Origin: an uncultured Candidatus Binatia bacterium
GTDB taxonomy: Bacteria; Desulfobacterota; Binatia; UBA9968; CAXXLF01
Reading direction: 5' to 3'
Length of the DNA stretch: 64,000 nucleotides
Assembly (NCBI GenBank): GCA_965218425.1
Contig: OZ244621.1
Coordinates: 1,088,001 to 1,152,000, forward strand
A program made the position numbers and the translations under genes. How positions within the stretch are numbered: position 1 is the first letter of the stretch; every line of letters starts with the position of its first letter. This document shows positions 1 through 64,000 of the stretch, piece by piece. Below the pieces are notes generated by a model. The model was not told the DNA's origin. It made no database searches and was given only the letters and a program-made list of their open reading frames with translations.

Positions 1-875
1 CGGATAACGTGACCTAAAGTGTAGTCCACGTGGGTCTTTACACCTTTATTGAGCGAATGAGGAGTCGTTACCCGGTCATCTTGTTCCCAATTTTTCTCCG
101 CCGCTTCATTAAACGCTGCCAGGCGATCCCCATAGGAATGACTTGGATGGAAAAGGGAGGGGTGATACTCGGCCAGGGGCTCGAAGCTCACACCCGATGC
201 TGTTCCCACGCTAGTCACCTCGCCCAGCAAGGCGACAAACAAGCGCCGGTTGACCTCCTCTTCACAAATGTCTTTGACTGATTCGTCCGCCAGGGAACTC
301 AACATTCCAAGACAGGTGTAGGAAAGCTTGCTCCACAAGGTTCCGAGAATATTATTTGTAATCGTTGTGGGGATCACCGAGTTCAGCATGGATTGCACCG
401 CTTCGAGTCCCGGTGTCGTTCTTCCATGCAAATGACCGATAAAGAGACGACCCCTTGCCGCTGTTTTCACATGGCCCGCCCCCAACTTGACGCTCCGCAT
501 ACGGACCACCGCTCCAACGGTGCGGTCCGGCTCAAACATTTCTTCAAACAGGGGCGGGTTCATCCCGTTTTGAAGCGAAACCAAAATGCTTTCACTGTGA
601 ATATGTGGATCCACGACAGCCAGTGCGTCCCTGGTATGGTTTGATCGGACGGCCACCAGCCCCACATCAAATTTCCCCGCCAATTCATTGGGAAGAACCG
701 CGGGTACCGAGACCTGGAAGGATCCATCCGGCACGTCAACCTGGAGCCCGCTCTCGCAAATGGCCCGTACATGCCCAGCGTCAATATCCACCAGCGTTAC
801 GTCGTATCCCTCACGTGCTAGTCGACCGCCGACGATACCTCCGATGGGTCCGGCTCCAATCACAACTACTTTCAT
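1..875 (-). CDS. Ketopantoate reductase (PanE/ApbA) family protein, 3' end outside window
   Basis: Not in the ORF track because it has no stop in the window. Manual translation: MKVVVIGAGPIGGIVGGRLAREGYDVTLVD...LVSLQNGM...LWSKL. Rossmann GxGxxG, SLQNG and WxKL motifs; AAGGAG RBS upstream. Confidence 0.8.
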   Translation of the reverse strand, partial: MKVVVIGAGPIGGIVGGRLAREGYDVTLVDIDAGHVRAICESGLQVDVPDGSFQVSVPAVLPNELAGKFDVGLVAVRSNHTRDALAVVDPHIHSESILVSLQNGMNPPLFEEMFEPDRTVGAVVRMRSVKLGAGHVKTAARGRLFIGHLHGRTTPGLEAVQSMLNSVIPTTITNNILGTLWSKLSYTCLGMLSSLADESVKDICEEEVNRRLFVALLGEVTSVGTASGVSFEPLAEYHPSLFHPSHSYGDRLAAFNEAAEKNWEQDDRVTTPHSLNKGVKTHVDYTLGHVI

Positions 876-902
876 GGCGCTCCTTGAATTTGGCATAGCC
901 CC

Positions 903-1537
903 TCACGCTTCCGAACGCTGCAAGTTCATGATTACCCCTCGCAACAAGAGGTACAGTCCCACGGCATTCAACAGATGCCACAGGAAATGGGTCCCCGATG
1001 TAAAATAGGAACTATACCGTTATCGATGGTGCGAAAAACCAGAGATAACAAAAATACTCCAGAGGCACCCACGAGCAGATTGCGTTCCCTCTTCTCTTTC
1101 ATCCAGTGATAGAACCCCAACACCAGCAACACAGCCAGTGCAGGCAGGTACCCAAGGGAACCGTTGAGCAAATAGGGATACTGAGCGCAGACATAGATAC
1201 CGAGAACGAACGCCACGAATAGGCTCAGGGTGAAACCAGACCCTAAAACGGCAATCCGGCGGCTGTATATCCAAAAAAACAGGATCTGAAAGATTAGGAT
1301 GGAAGTGACATCTAGAAACCTTGCCCAATGGGTGGCAAAGGTATGGAAGAGCAGGCTTCCTAATCCGATGGCCGCTACCATAGCAATTAACAGTGCAACG
1401 CTCGGCGAGGTTGTTTCTCGCGCCCTAGCCGGTTGCCAGGCGGCCCACGCGGAAATAAAAAATGCCAGGTTACTCAAGGCATTGAGAGGCTCGGCCCAAA
1501 GACCGGGACCCAGACGTTCGCAGTAGAGATCGACCAT
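903..1537 (-). pseudogene. Ceramidase-like (CREST superfamily) membrane hydrolase, frameshifted
   Basis: DLYCER..WAEPLNALSN and GSLLFHT motifs. The conserved C-terminal GTHFLWHLLN lies in a different frame after ~1015 and runs to TGA at 903-905. IS3 sits 13 bp upstream of ATG 1537. Confidence 0.75.
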
Positions 1538-1612
1538 TAAAAAGGTAGGCTGAGGTAGCCCAGGTTTGACGGACACCTAAAAAGGGGACAAGATCCCCGC
1601 AGGAGGTGTTCG

Positions 1613-1903
1613 ATGGGCAAGCGAAGGCGTTTCACCCAAGAGTTTAAGTTGGAAGCTGTTCGACTGCTGGAGGCGGGCGCTCGGCCAGCAGCGGAGATTG
1701 CACGGGAACTGGGAGTACCTCGCAATCGACTGTACAAGTGGCAGGAGCAAGTGACGAGGAAAGGGGCGGCTGCGTTTCCCGGCACAGGTCGAGGTAGAGA
1801 CAACGATGAGGTAGCACGGTTAAGGCGAGAGCTGGAGCGGGTAACGGAACAACGAGATATATTAAAAAAGGCCGCAGCGTACTTTGCCAAGGAGCTCAAG
1901 TAA
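1613..1903 (+). CDS. IS3 transposase OrfA (HTH)
   Basis: RRRFTQEFKLEAVRL...ILKKAAAYFAKE; AGGAGG RBS. Confidence 0.93.
   Translation: MGKRRRFTQEFKLEAVRLLEAGARPAAEIARELGVPRNRLYKWQEQVTRKGAAAFPGTGRGRDNDEVARLRRELERVTEQRDILKKAAAYFAKELK
1864..1870 (+). other. Programmed -1 frameshift site (A AAA AAG)
   Basis: A6G heptamer in phase with OrfA. The -1 frame reads KKGRSVLCQGAQVKYAFIRAHR into OrfB without a stop. Confidence 0.85.
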
Positions 1904-1944
1904 AGTACGCGTTTATACGAGCTCACAGGACAGAGTTTAGGGTA

Positions 1945-2763
1945 GTGAGGATGTGCGAGGTATTAGAGGTCAGTCGTAGTGGGTACTACGACTGGAGCGG
2001 TCGAGGGGAGTCTCGGCGTAGAGCACAGGATAAGGTTGTGATCAAAGAGATCCGCAAGGTGCACGAGAGCTACAAGGAAGCGTACGGGGCAGTCAAGACA
2101 TGGCTGACGCTGAAGGAGGCGGGGGTGACATGTGGGAAGCATGGGGTGGCGAGGCTGAGGAGTTTAGTGGGGATAGAGACGCGTCGGGTGCAAAGGTTTC
2201 GATTGGCCTACAAGGCTCGTCACAGTGCGCCACCGGCACCGAACTTGTTGCGTCAACGCTTCGAAGCGTCAGGCCCCGACCAGGTATGGATGGCCGATAT
2301 TACCTTCATTGGTACCCGATCTGGGTGGTTATACCTGGCGGTAGTGGTGGACCTTTACTCTCGGCTGGTGGTGGGATGGTCAATGAAGCAACGTCCCACA
2401 CAGGAGTTGGTCAGTGAAGCTTTACTGATGGCTATCGAACAGCGCCAGCCTATGGCGGGGCTGATTCACCATAGCGACCAAGGAATCCAATACGCTAGCA
2501 ATCACTACGTTGAGTTGCTCAAACGCCATGGGGTGGTGCGCAGCATGAGCCGCAAAGGGAATTGCTACGACAATGCAGTGGTCGAGAGTTTGTTCAGCTC
2601 ACTAAAGAATGAACTTGTACACCATCAGGATTATAAGACGAGGCAGGACGCTAGGTCGGATATCTTCGACTACATTGAACTGTTTTATAACCGAAGAAGA
2701 AAGCATGAGTCGTTGGGATACCACACCCCAATGGCATATGACTCGATCAAACGTGTGGCTTAA
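1945..2763 (+). CDS. IS3 transposase OrfB (rve/DDE), expressed as OrfAB fusion
   Basis: WMADIT, HHSDQGIQY and GNCYDNAVVES DDE motifs. Confidence 0.95.
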   Translation: MRMCEVLEVSRSGYYDWSGRGESRRRAQDKVVIKEIRKVHESYKEAYGAVKTWLTLKEAGVTCGKHGVARLRSLVGIETRRVQRFRLAYKARHSAPPAPNLLRQRFEASGPDQVWMADITFIGTRSGWLYLAVVVDLYSRLVVGWSMKQRPTQELVSEALLMAIEQRQPMAGLIHHSDQGIQYASNHYVELLKRHGVVRSMSRKGNCYDNAVVESLFSSLKNELVHHQDYKTRQDARSDIFDYIELFYNRRRKHESLGYHTPMAYDSIKRVA

Positions 2764-3002
2764 TTAACTGTCCGTGAAACCCGGGTCGCTTCAGGCTGTC
2801 CCCTTTTAGTGGACCCTTCATGACGATCAATCATTCACGCCTGAGGTCCAATAAACCGCCAAAACTTCCCTCACCATGATTTATCAAAATCGGCCATCCA
2901 AAGTAAGCTTGTAATAAATGCGGTGCCATAGGCCTACGATTGACACGAATACGGGGTTGTTCTACAAAGGGCACATTCATTAATACCCAAGGAGATATCG
3001 CT

Positions 3003-4088
3003 ATGGCCGCACCGAGATGGAATGTTCTCTTTTTTGAAGATTGGGTGGAAAAGGAGGGGTTGGACCTGATCCGGGGTACCATCGTTAAAAATGTCTACAC
3101 CCAACCGCTCAAGCCCTGGAAACGCACGGGCGGCAGTGGAGTGATGATTCAGCTGGACGGCACAGGAGATCTGGACGCGGCCTACATATGCGAGGTCCCC
3201 GCGGGGGGAGAGCTAAACCCCGAGAAACACTTCTACGAAGATCTGATCTTCGTTCTAAAAGGGAGGGGTAGCACCAGTGTCTGGTATGAGGGACAAAGAA
3301 AGAACCACTTCGAGTGGCAGGAGGGAAGCCTGTTCACTCTCCCCCTCAATGCCTGGCATCAGCACTTTAATGGCTCGGGAAACGAGCCTGCGAGGTTCAT
3401 AGCGGTCACCACCGCCCCCATCATGATGAACCTCATTCGCAATGAGGAATACATTTTTAACAACCCTGCGGTCTTTCCGGAACGGTACAACAGCGAGGAA
3501 GACTACTTTTCCGGCAAGATCAAATGGGAGACCTTCACCGCGTGGGATAAACCCCTTTCCCTCGCCTTCAGCAACTTCATTGCCGACATCAACGGCATAC
3601 CGTTTCGAGAATCCTCCAGAGGCAAGAGCATGAAAAGCCAGAGCTGGGAGTTGGGTAACGGTGTTCTGGGCTCCCACTCCACCATCTTTCCCAGCGGAAC
3701 CTTTACCAACATCCACCGGCATGGTCCCGGGGACCACGTGTTGTGGCTCACGGGGGAAGGATACTCCATCATGTGGCCTGAAGGTGGCGAAAAACAAAAA
3801 GAGGACTGGGGCCCCGGATCCATAATCGTGCCGCCCTCCTGGTGGTGGCACAGCCATGCGGTCCTGAGCGATGAGCCTGCCCAGTACATCGCCCTCAAGC
3901 TGAGCAGCAAGAGAAACAAGATTCACCGGCAGAGCCATGGGACCATGAGGAGTACGCGGACGGGGGGCAACATGATGAATTTTGAGGACATGCCCAAGGA
4001 TCTGCTGCAAGAGATAACCGAGATTTTCAATCAGGAATGCGCCAAGCACGGCACGAAACCCCAGATACAATTCACCGCAGGGGGGTGA
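3003..4088 (+). CDS. Bicupin protein (gentisate dioxygenase/EutQ-like)
   Basis: Two cupin motif sets (KHFYE/WHQH; HRHG/WWHSH); GGAG RBS before ATG 3003. Confidence 0.75.
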   Translation: MAAPRWNVLFFEDWVEKEGLDLIRGTIVKNVYTQPLKPWKRTGGSGVMIQLDGTGDLDAAYICEVPAGGELNPEKHFYEDLIFVLKGRGSTSVWYEGQRKNHFEWQEGSLFTLPLNAWHQHFNGSGNEPARFIAVTTAPIMMNLIRNEEYIFNNPAVFPERYNSEEDYFSGKIKWETFTAWDKPLSLAFSNFIADINGIPFRESSRGKSMKSQSWELGNGVLGSHSTIFPSGTFTNIHRHGPGDHVLWLTGEGYSIMWPEGGEKQKEDWGPGSIIVPPSWWWHSHAVLSDEPAQYIALKLSSKRNKIHRQSHGTMRSTRTGGNMMNFEDMPKDLLQEITEIFNQECAKHGTKPQIQFTAGG

Positions 4089-4200
4089 TTTCTCAGGACT
4101 GATTAACGCCGTGCGCCGTGGCCTCATTGCTGCCGGCCGCTGCCTGCCTTCTGCCGACTGTCTTTCGCTTAACACAAGAAACTAGACACTCAACGCTCAT

Positions 4201-4626
4201 TTAGACTTTGAGCTCCTGTTTAACCGTCATCCGGTAGTTCCTGTAGACGTCCCGGGTCCGACGGATGAGGTTTTTTAATCCCTTTACGTATCTCTCATAT
4301 CTTTTTTGATCGATCAATTTTGAGTGCAGTTCCAGGCGATCTTCCGTAGTGTTTTGAAAGAATTGTTGAGAGACGAAGCTGTTGACCCTAACCAGTGCGC
4401 GAAGCAGTCGCTCGAAGGCCCTGCCTGCGTACCTCCGCGTTGAGAAATTGGTTCCCCGGACGGTTGAACTCTTCACTAAGCCAAGGGATTCGAGCCATAT
4501 CCTTCCACAGACACACCTGTTCAGACATATGCAAAGAACAAACAATGCCAAGAGAGACAGGCCTAGGTCCTCCACACCTGGAGAGAGTCCCACCATGGAC
4601 CCAGGTATGGCTCCATCTGATTCCAA
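4201..4626 (-). CDS. Hypothetical protein or gene remnant
   Basis: 141-aa ORF filling an intergenic gap; no recognisable motif. Confidence 0.25.
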   Translation of the reverse strand: MESDGAIPGSMVGLSPGVEDLGLSLLALFVLCICLNRCVCGRIWLESLGLVKSSTVRGTNFSTRRYAGRAFERLLRALVRVNSFVSQQFFQNTTEDRLELHSKLIDQKRYERYVKGLKNLIRRTRDVYRNYRMTVKQELKV

Positions 4627-4872
4627 AGGTCAGTCATAGGTTCCATATGTTAAGTAATACTTTGCCAATAAAGCACTGCTAAAAAAAGAATTGCAGGAGG
4701 GCGCAGCGGTTACAGCCTGGAAGAAGGACGTGAAAACAAAGGGATTTCCAGCCTGCTCCGGATTTCGGTAGGTGTGTTTCATTGTCCCGGATGGCAGGGG
4801 GTATTGTGAGTTTGCCCTGCGCGGAGCCGTCTGATTCAATAGTGGTCGGGCCGGGTTAGGGGTGGCGGTGCA

Positions 4873-6558
4873 TTGGCTTTCTTGGGGGAAGAACAGAGAG
4901 ATTGGACTGTGGAGTTGGATAAAGCATTCCATCAGATTGCGGACATCGTAGTGATAGGAACAGGCGCTGCAGCCTCTGTGACAGCCATTGAATCCTTTGA
5001 TCGAGGTAATGATGTTCTCATGATCGAAAAAGCTTCCATCTACGGAGGCACCACAAAGATCTCCGCCGGCGGCATTTGGATCCCCAATCACCGTTTTCTC
5101 CAGCAACAGGGCATCAAAGACCCAAAGGAGGACTGCCTGAAGTTTATGTCGAGGTCTTCCCACCCAGAAGTATTTAACCGTGATCAACCTCGATGGGGAT
5201 TGTCACAAACGGACTACAGTCTGCTCGAAGCTTTCTATGACAACGGCTCCAAAATGATCGATGCAATGATCGATGGAGCCCGGATGAATATGTCAGGAGG
5301 TGAGGTGAAGACCGGTAGGTCGAACTACTATCACTATCCGGAGGACAAGGTGCCCCGAGGCAGAGGATTAAAGCCCATTAATCCTGATGGCAGCGTGGGG
5401 CGCGGTGCTGACCTGACCGCCCAATTTAAGATGGCGGTGAACGAACGGAAGATCCCCGTGCACCTGAACACAAGGGCACGGAGTATCATCCAAAACACCG
5501 CCGGTGAGGCCGTTGGAATCGAAGCGGTCTCGCTATCTACCGGCCAAATCCTATTGTTTGGCGCGAGGAAAGGCGTTGTGTTCGGCACCGGCGGGTTCGC
5601 GCACAATCCTGTCTTAAGGCAAAAACTCCTGTGTCAACCTACCTTTGGTAGCTGTGCCTCTAGGGAGAGTGAAGGTGACTTATTGCAAATGGGGCGGGCC
5701 GTGGGCGCCGATCTGGAAGGTCCTTTCCAGGGTTGGTGGGCAGAGATCGTGCTGGAGGAGGCTTTGGCCGGCCCTATCGCCAACGACGTCTGGGTGCCGC
5801 CGGGTGATAGCATGATCCTGGTGAATCGCTTCGGAAGGCGGGTAGTCAGCGAGAAACTTCCCTACCACGTGCGCACACCAATCCATTTTTACTGGGACCC
5901 GGTCAAGGGCGAATATCCCAACCTGCTGCTGTTTATGGTCTATGATCAACGAACCGTTGAGAAGTTCAGTCAATGGACCACTGTAAGCTACCCGATGCTC
6001 ACACCTGAGGCAAACTACGTCATGATGGGCACTACCTTGGAGGAACTGACCGAGGTCCTTCAGAAAAGGCTGGCTGCCATTGCAGGGATACAGTCAGCCC
6101 CGAGGATTCAATTGACGCCGGATTTTGCCCAGTGCCTGCGGGAGACCGTAGACATATTTAACCGATACGCCCGGAACGGGGCGGACGATGACTTTCACCG
6201 GGGGGAGATACCAGTGGAAAAGGATATTTACCTTGCCCAGGGCGGCACGAATGCGGGAAATCACTATCGCAACCCAACCATGTATCCCCTGACGGATCAC
6301 GGTCCGTACTATGCCATTATGCTGGCAGCCGGACTCCTCGACACACACGGGGGACCGAGGATCGATGCCCGCGCACAGATCCTTGATTCTTCCGCGAACG
6401 CCATACCCGGTCTCTATGGCGCAGGGAACTGTGTCACCGGACCCGCCGGGAAAGCCTACTGGGGTCCTGGCGCGACTCTTGGGTTAGCCATGACCTTTGG
6501 CTATATAGCCGCGGTCAATGCGTCGATGGAACCCCGCAAGCAAACACTACCACATTGA
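4873..6558 (+). CDS. FAD-dependent oxidoreductase, 3-ketosteroid delta1-dehydrogenase (KstD)-like
   Basis: VVIGTGAA, GGTTKISAGGIW, GTGGF, THGG, PGLYGAGN and YWGPGATLG motifs; start uncertain. Confidence 0.8.
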   Translation: MAFLGEEQRDWTVELDKAFHQIADIVVIGTGAAASVTAIESFDRGNDVLMIEKASIYGGTTKISAGGIWIPNHRFLQQQGIKDPKEDCLKFMSRSSHPEVFNRDQPRWGLSQTDYSLLEAFYDNGSKMIDAMIDGARMNMSGGEVKTGRSNYYHYPEDKVPRGRGLKPINPDGSVGRGADLTAQFKMAVNERKIPVHLNTRARSIIQNTAGEAVGIEAVSLSTGQILLFGARKGVVFGTGGFAHNPVLRQKLLCQPTFGSCASRESEGDLLQMGRAVGADLEGPFQGWWAEIVLEEALAGPIANDVWVPPGDSMILVNRFGRRVVSEKLPYHVRTPIHFYWDPVKGEYPNLLLFMVYDQRTVEKFSQWTTVSYPMLTPEANYVMMGTTLEELTEVLQKRLAAIAGIQSAPRIQLTPDFAQCLRETVDIFNRYARNGADDDFHRGEIPVEKDIYLAQGGTNAGNHYRNPTMYPLTDHGPYYAIMLAAGLLDTHGGPRIDARAQILDSSANAIPGLYGAGNCVTGPAGKAYWGPGATLGLAMTFGYIAAVNASMEPRKQTLPH

Positions 6559-6670
6559 AAAATTCGTCTCAGACGACCCGAGTATTGCCTCGATTCAGGA
6601 CACATCACCTTTCGGTGACAATTTCCAGGGCACCATGTTAAGTTGGAAGGTGCCTACCAGGTGATCTTGG

Positions 6671-7855
6671 ATGAATCCCGCACCACCAATCCGAAGCAGA
6701 TATTCCGTACCCTGTCCTCATTACCCCAATTGTATTGGCTGCCCCTTTATCGATCGGCCCTACCCTGAACAGCTGAGCCGAAAGCGAGAACGACTGGCAG
6801 GCGCCCTGGGTGCCTACTCGGGTCTTGCGAGTTTCGAGGTTCCCGACGTTGTTCCCTCTCCCTTCAGGTTAGGTTACCGGGCGCGGGTTAAGCTCGTTGT
6901 AGGTAAAGTAAAGAAAGATATCGTTACTGGTCTCTATTACCCGCAGAGTCACCGCGTCGTGGACATCTCCTCCTGTCCAGTTCATCCGAAACCCGTGAAC
7001 TCCGTGCTGAAGTACCTAAAAGGGCAAATCGTCAGCCTGGGAATCGAGCCTTATGACGAGAAAGACGACACAGGGGATCTTCGTTATGTCGATTTTCGCT
7101 ATAGCTTTTATCGGCGCAAGCTTGCAATTACGCTGGTGACCCGTCATGCCGAGTTTCGCCAAGGGCAAGAGTTGGCCCGTGCCCTCAATCGCCGTTTCTC
7201 TTTTGTGAGCGGAGTGATTCAAAATATCAATGAGGAACGAGGCAATGTGATCTGGGGAACACGATTTCGTTCTTTGGCCGGCCGTGGCTCCATCGAAGAA
7301 AAGATCGGATTCTTGAAACTCAAGCTACCCGCCGGTGTATTTTCTCAGGCGAATCCGTCCATGGCTCGTCGGATCTATGAAGACGCCGTGGCCATGGCAG
7401 ATCTCAAAGGACGGGAAAGGGCACTGGATCTATACTGCGGTGTCGGTCCCCTTTCCCTTTATATCGCAGCCAATGCCGGCTCTGTTTGGGGAGTCGATGA
7501 ATCTTCCCTCTCCATTGACGCGGCCAAACAGAACGCACGCATGAACGGCATTCACAACTGCCGTTTTTTTGTAGAGGACGTGGTGAAGAAGATCGAGGAG
7601 GCAAAGGGCCAGCTTAGTGATATCGATTTGATCGTCTGCAACCCCCCACGCAAAGGGCTTCAGCCTCAAGCCTTGGAGGCTATGCTAACTGCGAGGGCCC
7701 CTAAAATCATCTATGTTTCTTGCGACCCGGTAACCCTGGCACGCGACTTGAATCGCTTTACCGGCGATGGCTATGGACTCACGGGCCTTCAGCCCTTCGA
7801 CATGTTTCCCCAAACAGAAGAAGTTGAAACAGTAGCGCGGCTGGAAAGAATCTAA
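6671..7855 (+). CDS. rlmD: 23S rRNA m5U methyltransferase (RlmD/TrmA family)
   Basis: CPHY..CIGC Fe-S motif; FSQAN, DLYCGVG, NPPRKG, YVSCDP, DMFPQT. Confidence 0.88.
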   Translation: MNPAPPIRSRYSVPCPHYPNCIGCPFIDRPYPEQLSRKRERLAGALGAYSGLASFEVPDVVPSPFRLGYRARVKLVVGKVKKDIVTGLYYPQSHRVVDISSCPVHPKPVNSVLKYLKGQIVSLGIEPYDEKDDTGDLRYVDFRYSFYRRKLAITLVTRHAEFRQGQELARALNRRFSFVSGVIQNINEERGNVIWGTRFRSLAGRGSIEEKIGFLKLKLPAGVFSQANPSMARRIYEDAVAMADLKGRERALDLYCGVGPLSLYIAANAGSVWGVDESSLSIDAAKQNARMNGIHNCRFFVEDVVKKIEEAKGQLSDIDLIVCNPPRKGLQPQALEAMLTARAPKIIYVSCDPVTLARDLNRFTGDGYGLTGLQPFDMFPQTEEVETVARLERI

Positions 7856-7878
7856 TAAACCGGCTTATGGCAGTTACT

Positions 7879-9018
7879 TCATCCCCAAAGCCGCTTGCTG
7901 GCTATCCGCGCCCCCTCCACCAGGGACCTGAGCTTGGCCCAGGTAACGTCTTGGTAGACCCGGTCGCGGCCGGCGAAAGTCCCGAAACCGCAATCGGTAC
8001 CGCCAATGACATTTTCCCGGCCCACCACCCCGGCGTATTGCTCAATACGCTGGGCCACTACCTCAGGGTGCTCGACGAAGTTCGTCGTGGTGTCAATTAC
8101 TCCGGGAATGAGCACTTTACCGGCCGGGAGCTTTACGTCTTGCCAGACCTGCCACTCATGGGCGTGTCGTGGATTGCAGGCCTCCACCAGGTAGGCCCCC
8201 GCCCGCACCTTTAACACCAGATCAATGATGTCCCGCAACGCTACGTCATGGGTGTGGGGCCCTTCGAAGTTGCCCCAGCAGATGTGGTAACGAACCTGTT
8301 CCTCGGGGATCCCCTCCAGGGCATGATTGAGGGCTTCGACCCGGATGGCCTGGGCCTTACGATACTCCTCTAAGGTGTGACTGTGGAAGCTAACGCTTCG
8401 GTCCATGGCATTATCCGGGGCGTCGATTTGCACTATCAGCCCCGCTTTCGCGACGGTCTGATACTCCTCCTTCATGGCGTCGGCCAGGGCGAAGAGGTAT
8501 GCTTCCAATGACGGGTAGTGGCGGTTGATAAGCGTGTATTCAATAACTCCGAGCGATGCGGAGGGGAGAAAGCCCTCCGCGGCCGATCCGTTGCCCAGTG
8601 CGCTTTTCAGGTTTTGAATGTCCGTTTCCACCGCACGCTTACCCTGGTACGCGACGGGACCAACGCAAAACGGGCGCTTGAAGCTCGCTCCCGTGGAAGG
8701 CTGGCGGCTCCATTCAGGAAAATCTTTAGCCTCCGCTCGAATGCGGGGCTCCGTGTTTACCCCGCCGAAGCCCTCCAGGCGCTCGGCCACATAGACACTG
8801 AAGCCGGGTTTGCCAAATTCTCCGTCGCTTACGACGTCGATACCGGTGTCCACCTGCTTGCGTACAACGTCCGCCACCGCCGACCGAACCCTCGCGGCCA
8901 AACCCTGTGCTTCCACTGGCCGACCGCTTTCCCGCGCCCGAATCATCTCCAACAAATCAGGAGGGCGTGGAAGGCTTCCGGTATGGGTGGTCAGTATTCG
9001 CTCTGTACTGTGTTTCAT
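7879..9018 (-). CDS. Cobalamin-independent methionine synthase II family protein
   Basis: TTHTGSLPRP, SDGE, HICWGN and GTDCGF Zn ligands. Confidence 0.88.
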   Translation of the reverse strand: MKHSTERILTTHTGSLPRPPDLLEMIRARESGRPVEAQGLAARVRSAVADVVRKQVDTGIDVVSDGEFGKPGFSVYVAERLEGFGGVNTEPRIRAEAKDFPEWSRQPSTGASFKRPFCVGPVAYQGKRAVETDIQNLKSALGNGSAAEGFLPSASLGVIEYTLINRHYPSLEAYLFALADAMKEEYQTVAKAGLIVQIDAPDNAMDRSVSFHSHTLEEYRKAQAIRVEALNHALEGIPEEQVRYHICWGNFEGPHTHDVALRDIIDLVLKVRAGAYLVEACNPRHAHEWQVWQDVKLPAGKVLIPGVIDTTTNFVEHPEVVAQRIEQYAGVVGRENVIGGTDCGFGTFAGRDRVYQDVTWAKLRSLVEGARIASKRLWG

Positions 9019-9183
9019 AGTTTCCTCCGAAAGTGGAAGCCGAAAATGAAAACAATTCCACAAGAAACTCGGCGCACCCTACGCCCTCGTATGAGTCGCG
9101 TCGATAGTGTAACCGCAGCGTCTTTGAGAAAATTAGCGACATTGCTGGGTCACAAGTTTAAGATTAGCCCGCCAAGGGTAGGG

Positions 9184-10917
9184 CTAGTCACTGACGTTTT
9201 TCAGGCCGAAAAATCGAACTAACAAGGCGACCATCACAATAATAAAGACTACCAAGACGCCGATTACAGTAGCTCTTTCCAACTCAGCAGACATCATGAA
9301 ATCCAACATGAGTAAGGAAAGGGGCCGCGAAGAGGGCGAAGAAAGCAATAGCACAACCGGTATGTCACGAACAGCCGAAACGAAAACCACCAGAGCCGTC
9401 GCCAAAACCGTCGGCAGCATTAATGGGATAACAATCTTGCGGAAAGTACGCATTCCCGAGGCGCCACTCACAAATGAGCTTTCTTCAAGCTCCTTGTCGA
9501 TTTGCATGACGCTGGCTTTGGAAATCTGTGTCCCTAACGGCAGTTCTTTAATTATGATCGCCAAAACAAGTAAATAAAGCGTGCCATAGATCGGTGTTAT
9601 GGCTTTCCCAACCCCTAATGTGGCCCACAGAAGGGCCAAGCTGATCAGTACGCCCGGCAGCGCCCACGGCAGCCAAACGAGAAATTCCAGGATGTGGCGC
9701 CCTCGGAAACGTGACCGAACGATGTTGTAGCCGACAAGCGCATAAAACAGTGCTCCTACCGCACCAGCTCCGACCCCCAAAATTAATGTATTGCGCAATG
9801 AGCGCAATAAAATGGGATCATCAAAGGCGTCCGACCAGTTACTCAGAGTCCACGGTTCGGGGATAGAGAAGTAGCCGAAGACCTTCATAAACGTGCCCAT
9901 AAGCTGCACGACCATCGGCAGGCCGATCATGACAAGTACAAAAGCGGTCGAAAACCCAAAGGTCACCCAACGCCACTTTCCCAACGGTGTAACTCGCGCC
10001 GAGTAGCCGCGCCCCCCCACCGTAGTGTATTCACGCGTCCCGAGGAGGTATCGTTGCAGACGTATCATGGCAAAGACGGCCAGGAGGAACACGCTGCTGA
10101 GCGCCGTGGCAGCATGATAGGCTGGAGGTTCAAAATGAGCATAATCCCAGACGAGAGTGGAGTAGACAAAAATGCCCGCCGGGATACCCAGTATAATTTC
10201 CACTTCTAGCGATTCCAAGCTCTTGATAAAGGCCAGCATCGTGGTCGCCAAAATCGCTGGCATCAGTACCGGCACCGTAATCCGCGCTAGGGTAGCGATA
10301 GTGCTACTACCTGCAACATGGGCTGCTTCCTCCAAAGCTGTATCCAGCGCTTCAAAAGCAGGTGTCAAAAGCAGGAAACGAACAGACGTACTAAACGCGA
10401 GGTGAGCCCATATAATGCCGCTGTACGAGTATATGTTGAACGGTGCGCTCGAGAGCCCAAACCAGTCTATGAGAAGCCGGTTGATGATGCCATAACTTGG
10501 ATCCAACAAAAGAATCCATCCCAATGTCATAGGAAGTAGCGGGAGGAAAAAACCCAGCCATAGCATAAACTGAATAAAGCTTTTGCCTGGCGTATCTGTC
10601 CTTGTGATAACCCAGGCAAAAAAGACCGATAATACAGTCGTGATCCCGACACGGATTACGCCCAAAGTGAGCGTGTTCCAAAGGGCCGGTGGCACGGAAC
10701 GGTCACTAAAGGCCAACCTCCATCCTTCTAAACCCCAAGCGATGGGTTGCCCAGGCTGACTGACCTGGAAACTGCTCAAAAAAAGGAGGCCAATCGGGTA
10801 TGCGGTAAAAAAAGCGATGATGCCCAGGAGGAAGAGAGACCGAACGGTAACGGGATTCAGTCGTACATACGCTTGGAAACTTCTATCTCTGGCGGGCAAG
10901 GCGACCTTGCGGAACAT
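9184..10917 (-). CDS. Fe3+/thiamine-type ABC transporter permease (two TM modules)
   Basis: Hydrophobic, with two EAA loops (LEEAAHVAG, LEESSFVSG). Confidence 0.88.
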   Translation of the reverse strand: MFRKVALPARDRSFQAYVRLNPVTVRSLFLLGIIAFFTAYPIGLLFLSSFQVSQPGQPIAWGLEGWRLAFSDRSVPPALWNTLTLGVIRVGITTVLSVFFAWVITRTDTPGKSFIQFMLWLGFFLPLLPMTLGWILLLDPSYGIINRLLIDWFGLSSAPFNIYSYSGIIWAHLAFSTSVRFLLLTPAFEALDTALEEAAHVAGSSTIATLARITVPVLMPAILATTMLAFIKSLESLEVEIILGIPAGIFVYSTLVWDYAHFEPPAYHAATALSSVFLLAVFAMIRLQRYLLGTREYTTVGGRGYSARVTPLGKWRWVTFGFSTAFVLVMIGLPMVVQLMGTFMKVFGYFSIPEPWTLSNWSDAFDDPILLRSLRNTLILGVGAGAVGALFYALVGYNIVRSRFRGRHILEFLVWLPWALPGVLISLALLWATLGVGKAITPIYGTLYLLVLAIIIKELPLGTQISKASVMQIDKELEESSFVSGASGMRTFRKIVIPLMLPTVLATALVVFVSAVRDIPVVLLLSSPSSRPLSLLMLDFMMSAELERATVIGVLVVFIIVMVALLVRFFGLKNVSD

Positions 10918-11149
10918 TTTCTTAAGACAAAGTTATTAGCAACGAGACTTTAGCCCCACTGGGCTGTCAGCCATTTCTATCAGATGTGGTCTCGACAGTT
11001 CCAGGCCGTCTCCCTTGTAATTCCCGTAAATTTCTCTTGAAGATCCATCCCAGACACTTTACCAATACGCCGGCTGGTTTTTTGGTTTTCAGTGTTTTTG
11101 CCTTATTGACCCTGAAATGCGGCTTTAGAAAATAAGCGCGATTGGTCTG

Positions 11150-12241
11150 CTACAAATTGTAGAAGCTCCTCGGGTTGTCAGACAGAATCTTGTCTGTGAG
11201 ACTAGCTGGAATGTCCTCACGAGACTTCATTGCAGCGACGAGGTCACGTTCCTCCGAAGGATCGTTATGGGCGTAATCGGACCCGATCAGGAGATTATCG
11301 TCACCCACGTACTTAGCGAGATATCCAACATCCTCGTCCGCCTCGCAGGCCACGTAAATTCTGCTCTTTTGGAACAGCTCTGGGCTCGAAAGCTCGGCCC
11401 ATCTATCTCGCGACCCCCGTCTTAAAGCGTGGAGCAAAAACGGCAGCCATCCCGCAGAGGCTTCTATGAAGCCAAATCTCAATGTGGGGAAAAGTTCAGG
11501 TATCCGATTGGCCACAAGGTTCCTGAAAGCCATTAGAGGAAGCAGTCGCCCGTGGCAGAACACCGCGTGCCGGTCAACATTGAATAAGCTCGACATTGTC
11601 GGCGAGCCTGCCCCGGTATGGATACAAATAGACAGGTCGTGGTCCATTGCCGCTTGGTAAACCGGGAAAAAATAAGGGTCATCCAAATTGAGATCCTTCT
11701 CCAACCCGCGGAAAAAGATTCCAACCGCGCTATGTTCCTTGGCCCATCTCATTTCTTTGATGGACTCGCCAATAGACCGCAGCGGTAAGACCGCAACCCA
11801 CCTTAGGCGATCCCCGCCTTTGGAGCAGGCCTCGCTCATAAATCGGTTGTAAGCTCTGCACAAGGCGATTTCCAAACTCAAATCATCCGTCAGGTAAACC
11901 AGAAACAGCGTAGGATAAATCACCTGGATATCGACCTTTAGCCGATCCATGTCCTTTAGACGTAAAGCCGGATCCGTAAGCTCACGCGATTCAATAGAAG
12001 GATCTTTTCTCGATGACTGCTGTTTCGATGCAGAAGGAGTGATCAACCTGTTTCCCGCTTTGCCAGCCGGTTTGGGAACGATGTTCCCATCGATGAGCCA
12101 GAAGGCATTGCTCGATTTATAAACCGTATCATCGGGAACACGCATTAGAATGGGTCGCTGAGGGTGCACTTCCTTTTCTAATAGCGCCCACATGTGCTCC
12201 GATTCTGCGACATGAGTATCAGCATCGACGATCGGTCCCAT
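11150..12241 (-). CDS. Amidohydrolase_2 family protein
   Basis: VDADTH, IHTG, FIEA and GSDYAH motifs. Confidence 0.85.
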   Translation of the reverse strand: MGPIVDADTHVAESEHMWALLEKEVHPQRPILMRVPDDTVYKSSNAFWLIDGNIVPKPAGKAGNRLITPSASKQQSSRKDPSIESRELTDPALRLKDMDRLKVDIQVIYPTLFLVYLTDDLSLEIALCRAYNRFMSEACSKGGDRLRWVAVLPLRSIGESIKEMRWAKEHSAVGIFFRGLEKDLNLDDPYFFPVYQAAMDHDLSICIHTGAGSPTMSSLFNVDRHAVFCHGRLLPLMAFRNLVANRIPELFPTLRFGFIEASAGWLPFLLHALRRGSRDRWAELSSPELFQKSRIYVACEADEDVGYLAKYVGDDNLLIGSDYAHNDPSEERDLVAAMKSREDIPASLTDKILSDNPRSFYNL

Positions 12242-12305
12242 TGAATCTCCTCCTCTACGGCTCTAAACCATCCGAAAGTGGTCCCTGGATATAACGTGAC
12301 ACTTT

Positions 12306-13421
12306 TCAATTCCTTCGGTATATCGATCTAAGATACTTTACTAATTCCCCTCCAGGTCCCCGAGTCTTAAGTGCTTCTGGCTTGTCGACCCAGAAATAAC
12401 TTTGCCCCGGTTGCGGCACGAAACAAGGAGGGATCTTGGAAGGCACATCGAGTCTCCGGCTGCTCGTGTCACCCGCGTGGCTGAAAAGCTGTTGCCCCTC
12501 TTTGCCCAATAGCCAATTTAAATATAACAGTGCCGCGTTGGGGTGCGGCGCTTTGGTCAACATCCCGACGCCACCACCACCTACGGAAAGCCACTGTCCA
12601 TCTTCAACGCAGCGGTGTTCTAAAGGGACGCCTTTCGACTTGAGCTCAATAATTGGACGCGGGTTGGGACCTGGCAATAACGAGTAGCGCCCATTGACGA
12701 GCCAATCGGCCGCCTGCCTTATGTTTCTAGTGAAAATGATCTCCTGCTCTTCAACGAGTTTTTTGATAAAGCCGGGCCCGAAGCCAAATTGCTTGCCCAT
12801 GTACAGATAAGTAAAGAGCCCCTGGCCCGCGCCAGCGACCCTCGGATCATCCGAGACGATCTTTCCTTTGTATTTCGGCCTGAGCAAGTCTTGGTATGAA
12901 GTCAACTCGCCACTTTTGACAACTTGGGGGTTCACCGCAAGTCCCCCATAGAGCCTAGAGGAATGGGCAAAGAACCGGCGGTTATTGGAATTCTGCCACA
13001 AGAAGCCGTTCAGCCATTTTTTGGGGTCTTTCACCTCCGGATGAATCAAAGCGGGTTCCAATGGTTCAAAGAGTTTACGAATATCGAGACCCGTTATGCT
13101 CCCGAATCCAGAGATCCACAGATCAACCTTATACAATCCCGCCCTTCGTTGCGTCAAAATTTTGTTCCTGTGGCTCGAACCACGCCCCCCCTCGTATTCC
13201 ACCCTTATTCCGTACCGGGACTGGAAGGGTTTTGTCATCGCTCTCCTGACGCTCGCCGTTCCTGGTCCAGATACATTAACGCTCCCTTCCTTCTTAGCTT
13301 TGGCCACGATAGAATCCCAAGAGCCGAATGAGGCGGCATGGCTCGGGAACCACACGCCGGGACCCAGCACGAGAATCATGACAGAAGCAGACACGAGTAT
13401 TAGACGACCAATAGTTTTCAT
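12306..13421 (-). CDS. ABC substrate-binding protein (Fe3+/AfuA-like)
   Basis: Signal peptide; AKKEG, YQDLL.PKYKGKI and APHPNAALLYLNWLL motifs; GGAGG RBS. Confidence 0.85.
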   Translation of the reverse strand: MKTIGRLILVSASVMILVLGPGVWFPSHAASFGSWDSIVAKAKKEGSVNVSGPGTASVRRAMTKPFQSRYGIRVEYEGGRGSSHRNKILTQRRAGLYKVDLWISGFGSITGLDIRKLFEPLEPALIHPEVKDPKKWLNGFLWQNSNNRRFFAHSSRLYGGLAVNPQVVKSGELTSYQDLLRPKYKGKIVSDDPRVAGAGQGLFTYLYMGKQFGFGPGFIKKLVEEQEIIFTRNIRQAADWLVNGRYSLLPGPNPRPIIELKSKGVPLEHRCVEDGQWLSVGGGGVGMLTKAPHPNAALLYLNWLLGKEGQQLFSHAGDTSSRRLDVPSKIPPCFVPQPGQSYFWVDKPEALKTRGPGGELVKYLRSIYRRN

Positions 13422-13594
13422 GGTACTCCTCCCGCTTAAGGTTTTCTGTACCCTCCTAGCAAGCTCGGTAACGGGTCTTGCTAATCCACAGAATCCGTCG
13501 TGTCCAATGGCAATCAAGGTATGACCCACCTCCGGCTGCGACCATCGAGCCACAACCAACGTCAGTTACCACCGCCTGCTGTTATTTCCAAAAT

Positions 13595-15160
13595 CTATTT
13601 CTTATCCAGCCATGTGTAATTCAGCCCACCGCCATAGTGACGGAAGTGACCTTCACTATCTGTAGTAAATCCCTTCACGTGTTCCCTGAACATGAACAAG
13701 CGAGGAGTAAACCCTATAGGTATATCCGGTACGTCTTCAATCACTCTTATTACAATTTTTCGAAAGAGTTCCTTCCGCTTCTCGGGATCCAACTCGAGCT
13801 CAGCCTGTCTGATCAAACCGTCCATCTCCTTGTTGCAGTAGCCTGATGTATTGGTAGTTCGCTTTTTCAGATCAGGTTCACATACAAACTCGGGTCCATA
13901 GGTAGGTGACGGATCGGGATCATATGAACCCCCGGAGAACCTCATGGAGTAATCGCCTGAGCGTTGGCTCGCCACATAGGCGCCGTAGTCGACCACCTGG
14001 AGGTCAATCTTCATACCAATCTGTTTAAGCTGGTGCTGAAGCGTAGCCCCTTCCGTTTCCATGTCTTCACCCTGGCGACCCGTGAGTTTGATCGGTTCCC
14101 CCTTATAGCCAGATTCTCTCAGAAGGGCTTTGGCCTTTTCGATATCCCGCTTCGGTGAAGGTATTCCATCGATATACCAGGCATGCCCCTTGGGGTATAG
14201 CTGGTCTGTAACTTCCCCAAACCCAAAGTATGCCGCGTGTAGGATTTCCTCTTTATTGATAGCATGGGCTATGGCCTCGCGCAGCTTTTTGTCGTTGAAA
14301 GGCGGCGCCGCCACATTGAATTCGAGATGGCGGTAACCCGCATGGGTGGCCTGGACATATTGAACTCCTTTGATCTTGCCCTGAACCACCAGCTTCACCC
14401 ACTCGTAGGGAGCCCGCTCGATAATATCCACGTCTCCCGCGCGTAGAGCCGTGAAGCGCACGGTGGAATTAGCGATGGGCCTGATCACGAGCCTGTCGAT
14501 GTAGGCCTTATGCCCCCAGTAACCATCATAGCGCTCCAGTACAAGCTTCTGACGGGGCCGCCACTCGACGAACTTGAACGGCCCGGTACCGGGAGGAAAC
14601 GATACGGGCTTGGCAATACCTTCTTCAACTGATTCTTTGGGAATGACGGAAAAGGTGCGGATGTCTGCAAGCAAAGAGAGAAACCCCGGGCTGGCTTTTT
14701 TCAGATAAATCTTCAGCGTATGTTTATCTACGCTTTCTGCCCGTTCAACCAAGGCGAGCCGGCTATAACCGTAGGCCCCATTCTTAGGATTCTTCGTGTA
14801 GTCGATGGCAAACTTAGCGTCATCCGCCGTCATTTTCTGGCCGTCGTGAAATTTGACTCCTTTTTGCAGGCGGATGGTATATATTCTGCCGTCCTTCGAG
14901 ATTTTCCACGACTCAGCGAGATTCGGACGGACGTTCCCCTTCAAGTCCATCGCCAGAAGCGCCTCATACATGAGGTCGCGAAGAGACTTATCGGTGGATG
15001 ATGTTCTGACCAGAGGATTCATCATGGTCAGATCCTTTCGAGTTGTAAAGGTAAGCGTACCTCCACGCTTGGGTTGATCTTGAGCGTCACCCACCTGAGG
15101 TGCAGCGAATAAGAGTAAGAAGGTAAAAGCAGATCCTGCAACAAATTTCCATTGTTTCAT
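13595..15160 (-). CDS. Peptide/nickel ABC substrate-binding protein (family 5)
   Basis: PNLAESW, GVKFHDG and GTGPFK motifs; signal peptide. Confidence 0.9.
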   Translation of the reverse strand: MKQWKFVAGSAFTFLLLFAAPQVGDAQDQPKRGGTLTFTTRKDLTMMNPLVRTSSTDKSLRDLMYEALLAMDLKGNVRPNLAESWKISKDGRIYTIRLQKGVKFHDGQKMTADDAKFAIDYTKNPKNGAYGYSRLALVERAESVDKHTLKIYLKKASPGFLSLLADIRTFSVIPKESVEEGIAKPVSFPPGTGPFKFVEWRPRQKLVLERYDGYWGHKAYIDRLVIRPIANSTVRFTALRAGDVDIIERAPYEWVKLVVQGKIKGVQYVQATHAGYRHLEFNVAAPPFNDKKLREAIAHAINKEEILHAAYFGFGEVTDQLYPKGHAWYIDGIPSPKRDIEKAKALLRESGYKGEPIKLTGRQGEDMETEGATLQHQLKQIGMKIDLQVVDYGAYVASQRSGDYSMRFSGGSYDPDPSPTYGPEFVCEPDLKKRTTNTSGYCNKEMDGLIRQAELELDPEKRKELFRKIVIRVIEDVPDIPIGFTPRLFMFREHVKGFTTDSEGHFRHYGGGLNYTWLDKK

Positions 15161-15299
15161 GGCAAAGCCCTCCCTTTGGAGCCCCTCCTATCACTAGGAT
15201 TTAGCCATGTCAACCTGAATCTAAGGGGCACGGATGGGTCTCTGCGTTGCCCATCTTCAAGCAGGTTGACATCCTGGCTCATTGTCCGATACTTGCCCT

Positions 15300-16691
15300 A
15301 TGGAGTCACAGCACGCATCGATTAAACAGGCTTACCTTTTGCCCGTGGGGAGCGATACCACCGTGCGTGGCTGGGTGCGCTCACGCCGGGATTCCAAGGG
15401 GATCACCTTTATCGAATTAAATGACGGTTCGCGATTTAATAGCCTACAACTCGTAGTGGAAAACGGAGTGGTGCCGGAGCAATCTCTCGCTCAGGTTACG
15501 ACGGGAAGCGCCATTGCCGCATCCGGAGCCCTGGTAGCATCCCCCGCCAAGGGTCAGGCCGTGGAACTTAAGGTTGCACAGCTTTTCGTATACGGAACGG
15601 CAGACCCCGCCACATATCCGCTGCAAAAGAAAGGTCATTCCTTTGAGTTCCTGCGTGAGATCGCCCACCTGCGTGTCCGCAGCAATACCTTCGGCGCGGC
15701 CTTTCGCGTGCGCAATGCCCTCACCCACGCGATTCACAGTTTCTTTCAGGAGCGAGATTTTATCTATGTTCAAACGCCGATTATAACCACCTCGGATTGC
15801 GAGGGGGCAGGGGAGATGTTCAACGTAACCACTCTGAACCTGCAGGATCTCCCTCGCACCCATGACGGCAACATAGACTGGCACCAGGACTTCTTTGGTC
15901 GCCCCGCATACCTGACGGTCAGCGGCCAATTGGAGGCTGAGATATTCGCCATGAATTTCGCCAAAGTTTATACCTTCGGCCCCACCTTCCGCGCCGAGAA
16001 CAGTAACACGCCTCGCCATCTGGCCGAGTTCTGGATGATTGAGCCAGAAATGGCGTTCCATGACCTCCAAGACAACATGCGTCTGGCGGAGGAATTTTTA
16101 AAATTTATAATTCGCCACATACTCGACAACTGCCGGGAAGACCTCGAGTTTTTCAATCAGCGGGTGGAAAAGACCGTGCTCGGTACATTGGAGCACGTGG
16201 CAGAGTCCGCGTTTGCGCATCTCTCATACACCGACGCGCTCAAGGCCCTTACAGAGGCTAAGAAGAAATGGGAATACGAGCCCCAGTGGGGCCGCGACTT
16301 GCAGACGGAGCATGAGCGGTTTCTCACCGAAGAAATCTTCAAGAAACCGGTAATCGTCACGGACTACCCAAAGGACATCAAACCCTTCTACATGCGCGTC
16401 AACGATGACAACCGAACCGTGCGGGCCATGGATGTATTGGTTCCCAGGGTGGGGGAAATAATCGGAGGGAGCCAGCGGGAGGAACGCTACGATGTGGTTC
16501 TCGAGAGGCTAAAGGAAACAGGGTTGGAGGAGGGTCCCTACTGGTGGTACCTGGACCTTCGCCGCTTTGGAACGGCCCCTCACTCGGGCTTCGGACTCGG
16601 CTTGGAGCGGATGATGATGTACCTGACCGGCCTCAAGAACATCCGCGATGTGATCCCCTTCCCGCGCACGCCGGGCAACGCGGAGTTTTGA
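15300..16691 (+). CDS. asnS: Asparagine--tRNA ligase
   Basis: [29 protein letters not shown] and GLGLER motifs. Confidence 0.96.
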
Positions 16692-16719
16692 TCTCCGCCA
16701 GAGCGTCACATTTTCTGTT

Positions 16720-17961
16720 TCAACTACGTTGGGAACCCGCCGGGACGGGCCTGCTCTCATCACCAATCTCGAACCGGCGAATCACCGGAGCGGCAAAGGA
16801 AAGGCCGGTCACCAGCACGAGCGTTGCAACTCCCCCGATAAACGCGGCAATCTCGGCTCCTGCGAAGGAAGCAACCAGACCTGACTCGAATTGGCCCAGT
16901 TGAGGCCCGCCATTGGTGAAGACACTGTTGACCGAGGACATTCTACCGCGAAGTTCATCGGGAGTGCATAGCTGGTTAATGGTGTGACGTAGTACGGCAC
17001 CGATGGTATTTCCTATACCTGTTCCTGCCAGCATCAGCACCGAAAACCAGAATATCTTTGAGAAGGCAAAGAGCAGCAGGCATGCACCATAGATGGCCAC
17101 GCCCATGAGGACCCACCGGCCCGCGCGCCGCACACGACCGCTAAGACTTAGACAGCCAGCCGCGCCCAGGGAACCCACGGCTATCGCCGAGTGAAGGATG
17201 CCCAAGCCTTCCGGGCCCACCTGGAGGATGTCACGCGCGTAGATGGGAAGTAGAGCGCGGGTCGATCCCAAAAACGTCATGCCGAAGTCAAGGGACATCA
17301 GCAGCAAAATCACGCGCTGGGATCGCACAAAACCTACGCCTTCCTTGAGTGAGTTCAAGGATATGGCTCGACGAACGGCGGCGCTGAGGGGGGTCCGGAT
17401 GCAGACAAGGGAGAATGCCATGGCAAGCCAGGATACGGCGTCTACTCCATAGCAAAGGGCCGGCCCCACAAAACCTAGAGCTATACCGGCCAGAGAGGGT
17501 CCTGCAATCATTCCGACATGGCGCTGGGCGTTGGTCAAAGCCAGGGCGTTGGCCAACTCTTGGCGTGGCACGAGATTGGGAGGGAGTGTTTGTCGGGCCG
17601 GCGATTCCAGCGATGAAAAGACCGCAAGGAACACGTTTGCGCCGTATAACGCAAGCGGTGATGCTCTACCGCAGAGCGTGATAGCCACGAGTATGGCCGA
17701 AACCAAAAACTGTCCCAACTGGGTGAGAATCAGCAAGCGCTTGCGGTCAACGGCGTCAGCAAGAAGACCGCCGAAGAGAAGAAGCGCCATTTGGGGAATC
17801 GCACGGGAGAGCCCGAGCATACCGATGTGAAGCGGGGAGTCGGTAAGTTCGTAGACCTGCCATGCCATGGCCACCGTAGAGAACTGCGTTCCCATCCCCG
17901 AAAGGATCTGTCCGGTCCAAAAAATACGGAAGTCTCTATGCCGGAGCGCTTCAAATGCCAT
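16720..17961 (-). CDS. MFS transporter (EntS/MFS_3-like)
   Basis: ALRHRDFR, GGLLADAVDRKR, PDELRGR. Confidence 0.88.
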   Translation of the reverse strand: MAFEALRHRDFRIFWTGQILSGMGTQFSTVAMAWQVYELTDSPLHIGMLGLSRAIPQMALLLFGGLLADAVDRKRLLILTQLGQFLVSAILVAITLCGRASPLALYGANVFLAVFSSLESPARQTLPPNLVPRQELANALALTNAQRHVGMIAGPSLAGIALGFVGPALCYGVDAVSWLAMAFSLVCIRTPLSAAVRRAISLNSLKEGVGFVRSQRVILLLMSLDFGMTFLGSTRALLPIYARDILQVGPEGLGILHSAIAVGSLGAAGCLSLSGRVRRAGRWVLMGVAIYGACLLLFAFSKIFWFSVLMLAGTGIGNTIGAVLRHTINQLCTPDELRGRMSSVNSVFTNGGPQLGQFESGLVASFAGAEIAAFIGGVATLVLVTGLSFAAPVIRRFEIGDESRPVPAGSQRS

Positions 17962-18432
17962 AATGTATGGGCCAACGCGCGAGTCTCAGTTCATGGAACC
18001 GCTTTGAACCGATTGAATGATCGGGGCTTGCTACTTTGTGGGTTTCAGGTCAGATAACCACGCGGGGTTTTAAACCCAGGTCACCCATACACCTCATGCT
18101 CTTGGATTGTCAATTTCAGTACGGAACGCTCGGCATGGAGTAAATTTGCCTGGGGTCATGAATCAAAAGGATGCCTGATCCGGAGACATTAAATTTGACT
18201 ATCGCTTGGGTAAGGCGTATCCTGATAGGTATAAAGCTCAAATACAATTCGTCCATAATCATTGCACCGGTTTCGTTATGCTAATGAGAACATTGCAACG
18301 CGTTCAGGTCTATCCGCTTTATTTCCGATAATTTCAATCTAGACTTGTCCTTTTTAACGGAAGGTTTGCAGGTGCACGACACCCTCGATTGCCTGTAACT
18401 GATGTAAGAATCCCTATCTAGAGACGCCAAAT

Positions 18433-20328
18433 ATGCTTGAAACATGGAAACATATAGAGAAGAAAAAAACCTCCCTTGCGTGCCTCATGGCGGCGGGATT
18501 GATTATGGGAGGCTGCGCCTTAAATGGGCAGAGGGCAACCCAGAGACAGACAGGCGACTACCCTACGGATAACTCCAAGCATGCTGAGACCGCCACATGG
18601 GTTGCCGCTCCGAATGAATCCTTTCTAGACGGCTCTGAGATCATGTGGATGCCGCAGTCTCCAGAGTCCCCTGATCGAACAGACATACAGGAGTCGGACA
18701 CATCCGATCAACCCGAGCCCACACTCGTGTCGGAAATAGAAGATGAACGGTCGCCCATATGGCCGCGGGATGCCGATACGTCCAACGGCGAATCCCTATC
18801 CATTGCCCATTCGACAGTGGAAAACGAACCCGCACTAGAATACGAGTTTGCGGATACGACGGAGGCATTGACTGCTCCCGAGTCACAATTCGTCAGGGCC
18901 CACCGGGGCGAGGAAGACTCGGATCTTTGGGAACGCATCCGCATGGGCTTTGCCCTGCCAAAGCGGCAACATAGACGAATCGATGGTGAGGCCAGATGGT
19001 TTAGCCGCAATCAAGACTATCTCGATCGCGTCGCGGATCAGGCGCGACCCTATCTGCACTACATTGTCAGCCAAGTGGAAAAGCGGGGCCTGCCCACGGA
19101 GATCGTGTTATTGCCAGTGGTGGAAAGCGCCTTTCAGCCTTACGCCTATTCCCCCAGCCACGCCGCGGGCATTTGGCAGTTTATTCCGGCTACGGGACGA
19201 CGCTTCGGCTTGAAACTTAACTGGTGGTACGACGGCAGGCGCGATATCGTGGCCTCCACGAAGGCTGCGCTTGATTATCTGGAGCATTTGCACGAATTCT
19301 TCGATGGCGATTGGCTGCTGGCCTTGGCCGGCTACAACGCGGGAGAAGGCGCCGTACTCAAGGCAACGCGCTACAACCGACGGCGCCGAAGGTCCACCGA
19401 CTTTTTTTCATTGCGTCTATCCCGTGAAACGAAACAATACGTGCCCCGTCTGCTTGCGCTGAGGGACATAGTCGCCGCCCCGGAAAAAATGGGCATCACC
19501 CTGAAACCCATCTTGGACGAACCCTATCTCACCAGCGTCGATATTGATTCACAATTGGACCTAGCCACGGCCGCAAAACTGGCTGATATGGACCTGGAGG
19601 AATTGCATCAACTCAATCCCGGTTTCAACCGCTGGGCCACCGCCCCGGACGGTCCCCATCACCTACTGTTACCCCTGGATAAGGCGGAACGATTTGCCGC
19701 ACGGGCGGCACAATTGCTTCCGGAACTCCGGATCCAATGGGTACGTCATCGGATACGGCGCGGCGAAACACTTGGAGGGCTTGCGCTACGTTATCAAACC
19801 ACTCCAAGGGTATTGCGCCAACTCAACAACCTTAATGGCAATCTTATCCGCACGGGTCATTATCTCGTTATTCCCGTCCCCGCGCGTACCGAGGGAAGCC
19901 AGCGGTATCCTCTCCAAGACATCGCCGCTAATGGCGACCATTCCATCCATACTATAAGGTCGGGAGAAAACCTGTGGCTCCTGGCTCGCCGCTATGGCAC
20001 CACCGTGCGGCAACTATGTCACTGGAATAATATTTCCCCTCGTACCCTCATCCAGCCAGGCCAGCCCATCATCGTGGCCCGAGGCCCCTCAACCAAACAC
20101 CTTCCAGCCACCTTGCTTACGCTCTCGGCGCCCGAAACGGTGGCAAAACCCCGTAAAATTACCTATAGGGTACGTAGAGGCGATTCCTTATACCGCATCT
20201 CACGACGGTTCAGGGTCACCATCGGACAGTTAATGCGATGGAACAATATAAAGGGGGACCGGTATCTCCAACCCGGCCAAAAACTCACCCTATACGTGAC
20301 CCTCACCGCTGACTCGGACAGAGGCTAA
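18433..20328 (+). CDS. mltD: Lytic murein transglycosylase D with three LysM domains
   Basis: Lipobox-like GGC; VESA, GIWQF, YNAGEG, ETKQYVP; three LysM repeats. Confidence 0.88.
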   Translation: MLETWKHIEKKKTSLACLMAAGLIMGGCALNGQRATQRQTGDYPTDNSKHAETATWVAAPNESFLDGSEIMWMPQSPESPDRTDIQESDTSDQPEPTLVSEIEDERSPIWPRDADTSNGESLSIAHSTVENEPALEYEFADTTEALTAPESQFVRAHRGEEDSDLWERIRMGFALPKRQHRRIDGEARWFSRNQDYLDRVADQARPYLHYIVSQVEKRGLPTEIVLLPVVESAFQPYAYSPSHAAGIWQFIPATGRRFGLKLNWWYDGRRDIVASTKAALDYLEHLHEFFDGDWLLALAGYNAGEGAVLKATRYNRRRRRSTDFFSLRLSRETKQYVPRLLALRDIVAAPEKMGITLKPILDEPYLTSVDIDSQLDLATAAKLADMDLEELHQLNPGFNRWATAPDGPHHLLLPLDKAERFAARAAQLLPELRIQWVRHRIRRGETLGGLALRYQTTPRVLRQLNNLNGNLIRTGHYLVIPVPARTEGSQRYPLQDIAANGDHSIHTIRSGENLWLLARRYGTTVRQLCHWNNISPRTLIQPGQPIIVARGPSTKHLPATLLTLSAPETVAKPRKITYRVRRGDSLYRISRRFRVTIGQLMRWNNIKGDRYLQPGQKLTLYVTLTADSDRG

Positions 20329-20462
20329 CCTCGCTGATCTACGGGTCAACTTAACAACTCATACCGGCTGTTATCGTTCAAGTTAAGAGACCGTCCAACA
20401 GATTCAAGGCTTGCTCCTGGACACGAGATTGCAAAGTGACGGATGAAATGGATTCACACAGG

Positions 20463-20491
20463 TTGACATGTGCATCACCTGTAGTCATATT
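20463..20491 (+). promoter_or_regulatory. sigma70 promoter of the first VapBC locus (probably leaderless)
   Basis: TTGACA-17 bp-CATATT, ending 6 nt before ATG 20498; no SD. Confidence 0.6.
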
Positions 20492-20497
20492 GGTTGC

Positions 20498-20727
20498 ATG
20501 GCTAAGATGATTCATCTCAGGCATGTCCCGGACGAGCTTCATCGGAAGTTGAAAGCGCGTGCCGCAATGGAAGGGCTCTCGCTGTCCGACTACCTACTCC
20601 AAGAGGTCGAGCGGCTTGCAGAGCGTCCGACACTCAACGATTTGCGTCGGCGTCTGGCACATAGAGAGTCTGTTAGCCGCGTATTCCTCCTGCCAAAGCC
20701 GTGCGGGCCGAGCGCGAGCGTCAGTGA
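20498..20727 (+). pseudogene. FitA/VapB-like RHH antitoxin, frameshifted near C-terminus
   Basis: IHLRHVPDELHRKLKARAAMEGLSLSDYL. The natural tail RIPPAKAVRAERERQ* is in another frame after ~20678. Confidence 0.75.
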
Positions 20728-21121
20728 TCGTTGTCGATGCCTCCGCCCTTCTCGAAGTGCTGCTCAACACACCGTCATCGGAGAGAGTGAGCGAACGGTT
20801 GTTCCGTCGCAACGAAACACTGCACGCCCCTCATTTGCTCGATCTCGAGGTTGCCCAGGTCTTGCGGCGTTACACCCCTGCCCGCCAGATGGATGCCGAG
20901 AGGAGCGAGCAAGCGCTTGAGGACCTGACAGATTTACCACTGAACCGTTACCCCCCCACGACGTTTTCCTGCATAGAATCTGGGCGCTCCGGCGCAACCT
21001 GACGGCCTATGATGCAGCATACATCGCTCCTGCGGAAGCGCTCGATGCACCGCTCATTACACGGGACACCGCCCTTGCCAGGTCCCCCGGACACGGTGCG
21101 CACGTCGAACTCATTCGCTAA
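20724..21121 (+). pseudogene. vapC: VapC PIN toxin, frameshifted at a C7 run
   Basis: MIVVDASA...APHLLDLEV. The C-terminal half (IWALRRNLTAYDAAY...LITRD) is in another frame after C7 at 20951-20957. GTGA overlap with the antitoxin stop. Confidence 0.85.
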
Positions 21122-21189
21122 ACGCGCATCGGGAGCTGAGGTCAGTAGAAACTGATGGCAAAAACCAGAATGTTCCCTTATTCAGGCCT

Positions 21190-22167
21190 TCACTGCCCCA
21201 TAACGGTTCCCGGGCCTGGAACCTTGCCATCGTAGAGCTTATCCATAAATCCGCTCTCTTCGATGGACCGGAGCACGTCAAGGTTCCATAGGCTCATTGG
21301 GTTCAGATGGTTGACGATCTCCGGCTCTTCCATAGCCGCCAGGTCGAATGTGTTTTTGATGGCCTCGGCCGTGGGGTAGAGTCGCGGCTCGAGGATGTGG
21401 AAGTTGTGATCGTGAAGATACTTCAAAACTCTTAGGTCTTCGATCCCCAACTCCACCGCTACGTCTTCTTGCATCACTTCCCACATCTCTTCCCGTTTGG
21501 TCTTGATGAAGTGGACTCCCCTGAGCACCGCTTTGGCCACCGCTTCGCACAGATCTCTCCGCTTTTGCAGCGTGGGCCATAGGGTCGTTAAAGTCGTCGC
21601 GAGCACCATGGGGAGCGGCGCGAGGGGGTGGACGTGCAAGCCCTTGCGACGGGCCTCCTCGTCGTCGGGGAGGGATGCAAAGGCCGCAAAGGCCTTTCCT
21701 TCCACGACATCCAGGTACTGCTTGCGACGGTCGCTGGGAACGTATTTGAGCTTGCGGGGATCCACCCCCTCCCGTTTGAGATAAAGGAGGTGGTTACCGG
21801 CGGGGTGCGAGCCGTGATGCGTGTCCGGCGTCGCCTTCGCAATCTCGCTAAAGGTCTGGCCTTCAAGCTCTTTCAAACTCTTGATGGGTTCCTTGGTCAC
21901 CATAACGTCGTCCACCCAATTGACGGTGGAGCCCAGGTACACAAATGGATGGCCATGGTATCTATGGTTGTAGGGGGAGATATGACTGCCGAAAATGAAG
22001 TCACACTCGCCTTTAATCAGCATGGGGTCTGACTGAGCGGCACCCGATACAAACTTCACGCTTTTTAGTTCGATGTCAGCCCGCTCCCAGGCCTTGCAGG
22101 CCTTCATGGCCGCGAGAAGCGGATACTGGATGGGACGGGAACGGTATACTAAATCCAATGGGATCAT
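21190..22167 (-). CDS. NMT1/SsuA-like substrate-binding-fold protein
   Basis: IKSLKELEG and AKAVLRGVHFIK patterns; GGAG RBS; no obvious signal peptide. Confidence 0.65.
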   Translation of the reverse strand: MIPLDLVYRSRPIQYPLLAAMKACKAWERADIELKSVKFVSGAAQSDPMLIKGECDFIFGSHISPYNHRYHGHPFVYLGSTVNWVDDVMVTKEPIKSLKELEGQTFSEIAKATPDTHHGSHPAGNHLLYLKREGVDPRKLKYVPSDRRKQYLDVVEGKAFAAFASLPDDEEARRKGLHVHPLAPLPMVLATTLTTLWPTLQKRRDLCEAVAKAVLRGVHFIKTKREEMWEVMQEDVAVELGIEDLRVLKYLHDHNFHILEPRLYPTAEAIKNTFDLAAMEEPEIVNHLNPMSLWNLDVLRSIEESGFMDKLYDGKVPGPGTVMGQ

Positions 22168-22222
22168 ATGGTTCTCCTTTTTCAGACACTAGATTTTTAA
22201 TTAATGCCTTGCCGGTCTTTGT

Positions 22223-23005
22223 TCACGACCACCGCGTTTTCGGCTTCGGTATGAGCTCCCCTTCAACATAGAGCGCATCGAGCCGCTCATTGAAAAAGCA
22301 GACCTTTCCCGAAACCGTCGCGCATTCCTTCGTGGGATAGGTGTACGACCACGCGATGTCCGCGACAGCCTTGTCTCCCACGGTGACGGAGTAATACCGC
22401 GCGTCCCCCTTGTAGGGACAACGGGAAACCTTCCCGCTGGGAATTAATAGGTCCATGCGCACGTCGACTTTTGGGAGGTAATACCTAACCGGATGGTTCG
22501 GTTCGAAAAGAATGGCCGGCTCCTCCGATTCGGCAATGGTTCGCCCTGCAATGACCACCTTCACATGGCGTGAACTGTCGAGGACATCAATTCTCTTAAA
22601 AGGGTCACGCGCGTGGCCAAAGACCTCGTCTCTTTCCTCGAACCAGGCATCCATCTTGTTCCACTCGAAGGCTATATACCCCTTGAGGAATGAGGTGTCC
22701 GGTGGCGGTGTTGAAAAGCTCCACGCGGCGTTTTCGGCTGTCCTTCCCTTAACGTCAATGGTCCACCAGGCCGCTTCGCCATTATTGGGAGAGGCCGTCT
22801 TTCGGTCCGTCGGTTTAAGAAGGTCCATCCGAACGTCTTCGACGGGGAAGTAGTACACCGGCGGGCCTCCTTCGCGAAGTAAATGGGCTCGCTTGCTATC
22901 CGCAACGGCTTCCCCCCCTAGAAACGCCCGCACCCACTTCGGGCTTTGTACCCAGCGCGGCGCCGGAGCACTAATGAGCCTTCCCGATTCGTCCACCGCT
23001 GACAT
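22223..23005 (-). CDS. Tandem DUF427 domain protein
   Basis: YYFP.EDV, ENAAW, HARDPFKRID and CPYKG motifs; AAGGAGG RBS. Confidence 0.85.
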   Translation of the reverse strand: MSAVDESGRLISAPAPRWVQSPKWVRAFLGGEAVADSKRAHLLREGGPPVYYFPVEDVRMDLLKPTDRKTASPNNGEAAWWTIDVKGRTAENAAWSFSTPPPDTSFLKGYIAFEWNKMDAWFEERDEVFGHARDPFKRIDVLDSSRHVKVVIAGRTIAESEEPAILFEPNHPVRYYLPKVDVRMDLLIPSGKVSRCPYKGDARYYSVTVGDKAVADIAWSYTYPTKECATVSGKVCFFNERLDALYVEGELIPKPKTRWS

Positions 23006-23150
23006 AGGCAACCTCCTTACAAGGATGATACTGGACTATATATGCCAACTCAGGTGACTCGGCAACCCCGTCGCATCTTCACCCCGCCTCTGCGGTGAAA
23101 TGTTCGAATCCTTATTTGCGATGATCCGCGTGAATCTGTGGCTAAGTCTC

Positions 23151-24536
23151 TTAACGCTTCAAGCGAGTCGTCCTCTTCTGTCGCGACCCAAGTACAGCCA
23201 CGACGGATTCCGTCATTATTGCCACGATGCGGTCCAGCTGTGCCCTGGTGGTCACGACGGGAGGCGCCAGCAAGAAGACATCGCCGCGCAGCCGACTGAA
23301 AAGGCCTCGTTCCTGCGCAGCCTCGTGCACTTTCATACCGACCTTTTCGTCCGGCCAATACTCTGCTTTTGTTTCCTTGTCACGTACGAGTTCAACGGCC
23401 ATCATCATCCCGAGGCCCCGAACTTCACCCACATGGGGATGGTCGGAGAGCGATCGTTGCAACTTATCGAGCAGGTAGTCACCCTTCTCCGCCGCCTGTC
23501 CTACTAGGTTTTCCCGTTCAATGATATCGAGATTTCGCAAAGCCACCATGCAACCCACAGGATGCGCACTGTATGTATAGGCGTGCATCCAGACCATCTT
23601 GCCCGTGTCGAGGACCTGCGCGATCTCCTCGCTCACCCCGATACCGCCAAAGGGAAAGTATCCTGAGGTAACCGCCTTGGCGAAAAGCATGATGTCCGGT
23701 TGTACATCCCAGTGTTCCAGGCCAAACATCCTCCCTGTCCGACCGAACCCCGTAATGACTTCGTCCGCCACGAAAAGCACTTCATATCGATTACAGATTT
23801 CCCGGATACGGGTGAAGTAGTCGTCCTGGGGCACAATGACACCGCCAGCCCCCTGCACGGGTTCAGCAAGAAACATCGCTACGGTTTCCGGCCCTTCACG
23901 CAAAATGGCGCGCTCCAACTCGTTGGCGGCGGCAACTCCTTGACTTACCGTGCCGCTCTCAACCGAGGGTGCTTCGTACCGATACGGATACGGGGATGGA
24001 ATGTGAACGAAGCCCGGAACCCGCGGCTCAAACATGGGCCAATAAGTGGAGATTCCAGTGGCGCTCATGGCGGCGAGGGTGACACCGTGATAACCCCACT
24101 GCCGAGATATAACCTTAGTTTTATTTGGCTTACCCTTGAGCTTCCAGTAGTACCGCGCTGTTTTGAAGCTGGACTCGCTCGCCTCACCGCCGCCCGAGGT
24201 AAAAAAGAATCGATTAATTGTAGGATAACTCAACGACGCCAAGCGTTCAGCCAATTCGATGGCGGGTCGATTCGAGCTGCCTGCATACCCCGAGCAGTAC
24301 GGAAGGGTCTCCATTTGCCGTGCCGCTACCTCGGCGAGTTCCCTGCGACCGTGACCCACAAGGACGTTCCAAAGACCCGACAGACCGTCGATGTACTCCT
24401 TGCCGTCCGCATCGGTCAAAGTAGCAGCCGCGCCCTTGACCCAGACATGGCCGCCCTCGTGGAGGGAAGGGTTGTGCAAGGGATGGATCAGATGAGTCCG
24501 ATCACGTGCCAATAGCTCATGATTATCTTTCGCCAT
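23151..24536 (-). CDS. Class III PLP aminotransferase (omega-TA/BioA-like)
   Basis: YIDGLSGLW, GYHG, EPVQGAGG, DEVITGFGRTG, FAKAVTSGY. Confidence 0.92.
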   Translation of the reverse strand: MAKDNHELLARDRTHLIHPLHNPSLHEGGHVWVKGAAATLTDADGKEYIDGLSGLWNVLVGHGRRELAEVAARQMETLPYCSGYAGSSNRPAIELAERLASLSYPTINRFFFTSGGGEASESSFKTARYYWKLKGKPNKTKVISRQWGYHGVTLAAMSATGISTYWPMFEPRVPGFVHIPSPYPYRYEAPSVESGTVSQGVAAANELERAILREGPETVAMFLAEPVQGAGGVIVPQDDYFTRIREICNRYEVLFVADEVITGFGRTGRMFGLEHWDVQPDIMLFAKAVTSGYFPFGGIGVSEEIAQVLDTGKMVWMHAYTYSAHPVGCMVALRNLDIIERENLVGQAAEKGDYLLDKLQRSLSDHPHVGEVRGLGMMMAVELVRDKETKAEYWPDEKVGMKVHEAAQERGLFSRLRGDVFLLAPPVVTTRAQLDRIVAIMTESVVAVLGSRQKRTTRLKR

Positions 24537-24692
24537 GGTAGGGGTATAATCCTTTGGCGGCTTAGAACAACCGATTGCGACTCTTCGCACAAACAAACCG
24601 AGTTTTCAATCAGCCATCATTTGACTTTTACCATAAATCACGAAAAGACTTGGTATTGGCCGTTTTCGTATAAACGTGGGTCACTTCAAACG

Positions 24693-25351
24693 ATGCGAAC
24701 CTTCATGAAAGAGACCGCACTTTTATCGGTTTTGACCCTCAGTAGTTGCCTCTTATTTCCATTTACGGTGCAGGCGGAACCTCAGCGGTACAAACTCGAC
24801 CCTGATAAAAGCAAGCTTTATGTTCAAGTCTACAGGGACGAATCCACCCTCGCCGCTGGCCTGGCGCATCATCACGTTGTATTGGCAACGGGTTGGCGGG
24901 GTCAAGTCCCAGTGAATCCTCAAAATCTTGGCTCGTGTGTCAGAAAAGTATCCGTCCCGGTCGCCGGGCTCCAGCCGGACTCGCCCGAAATGCGCAAACT
25001 CGTTGGTTACAAGAAGATGCTCTCAGAATCCCGGCAAGAATCAGTTGACAAGCACATGCGAGCCAAGAAACAGCCGGACGCCGAGAATTTTCCCGAGATC
25101 ACCTTTAGCGGCCAGAGCTAGAGCGGCACAAAAAAGATTTGCCAGTAAATGGAAAGTTAACGATTGGGGAAAGGCCAAAGTTGTTACTATCCCGTTGGAG
25201 GTTTTCCAAAGCGGTGATAGCATCCGTGCAAAAGGGAACTTCCGCCCAACATAGTGACTTCGGTTTTTCCCCCTACAGCGCCTTCTTTGGCACCGCAAAA
25301 AACCGCCGGGAAATTCTCTTTGTCATCAATAAGGTGGGAGCCGCCAAGTAA
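24693..25351 (+). pseudogene. YceI-family protein, disrupted
   Basis: Signal peptide; YKLDPDKS and ENFPEITF, then TAG at 25119-25121. GKLTI, GKAKVVTIPL and SDFGFSPYS are split across two frames by two compensating shifts. Confidence 0.75.
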
Positions 25352-25427
25352 TGGATACTCGCATGACCTGACCCCGACTCTAGAACCCGACTCCCATCAC
25401 AGGAATCTCAGCGGAACCAGGAAGCCA

Positions 25428-26714
25428 TTGTCAACCGACAAATTTACACTTGACCCGTCGTCTCTCTCGTCTTCTCGTTATGGATTCTTCTACGGCTGGG
25501 TGATCGTGGTCGCGGCGGCCGTCAAAGGCGCATTCATGGTGGGTAGCGCCCAGTTCGCGAGCAGCGTGTTCCTGATACCGATGCAAGCGGAGCTTGGGTG
25601 GAGCCGTACGGTGCTTTTCGGTGCGCTGTCGGTACGAGGCATTGTTACCGGGATGCTCCAGCCTTTTGTTGGACCTTTAGGGGACCATCGCTGGTGGCCG
25701 CATGTTGTGCTGCCGATGGGCGCCGTGTTCATGGGCCTCTCCTTTATGGCCCTCCGATGGGTGCACAGCCCAATGGTCTTCTACCTCTGGTATGGCCTGG
25801 TCGGAGCCATGGGCATGACCCTTATCAGCAACGTGATCATGGACGCCGTCATCTTCAAGTGGTTTATCCGTAAGCGTCCGCAAGTGGTGATGTGGGTCAA
25901 TCAAGGGCCGGGCGTTGCGCCGCTGTTGTTTCCGGTCACGCTGACTGTCCTGATCGGTGCGGTAGGCTGGCGCGACGCCTGGCTGTGGTTTGGCCTGGGC
26001 ACCATCGCGATCTTGCTTCCGTTGGCGCTCATGGTCCGCACGCGTCCCGAGGATATGGGGTTAAGGCCCGACGGCGAACCCGCTCAGCCAACACATGGAT
26101 CCGGGGACCCAGAGGACCGGTCTGCAATAGACGAGCACAGCTATACGCGCTCCGAAGCGATTCGCACGCGCGCCTTCTGGACCCTATCGCTGGCGATGGC
26201 CTTTGGGATCTTCGGCATTCCGGGGTTCCAGGCCCATTGGATTCCGTATTTTCTCGACCTCGGCTTCTCAGCGGAAATCGCCGCGACGGTCGTGTTTGTC
26301 TTCGGCATTTTCGGTGTAACGTCGCGGTTCGTGTGGGCGATTCTGAGCGCAAGGTTTGATGTGAGGCGGGTGTTCATAGGGCAGGCCCTCGCCGCGGCCG
26401 CTGCCGCCGCGCTCGCGCTGCAAATCAACAACCTCGCGTCACTCTTCGTCTGGGCCGCTGTAGCCGGCCTCGTGCTGGTGAGTTTCTTTCAATTGCAGGC
26501 GTTGATTGCCGTGAACTATTTCGGCAGAAGGCACATCGGCGCGGTGAGAGGCGCGATGTGGCCCCTGAGCACGGCGTCGTCGGCCGTAGCGCCGTTCGTG
26601 ATCGGTGTGTTGCGTGACGCGCAGGGGTCCTACAATGGTGCGTTTGTGCTGATTACGGTCACCTGGCTTCTGTGCGCTTTCTTCGTGTTCCTATCGCGAC
26701 CGCTGAATGATTAA
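25428..26714 (+). CDS. MFS transporter
   Basis: FFYGWVIV, WFIRKR and RPEDMGLRPDG motifs; probable TTG start. Confidence 0.85.
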   Translation: MSTDKFTLDPSSLSSSRYGFFYGWVIVVAAAVKGAFMVGSAQFASSVFLIPMQAELGWSRTVLFGALSVRGIVTGMLQPFVGPLGDHRWWPHVVLPMGAVFMGLSFMALRWVHSPMVFYLWYGLVGAMGMTLISNVIMDAVIFKWFIRKRPQVVMWVNQGPGVAPLLFPVTLTVLIGAVGWRDAWLWFGLGTIAILLPLALMVRTRPEDMGLRPDGEPAQPTHGSGDPEDRSAIDEHSYTRSEAIRTRAFWTLSLAMAFGIFGIPGFQAHWIPYFLDLGFSAEIAATVVFVFGIFGVTSRFVWAILSARFDVRRVFIGQALAAAAAAALALQINNLASLFVWAAVAGLVLVSFFQLQALIAVNYFGRRHIGAVRGAMWPLSTASSAVAPFVIGVLRDAQGSYNGAFVLITVTWLLCAFFVFLSRPLND

Positions 26715-26762
26715 CCGAGCCTTCAGGCCGACGGAACAATCGCCATGGGAGGTGCCGTATCA

Positions 26763-27245
26763 CTAATAAGCTGTGCCGTCCTTCCGAACAAACCGCCGCT
26801 TACCGTCAGCACCGGTAACCAACTGCATATCGTCGTCTGGATAGTTAACGGTGTCGCCGGTGCTGCGATCGCCTATTTCGAGATAAGTCACATCGCTATC
26901 CGTGCGGTTGATCAATTGGTGGCCGTCATCTGAGCCGGCCTTGAATCCTGCGCACATACCGGGCCGAAGCAAAGTCTCCCCCTGATCGGTGACCAGGGTC
27001 GGCTGTCCCTCTAAGATATAGATAAACTCGTCTTGAGCCGAATGGGCGTGGCGTAGTGCGGAGGCTCCGCCGGGGGCAAGCTTAGTGAGATTGACACCGA
27101 AATGGGTCAGGCCGAACAGGTCGCCGAGGGGACGCTTTTCACGACCCCCCATGCGGGACGCGAATGGCTCCGGGTATATTGAAGGTCTAATCCGGGGCGG
27201 CGCCTGCGGTGCCAAGATTGTGACCGGGTGTTTTGATCGCTCCAT
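26763..27245 (-). CDS. Cupin domain protein
   Basis: SALRHAHSAQDEFIYILEG, GHQLIN, YPDDD. Confidence 0.85.
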   Translation of the reverse strand: MERSKHPVTILAPQAPPRIRPSIYPEPFASRMGGREKRPLGDLFGLTHFGVNLTKLAPGGASALRHAHSAQDEFIYILEGQPTLVTDQGETLLRPGMCAGFKAGSDDGHQLINRTDSDVTYLEIGDRSTGDTVNYPDDDMQLVTGADGKRRFVRKDGTAY

Positions 27246-27292
27246 AGTGTTTCCTCCAAGATGATTTGAGTTGAGTCGGCCGAATCGACCCG

Positions 27293-27904
27293 TTATTCCC
27301 CTTTAAAGCCCCCGAACACGCCCCGGCTCTCGTCTTGCCAAAAACGGTTGACGTTCACGTAGCCGGCCTGTCTGAGCCAGGATAACTGCTCTTCGAAGGG
27401 CGGACGGGGTCTGTCAAAGTTGAGGAAACATCCCCCGCCCTTCAATAGCGGGAGTATCTCCTGGTAGATGTTTTGCATGATCTTGGGATCGCGCACGTTG
27501 TGAATGGCGATGGCCGAAACGACAGCCTCGAATGGCCCCTCAAGTCCTTGGCTCCAACCGGACTTACCAAAATCACTCTGGATATATCTAAAACGCCCTT
27601 CGTAAGCAGCCATTCGCTGGCGGCCCATTTTGATCATCTCCTGAGAACCGTCCTGGCAGATGGCTGTAGCATTGGGAAAATATCCCAAAAGAAACTGGGT
27701 CAATGCTCCGTATCCCGCTCCCACGTCCAGGATATTGATGGGTTGCCCTTTTTCGTAGGGAATGGTCTGGGCCATCACGCGGAACGCCTCCTGCCGCAAG
27801 GCCTCTTTCTTGTCCTGGCCTTCTGCCCAATGGGAAACGTATTCCGAGGACTCCCAATCGTGGTCGTCGTGTTTATGCCCCGATGCACGTGTTAAAGTTG
27901 CCAT
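27293..27904 (-). CDS. Class I SAM-dependent methyltransferase
   Basis: ILDVGAGYG motif I; LKGGG motif. Confidence 0.85.
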   Translation of the reverse strand: MATLTRASGHKHDDHDWESSEYVSHWAEGQDKKEALRQEAFRVMAQTIPYEKGQPINILDVGAGYGALTQFLLGYFPNATAICQDGSQEMIKMGRQRMAAYEGRFRYIQSDFGKSGWSQGLEGPFEAVVSAIAIHNVRDPKIMQNIYQEILPLLKGGGCFLNFDRPRPPFEEQLSWLRQAGYVNVNRFWQDESRGVFGGFKGE

Positions 27905-28063
27905 TTTTGATCTCCCCACCGGCCATTCTATGAATATAAATTAACCGCTGATGCACGCAGATTACAGCAGATCATAATTTGTTCACCAAGAAAGTCTGAT
28001 TCCTCTTGTCTCTTAAGCTGACCCGTAATAAGGCTCTAACCTCAATGGAAACGATAATCGTGA

Positions 28064-28489
28064 CTATCCCGCAGCGACTTTGATTTTAACGGCCGCCGAT
28101 AGCTTCTCACCGTATGACCGATGGAGGCCGTCCGCGAACTGGAGCGTTAGTGTATAGTCACCCGGAGGCAGGTTTAAAATTGTTTCCGTCTGGCCTTTAC
28201 CGAAATGCCTGTGCGTACTGTCAGTCGGAATCACCTGACCCGGAGCCATGAAGCCCTTGTTGATCAAAATATGGTGATGCCCGGTGTCTTCTACCACCTC
28301 ACCGGCTGGTTTGATCGCGATACCCTCTACCCCCATAACCACCTTGACCGGCCCATTGATCACCGCACCATCTTTTGGCTCTGAAAAGAAAACTCTACCG
28401 GTGGGCTTACCATCCTTCCCGCAACCCATGACTCCCAGAATTGTAACGATGCAAATCACAATGAAATTGCTACTATTAAAAATACGCAT
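28064..28489 (-). CDS. DUF4399 lipoprotein
   Basis: GHHHILI, HFGKGQTE and LQFADGLH motifs; lipobox MGC. Confidence 0.8.
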   Translation of the reverse strand: MRIFNSSNFIVICIVTILGVMGCGKDGKPTGRVFFSEPKDGAVINGPVKVVMGVEGIAIKPAGEVVEDTGHHHILINKGFMAPGQVIPTDSTHRHFGKGQTETILNLPPGDYTLTLQFADGLHRSYGEKLSAAVKIKVAAG

Positions 28490-28572
28490 GCTCACTCCAA
28501 TCTTCTTTATTTTTTCTTTATCCGAAAACTCTAAAAAGATAGACGACAAACAAGTTCCATATCAAACAACAG

Positions 28573-28890
28573 CTAGCCCAGGTCTCTTTTCTTGGCTTCA
28601 AATTCATCTTTGTCGATCTCGCCCCGGGCATAGCGTTGGCGCAAGATTCCCATCGCGGTATCAGACCGCGGTTCTTTTCCCTGACCCAGAAGCCACCGTA
28701 TACCGACTATGAGACCTACAATCAATAGTGCCCAAAACAAGATCATCATGAACATCATTCCGAATCCCCAGGCCCCCCACCACATGGGATGCATTCCCCC
28801 ACCCCATCCATCCGGACGCGGCTGAGCCAAAAGCAAACCAGGAGTCGCCCATACGACCAGCATCAAAACCATTTGCACTACCTTAGACAT
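28573..28890 (-). CDS. SHOCT-domain membrane protein
   Basis: ILRQRYARGEIDKDEFE; Gly/Met/Trp-rich N-terminus. Confidence 0.85.
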   Translation of the reverse strand: MSKVVQMVLMLVVWATPGLLLAQPRPDGWGGGMHPMWWGAWGFGMMFMMILFWALLIVGLIVGIRWLLGQGKEPRSDTAMGILRQRYARGEIDKDEFEAKKRDLG

Positions 28891-29084
28891 TACGGCTCCA
28901 TTAAAAATTTGTTCGCCGCAGAGTACGCAGAGAGTTATTATTAAAAGAAATTTAACCGCAGACTTAACAGATTAACGCAGATACAATTTTTATGCCCTTC
29001 GGACATTTCTCGGCCGTTTCGGCCGAAAGCAAATCTGTATCCGTCTGCGTCCATCTGCGGCTAGTCACTCTTAACGCTTTGCGA

Positions 29085-30287
29085 TTAGCCTTCGTCCACC
29101 TGGACCGCCCCCGGGGGCAGCGGTAATCTCGCCAGGCCAGTTCTTGGCTTCCATTTCTTGCCGGGTAGGCCCTTTTTGATGGCATCCAGTTCACGGCGAA
29201 AAACTTTCCGCAAGAGAATGATTCCGGCGTCCGATTTCCCCAGCCGCTCCTGGGACCGGTCAACAATGGCGCCCTGACCTACTTGCGCAATGTAGTCCTG
29301 GGCGGCCACCAGTTGCACGGAATTGTGAAAGTCAAAATAGGGCGCCTCGCGAAATAGCTTCTTACTGTCGTCTGCGGGATTACACCTCGGAGACGAGGCG
29401 GCCCACTCTTCGTATTCGTTAACGGCCTCACCTCTCAGGGGAGTGCTTCGGGCACTGAACTGTGCCGTATGTTCGTTATCCACCGGGACAAAGGTGTTGA
29501 AGACATCCGTCCAGGGGTTTTCGCTCGGACGAGGACCATCCGGAGTAACGATGTGGTTGCAATTGGGCCATGAAATCTCGCTTATACGGATATTGTCCGG
29601 TGACCTTTCGGCAATCTGACGAATCCCCCACTCCGTCTCTTCGTACCTAAGCGCAGGAATATCGGTACTGACCTTACTGCCCAACGCCGTGCGCCGATGA
29701 ACGAAGCTCACATGGGCTGCGTCAAAGGAGTTTTCCAGCCTCTGCAACCAATTACATGGCCAGATGAACGAAAACGCATACTTAATCCCAAATTCCCGGT
29801 CCAATTCGGCCCTACGGGGAAAGACAGGCGGCTCACCTTCACCCATAAAAGCGAATATCAATCCGGCATACTCGTTTGCCGGATAGCTTGGGATTTTGAC
29901 TTTATCCGCAAAGCCCTCGTCTTCCGCTGGCATCTCTACACATTGACCGGTGCCGTCGTATTTCCAGCCGTGGTAAAAACAACGAATGCATTCCTCCTCG
30001 ACCCACCCGGTGTGCAAAAGAGACAGCCGGTGCGCACAACGGGCTGCAACGATATAGGGTTGACCACTGACACCCCGGAAGAGGGTCAAATCCTCGCCCA
30101 TGATTCTAATGGGCATCGCCCGGCCCGGGGATAACGACGAAGCAACCGCCACTGGTTGCCAACATCGACGCAGTAATTGACCCATCAAAGTCCCCGGTCC
30201 TGTTCGGACAAAATCATCCCATCCGTTGGATTTATGCACGCGCCTGGATCCGGATCGCAGAACCGGCGCAGGAGACCGCTGATTCAT
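29085..30287 (-). CDS. Rieske non-heme iron oxygenase alpha subunit (phthalate dioxygenase-like)
   Basis: CAHR...CFYHGW Rieske motif; ENSFDAAHVSFVH mononuclear Fe motif. Confidence 0.9.
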   Translation of the reverse strand: MNQRSPAPVLRSGSRRVHKSNGWDDFVRTGPGTLMGQLLRRCWQPVAVASSLSPGRAMPIRIMGEDLTLFRGVSGQPYIVAARCAHRLSLLHTGWVEEECIRCFYHGWKYDGTGQCVEMPAEDEGFADKVKIPSYPANEYAGLIFAFMGEGEPPVFPRRAELDREFGIKYAFSFIWPCNWLQRLENSFDAAHVSFVHRRTALGSKVSTDIPALRYEETEWGIRQIAERSPDNIRISEISWPNCNHIVTPDGPRPSENPWTDVFNTFVPVDNEHTAQFSARSTPLRGEAVNEYEEWAASSPRCNPADDSKKLFREAPYFDFHNSVQLVAAQDYIAQVGQGAIVDRSQERLGKSDAGIILLRKVFRRELDAIKKGLPGKKWKPRTGLARLPLPPGAVQVDEG

Positions 30288-30320
30288 AATTCATGCCTTC
30301 GAGTGGAATGACCCACCCCT

Positions 30321-31580
30321 CTACTTTTTACTGGAATAGTTCTCTACTTGCCGCCACACCCGAAAGACGTTGTCCGAGCTGATCTTGTTGATGTCGTTCT
30401 CGCCATAGCCCCGCTCAAGCAAAACACGAAATAGATTGGGATACATGGAAGCGTCTTTGAGACCTGTGGGCAGAGTGTTTCCCAGCCCGTCAAAATCGGA
30501 CCCCAGGCCCACGTGGTCTATTCCAGCCAGCTTCACCACATGGTCGATGTGGTCGGCCACTACCTCCACCGTGGAAAACTTGAATGGATGGATTTTGTCG
30601 TATTCCTTCCTAAACGCCCTTACCCTGGAGTCGCCGCGCCCGGTGATCTTGTTTATCCGTCTGAAGGCACGAATGGTGTTCCGCCGCGCCACATACTGCT
30701 GGTTGGCAAACTTTTCAATGAAACCGGAGCCAAAGTTGATCATAATCACCCCCCCTTTTTTCGCCAGGAGCTTTATTGCCTGGTCGCCCATGTTGCGATG
30801 CCAACCGGGAGTGAAGGCACGCGCGGAAGAGTGCGTTGCGAGCACTGGGGTTTGGCTCAATTCCATTATCTGATAGAAGCTTTCGTCGGACAGGTGGGAG
30901 ACGTCGATCATGATGCCGAGTCGATTCATCTCGGCTACCACCTTTTTTCCAAAAGGGCTGAGCCCCTTCCAAGTGCGGCGATCATCATATGACGAATCGC
31001 AGATTCGGTTATCTTGGGAGTGGGCCAAGGTCATATAACGCACGCCTCGACGGTAAAAGTGTTCCAGGTTGTTTAGGTCACCTTCAATGGCCGCACCGTT
31101 TTCGATGCCCATGGGTAAAGAGATCCGACCCGCGGCAAAATTTCGTTTTACGTCCGCCACGGAACGGGCTTGGGCGAATTTGTCCCGCCCCGCTTTAATC
31201 ACGCCCTCAACGAGATCAATCAAACTATCCGCTAGGGCTTTGGCCCCACCGCTCTCCTGGTACCGTGCCGGAACGTAGATGGACATGAATGGCGCATCGA
31301 GGCCGCCAGCCGCGGCGCGCGGGTAATCGAAGTCTCCCTTGTCTGTACGCTCGTTTACATTCTCAGTAATTTTTCCGTCCTTGCCCTTGGACCGGTTGAG
31401 ACGGTACGGGAGATCGACGTGGCCATCGACGATGATAAAGCGCTTCGCCAGACGTTGGGCTTTGGCATTCAAGTCCGATGAAGCGGTTTGGGCTTTTACA
31501 ACACCGAGTTCACCATTATTAAGGCCGCCGAACCCTACTAGGGCGAATACAACGAAAATTACTATGATGACTCTATGCAT
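30321..31580 (-). CDS. Membrane dipeptidase (peptidase M19), exported
   Basis: DGHVD, GIEN, IDVSH, THSS and GSDFDG motifs; signal peptide. Confidence 0.9.
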   Translation of the reverse strand: MHRVIIVIFVVFALVGFGGLNNGELGVVKAQTASSDLNAKAQRLAKRFIIVDGHVDLPYRLNRSKGKDGKITENVNERTDKGDFDYPRAAAGGLDAPFMSIYVPARYQESGGAKALADSLIDLVEGVIKAGRDKFAQARSVADVKRNFAAGRISLPMGIENGAAIEGDLNNLEHFYRRGVRYMTLAHSQDNRICDSSYDDRRTWKGLSPFGKKVVAEMNRLGIMIDVSHLSDESFYQIMELSQTPVLATHSSARAFTPGWHRNMGDQAIKLLAKKGGVIMINFGSGFIEKFANQQYVARRNTIRAFRRINKITGRGDSRVRAFRKEYDKIHPFKFSTVEVVADHIDHVVKLAGIDHVGLGSDFDGLGNTLPTGLKDASMYPNLFRVLLERGYGENDINKISSDNVFRVWRQVENYSSKK

Positions 31581-31944
31581 GGAGGCTCCTCTGAGCCAGC
31601 AATTTGCAGGCGTTTGAAGACGCTGACCGCGACGGATAATGGGGCAGCCTATACGACGAAGAAATGACCTGTCAAGCCAATTGGAAAACAGCAATGAGCA
31701 AGGCGCAAGGCATAAGACCCATTAACCGCAGATTTACGCAGACCGACGCAGATAATAGTTTATTCACCGCAATTCTATAGGTCCTTAGGCTCGCCCATTT
31801 GGTCGAGACGCTCGACCTTTTCGACGACCCACCCCACGTAAAATTCAAGGAAACTCCAGAAATTCCAAGTCTTTCCAAACACGATAGCCTTTGGCACGTA
31901 GTGTGCTCTACCGTCACTCACACTGCCGAAAAGGAGGAGCATGG

Positions 31945-32193
31945 ATGAAAGTCACCGAAGAGCGGGCCAAGGAATTGGCTGATGAGTTTGCTGAACAGTA
32001 CCTGCCGGGTTTCAGGGTGGAAAGGATCGCTCCCTTCGAAGTTCATCAAATCATTTATTCTGTCGATCTTCAGAATTCCGGAGGCGAGCATCGCACCCTG
32101 CGAATCAATCCGTATGGCGAGGTCAGTGATCCCTGGAGATGCGGCGTGAAGGGGCATCGCCCAGCGACCTTTCGCAGAATAAGGAAAAGATAG
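31945..32193 (+). CDS. Small hypothetical protein (PepSY-like)
   Basis: Strong AAGGAGG RBS; VTEERAKELA...INPYGEV pattern. Confidence 0.5.
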   Translation: MKVTEERAKELADEFAEQYLPGFRVERIAPFEVHQIIYSVDLQNSGGEHRTLRINPYGEVSDPWRCGVKGHRPATFRRIRKR

Positions 32194-32311
32194 GTTGGGA
32201 GACAGCAAAGCTCAAGGGGCAAGTCAGTACTGAGTTGCGAGTACTGAGGACTGAGTGGGGAGGGATGAGAATCGGCGAAAATCTGCGTTAAGTTCTTAGA
32301 GGCTGACTCCC

Positions 32312-33448
32312 TCACGAAACATTCAGCTTCAACTTCAGGTATCGCTCGTAGATGCGGTAGAGGGTCTCCATGGAGGCCAGGTCAACCCACTCAACGTCGG
32401 TGTGCAGGTTCCCGATCATCGGTCTGGTCATAATAACCGGTATGCCGTAGGGGGCAATGTAACGGGCATCGCTTCCACCATGCTCCCGCAACAAACGCAC
32501 GGGTTTTCCTGTTAGCTCTTCGGTCACCTTGATGTAGAGCGGATCTGGCGAAAGGCGTGTAGGCTCCGCAGCCACAAGAGGTTCCATCTCCATCTGTTCG
32601 TCTAAAAATTCTCTGATCGTGGACGTCATTTCATCAAGGGTGAAGGGAGGAGGAAAACGAATGTCGCAAATAGTCTCCGCCTCGTTTGGAATTCGGTTGG
32701 GGACACGGTTCGGCGTCTGAATTACGGTGAAGGCGCAGGTGGGGTACCAGTACCCGTCTTCACCGTTTTTCAAGCCTTCAAAATGATCGCGTATCCTGTT
32801 GAGGGCGGAGATCATGCGGTCCATCGGATTATCCGCCAGCCAAGGTCTACAGGCGTGTCCCGCAGCTCCTCGTGCCCGAATCTTCAAGTGAAGGGTGCCT
32901 TTCTCTTCCACGGCAATGTCATTAACGGAACCGGCATCGGGAACAATGGCCGTCCCGCAGCGAAGGCCAAACTCTTCCATCAGGAACCTCGTGCCATAGG
33001 TTCCCCCGCGTTCCTCGTCCGAGGTGACGGTCAAGCCGAGGGATAAACCTGGTGACCTTTCGTGAAAAACCCGAAATATTTCAAGGAGGATGGCCAGCTC
33101 GCCTTTCATGTCCCCCGCGCCAGGACCGTAAAGCCGACCGTCCCGTATGACGGAACGGTACTCTGCCCCTTCGGGGAGAGAAACAACATCGAGGTGACCG
33201 AAAAGCATGACTTCGGGCCTCTGAACGTTTTTAGGAAGGATCACCGTTGACAGCGCGTCGTGCTCGCGAAACCGGTGTACCGTAACCGCGTCGGGTATCT
33301 CGGTATGATTGATCACAAACTCCATACACCTGTCTATTTCCTCGGGCCGATCCCAGGTGCTCGGGATCAAGATAAGGTCGCGGGTCAGCTCAACGAGCCG
33401 TTGACGAAGATCTTCCGAACCATACGTGCGCTCATCAGTCACGGGCAT
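32312..33448 (-). CDS. M20/DapE-ArgE family metallo-hydrolase
   Basis: GHLDVV, GAGDMKG, DEE, EKG, GH, GSDA and C-terminal H motifs. Confidence 0.88.
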   Translation of the reverse strand: MPVTDERTYGSEDLRQRLVELTRDLILIPSTWDRPEEIDRCMEFVINHTEIPDAVTVHRFREHDALSTVILPKNVQRPEVMLFGHLDVVSLPEGAEYRSVIRDGRLYGPGAGDMKGELAILLEIFRVFHERSPGLSLGLTVTSDEERGGTYGTRFLMEEFGLRCGTAIVPDAGSVNDIAVEEKGTLHLKIRARGAAGHACRPWLADNPMDRMISALNRIRDHFEGLKNGEDGYWYPTCAFTVIQTPNRVPNRIPNEAETICDIRFPPPFTLDEMTSTIREFLDEQMEMEPLVAAEPTRLSPDPLYIKVTEELTGKPVRLLREHGGSDARYIAPYGIPVIMTRPMIGNLHTDVEWVDLASMETLYRIYERYLKLKLNVS

Positions 33449-34805
33449 ACCCCCACTCCACTGGCAATTGAGACCAGGCTTGGAGGAAGACTTCGCCGCA
33501 CTCCTCGTAGGTCTGTCCCAGACAAAGAAACTGTCCTTTCATAACTTTGCCCCCCGAGTCGGTGTTGAAATTGAACGGTAGGATTCCCACTGTCATCCCG
33601 GGCCGGTACAGTACTCCCGCATGATCCATTAGGGCAAGCAAATCCGCACCCTCGAAGGTCTTGTGAAAACCGACGTTTCTCATGTACCAAGCCCCTTCAG
33701 GGTTGGAACGCCTCGCCAGAGCGGCGGGATAGGTAGCGCCGGTTATCCTGGCATTGATCTCGCAGAGGATGGCGTCCGTCTTCCGACCGCGGCGAACCAC
33801 GAGGAAATCCGTGCTCGCCGTCCCACGGTAACCCTGCCCATGGAGCCACCTTGCCGCGGTGCCGGCCTGCTCAAGAAGTTCATCCTCCAATCCAGTGGAG
33901 TTCTGAAGATAAGGGGGCGGGCTTATATTGCCTTCATGAACTCCTTCACGGTCAAGGACCTGGTCCGTAAGGTCAAATAGAAAGACGGTGTCGTCATTCA
34001 AAAAGAGCTGAACGCTGGGCGAGCCTACGATTTCAACCCCTTGTGTTCCCTGATCCAACCATCCTTGAACCATACAGGGGCCTTCGAAGAAGAGGTGGTC
34101 AGGCACCGATTCCTGGCGACCGTTTTCCGTATCGAGCTTGACCATTCCATACCCGGAGGCGCCGATTTGAGCTTTCACTACGGCCTTTGCGTAACCTTTC
34201 TTTTTCAAATCTGACAAACAGGCGGAAAGCTCTCTTCGGTTCGCGGCGATCCTGGTATCGAAAACCGGCAGCTTCTGCTCCACCAGATACTGATACAGCA
34301 GATACTTATTGTTTCCGTTCTTGCTCCCTTCCAATGTGCTGACGGTTTGTTTTCCCATTTGTCTGGCGATTTGGACCAGACTGGAATCGGTCACAAATCC
34401 ATCCACCCAGGCGGCCGCGTGCTTGTTGAGTCCCTTGAGGGTCGCTTCAGCTTTCGCACCCTTTGACCCTGTTCCGGACGAGGCCAACTCCCTGTAACCG
34501 TCATGGTCAAGGACGGCGTAATCGGGGAGCGACAAGCCAAGGTCCTCGGAAAGATAGCGGGTCAGGCTTTCATCCGGTTTTGCTTCGAGAAGAACCAGGT
34601 TGGGCCGCTTGCGGTACAGAAGGTTGAGAACGCTGAGAACCCGGCTGCCATAACCCATCGCTCCCGAGATCCCTTCAAGCAGATGCTTCGCCTCCTCATC
34701 GTTATCGTAAAAGATAGACTGAAGATTGGAGAAAAAGACAACGCTGCGGTCCCAGAAGGGAGGAAGCTCGCCGATACATCTTGTGGTATTGGGTGTGGAC
34801 ATCAC
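33435..34805 (-). CDS. ATP-grasp amide ligase (PGM1/pre-ATP-grasp-like)
   Basis: VVKAQIGASGYG, SPSVQ, DQVL..HEGN, GYRG...DF and EINARITGATY; overlaps the M20 gene by 14 nt. Confidence 0.72.
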   Translation of the reverse strand: MMSTPNTTRCIGELPPFWDRSVVFFSNLQSIFYDNDEEAKHLLEGISGAMGYGSRVLSVLNLLYRKRPNLVLLEAKPDESLTRYLSEDLGLSLPDYAVLDHDGYRELASSGTGSKGAKAEATLKGLNKHAAAWVDGFVTDSSLVQIARQMGKQTVSTLEGSKNGNNKYLLYQYLVEQKLPVFDTRIAANRRELSACLSDLKKKGYAKAVVKAQIGASGYGMVKLDTENGRQESVPDHLFFEGPCMVQGWLDQGTQGVEIVGSPSVQLFLNDDTVFLFDLTDQVLDREGVHEGNISPPPYLQNSTGLEDELLEQAGTAARWLHGQGYRGTASTDFLVVRRGRKTDAILCEINARITGATYPAALARRSNPEGAWYMRNVGFHKTFEGADLLALMDHAGVLYRPGMTVGILPFNFNTDSGGKVMKGQFLCLGQTYEECGEVFLQAWSQLPVEWGYARD

Positions 34806-34898
34806 AAAAGAACACTCACATCATGATATCACTGTTATTGGGGGGGTGGGAAACCGGTTCAAGGTGGGGCACTAGAATAGGCGTGAGACCGCGATTTG

Positions 34899-35873
34899 TT
34901 AGACATTGAGGCGGTCCATCCCCTTGGAGCGGTTCCCGGCAGCGGCTCCGGGGGACATTATCGTTTCTAACCGTGTCAAGTCTTCGTCAGTAAGCTTTAT
35001 TTCCATGGCCTTGAGGTTTTCCTCTAGATGTTTCCTGCTCTTACTTCCGGGAATGGGGGTAATGTCCTTACCCTGCGCCATAAGCCAGGCCAGTGCGATC
35101 TGCGCCGGGGTTACCGACTTTTCTTTGGCCAAAGCTTCAACCTGGACAAGGAGTTGCAGGTTGCGCTCGAAGTTACCCGGCTGGAGGCGAGGATGGTCAC
35201 GCCTCTGTTCCGGGATATCCTTTAGGTCATGGAATTGACCAGCCAAAAAACCGCGCCCAAGGGGACAATAGGCCATAAAACCCATGCCAAATTCGCGGCA
35301 AGCTTCAATGTTGCCCGCTTCAGGGTCCCGCGACCACAGGGAGTATTCAATCTGCAATGAGACGATGGGATGGACTTTGTTGGCCCGACGTATGGATTCG
35401 GCGCTCGCCTCCGATAGCGCAATGTAACGGACCTTGCCCTGCTTTACCAAATGCGCCATGGCATCCACTGATTCTTCGATGGGAACCTTGGGGTCCACAC
35501 GCGACATACACCAGATGTCGAGAACATCGATGCCCAGCCGCTTGAGACTCTCTTCGCAGGTTTTGATCAGGTAGTCGGGGGAACCTCCGCCGCGATAGCC
35601 CGTGGCATCGGGGGTACGGATGCTGCCGGATTTGGAATGGATGACGATCTTTTCACGCCGCCCCTTGATGGCCTTGCCGAGGAGCCCCTGATTATGACCG
35701 TTCCCATAACTTGCCGAGGTGTCCAGAAAGTTGATGCCTAGATCGAAGGCCCTGTGAAGGGTGGCAATGGATTCGCTGTCGTCGGCTGGTCCGTAGGAGC
35801 CGGACATACCCATGCAGCCAAGGCCCATGGGTGAAACCTTGAGATCCGTGGTGCCAAACTGGCGGTACTCCAT
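34899..35873 (-). CDS. Aldo/keto reductase
   Basis: [27 protein letters not shown]. Confidence 0.92.
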
Positions 35874-36030
35874 AATGCATCTCTCCTTGAATCAGTGTTG
35901 GATGCCTTTAACATGTCCGAAGTCTATTGCCAAGACAACTTCCTTCCAATAGCATCAGCGCTCGGACAGTCAGAATAAGCCTTATTACGGTTTACCGCAA
36001 CGATCAATAAATTTTCGTCAGGAGGTCAAG

Positions 36031-36970
36031 ATGGCAACCATCGGATTTATCGGTACGGGGGGAATGGGAAGTGAAATGGCGACCAACCTCATAAAGGCAG
36101 GTCAGCATCTCGTCGTAAATGATATCAGACCTGAAATGACCCGGCGGCTCGCCGACCAGGGCGCTCAGACACGGGGCTCCGCCCGGGAAGTGGCGGAGGC
36201 CACGGAAGTGGTTTTATCGATGCTTCCTTACAATGAAGCGGTGTCGGAGGTTGGAACAGGTCGAGGAGGCCTCCACGAAGCCTCTGGGGGGGCACGGATA
36301 TGGGTGGACTTCAGCAGTACCAACAAAATGACTATCGTTGACGCCGGTAAGAAACTGACCGCCAAGGGCTGGACCATGCTCGACGGCTCGGTGGCGGGAG
36401 TTGAGGAACAGGCCGCCGCGGCAGCACTGTCCATTTGGGTGTCGGGTTCGAAGCGGCATTTCGATGATCTAATGCCAACGTTCCAGGCCATGGGCAAGAA
36501 AATTGTTTTTATTAGGTGACCTGGGCAATGCAAAGCTAGTCAAGACGGCCAATGCCATGCTCGGGGCCATCTCGAACATGTGTATGGCGGAGATCTTTTA
36601 CTGGCTCAAAAAGGGTGGTCTCACGGATGAGGACTTCCAAAGTTTTATCAAGAGCTCGCAGAACTACTCCACCGCCCTCGACCGGATCACCCAGATCATG
36701 ATCGGCCGGAAGTTCAAACCCAGAAAGTCATGGATGCCCAAAGATGTGGGATTTGGCCTCGACGAGGCACGGGCGATGGAGGTCCCGGTGCCCTTTAGTT
36801 CCCTGGCCTACCAGATGTTCACCCTGGCTCAGGCCAACGGCGTCGACGGGTATTGCCTTCGAGGTCTATTCCCTTATGAATGGCGAGGGCAAGACAGAGA
36901 AGTAGGCCCGACCATTAGAGAACCAATTTTTTTCGCGCTAAGACGCCAAGCTCCCAAAGGGAACCAGTAG
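36031..36970 (+). pseudogene. 3-hydroxyisobutyrate dehydrogenase-family oxidoreductase, frameshifted
   Basis: IGFIGTGGMG N-domain stops at 36519. The C-domain (GDLGNAKLVKTAN...MPKDV) continues in another frame after ~36510. The tail after ANGVDGY looks unrelated. Confidence 0.8.
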
Positions 36971-37289
36971 GCAGATAGCAACAAGCGGCTTGCAGAAAAC
37001 AGTGAACCCAGATTTAGTGTTCAAGGGTCAGGCTAGGGTGTAGGGGGTTGGGGGTTGGGTATGGGGTTTACAGTCTGGAATTCACCTCCCCCTACACTCT
37101 ACACCCTTCATCCTCCCTTAGTTCCCACTTAGTCCTCGTTACTCGCCACTGATTGGACGCTTTGCGCATAGCGCCATACGTTCCGCCGTTCCCGACTTGA
37201 CGCTCTTTGCGTCTTTGCGCGAGTCGCCTTGATGAATACTGAAATAATATCGTCTGAGAGCATTATAACCAGAGGGCTCTGTTAACGCA

Positions 37290-37895
37290 CTAAAAATATC
37301 GATTTGGGCAACAGCCCGGCAAGACCCCATCTCCGGCGGATGCTATGTGCGGTTCATCCCCACGCTCGTGGGGAACACGCTTTACCGGCGCCCGCTGAGC
37401 CACCTGGGTGATACAGGCTTCCTTCGGTTGACCAAGACGTAAATTGCGTCCCGATGGTTGCCTCAAGTCTACTTGATAGCAGCTCTTACCTGTCCTGCCT
37501 CTGAGACGGAGACGCACCCTTCGGGTCATTCGCCTCCCGGCGGCAAGTCCTCTCACGCGCACTCGTTTCACCACGGCCCGCCCGCGTCTGACAGGGATCT
37601 CGAAGCGACCACTCGCCTCGGAACCGGAGTTTTTCACTGAAACCTGAACGGTTGCCGTAGCGCCCATCGGCCGAGAAGAAGAAGCAAACCAAGCCCTTAC
37701 GATTTCTATTCGAGTGGCGGTTGGGCTGATGTCCGACCGAAGGGGTTTAAGAGTCTGCCGCGAAGACTGAGCCGGCATTGGGGCCCATTGAGCTTTTGAT
37801 GGGTCCATCTCACCCTGAGCAAGGAGCGCACTTCGAAATTGGCCTGCGAACCATAGGCTCGCCATCAGGACTAAACCGACAATGATCGCTTTCAT
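37290..37895 (-). CDS. Secreted protein with CARDB/Ig-like segment, C-terminus formed by a CRISPR repeat
   Basis: Signal peptide and VSVKNSG motif. Residues RVPHERGDEP are the translation of the repeat. Confidence 0.55.
   Translation of the reverse strand: MKAIIVGLVLMASLWFAGQFRSALLAQGEMDPSKAQWAPMPAQSSRQTLKPLRSDISPTATRIEIVRAWFASSSRPMGATATVQVSVKNSGSEASGRFEIPVRRGRAVVKRVRVRGLAAGRRMTRRVRLRLRGRTGKSCYQVDLRQPSGRNLRLGQPKEACITQVAQRAPVKRVPHERGDEPHIASAGDGVLPGCCPNRYF
37350..37378 (-). CRISPR. Solitary type I-E CRISPR direct repeat (no array)
   Basis: Minus strand GTGTTCCCCACGAGCGTGGGGATGAACCG, 29 nt, with a CCCCACG/CGTGGGG hairpin and an ATGAACCG handle. One copy only. Confidence 0.85.
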
Positions 37896-38029
37896 ATGGT
37901 TCGTTTCCCTTGCTCGGGTTTCAAAAGCTAAAATGCAACCCGTTTACCTGGGGAAAACCAAAATAAAGTGTCTAGCTATACGGAAGGGTACCGCTATGAG
38001 GCAATAGCAGGCGCCTCGTATCTCGCGAC

Positions 38030-39304
38030 TCAGGGCGCCGGCGCCAGCCGCACCGCGGTGGTGGAGGGCTCGTCGGTTGCGTCACCCAAATCACGAGACA
38101 TCACATCGGAACGGGCGAACACCACCGAGATGACAGTTGTGGCGCACAAAACCGCACCCACGATGAGAGTAAGCGGCGCGCCGATGAGGGAGGCCACAGC
38201 CCCCACTTGCATCTGTCCCAGGGAAGGCACGCCGTTGGTCAACATGCTTTGAAAGCTGGAAACCCTGCCGCGAATCTCATCCGGGGTGATGGCCTGGATT
38301 ACCGTATTGCGCGGAATGGCCTGCACGGAATCGGAGAACCCGAGGGACGCGCTCATCAGGAGCGCAAGCGCAAACCAGGGAGCAACTGCCAAGCCCACGA
38401 GACCGAAACAGTAAGCGAGTATGCCAATGAGCACGAAACGGCCCTTGTAGCGCACATCGCCCAGGGACATGATCACGCCAGCCCCTAGAATGGCCCCCAC
38501 CCCGGATATGGAAAGTAGCAGTCCAAGTCCTTCGGCCCCGGCACCCAGCTTATCGGCAAAGATGGGCATCAGGACTCGATAGGCTCCGAAGAACATCGCC
38601 GCCGAATCCATACCCAGTAGGATCGGGATGATGGATTGCTTTCTTAGAAACGTCATTCCTTCCGCCAGTGCTTTCAGTGTAGACTTCCGCGATGGCGCAA
38701 TCACCCGGCTGAGATGCATGGCCATGAGGGCTGCGAGGGTAACGAGATGAGCCATGCCGTTCACCAGGTAGGTTACGGATAACCCGAAGAGACCTATGCA
38801 AACACCTCCTATGGCCGGGCCGAGGATATTGGAAATCTGCCAGACCGTGGAATTGAGCGCGAACGCGTTCAGCAAGTTCTGCTTGGGAACGATATTTGGG
38901 ATGATGGCGCTTCGCGCCGGCGCATTTAGGGCCGTCAGGGAGGAGTTGAGAAATGTTACGGCGTAGATATGCCAGACCTGGATATCCCCGGTGAAAGTGA
39001 GCCAGGCAAGGACTAGACTGAAGCAGCCTGAAAGTCCCTGGGTAACCATAATGAACTTTCGCCGGTCAACCCGGTCGGCGATGACCCCGCCCATGAGCGA
39101 CAAGGCAAGAATTGGCAGTGCCCTCACCAATCCGGTGAGGCCCAGATAGAAGGCAGAGCCCGTCAATTGGTAGATCTGCCAGATATTGGCAGTGTTCTGC
39201 ACCTGGGAACCCAACCCCGCAACCACCAGCGCGACGTAAAACAGCCGGAAATCCCGATGCCTTAGAGCAGCAATGGGCAGGATGATTTTGGAGCGGAGAT
39301 CCAT
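38030..39304 (-). CDS. MFS transporter (EntS/MFS_3-like), paralog of 16720-17961
   Basis: ALRHRDFR, GGVIADRVDRRK, PDEIRGRV. Confidence 0.88.
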   Translation of the reverse strand: MDLRSKIILPIAALRHRDFRLFYVALVVAGLGSQVQNTANIWQIYQLTGSAFYLGLTGLVRALPILALSLMGGVIADRVDRRKFIMVTQGLSGCFSLVLAWLTFTGDIQVWHIYAVTFLNSSLTALNAPARSAIIPNIVPKQNLLNAFALNSTVWQISNILGPAIGGVCIGLFGLSVTYLVNGMAHLVTLAALMAMHLSRVIAPSRKSTLKALAEGMTFLRKQSIIPILLGMDSAAMFFGAYRVLMPIFADKLGAGAEGLGLLLSISGVGAILGAGVIMSLGDVRYKGRFVLIGILAYCFGLVGLAVAPWFALALLMSASLGFSDSVQAIPRNTVIQAITPDEIRGRVSSFQSMLTNGVPSLGQMQVGAVASLIGAPLTLIVGAVLCATTVISVVFARSDVMSRDLGDATDEPSTTAVRLAPAP

Positions 39305-39582
39305 AGTTAGTTTCGATTCATAGGACAAGGCTTCATGTGCATCGGGTCCTCGTTCGCGCCCCCTGAGACTTATGTGAAGTGTGGACCGGCGTCAAGCGCC
39401 GTTACAGACGCCCAGCTGAACTACCCAAATACCTACCCTCAGTCGGCTCAACCACGGAAACTTCTTCCCGCATTACCGTTGTTCCAAATCATTGGGAAAA
39501 ACCGTATTTTTTGCTGTGTAATTGACGCCCCCGGCGCTGGATACTATAAGGGTCTTGATTGCCTGATTTGGAGGTGGAATCC

Positions 39583-40710
39583 ATGAGCTTTATCGATGCC
39601 GACGGACATGTGGAGGAAAGCCCCGCAACTTTTAACGACCAATACTTAGGTCCCGCCTTTCGCAGCCAGCGACCGCGGGTGGTAGGTGAAAATGGAATGG
39701 CCTACTGGGTCATTGACGAAAAACTGTTTCCCAGGCGTGTGGGACCCGGCTGCCACAATCTAGGCACGCCTGCCAGCTACAAAGGAAAACCTGCGCTCCA
39801 TTCCAAAGGAAAACCGGAAAGCCTCGGCTGCATGGAACTCACGGACATCCAAGCCCGCCTTGCCATCATGGATGAAGAGGGGGTCGCGGTTCAGGTTCTC
39901 TACACTACCCTTTTCCTCGCCTATCCCCTCAGCTCGAATCCGGCTTTTTTGACTGCCCTTTGCTCATCCTACAATCGCTGGCTGGGAGACTGGCTTTCGG
40001 ACCATGATCGCCTCAAGTGGGCAGCCATAGTAAATCTGGACCAGGCGGAAGCGGCCGCACGTGAAGTGCATGAGGTCAAACGACTGGGGGCAGCGGCAGT
40101 GATGGTGTTGGGAACCGCAGGAGACCGTCACCTGGACGATCCACGGCTATTCCCATTCTATGAAGCCTTATGCCAAGAGGAACTCCCGCTAGCGGTCCAC
40201 GTGGGTTGGGCCTGTCCTTCCATTAACAACCTCTACGATCATATTTATCCTTCCGGAGTCGTGGCCTTCCACTTTCCCGTCCTCATGGGATTTGTCGCCC
40301 TGATCAGCGGCGGGATCTTGGATCGGTTTCCCAGTTTGAAAGTCGTATTTCTCGAGGCCGGCTCCATGTGGGTTCCCTACATGGTGGACCGGCTGAACCA
40401 CCGATTCCAAAACCAGGGGAAAACCCTGGCCGAATTCCTACCTCAAACCAAACCGCGCCAGACGTTGCCCATCATGGAATATATTAAAAAAGGGAATCTT
40501 TATTTTAGCGCTGAATTGGAAGATCACCTTTTGCCGCAGGTGATGGAGCTGGTTGGAGAAAATCAAATCGTCATGGGGACCGACATGCCCCATGGAGATC
40601 GCGAGCGCTTTGCCGCGCGCCTGCTAGAGCGGAGAAAAGACCTGAGCTCCGGAGCAAAGGCAAACATACTCGAGCACAATCCGGCCCGCCTATATGGTTT
40701 GAAACCCTGA
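39583..40710 (+). CDS. Amidohydrolase_2 family protein
   Basis: IDADGH, VHVG, FLEAG and GTDMPH motifs; GGAGG RBS; TTGACG-17-TATAAG at 39522-39550. Confidence 0.87.
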   Translation: MSFIDADGHVEESPATFNDQYLGPAFRSQRPRVVGENGMAYWVIDEKLFPRRVGPGCHNLGTPASYKGKPALHSKGKPESLGCMELTDIQARLAIMDEEGVAVQVLYTTLFLAYPLSSNPAFLTALCSSYNRWLGDWLSDHDRLKWAAIVNLDQAEAAAREVHEVKRLGAAAVMVLGTAGDRHLDDPRLFPFYEALCQEELPLAVHVGWACPSINNLYDHIYPSGVVAFHFPVLMGFVALISGGILDRFPSLKVVFLEAGSMWVPYMVDRLNHRFQNQGKTLAEFLPQTKPRQTLPIMEYIKKGNLYFSAELEDHLLPQVMELVGENQIVMGTDMPHGDRERFAARLLERRKDLSSGAKANILEHNPARLYGLKP

Positions 40711-40733
40711 GAGGTGCTACCAGGTTTGAACTC

Positions 40734-40765
40734 AAAGGCCCGACCTCCGTTGAGGTCGGGCCTTT
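40734..40765 (+). terminator. Intrinsic terminator-like hairpin
   Basis: 14-bp perfect stem AAAGGCCCGACCTC / GAGGTCGGGCCTTT just after the stop codon. Confidence 0.7.
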
Positions 40766-40935
40766 CGCCTGATCCCCGTGACGTTTACCGCTTTCGCCAC
40801 GCTTTCCTCCGCCACGGGGACCGAGGGGAGAACCATTGAACCCTGCTATTGAAAAACAGCAACCCGCACCTTGACCCACTTTGCGGTTGTCATTTGGGGC
40901 CCAAGACTACGGCGGATGGGGGCGACCAAACATCA

Positions 40936-55907: not shown

Positions 55908-56129
55908 CTAGGGAAAACCCAGACGTTCGAAATGACCTAGAATTTTCTCCAATCCCTGGCGAACCTCACTTCGTTCCCGTTCATACTGGCGAAGCTGTCC
56001 CTTTAGGTTATGGGATTCCGTTTCTTTTTGCTGTAACCGCTTCTCCGCCTCCTTCTTCTCTTTCTTGACCCTCTCGTGCGTCTCCAGGAGCTGTTCAATC
56101 TTTGCTTCTAGCTGTTCAAGATTTTCCAC
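55908..56129 (-). CDS. zapB: ZapB-like coiled-coil protein
   Basis: LEQLEAKIEQLL coiled coil upstream of zapA. Confidence 0.7.
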   Translation of the reverse strand: MENLEQLEAKIEQLLETHERVKKEKKEAEKRLQQKETESHNLKGQLRQYERERSEVRQGLEKILGHFERLGFP

Positions 56130-56165
56130 TTCCGGGGACCCATACCCGTAAAAACTTAATACTTT

Positions 56166-56194
56166 AGTTTAGTTTTGGCTAATTCCATTGTCAA
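56166..56194 (-). promoter_or_regulatory. sigma70 promoter upstream of zapB
   Basis: TTGACA-17 bp-TAAACT. Confidence 0.6.
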
Positions 56195-56233
56195 GGGTTC
56201 CAAGATCGACAGAAAAGGCCAAGATGCTAGGAA

Positions 56234-57166
56234 CTACGCAAACAGAGCCTCGGCAAAACGGTGTGCATCGAAGGGTTGCAAATCCTCCGATGTCTCTCCA
56301 ACTCCGATATACTCCACTGGTAAATTGAGTTCCTCCTGGATTCCGATGACAACGCCTCCCTTGGCCGTTCCGTCCAATTTGGTAAGCACAATGCCTGTGA
56401 CTTGCAGTGACTCCTTAAAAACCTTTGCTTGTTGCAAAGCGTTCTGACCTGTCGTGGCGTCTAGAACCAGGAGAGTCTCGTGGGGGGAACCGGAAAGTTC
56501 TCTGTCCAGAACCCGGCGTATTTTCTTGAGCTCCTCGAGCAACGGCATTTGAGTATGAAGCCGACCCGCCGTGTCTATGAGGACTACGTCAAATTGGTTT
56601 TTTTGGGCCGAACGGACGGCATCAAAAACCACCCCCGACGGATCCTGTCCCGGTTGATGCTTGATCACCTGGGCGCCCACCCGGCTTCCCCAAACCTCCA
56701 ACTGTTCAATGGCACCCGCGCGGAAGGTATCCGCCGCCACCAAGAGTACCCTTTTTTTATCCCTCCGGTGCTGCTCAGCAAGCTTGCCGATTGTGGTGGT
56801 TTTTCCCACCCCGTTGACCCCAACGAACAGGATTACCCAGGGTTTAACTGAATACCGATGTGGCGCTTTCACCTCATGGGAGACATCAGTCAGGATTCGG
56901 GCAATTTCATTTTGCAAGCAAAGGGAAATCCCGTCCGGCTTGCGCCATTCAACGGATGATTGCCTCCCCACCGTCTCCAGCAGCCTCTGGGTCGCCTTCA
57001 TGCCTACATCGGCTGAAATCAGTATCTCCTCTAAACCCTCCATCACATCCTCACGATCTGAACGTCCTTGAAAAAGGGCCTCCAGTTTCTGCCCCCAACC
57101 TTTGCGGGTGCGTGCAAGGCCCTGCCTCAAGCGCTGGAAAAATCCCGAACTCTGCGTACCTTTCAT
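56234..57166 (-). CDS. ftsY: SRP receptor FtsY
   Basis: GVNGVGKTTT, DTAGR and TKLDGTAKGG motifs. Confidence 0.96.
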   Translation of the reverse strand: MKGTQSSGFFQRLRQGLARTRKGWGQKLEALFQGRSDREDVMEGLEEILISADVGMKATQRLLETVGRQSSVEWRKPDGISLCLQNEIARILTDVSHEVKAPHRYSVKPWVILFVGVNGVGKTTTIGKLAEQHRRDKKRVLLVAADTFRAGAIEQLEVWGSRVGAQVIKHQPGQDPSGVVFDAVRSAQKNQFDVVLIDTAGRLHTQMPLLEELKKIRRVLDRELSGSPHETLLVLDATTGQNALQQAKVFKESLQVTGIVLTKLDGTAKGGVVIGIQEELNLPVEYIGVGETSEDLQPFDAHRFAEALFA

Positions 57167-57254
57167 AATCCATTAATCAATGGGATTGACGTTGACCGTT
57201 CTTTACCGGTCTCCAGTTCATTGGAAGGTTGAGCGGCGGCGCACAAGTAACCTA

Positions 57255-60200
57255 TCAGTTCATCCTGACAGAAACCACCTTAGAAACCCCCGGATCTGCC
57301 ATGGTGATTCCGTACAAGACGTCGGCCGCCTGCATGGACCTTTTATTGTGGGTGATCATGACGAATTGAGAGGTCTCGCTCACCTCTTTCACCATATCGA
57401 GAAATCGCTCCACATTGGCATCGTCCAGCGATGCGTCCACCTCATCAAGGAAGCAAAAGGGACTGGGCTTGGTCAGAAAGATACTGAAAAGGAGGCTTAT
57501 GGCCGTAAGGGCTTTCTCCCCTCCCGAGAGTAATGTAACGGACTGCAGCTTTTTTCCCGGGGGTTGAGCAATAATGTCCACACCGGTTCTCAAATAATCG
57601 TTTTCGTCGGTCAATACCAGCCGTGCCTTCCCTCCTCGGAATAGGCGCGTAAACATCACCTGGAATCTCTGGTTAATCTCGTCAAAGCTTTCTTTGAACC
57701 GAAGGCGACAGAAACGATTGAGCTTTGCGATGGTCCGTTGGAGGTCCGCCACCGACGTTTCCAGATCCTCTTTTTGGTGACTCAAAAATTCGAACCTGGT
57801 GTTGAGGTCTTCAAATTCACCAATGGCGGCGAGATTCACCTCACCCATGCGCTCGATCCTGCCCCTGAGTTCCTCGATTTCATCCGGCAAGCGATCCGGG
57901 AAGTTTTCATCATCTGGCCCACCGGTTGGAATGGGCACTTGGGAAAGATCCGAAGCGTATTTCTCCTGCAGGTTGTCTACGAGATGTTGCAGGCTCAAAC
58001 GCTTCTCTGACAAGACCAGTTGGACCTGGTTTTTCTCATCTTGCGATTCCTGAACCAAACCACGGAGCTCCTTAATGGACTCCTCCATCTCGGCCAACCG
58101 GCGCGAAAGATCTCTGTAGGTCTCACGCTGCCGTTCCAATTTCTCCTCAACGCTCTCAAGGGCAGCCTGACCCTCCTTGCGTGATCCTTCAGCCAACTGG
58201 ATCTGCTCATCGATCCTGACCCTTTTTTCCTTCATCTCGGCCAGCTGCGATTCCACGTTCCCCACCCGCTGATTCAGCTCGTCCCGTAGTGCGATGCGGT
58301 TTTCCAAATTAAGCCTGGTGTTTTCCTTTTTCTCGCCCAGAGTAGCCGTCCGGACCCGCGACTCCATGACTTCGGACTCAATGAGCCTCAAACCCTCACT
58401 CGTGCGCGAGAGGGACTCTTCTTTTCCCTCCAGTTCCCGTTCTCTGTCCGTTCGCTCCTGGCGTTGGCGCTGGATCTTTACCTCGCACTCCGACATACTC
58501 TCATTCAAGCGCTCCTTGCTTGAGGACAAATTCTCGCTCTCGTGCACAAGCCCCTTCAGGGCCTCTTCCAAACGGGCCACCTCTCGGTTCGCCTGCAAAA
58601 GCTCATGCTCCGACTGGACCCGCTCGATCTCAAGGCGGTGATTGTCCTCAATGAGTTCAGACTTTCTTGTCTCGGCAAGTTCGATCCGTCGCCCGATGGC
58701 TTCCACGTCGTTCTCTTTTTCCTTGAGCTGGGTCTCGAGGCTACCCAGCTGAGTCTCCAATTCTCTCATGCGTCGCTTTTGAAAGAGGAAATTTCCCTGG
58801 AGATTGCCCAAGCTACCACCCGTAATGACTCCCATGGGGTCGATGACTTCTCCCTCTGGAGTCACCAGGGTACTAACGAAACCGTTTCTGCCCCAGAGGC
58901 TCAGACCCGCCTTCAAGTCCCTCACCACCATCACATCCCCCAACAGATACTCAGCGACCTCCCGAAAACCGTCCTTGACAGAAATGAGTCCCAGGAGAGG
59001 AGAGACAACTTCGGGCTCGGTTAAAGGAACGGACTTCGCCCCCTTGGCGGTCAGCCGCCGCGGGATGAAGCTTCCCCGTCCGGCCGATTCACGTTTGAGG
59101 TAGTCGATGGCCTTCAGACCATCCTGGTGGCTCTGTACAATGATGTATTGCAATCGGTCTCCCAAGACAGCCGTCAGAGCCTTCTCAACGGTTTCGGGTG
59201 CCTCAATTACGTCCGCCACCAGACCATGGACACCCTCGAACCCCTCTTCCCGCTGCTGCTTGAACATGATGGCGCGGACCCCTTCTTGACACCCCTCATA
59301 GTTTTTCTGTAGGGCCTCCAACGAGGCCAGCTTCGACCGGGCCTCCTGTGTTTGTTCCTTTAGGTTTTCAAACTCCCTTTCGTATCCTGCCTTAACCCCC
59401 TTCCCCTCCTTGAGCTTTTCCGTCGCTTCTGCCAGCTCCGCCTCGATGCGTTTCGCCCTGCTGTCAAAACCTTCTAAGACCGCCCCCCTGTACACTTGCT
59501 TTTGCGTCCAGGACTCAAGAGACAACCGGACGTCGGCCTGCTCGTTTTGGACCCTCGACAGTTCCGCGTCACTTTCGTCGCGCTGCCTCTCAAGAACCAG
59601 CATCTCATTTTTCAGTTGAGACTCTAGGTTCATGGCCTCCAGGAGCAGACTCTTTTCTTGTTCCAACTCTAACCGGGCCCTGTCGACTTCGGCCGTGATT
59701 CTTTCCAACTCTTCCTCTTTTGCTCTAAGTTGATAACCTTCAAAGAGAGAAAGCTGAATGAACTCCTCGCCGGCTTTTTTGAGACCTTCGATTTCGGCGG
59801 ATAGCTTTTGCAGCTTGTCTTGCATATCCTGGATCTCAACCCGGGCCCTTTCACTGGCGTTCACCAGATCGGATTGGTCCCTCTTGAAAAACTCCGTCTT
59901 CTGTTCTTCAGAGTTAATTAGTACCTTACTCTGGTACGCGCTTTCCTGAAGCGAACTGATCTCCCTTTCTCCATCCAACAGCATCCTCTTGGCCTCTTCG
60001 CCTTCCGCCTCTTTAGACCTGAGGGAGACAAGCAATTGCACGGAGCGATCTTCCATGGCACTTAGCTTCTCTTCATGACCGGAGATCTCCTCATTCAAGC
60101 CCTTTCGCCGCAGGGCCCCCCAAGCCAGTTCCTTCTCCTTGAGTGTTTTCTTTAAAGCCTTGTAACGTTCCGCCTTTTTCGCCTGCAGTTCCACGCTACG

Positions 60201-60815
60201 GATCTGGCGTTCAATCTCCCGAACGATATCGTTTAGCCTGAGCAGGTTGTGGTGCGTACGCTCCAGTTTTCGCTCCGCACCCTCTTTCCGGCTGATGTAT
60301 TTACTGGTTCCTGCCGCTTCTTCAATCAGCGCCCTGCACTCTTCGGGCTTGGCATTGATCATCTCCTCCACACGTCCCTGCTCCATAATGGAATAGGCCT
60401 TGTTTCCCACTCCTGTGCCGAGGAAGAGCTCGATAATATCCTTGAGACGGCAGTGAATCTTGTTTATGGAGTATTCCGATTCACCGGAACGGAAAAGCTT
60501 GCGAGTAATCACGATCTCACTAAAGGTGTTGTACTGCGCTGGACCCCGCCCATCCTCATTGTCAAAAACCAAAGAAACCTCGGTCATACCGGTTGCCGGG
60601 TGAGTTTCATTTCCGTTAAAGATCACGTCTTCCATCAGATGACCACGCAGGTGGCGCGCGCTCTGCTCCCCCATGACCCAACGTAGGGCATCAACAATGT
60701 TGGATTTACCGCAGCCATTGGGGCCTACGATGGCGGAGACGGACGAAGGGAACTCAAAGACGGTCCGGTTGATGAAGGACTTAAAACCTATTAATTCCAG
60801 GCGACTGAGACGCAT
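57255..60815 (-). CDS. smc: Chromosome segregation protein SMC
   Basis: GPNGCGKSN, hinge domain, LSGGE and LDEVD motifs. Confidence 0.97.
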   Translation of the reverse strand: MRLSRLELIGFKSFINRTVFEFPSSVSAIVGPNGCGKSNIVDALRWVMGEQSARHLRGHLMEDVIFNGNETHPATGMTEVSLVFDNEDGRGPAQYNTFSEIVITRKLFRSGESEYSINKIHCRLKDIIELFLGTGVGNKAYSIMEQGRVEEMINAKPEECRALIEEAAGTSKYISRKEGAERKLERTHHNLLRLNDIVREIERQIRSVELQAKKAERYKALKKTLKEKELAWGALRRKGLNEEISGHEEKLSAMEDRSVQLLVSLRSKEAEGEEAKRMLLDGEREISSLQESAYQSKVLINSEEQKTEFFKRDQSDLVNASERARVEIQDMQDKLQKLSAEIEGLKKAGEEFIQLSLFEGYQLRAKEEELERITAEVDRARLELEQEKSLLLEAMNLESQLKNEMLVLERQRDESDAELSRVQNEQADVRLSLESWTQKQVYRGAVLEGFDSRAKRIEAELAEATEKLKEGKGVKAGYEREFENLKEQTQEARSKLASLEALQKNYEGCQEGVRAIMFKQQREEGFEGVHGLVADVIEAPETVEKALTAVLGDRLQYIIVQSHQDGLKAIDYLKRESAGRGSFIPRRLTAKGAKSVPLTEPEVVSPLLGLISVKDGFREVAEYLLGDVMVVRDLKAGLSLWGRNGFVSTLVTPEGEVIDPMGVITGGSLGNLQGNFLFQKRRMRELETQLGSLETQLKEKENDVEAIGRRIELAETRKSELIEDNHRLEIERVQSEHELLQANREVARLEEALKGLVHESENLSSSKERLNESMSECEVKIQRQRQERTDRERELEGKEESLSRTSEGLRLIESEVMESRVRTATLGEKKENTRLNLENRIALRDELNQRVGNVESQLAEMKEKRVRIDEQIQLAEGSRKEGQAALESVEEKLERQRETYRDLSRRLAEMEESIKELRGLVQESQDEKNQVQLVLSEKRLSLQHLVDNLQEKYASDLSQVPIPTGGPDDENFPDRLPDEIEELRGRIERMGEVNLAAIGEFEDLNTRFEFLSHQKEDLETSVADLQRTIAKLNRFCRLRFKESFDEINQRFQVMFTRLFRGGKARLVLTDENDYLRTGVDIIAQPPGKKLQSVTLLSGGEKALTAISLLFSIFLTKPSPFCFLDEVDASLDDANVERFLDMVKEVSETSQFVMITHNKRSMQAADVLYGITMADPGVSKVVSVRMN

Positions 60816-60909
60816 GGGACAATGTGTGCGGCGTTGAAAAAACCTTAATTAAGATAGGGAAAAACTTAATAAGACTATTTCACAAGCCAATAGGGGTGTC
60901 AAGAAATAA

Positions 60910-60956
60910 TTACAATATACAGGGCACGCCCAAGCATGGACCACAATATATTGAAC
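60910..60956. promoter_or_regulatory. Tandem NrdR-like boxes next to the smc promoter
   Basis: TTACAATATACAGGGC (60910-25) and CCACAATATATTGAAC (60941-56), starts 31 bp apart; minus-strand TTGACA at 60897-60902. Confidence 0.6.
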
Positions 60957-60970
60957 TTTAACAGGTAAAA

Positions 60971-61603
60971 CTACTTTTCAATTAGCTCGACGTTCCAATA
61001 GGAAGCATCGATCATGGTGACAAAGGGGAGCCATTCTCGATAACGAGCCAGGCTAAAGGTTTGCTGCATAAAAGGGGTCCATTTTGGTTTGTAGGGCTTG
61101 CGCAATAGAGATATCTTAGCCTCCTGGGGGGTACGACCGCCTTTTCGTCGATTACAAGTCTGGCAGGAACAGACCACGTTCTCCCACGTGGAGGTCCCCC
61201 CCTTGGAGCGGGGAATCACATGGTCGAGGTTGAGATCATGGCGGGGAAATTTTCGTCCGCAGTACTGGCACGTGTTATTGTCCCTGGCGTAGATGTTAAA
61301 TCGGCTAAACCGCACCTGGCGCTTCGGCACTCGATCATAGCCCACGAGGAGAATGACCCTCGGCACCTTTATCACCCGATTCACCAATCCGACATACTCG
61401 TCGTTTACAGAAACAGAGAGGTCACTCCAGCTTTCAAAATCGAAGGTTTGGTATTGCTCGTTTACCACCTGGGCCAAACCTTGATATAGAAGGGAGAATG
61501 CCCGGCGCACGGAGGTAACGTGAATCGGTAGATAAGACCGATTTAGCATTAAAACCTTAGTATTGAATACGGTGCTGCCCTCTGCCGGAGAGATGTAACT
61601 CAA
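60971..61603 (-). CDS. HNH endonuclease (McrA-like)
   Basis: RD..TCQYCG, LDHVIPRSKGG and C..CN.RKG motifs; probable TTG start. Confidence 0.88.
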   Translation of the reverse strand: MSYISPAEGSTVFNTKVLMLNRSYLPIHVTSVRRAFSLLYQGLAQVVNEQYQTFDFESWSDLSVSVNDEYVGLVNRVIKVPRVILLVGYDRVPKRQVRFSRFNIYARDNNTCQYCGRKFPRHDLNLDHVIPRSKGGTSTWENVVCSCQTCNRRKGGRTPQEAKISLLRKPYKPKWTPFMQQTFSLARYREWLPFVTMIDASYWNVELIEK

Positions 61604-61835
61604 TTGAGTTTCCTTTCTGGAATGGACACGTCGGCGGCAAATTTCCCAGTCATCTAATTTCAAAATATCGAGTAGCATGATGGTTGTCAACAAGGAGCCT
61701 GGCGCAAAGTCTTGATATTGCCGGCATTTTAGACTAATTTATAATTTGCTGCCGAGTCCCATTCCGCTGCTGACTGATAAATGACCCCACTGTCTTCCCA
61801 TCCTCTCTCAAGCCGAATCGAAACATTCGTTTACA

Positions 61836-63347
61836 ATGAATAATCTCTATATCAATTCCATGCCACAGGAGACCCGAATCGCGATCGTGGAAGACGGCAA
61901 CTTGGCCGAATTCATGATCGAAAGGAAACGCGACAGGGACATCGTCGGGGACATCTATAAAGGCAAGGTTGCGCGTGTGCTACCAGGGATACAGGCAGCC
62001 TTTGTGAACATCGGCTTGGAAAAGGCAGCCTTTCTCCACGCGTCTGACCTATCCACTGGTCCAGGTGACGTTTCCACCCTTCTGGGGGAAAGCGATGATG
62101 AAATTCTCTTTGAGCAAGCCAACCGTTCACCCCACCGACGAGTTCCCATCGAACGGCAGCTTTCCGCGGGACAAGAGATCGTGGTCCAGGTGGCTAAAGA
62201 ACCCCTGGGGGTTAAGGGGGCCCGCGTTACCTGCAATATCTCACTACCCGGAAGGCACCTGGTATTCATGCCAAACGTTAGCCATTTAGGGGTTTCCCAC
62301 AGGATTGAAGACGAAAAGGAACGAAAACGACTCAAGGAGATAATCCAATCGCTCCTCGGGAAAAACAAAGGCGGATTCATATTAAGGACCGCCTGTGAAG
62401 GGAGGAGCAAAAGAGAGATACGCAGTGATTTCCAGTTTCTGACCAAACTGTGGCAGCGAATTCAAAATAAGGCTAAATCCGCGGCAACCCCTTCTCTCAT
62501 TCACCAGGACCTGGACGTTGTCTCCCGTACGATCCGCGATTTTGTAACCGGGGAAACCCAACAGGTCATGGTGGATCAAACCAAGGATTGCCGCCGCATT
62601 CTCGAATTCGTTGGGCACTTCATGCCCCGGCTCAAGTCCAGGATCAAGCTCTATAGCGAGTCCGAACCCATCATGAACCATTTTGGCATTGAAGAAAAAA
62701 TTCAGAGGGCCCTGGAAGCCAAGGTCTGGCTCAACTCAGGGGGACATCTCGTCATCGAGCGTACCGAGGCCTTGTACGCCATCGATGTCAACACCGGCCG
62801 GTACGTGGGGAAGAAAAACCAGGAAGAGACGATCCTGAAGACTAACATGGAAGCTGCCCGAGAGATCGTGCGTCAGCTGAGGCTACGAAACATCGGCGGC
62901 ATCATCATTATCGACTTCATAGACATGGAGAAGGCTGCCAATCGCAAAAAAGTGTATGAGGCTCTCAAAGACGCAGTGAAGAAAGATAAGGCGAGAATCA
63001 ACATCTTACAAATCTCCGAACTGGGTCTCGTGGAGATGACCAGGCAACGGAGCCGGGAAAGCCTAAGCAACCAGCTCTTAGACGAATGTCCTTATTGTGA
63101 AGGACGAGGACGCATCAAATCCAATGCCACCTTGGCCTACGAAATCCTTCGAGAGGTAAAGAAACAGATGCCACAGCTGGAGGACGAAAAAAGGATCACC
63201 GTAAGGGCCCACCCGGAAATCGCGAACTATTTATATGATGATGCGAGACCCAGCCTGGAATCGCTGGAACGGGAAATAAACCACAAGGTCATCATCAAAG
63301 CCAGCCAGGAACTCCATCAGGACAAATACGAAATCTCCATCAACTAA
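61836..63347 (+). CDS. rng: Ribonuclease E/G family (RNase G-like)
   Basis: S1 domain, IDVNTG, IIIIDFIDM, EMTRQR and CPYC motifs. Confidence 0.93.
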   Translation: MNNLYINSMPQETRIAIVEDGNLAEFMIERKRDRDIVGDIYKGKVARVLPGIQAAFVNIGLEKAAFLHASDLSTGPGDVSTLLGESDDEILFEQANRSPHRRVPIERQLSAGQEIVVQVAKEPLGVKGARVTCNISLPGRHLVFMPNVSHLGVSHRIEDEKERKRLKEIIQSLLGKNKGGFILRTACEGRSKREIRSDFQFLTKLWQRIQNKAKSAATPSLIHQDLDVVSRTIRDFVTGETQQVMVDQTKDCRRILEFVGHFMPRLKSRIKLYSESEPIMNHFGIEEKIQRALEAKVWLNSGGHLVIERTEALYAIDVNTGRYVGKKNQEETILKTNMEAAREIVRQLRLRNIGGIIIIDFIDMEKAANRKKVYEALKDAVKKDKARINILQISELGLVEMTRQRSRESLSNQLLDECPYCEGRGRIKSNATLAYEILREVKKQMPQLEDEKRITVRAHPEIANYLYDDARPSLESLEREINHKVIIKASQELHQDKYEISIN

Positions 63348-63628
63348 CCCCACAAAAATCAGTACTGAGTGCTGAGTAAGAAACGCAAAAAGACAATAGA
63401 CTACGGACAATGGACTACAGACTCCCGGTCATCAATCCTCGGATCTGGTTCAAAAGTCGGTAGTCAGTGGTCCCGAATCCCAAGAACGCTTTGCGTCTAG
63501 CGCCATGCGCATTGCCGCAACCAATCTGCCTTACTCTGCGGGAAATGAAGCGTCCCTTCGGGGTATTGATTAATGTCGTGAAGCGCCATAAGATGGCGCA
63601 AAATTAACACTGGAGGAGATAGCTTACT

Positions 63629-64000
63629 ATGGCATTACCAGCTGGACAGGTCGATTCATATAACTATGACACCTTCACCCGTTCGGAAGGCGCCGGCAAA
63701 TCGGCCGATTTTAAGGTACGGCTTCGCGCTGGCGACGACGCGCCAGACTTTGAGCTTGCCACACTCCAGGGAGAAAGAGTCAGCCTCTCCCAATTCCGTG
63801 GCAAAAAGCATGTGCTCTTGGAATTCGGCAGTATCACATGACCACCGTTTGTGGGCGAGGTCTCGCCCCTCAACCAACTCTACAAGCACTACCGCGCGAA
63901 GGATTTCGAGTTCTTTACGGTCTATGTACGCGAACCCCATCCGGGTGAAAACTATGGACCACACACGAGCTGGGAGCAAAAGCTCCAGTATGCCCGTGAT
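63629..64000 (+). CDS. Iodothyronine-deiodinase-like thioredoxin-fold selenoprotein (partial; Sec at TGA 63839-63841)
   Basis: GDDAPDFEL...VLLEFGSIT-TGA-PPFVGEV...FFTVYVREPHPGE, open to the window edge; SECIS downstream. Confidence 0.88.
63853..63868 (+). other. Bacterial SECIS element
   Basis: GGGCG-AGGTCT-CGCCC hairpin after an 11-nt spacer following the TGA. Confidence 0.85.

What the first reader, a model, noticed from the sequence alone, without database searches (positions are those of the whole stretch)
37290..37400. Solitary type I-E CRISPR repeat fused into a secreted-protein gene, followed by a spacer-length segment and a short hairpin
Seen: one full 29-nt repeat GTGTTCCCCACGAGCGTGGGGATGAACCG (minus, 37378-37350), in the sense orientation of the gene, with no second copy and no cas genes in 64 kb. 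It is read in frame as RVPHERGDEP. It is followed by 32 nt (CACATAGCATCCGCCGGAGATGGGGTCTTGCC) and then GGGC-TGTT-GCCC, a small hairpin. Offset by 3 nt, CTGTTGCCCA matches the repeat start at 8 of 10 positions. Established: Cas6e cuts this repeat type leaving the 8-nt handle ATGAACCG; solitary repeat units can yield crRNA mimics (Racr anti-CRISPRs, Cascade-guided regulatory RNAs). Inference, alternatives: (a) a crRNA-like RNA cut out of an mRNA 3' end; (b) a Cas6 site processing this mRNA; (c) the scar of a deletion that removed an array plus cas locus and truncated the gene; (d) ectopic integration or misassembly.
Basis: partly seen in the sequence, partly recalled or inferred. Interest (0 to 1): 0.72.

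Follow-up and report, generated by a model that had tools for sequence, protein, structure and literature searches.

The report
Dead CRISPR repeat beside transposon scrap
A single, perfectly preserved CRISPR repeat sits where a secreted-protein gene was broken off, next to a scrap of a jumping gene; it looks like leftover debris of a lost immune system rather than a working RNA device.

Summary
The 29-nt type I-E repeat is real, exact and unique in the window (37350-37378, minus). It is read in frame as the tail of a 201-aa ORF. That ORF is a truncated CARDB secreted-protein gene: homologues are 567-572 aa, and similarity stops at K172, one base before the repeat.

The "short hairpin / degenerate repeat" after the 32-nt segment is the terminal inverted repeat of a multicopy IS5/IS1182-like insertion sequence. 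Only 64 nt of it remain (37254-37317). The last 11 nt of the "spacer" fit a motif that commonly precedes this IS end.

A paralogous relic lies at 2.864 Mb in a defence island. It carries the same repeat, a 26/32-identical segment and a decayed IS end.

No I-E cas gene was found in the 4.46-Mb genome. The cas systems found are two type I-MYXAN loci and a decayed I-C locus. Contigs from three studies span the junction, so it is not a misassembly. No self-target and no promoter-like site were found.

Verdict: a non-functional I-E array fragment, joined to IS debris at a rearrangement breakpoint. A crRNA-like or Cas6e-processed RNA is not supported. Low interest.

The parts
37380..37895 (-). Native part of a truncated CARDB-domain secreted-protein gene (residues 1-172: signal peptide plus first CARDB domain).
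   Evidence: Pfam PF07705 CARDB, E 8.6e-7. Seven homologue clusters of 567-572 aa, 63-68% identical over the first ~172-179 residues. Similarity ends at K172. No tblastn match to the missing C-terminal part anywhere in the genome.
37290..37379 (-). Non-native 29-residue tail plus stop codon of the ORF (RVPHERGDEPHIASAGDGVLPGCCPNRYF*). It is read from the CRISPR repeat, the 32-nt segment and the IS end.
   Evidence: No homologue shares this tail, apart from the same-species variant P0001.
37350..37378 (-). One complete type I-E CRISPR repeat with a 7-bp stem, a 4-nt loop and the 3' handle ATGAACCG.
   Evidence: hairpin in the MFE fold. I-E identity and orientation come from arrays next to I-E cas operons.
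37329..37349 (-). 21 nt of unknown origin (CACATAGCATCCGCCGGAGAT), probably what is left of a spacer.
   Evidence: Shared with the 2.864-Mb relic. No other match in the genome at <=8 mismatches. No informative match in viral contigs, metagenomes, genomes, phages or plasmids.
37318..37328 (-). GGGGTCTTGCC: fits the motif that directly precedes this IS family's inverted repeat. It is either a preferred target or an outer part of the IS end.
   Evidence: The motif GGGGTC-N0-6-TT[GT][CT]C sits directly before the inverted repeat at 6 of 25 typed IS ends, the window's included, against 1e-5 of random 20-mers (criterion chosen after seeing the data). Similar flanks occur at 5 of 7 ends in relatives.
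37254..37317 (-). First 64 nt (left inverted repeat GGGCTGTTGCCCAAA... and adjoining bases) of a ~1.62-kb IS5/IS1182-like insertion sequence. The rest of the element is missing.
   Evidence: 95.3% identical to bases 1-64 of the full copies. There are four full copies, one internally deleted copy and many solo ends in the genome. The transposase carries DUF772 + DDE_Tnp_1. Sequencing-run contigs branch off at 37254, 37264, 37318 and 37325.
36971..37253 (.). Non-coding filler between the IS scrap and the convergent dehydrogenase gene. It holds a long imperfect palindrome (about 37029-37109) and a short motif with dozens of partial copies in the genome.
   Evidence: only spurious miRNA-model hits on the palindrome; many 16-30-nt matches elsewhere.

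Best explanation
This is a non-functional relic: one repeat and a partial spacer of a type I-E CRISPR array that the genome no longer supports. It is fused on one side to a 64-nt scrap of an insertion-sequence end and on the other to codon 172 of a CARDB secreted-protein gene.

Shown:
- the repeat is a true I-E repeat;
- the gene is truncated at its 5' edge;
- the downstream 'hairpin' is an IS inverted repeat;
- a diverged copy of the same repeat / 32-nt segment / IS-end junction exists at 2.864 Mb, behind a second, degenerate I-E repeat, in a defence island;
- no I-E cas genes were found.

Inferred history:
1. An IS of this family inserted into an I-E array.
2. The repeat-spacer-IS junction was then copied or moved by IS-linked recombination or transposition into the CARDB gene.
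3. Later deletions removed the rest of the IS and the 3' 70% of the gene.

The repeat is translated only because the broken reading frame runs on to the next stop. No Cas6e processing and no guide function are expected.
For: - Repeat exact and unique in the window.
- I-E identity and orientation.
- Homologues are 567-572 aa and similarity stops at K172, 1 nt before the repeat. The missing part is absent from the genome.
- IS end. Motif before the IS end.
- Second relic with 27/29 repeat identity and 26/32 segment identity (all six differences are transitions) plus a degenerate IS end. It lies after type III restriction-modification genes and a ParE fragment.
- No Cas6e or Cas7e Pfam hit. The only Cas1 genes are type I-MYXAN Cas4-Cas1 fusions.
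- tblastn with eight I-E Cas proteins gave only Cas3-helicase hits to resident loci.
- 0 of 60 same-order relatives hold the repeat.
- No other genomic match to the 32-nt segment at <=8 mismatches.
- No promoter-like or terminator-like site in 36900-38100.
- Junction spanned by contigs from three studies, one of them a strain variant (V102I = P0001) with the same tail.
- The genome shows other CRISPR decay: an I-C locus with truncated Cas3 and Cas4 beside an IS3 fragment, and stray I-C repeats.
Against: - The window's repeat is flawless, stem included, while its paralogue has decayed. That is unexpected for old neutral DNA, although 29 nt carry little weight.
- The gene-repeat junction falls within 1 nt of the repeat's first base, which a random breakpoint would do only about 1 time in 20. 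The model does not explain this.
- The same sequencing runs hold many contigs of >=90%-alike repeats with varied 26-33-nt spacers. An active I-E system therefore exists in those samples and its owner is unknown. The genome held is one contig, and a plasmid could be missing.
- The PF08798 control did not ring in E. coli, so that search alone is weak.
- The order of events and the route of relocation are inferred, not shown.
Confidence: 0.75

Rival explanations
1. In-situ deletion scar. A complete I-E CRISPR-Cas locus once lay downstream of the CARDB gene at this site. One or more deletions removed the 3' part of the gene, the cas operon, the leader and nearly all of the array, leaving one repeat unit.
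For: The gene is truncated at the repeat. Synteny downstream of the gene differs from the related contig L019, whereas the upstream MFS gene is 92% identical. The intergenic stretch is full of mobile-element debris.
Against: - The same repeat / 32-nt segment / IS-end junction occurs at 2.864 Mb next to a further I-E repeat. At least one copy was therefore moved or duplicated.
- No cas pseudogene fragment was found here or anywhere in the genome.
- L019 has the intact gene with no CRISPR.
- 0 of 60 same-order relatives have the repeat.
Confidence: 0.15
2. Functional RNA. The repeat at the 3' end of the truncated mRNA is cut by a Cas6e supplied in trans (an unassembled plasmid or an incoming element). 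It then acts as a repeat decoy (Racr-like) or yields a crRNA-like guide from the following 32 nt.
For: The repeat is intact, has a perfect stem and lies in sense orientation within a transcribable ORF. Arrays with >=90%-alike repeats are present in the same sequencing runs.
Against: - No I-E cas genes in the genome.
- No second repeat to give the 3' hairpin of a mature I-E crRNA. An IS end lies where it would be.
- No target at <=8 mismatches and no own promoter-like site.
- The site is not on a phage or plasmid.
- The ratio of array depth to chromosome depth varies between runs (about 1.6, 0.35 and 0.6), which suggests another owner.
- The paralogue has decayed.
Confidence: 0.05
3. Assembly chimera or chance look-alike.
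For: None, beyond the oddity of a lone repeat inside an ORF.
Against: - Contigs of 17.7 kb (0 differences) and 24.3 kb (1 difference), and a 390-nt contig covering 37222-37611 (0 differences), from three studies span the junction. One of these may be the source of the assembly.
- A strain variant has the same 201-aa product.
- 0 of 100 shuffles gave a match at <=3 mismatches.
Confidence: 0.01

Closest known systems
Orphan or degenerate CRISPR arrays left after loss of cas genes (reviewed in PMC8616872, passages read; it cites Shmakov et al. 2020 and Pourcel 2020, which I did not read)
   Same: CRISPR repeats without cognate cas genes, decayed copies, location in or near defence and mobile DNA.
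   Different: Here only one repeat unit is left at the window site. It is fused to a coding sequence and is translated as the tail of a truncated protein.
Insertion sequences inside CRISPR arrays and cas loci (for example the Shigella I-E case: Chen et al. 2019, seen only in the reference list of PMC8616872)
   Same: An IS end directly abuts I-E array sequence, and IS activity accompanies decay of CRISPR-Cas. In the same genome an IS3 fragment sits next to a truncated I-C cas3.
   Different: The IS itself is reduced to 64 nt, and the repeat / segment / IS junction occurs at two distant loci, so the array fragment travelled with the IS end.
Solitary repeat units / RNA anti-CRISPRs (Racr; Camara-Wilpert et al. 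2023, PMC10651486, passages read)
   Same: A lone, well-preserved repeat with an intact hairpin and no neighbouring cas genes.
   Different: [quoted passage not shown] This one is chromosomal, at the end of an ORF, without a promoter-like site, in a genome where no I-E system was found.
crRNA-like regulatory RNAs (crlRNA preprint 10.1101/2024.12.27.630466, abstract in the search listing only) and CreA of CreTA (recalled, not read here)
   Same: Repeat-like sequence followed by a spacer-length segment outside a normal array.
   Different: By the crlRNA abstract, such RNAs target and repress promoters; that they need a cognate effector is my inference. No I-E effector and no target were found, and the unit is not near cas genes.

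Membership tests
Type I-E CRISPR repeat | 29-nt unit with the I-E consensus, found as arrays of 61-nt period next to I-E cas operons | tested here: met
   An Ideonella plasmid has cas3-casA-casB-cas7e-cas5e-cas6e-cas1e-cas2e followed by 63 copies of a repeat differing at 2 compensatory positions. Arrays at 1-3 mismatches occur in other genomes of the phylum. No Rfam family matched, so the identification rests on these arrays.
Type I-E CRISPR repeat | Stem-loop followed by an 8-nt 3' handle | tested here: met
   A 7-bp stem with a 4-nt loop is predicted. The handle ATGAACCG is present. That Cas6e cuts at the base of the stem is recalled knowledge and was not tested.
Functional CRISPR array | Two or more repeats separated by spacers, with a leader upstream | tested here: not met
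   There is one repeat only. Upstream is coding sequence of the CARDB gene. Downstream, where the next repeat should be, is an IS inverted repeat.
Functional CRISPR array | Cognate cas genes in the genome | tested here: not met
   No hit with PF08798 or PF09344. The Cas1 genes found are of I-MYXAN type only. tblastn with 8 I-E Cas proteins found only resident Cas3 helicases. Caveats: the genome is one contig at 97% completeness, so plasmids may be missing, and the PF08798 control missed E. coli.
Racr / solitary repeat unit of mobile elements | Solitary repeat with no partial repeat within 100 bp | tested here: met
   No other match at <=7 mismatches near it. The 8-of-10 look-alike downstream is the IS end.
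Racr / solitary repeat unit of mobile elements | Encoded on a phage or plasmid, intergenic, downstream of its own promoter | tested here: not met
   The neighbours are chromosomal genes: an MFS transporter and a dehydrogenase. The repeat lies inside the ORF tail. 0 promoter-like sites were found in 36900-38100 (sigma-70 consensus scan only).
Racr / solitary repeat unit of mobile elements | Matches the CRISPR subtype of the host it acts in | tested here: not met
   The systems found in the genome are type I-MYXAN (twice) and a decayed I-C locus; no I-E system was found.
IS5/IS1182-like insertion sequence (end fragment) | Terminal inverted repeats flanking a DDE transposase gene, in multiple copies | tested here: met
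   Four copies of 1622-1623 bp at 99.8-100% identity, with ends GGTCTGTTGCCCAAA / TTTGGGCAACAGACC. The transposase has DUF772 + DDE_Tnp_1. The window holds bases 1-64 at 95.3% identity. The family name is inferred from the Pfam domains; no IS database was available.

The most novel reading that the evidence does not exclude
The insertion sequence itself moves CRISPR units. The start of the I-E repeat (GTGTTCCCCA) matches the core of the IS inverted repeat (CTGTTGCCCA) at 8 of 10 positions. The transposase may therefore have used the repeat as a surrogate left end and transposed 'repeat + spacer + IS' as one piece into the CARDB gene. That would explain why the gene-repeat junction lies within 1 nt of the repeat's first base, and why the same unit occurs at two loci. 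It would be a concrete route by which solitary CRISPR repeats are seeded around chromosomes, including into transcribed genes where an incoming I-E system could meet them.
Probability: 0.08. Interest if true: 0.5.

Novelty: new member of a known kind. Interest (0 to 1): 0.2.

Why it matters
Mostly as a caution. A flawless lone CRISPR repeat inside a gene looks like a regulatory RNA device. Here the context shows ordinary genome decay: a lost I-E system, IS traffic and a truncated surface-protein gene.

It also gives a worked example of how array fragments can hitch-hike with IS ends to new loci. This genome carries relics of two CRISPR types (I-E and I-C) beside two intact I-MYXAN loci. That makes it a small natural record of CRISPR-Cas turnover.

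Tried and rejected
- Rfam at E<=10 over 36500-38500 gave no CRISPR family. It gave only spurious miRNA-model hits on a palindrome at about 37029-37109 and two weak sRNA hits.
- Flank pattern CACATNGCATCCGNCGGANATG in genome contigs: 6 loci, all without a repeat or further similarity, so chance. One pair, L008/L010, reaches 26/32 identity to the 2.864-Mb copy, but 19 of those positions were fixed by the search pattern.
- Junction pattern in metagenome contigs: 0. Segment pattern in viral contigs: 0.
- blastn of the 101-nt unit against plasmids and phages matched the repeat only.
- The exact repeat in viral contigs gave one contig holding an array with duplicated leader pieces and a different flank.
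- The minus-strand ORF through the 2.864-Mb relic (104 aa) has no Pfam family and no paralogue.
- Test of whether this IS inserts into hairpin loops: the reconstructed empty sites of 5 copies fold no better than random 40-mers (mean -3.16 against -3.25 kcal/mol, P 0.51). That idea is dropped. Only the sequence motif before the IS end stands (post hoc).
- A Cas1-Cas2-catalysed joining at the repeat border was considered as the cause of the precise junction. It could not be tested and has no support here.
- No RNA holder was listed among the sequencing runs, so expression could not be examined.
- The conserved ~170-nt element upstream of four IS ends has no Rfam match.
- Earlier notes of this scan: nothing for this genome or this sequence.

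Full report
**Observation.**
- On the minus strand, 37350-37378 reads GTGTTCCCCACGAGCGTGGGGATGAACCG. It is the only match in the window at up to 3 mismatches, and none of 100 shuffles gave a match.
- It lies in frame in ORF 37290-37895(-), 201 aa, and codes RVPHERGDEP.
- Rfam gave no CRISPR family, so I established the repeat's identity from arrays elsewhere. blastn against plasmids hit 17 records, six of them capped at 40 matching pieces, that is, arrays.
- In an Ideonella plasmid the repeat GTGTTCCCCGCGAGCGCGGGGATGAACCG occurs 63 times with a 61-nt period. It differs at two compensatory stem positions. It lies directly after cas3-casA-casB-cas7e-cas5e-cas6e-cas1e-cas2e, in the same orientation as the window's copy.
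- In a sample of 400 other genomes of the phylum, 25 hold the repeat at <=3 mismatches, many as arrays. None of 60 same-order relatives does.
- The predicted RNA fold shows the expected 7-bp stem. The 151-nt region as a whole folds no better than shuffles (z 0.54).

**The gene.**
- The ORF has a signal-peptide-like start and a CARDB domain (PF07705).
- Seven homologue clusters are 567-572 aa long. A 321-aa hit sits on a 1.4-kb contig.
- In the alignment, similarity runs to ...ACITQVAQRAPVK (K172). The window protein then diverges, while all homologues continue KP(T/A)ER(A/V)P... for another 400 residues.
- The K172 codon ends at 37380. One base (c, 37379) follows, and the repeat starts at 37378.
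- The missing C-terminal part has no tblastn match anywhere in the genome.
- A related metagenome contig (L019) has an MFS gene 92% identical to the window's upstream neighbour. The intact 572-aa gene follows it, then unrelated genes, and there is no CRISPR.
- The window gene is therefore a 30% stump. Its last 29 residues are read from foreign DNA.

**What follows the repeat.**
- Bases 33-96 after the repeat (window 37317-37254) match eight or more other places in the genome at 90-97% identity.
- Aligning those places shows an insertion sequence of about 1.62 kb with ends GGTCTGTTGCCCAAA... and ...TTTGGGCAACAGACC. There are four copies at 99.8-100% identity, one internally deleted copy and many solo ends. 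Its transposase has DUF772 and DDE_Tnp_1 domains.
- The window keeps only bases 1-64 of this element, at 95.3% identity.
- The last 11 nt of the 32-nt segment, GGGGTCTTGCC, fit a motif (GGGGTC, 0-6 nt, TT[GT][CT]C) that directly precedes the inverted repeat at 6 of 25 typed ends of this IS family in the genome, the window's included. The rate in random 20-mers is 1e-5 (the criterion was chosen after seeing the data).
- Similar flanks precede 5 of 7 ends in three relatives.
- The flanks differ between near-identical IS copies, and another IS family starts with GGGGTCAAATCTTTT. I therefore read the motif as a preferred target or an IS-family end, not as spacer. Only the first 21 nt remain unexplained.
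- A test of whether the IS prefers hairpin loops was negative (P 0.51).

**A second relic.**
- At genome 2,864,480-2,864,568 lie, in order: a degenerate I-E repeat (6 mismatches), a 31-nt spacer, and a repeat with 2 mismatches.
- Next comes CACATGGCATCCGTCGGAAATGAGATTTTGCC, which is 26/32 identical to the window segment; all six differences are transitions.
- It is followed by GGGCTG and, after a short gap, ATCGAT of the IS end.
- The homology between the two loci begins at the repeat and ends in the IS end.
- Upstream lie a type III restriction-modification pair, an unknown ORF and a ParE fragment.
- 34 nt before the degenerate I-E repeat lies a perfect copy of a different repeat, of type I-C.
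- The repeat / segment / IS junction is therefore older than the duplication that placed it at two loci. The 2.864-Mb site, with more array left, is the likelier source.

**Cas content.**
- No Cas6e or Cas7e Pfam hit was found. The Cas6e control missed E. coli, so I added tblastn with the eight Ideonella I-E proteins. Only the Cas3 helicase matched, at two resident loci; everything else was at chance level.
- Those resident loci are type I-MYXAN: Cas6/Cmx6, Cas3, Cas8a1/Cmx1, Cas7/DevR, Cas5/DevS and a Cas4-Cas1 fusion. Their arrays have 14 and 16 repeats of 36 nt.
- A third locus, of type I-C, has decayed. It has a Cas3 fragment beside an IS3 fragment, whole-looking Cas5c, Cas8c and Cas7c, a truncated Cas4, no Cas1 or Cas2, and two repeats.

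**Assembly.**
- Contigs from three studies span the junction: 17.7 kb with 0 differences, 24.3 kb with 1 difference, and a 390-nt contig covering 37222-37611 with 0 differences. One of these may be the source of the assembly.
- The single difference (37592 C>T) is V102I, which is exactly the variant protein P0001. A second strain therefore has the same tail.
- The same runs hold many short contigs in which >=90%-alike repeats flank different 26-33-nt spacers. The summed depth over 37342-37375 is 1323, 475 and 308, against 6-9 for the chromosome.
- An active I-E-type array is therefore present in those samples. The ratio of array-contig depth to chromosome depth differs between runs (about 1.6, 0.35 and 0.6), which suggests another organism, but the owner is not known.

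**Function.**
- The 32-nt segment has no other match in the genome at <=8 mismatches; five shuffled controls gave 0. It has no match in phages, plasmids or viral contigs.
- No promoter-like or terminator-like site lies in 36900-38100.
- A mature I-E crRNA needs a second repeat for its 3' hairpin (recalled knowledge). An IS end lies where that repeat would be.

**Conclusion.**
- The best reading is a dead fragment of a I-E array, joined to IS debris, at a breakpoint that truncated a surface-protein gene.
- I put 0.75 on this reading and about 0.5 on the specific route by IS-linked relocation from the 2.864-Mb region. I put 0.15 on an in-situ scar of a whole locus, 0.05 on a functional RNA, and about 0.01 on an artefact.
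- Two things remain unexplained: why the gene-repeat junction sits within 1 nt of the repeat's first base, and why the window's repeat is flawless while its paralogue has decayed.
- The boldest reading not excluded is that the transposase used the repeat, whose start resembles the IS inverted-repeat core, as a surrogate end and carried the unit along.

**Comparison with known systems.**
- Orphan and degenerate arrays, and IS elements in CRISPR loci, are established (PMC8616872, passages read).
- Solitary repeat units acting as RNA anti-CRISPRs are described for phages and plasmids whose hosts mostly carry the matching subtype (PMC10651486, passages read). This unit fails those context features.
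- Earlier notes of this scan describe similar junkyard relics in other genomes. I did not test them.

Noticed in passing
outside the window: genome 208,100-212,700 (locus L025 about 10,100-14,700): Decayed type I-C CRISPR-Cas locus. It has a Cas3 fragment of 179 aa next to an IS3 transposase fragment, whole-looking Cas5c, Cas8c and Cas7c, a Cas4 cut to 107 aa, no Cas1 or Cas2, and then a 2-repeat mini-array. A Cascade without a nuclease or an adaptation module could still bind DNA; this was not followed further.
   Followed up: partly
outside the window: genome 2,864,412-2,864,445 (L002 1373-1406) and 2,315,655-2,315,688: Stray type I-C repeats. One is a perfect copy 34 nt upstream of the degenerate I-E repeat, so two array types abut there. 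The other has 3 mismatches and is preceded by a partial repeat end plus 34 nt, directly before a signal-peptide ORF.
   Followed up: partly
outside the window: genome 222-233 kb and 2,765-2,774 kb: Two near-identical type I-MYXAN CRISPR-Cas loci (Cas1 scores 268 bits in both). Their arrays have 14 and 16 repeats of 36 nt and start with the same flank.
   Followed up: partly
window 36031-36970 (+): A 3-hydroxyisobutyrate-dehydrogenase-like gene (NAD_binding_2 + NAD_binding_11) is split into two overlapping ORFs at about 36505-36520, in a T-rich run (GTTTTTATTAGG). This is a one-base frameshift: either a pseudogene or a sequencing error. The runs laid did not cover it.
   Followed up: partly
window about 37029-37109 and 37196-37226: A long imperfect palindrome rich in GGGGG/CCCCC, which gave spurious miRNA-model hits. 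Also a motif CGACTCGCGCAAAGACGCAAAG with dozens of partial copies across the genome, probably a REP- or MITE-like element.
   Followed up: no
outside the window: genome about 233,920-234,090, 236,010-236,180, 2,852,410-2,852,580 and 2,855,600-2,855,770: A conserved element of about 170 nt with several GC-rich hairpins. It sits directly before IS ends of two different kinds at four sites. No Rfam match.
   Followed up: partly
outside the window: for example genome 691,354, 731,996, 1,930,932, 2,758,532: Another multicopy element with the end GGGGTCAAATCTTTTGTTGACAAATAAC (14 or more copies). Its first 15 nt equal the motif found before the ends of the IS studied here, which suggests nested insertions or related IS ends.
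   Followed up: partly
sequencing runs X1, X3, X5 laid on window 37342-37380: Many contigs carry >=90%-alike I-E repeats with different 26-33-nt spacers and AT-rich leader-like ends. An active I-E array of unknown owner is present in the same samples.
   Followed up: partly
L024 (G138:C53:29577-29605): Another apparently solitary I-E repeat (GTGTTTCCCACAGGCGTGGGGATGAACCG) in a different genome of the phylum, with no second copy at <=8 mismatches within 1.5 kb on either side.
   Followed up: no
L013 (viral contig, 1001-1200): The exact repeat occurs in an array whose leader end (AAAAGCATGCTTTTAAATGCGCGGTATCCTGCACCAG) is duplicated inside the array after a truncated repeat. This is either a rearranged array or an assembly artefact.
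   Followed up: no
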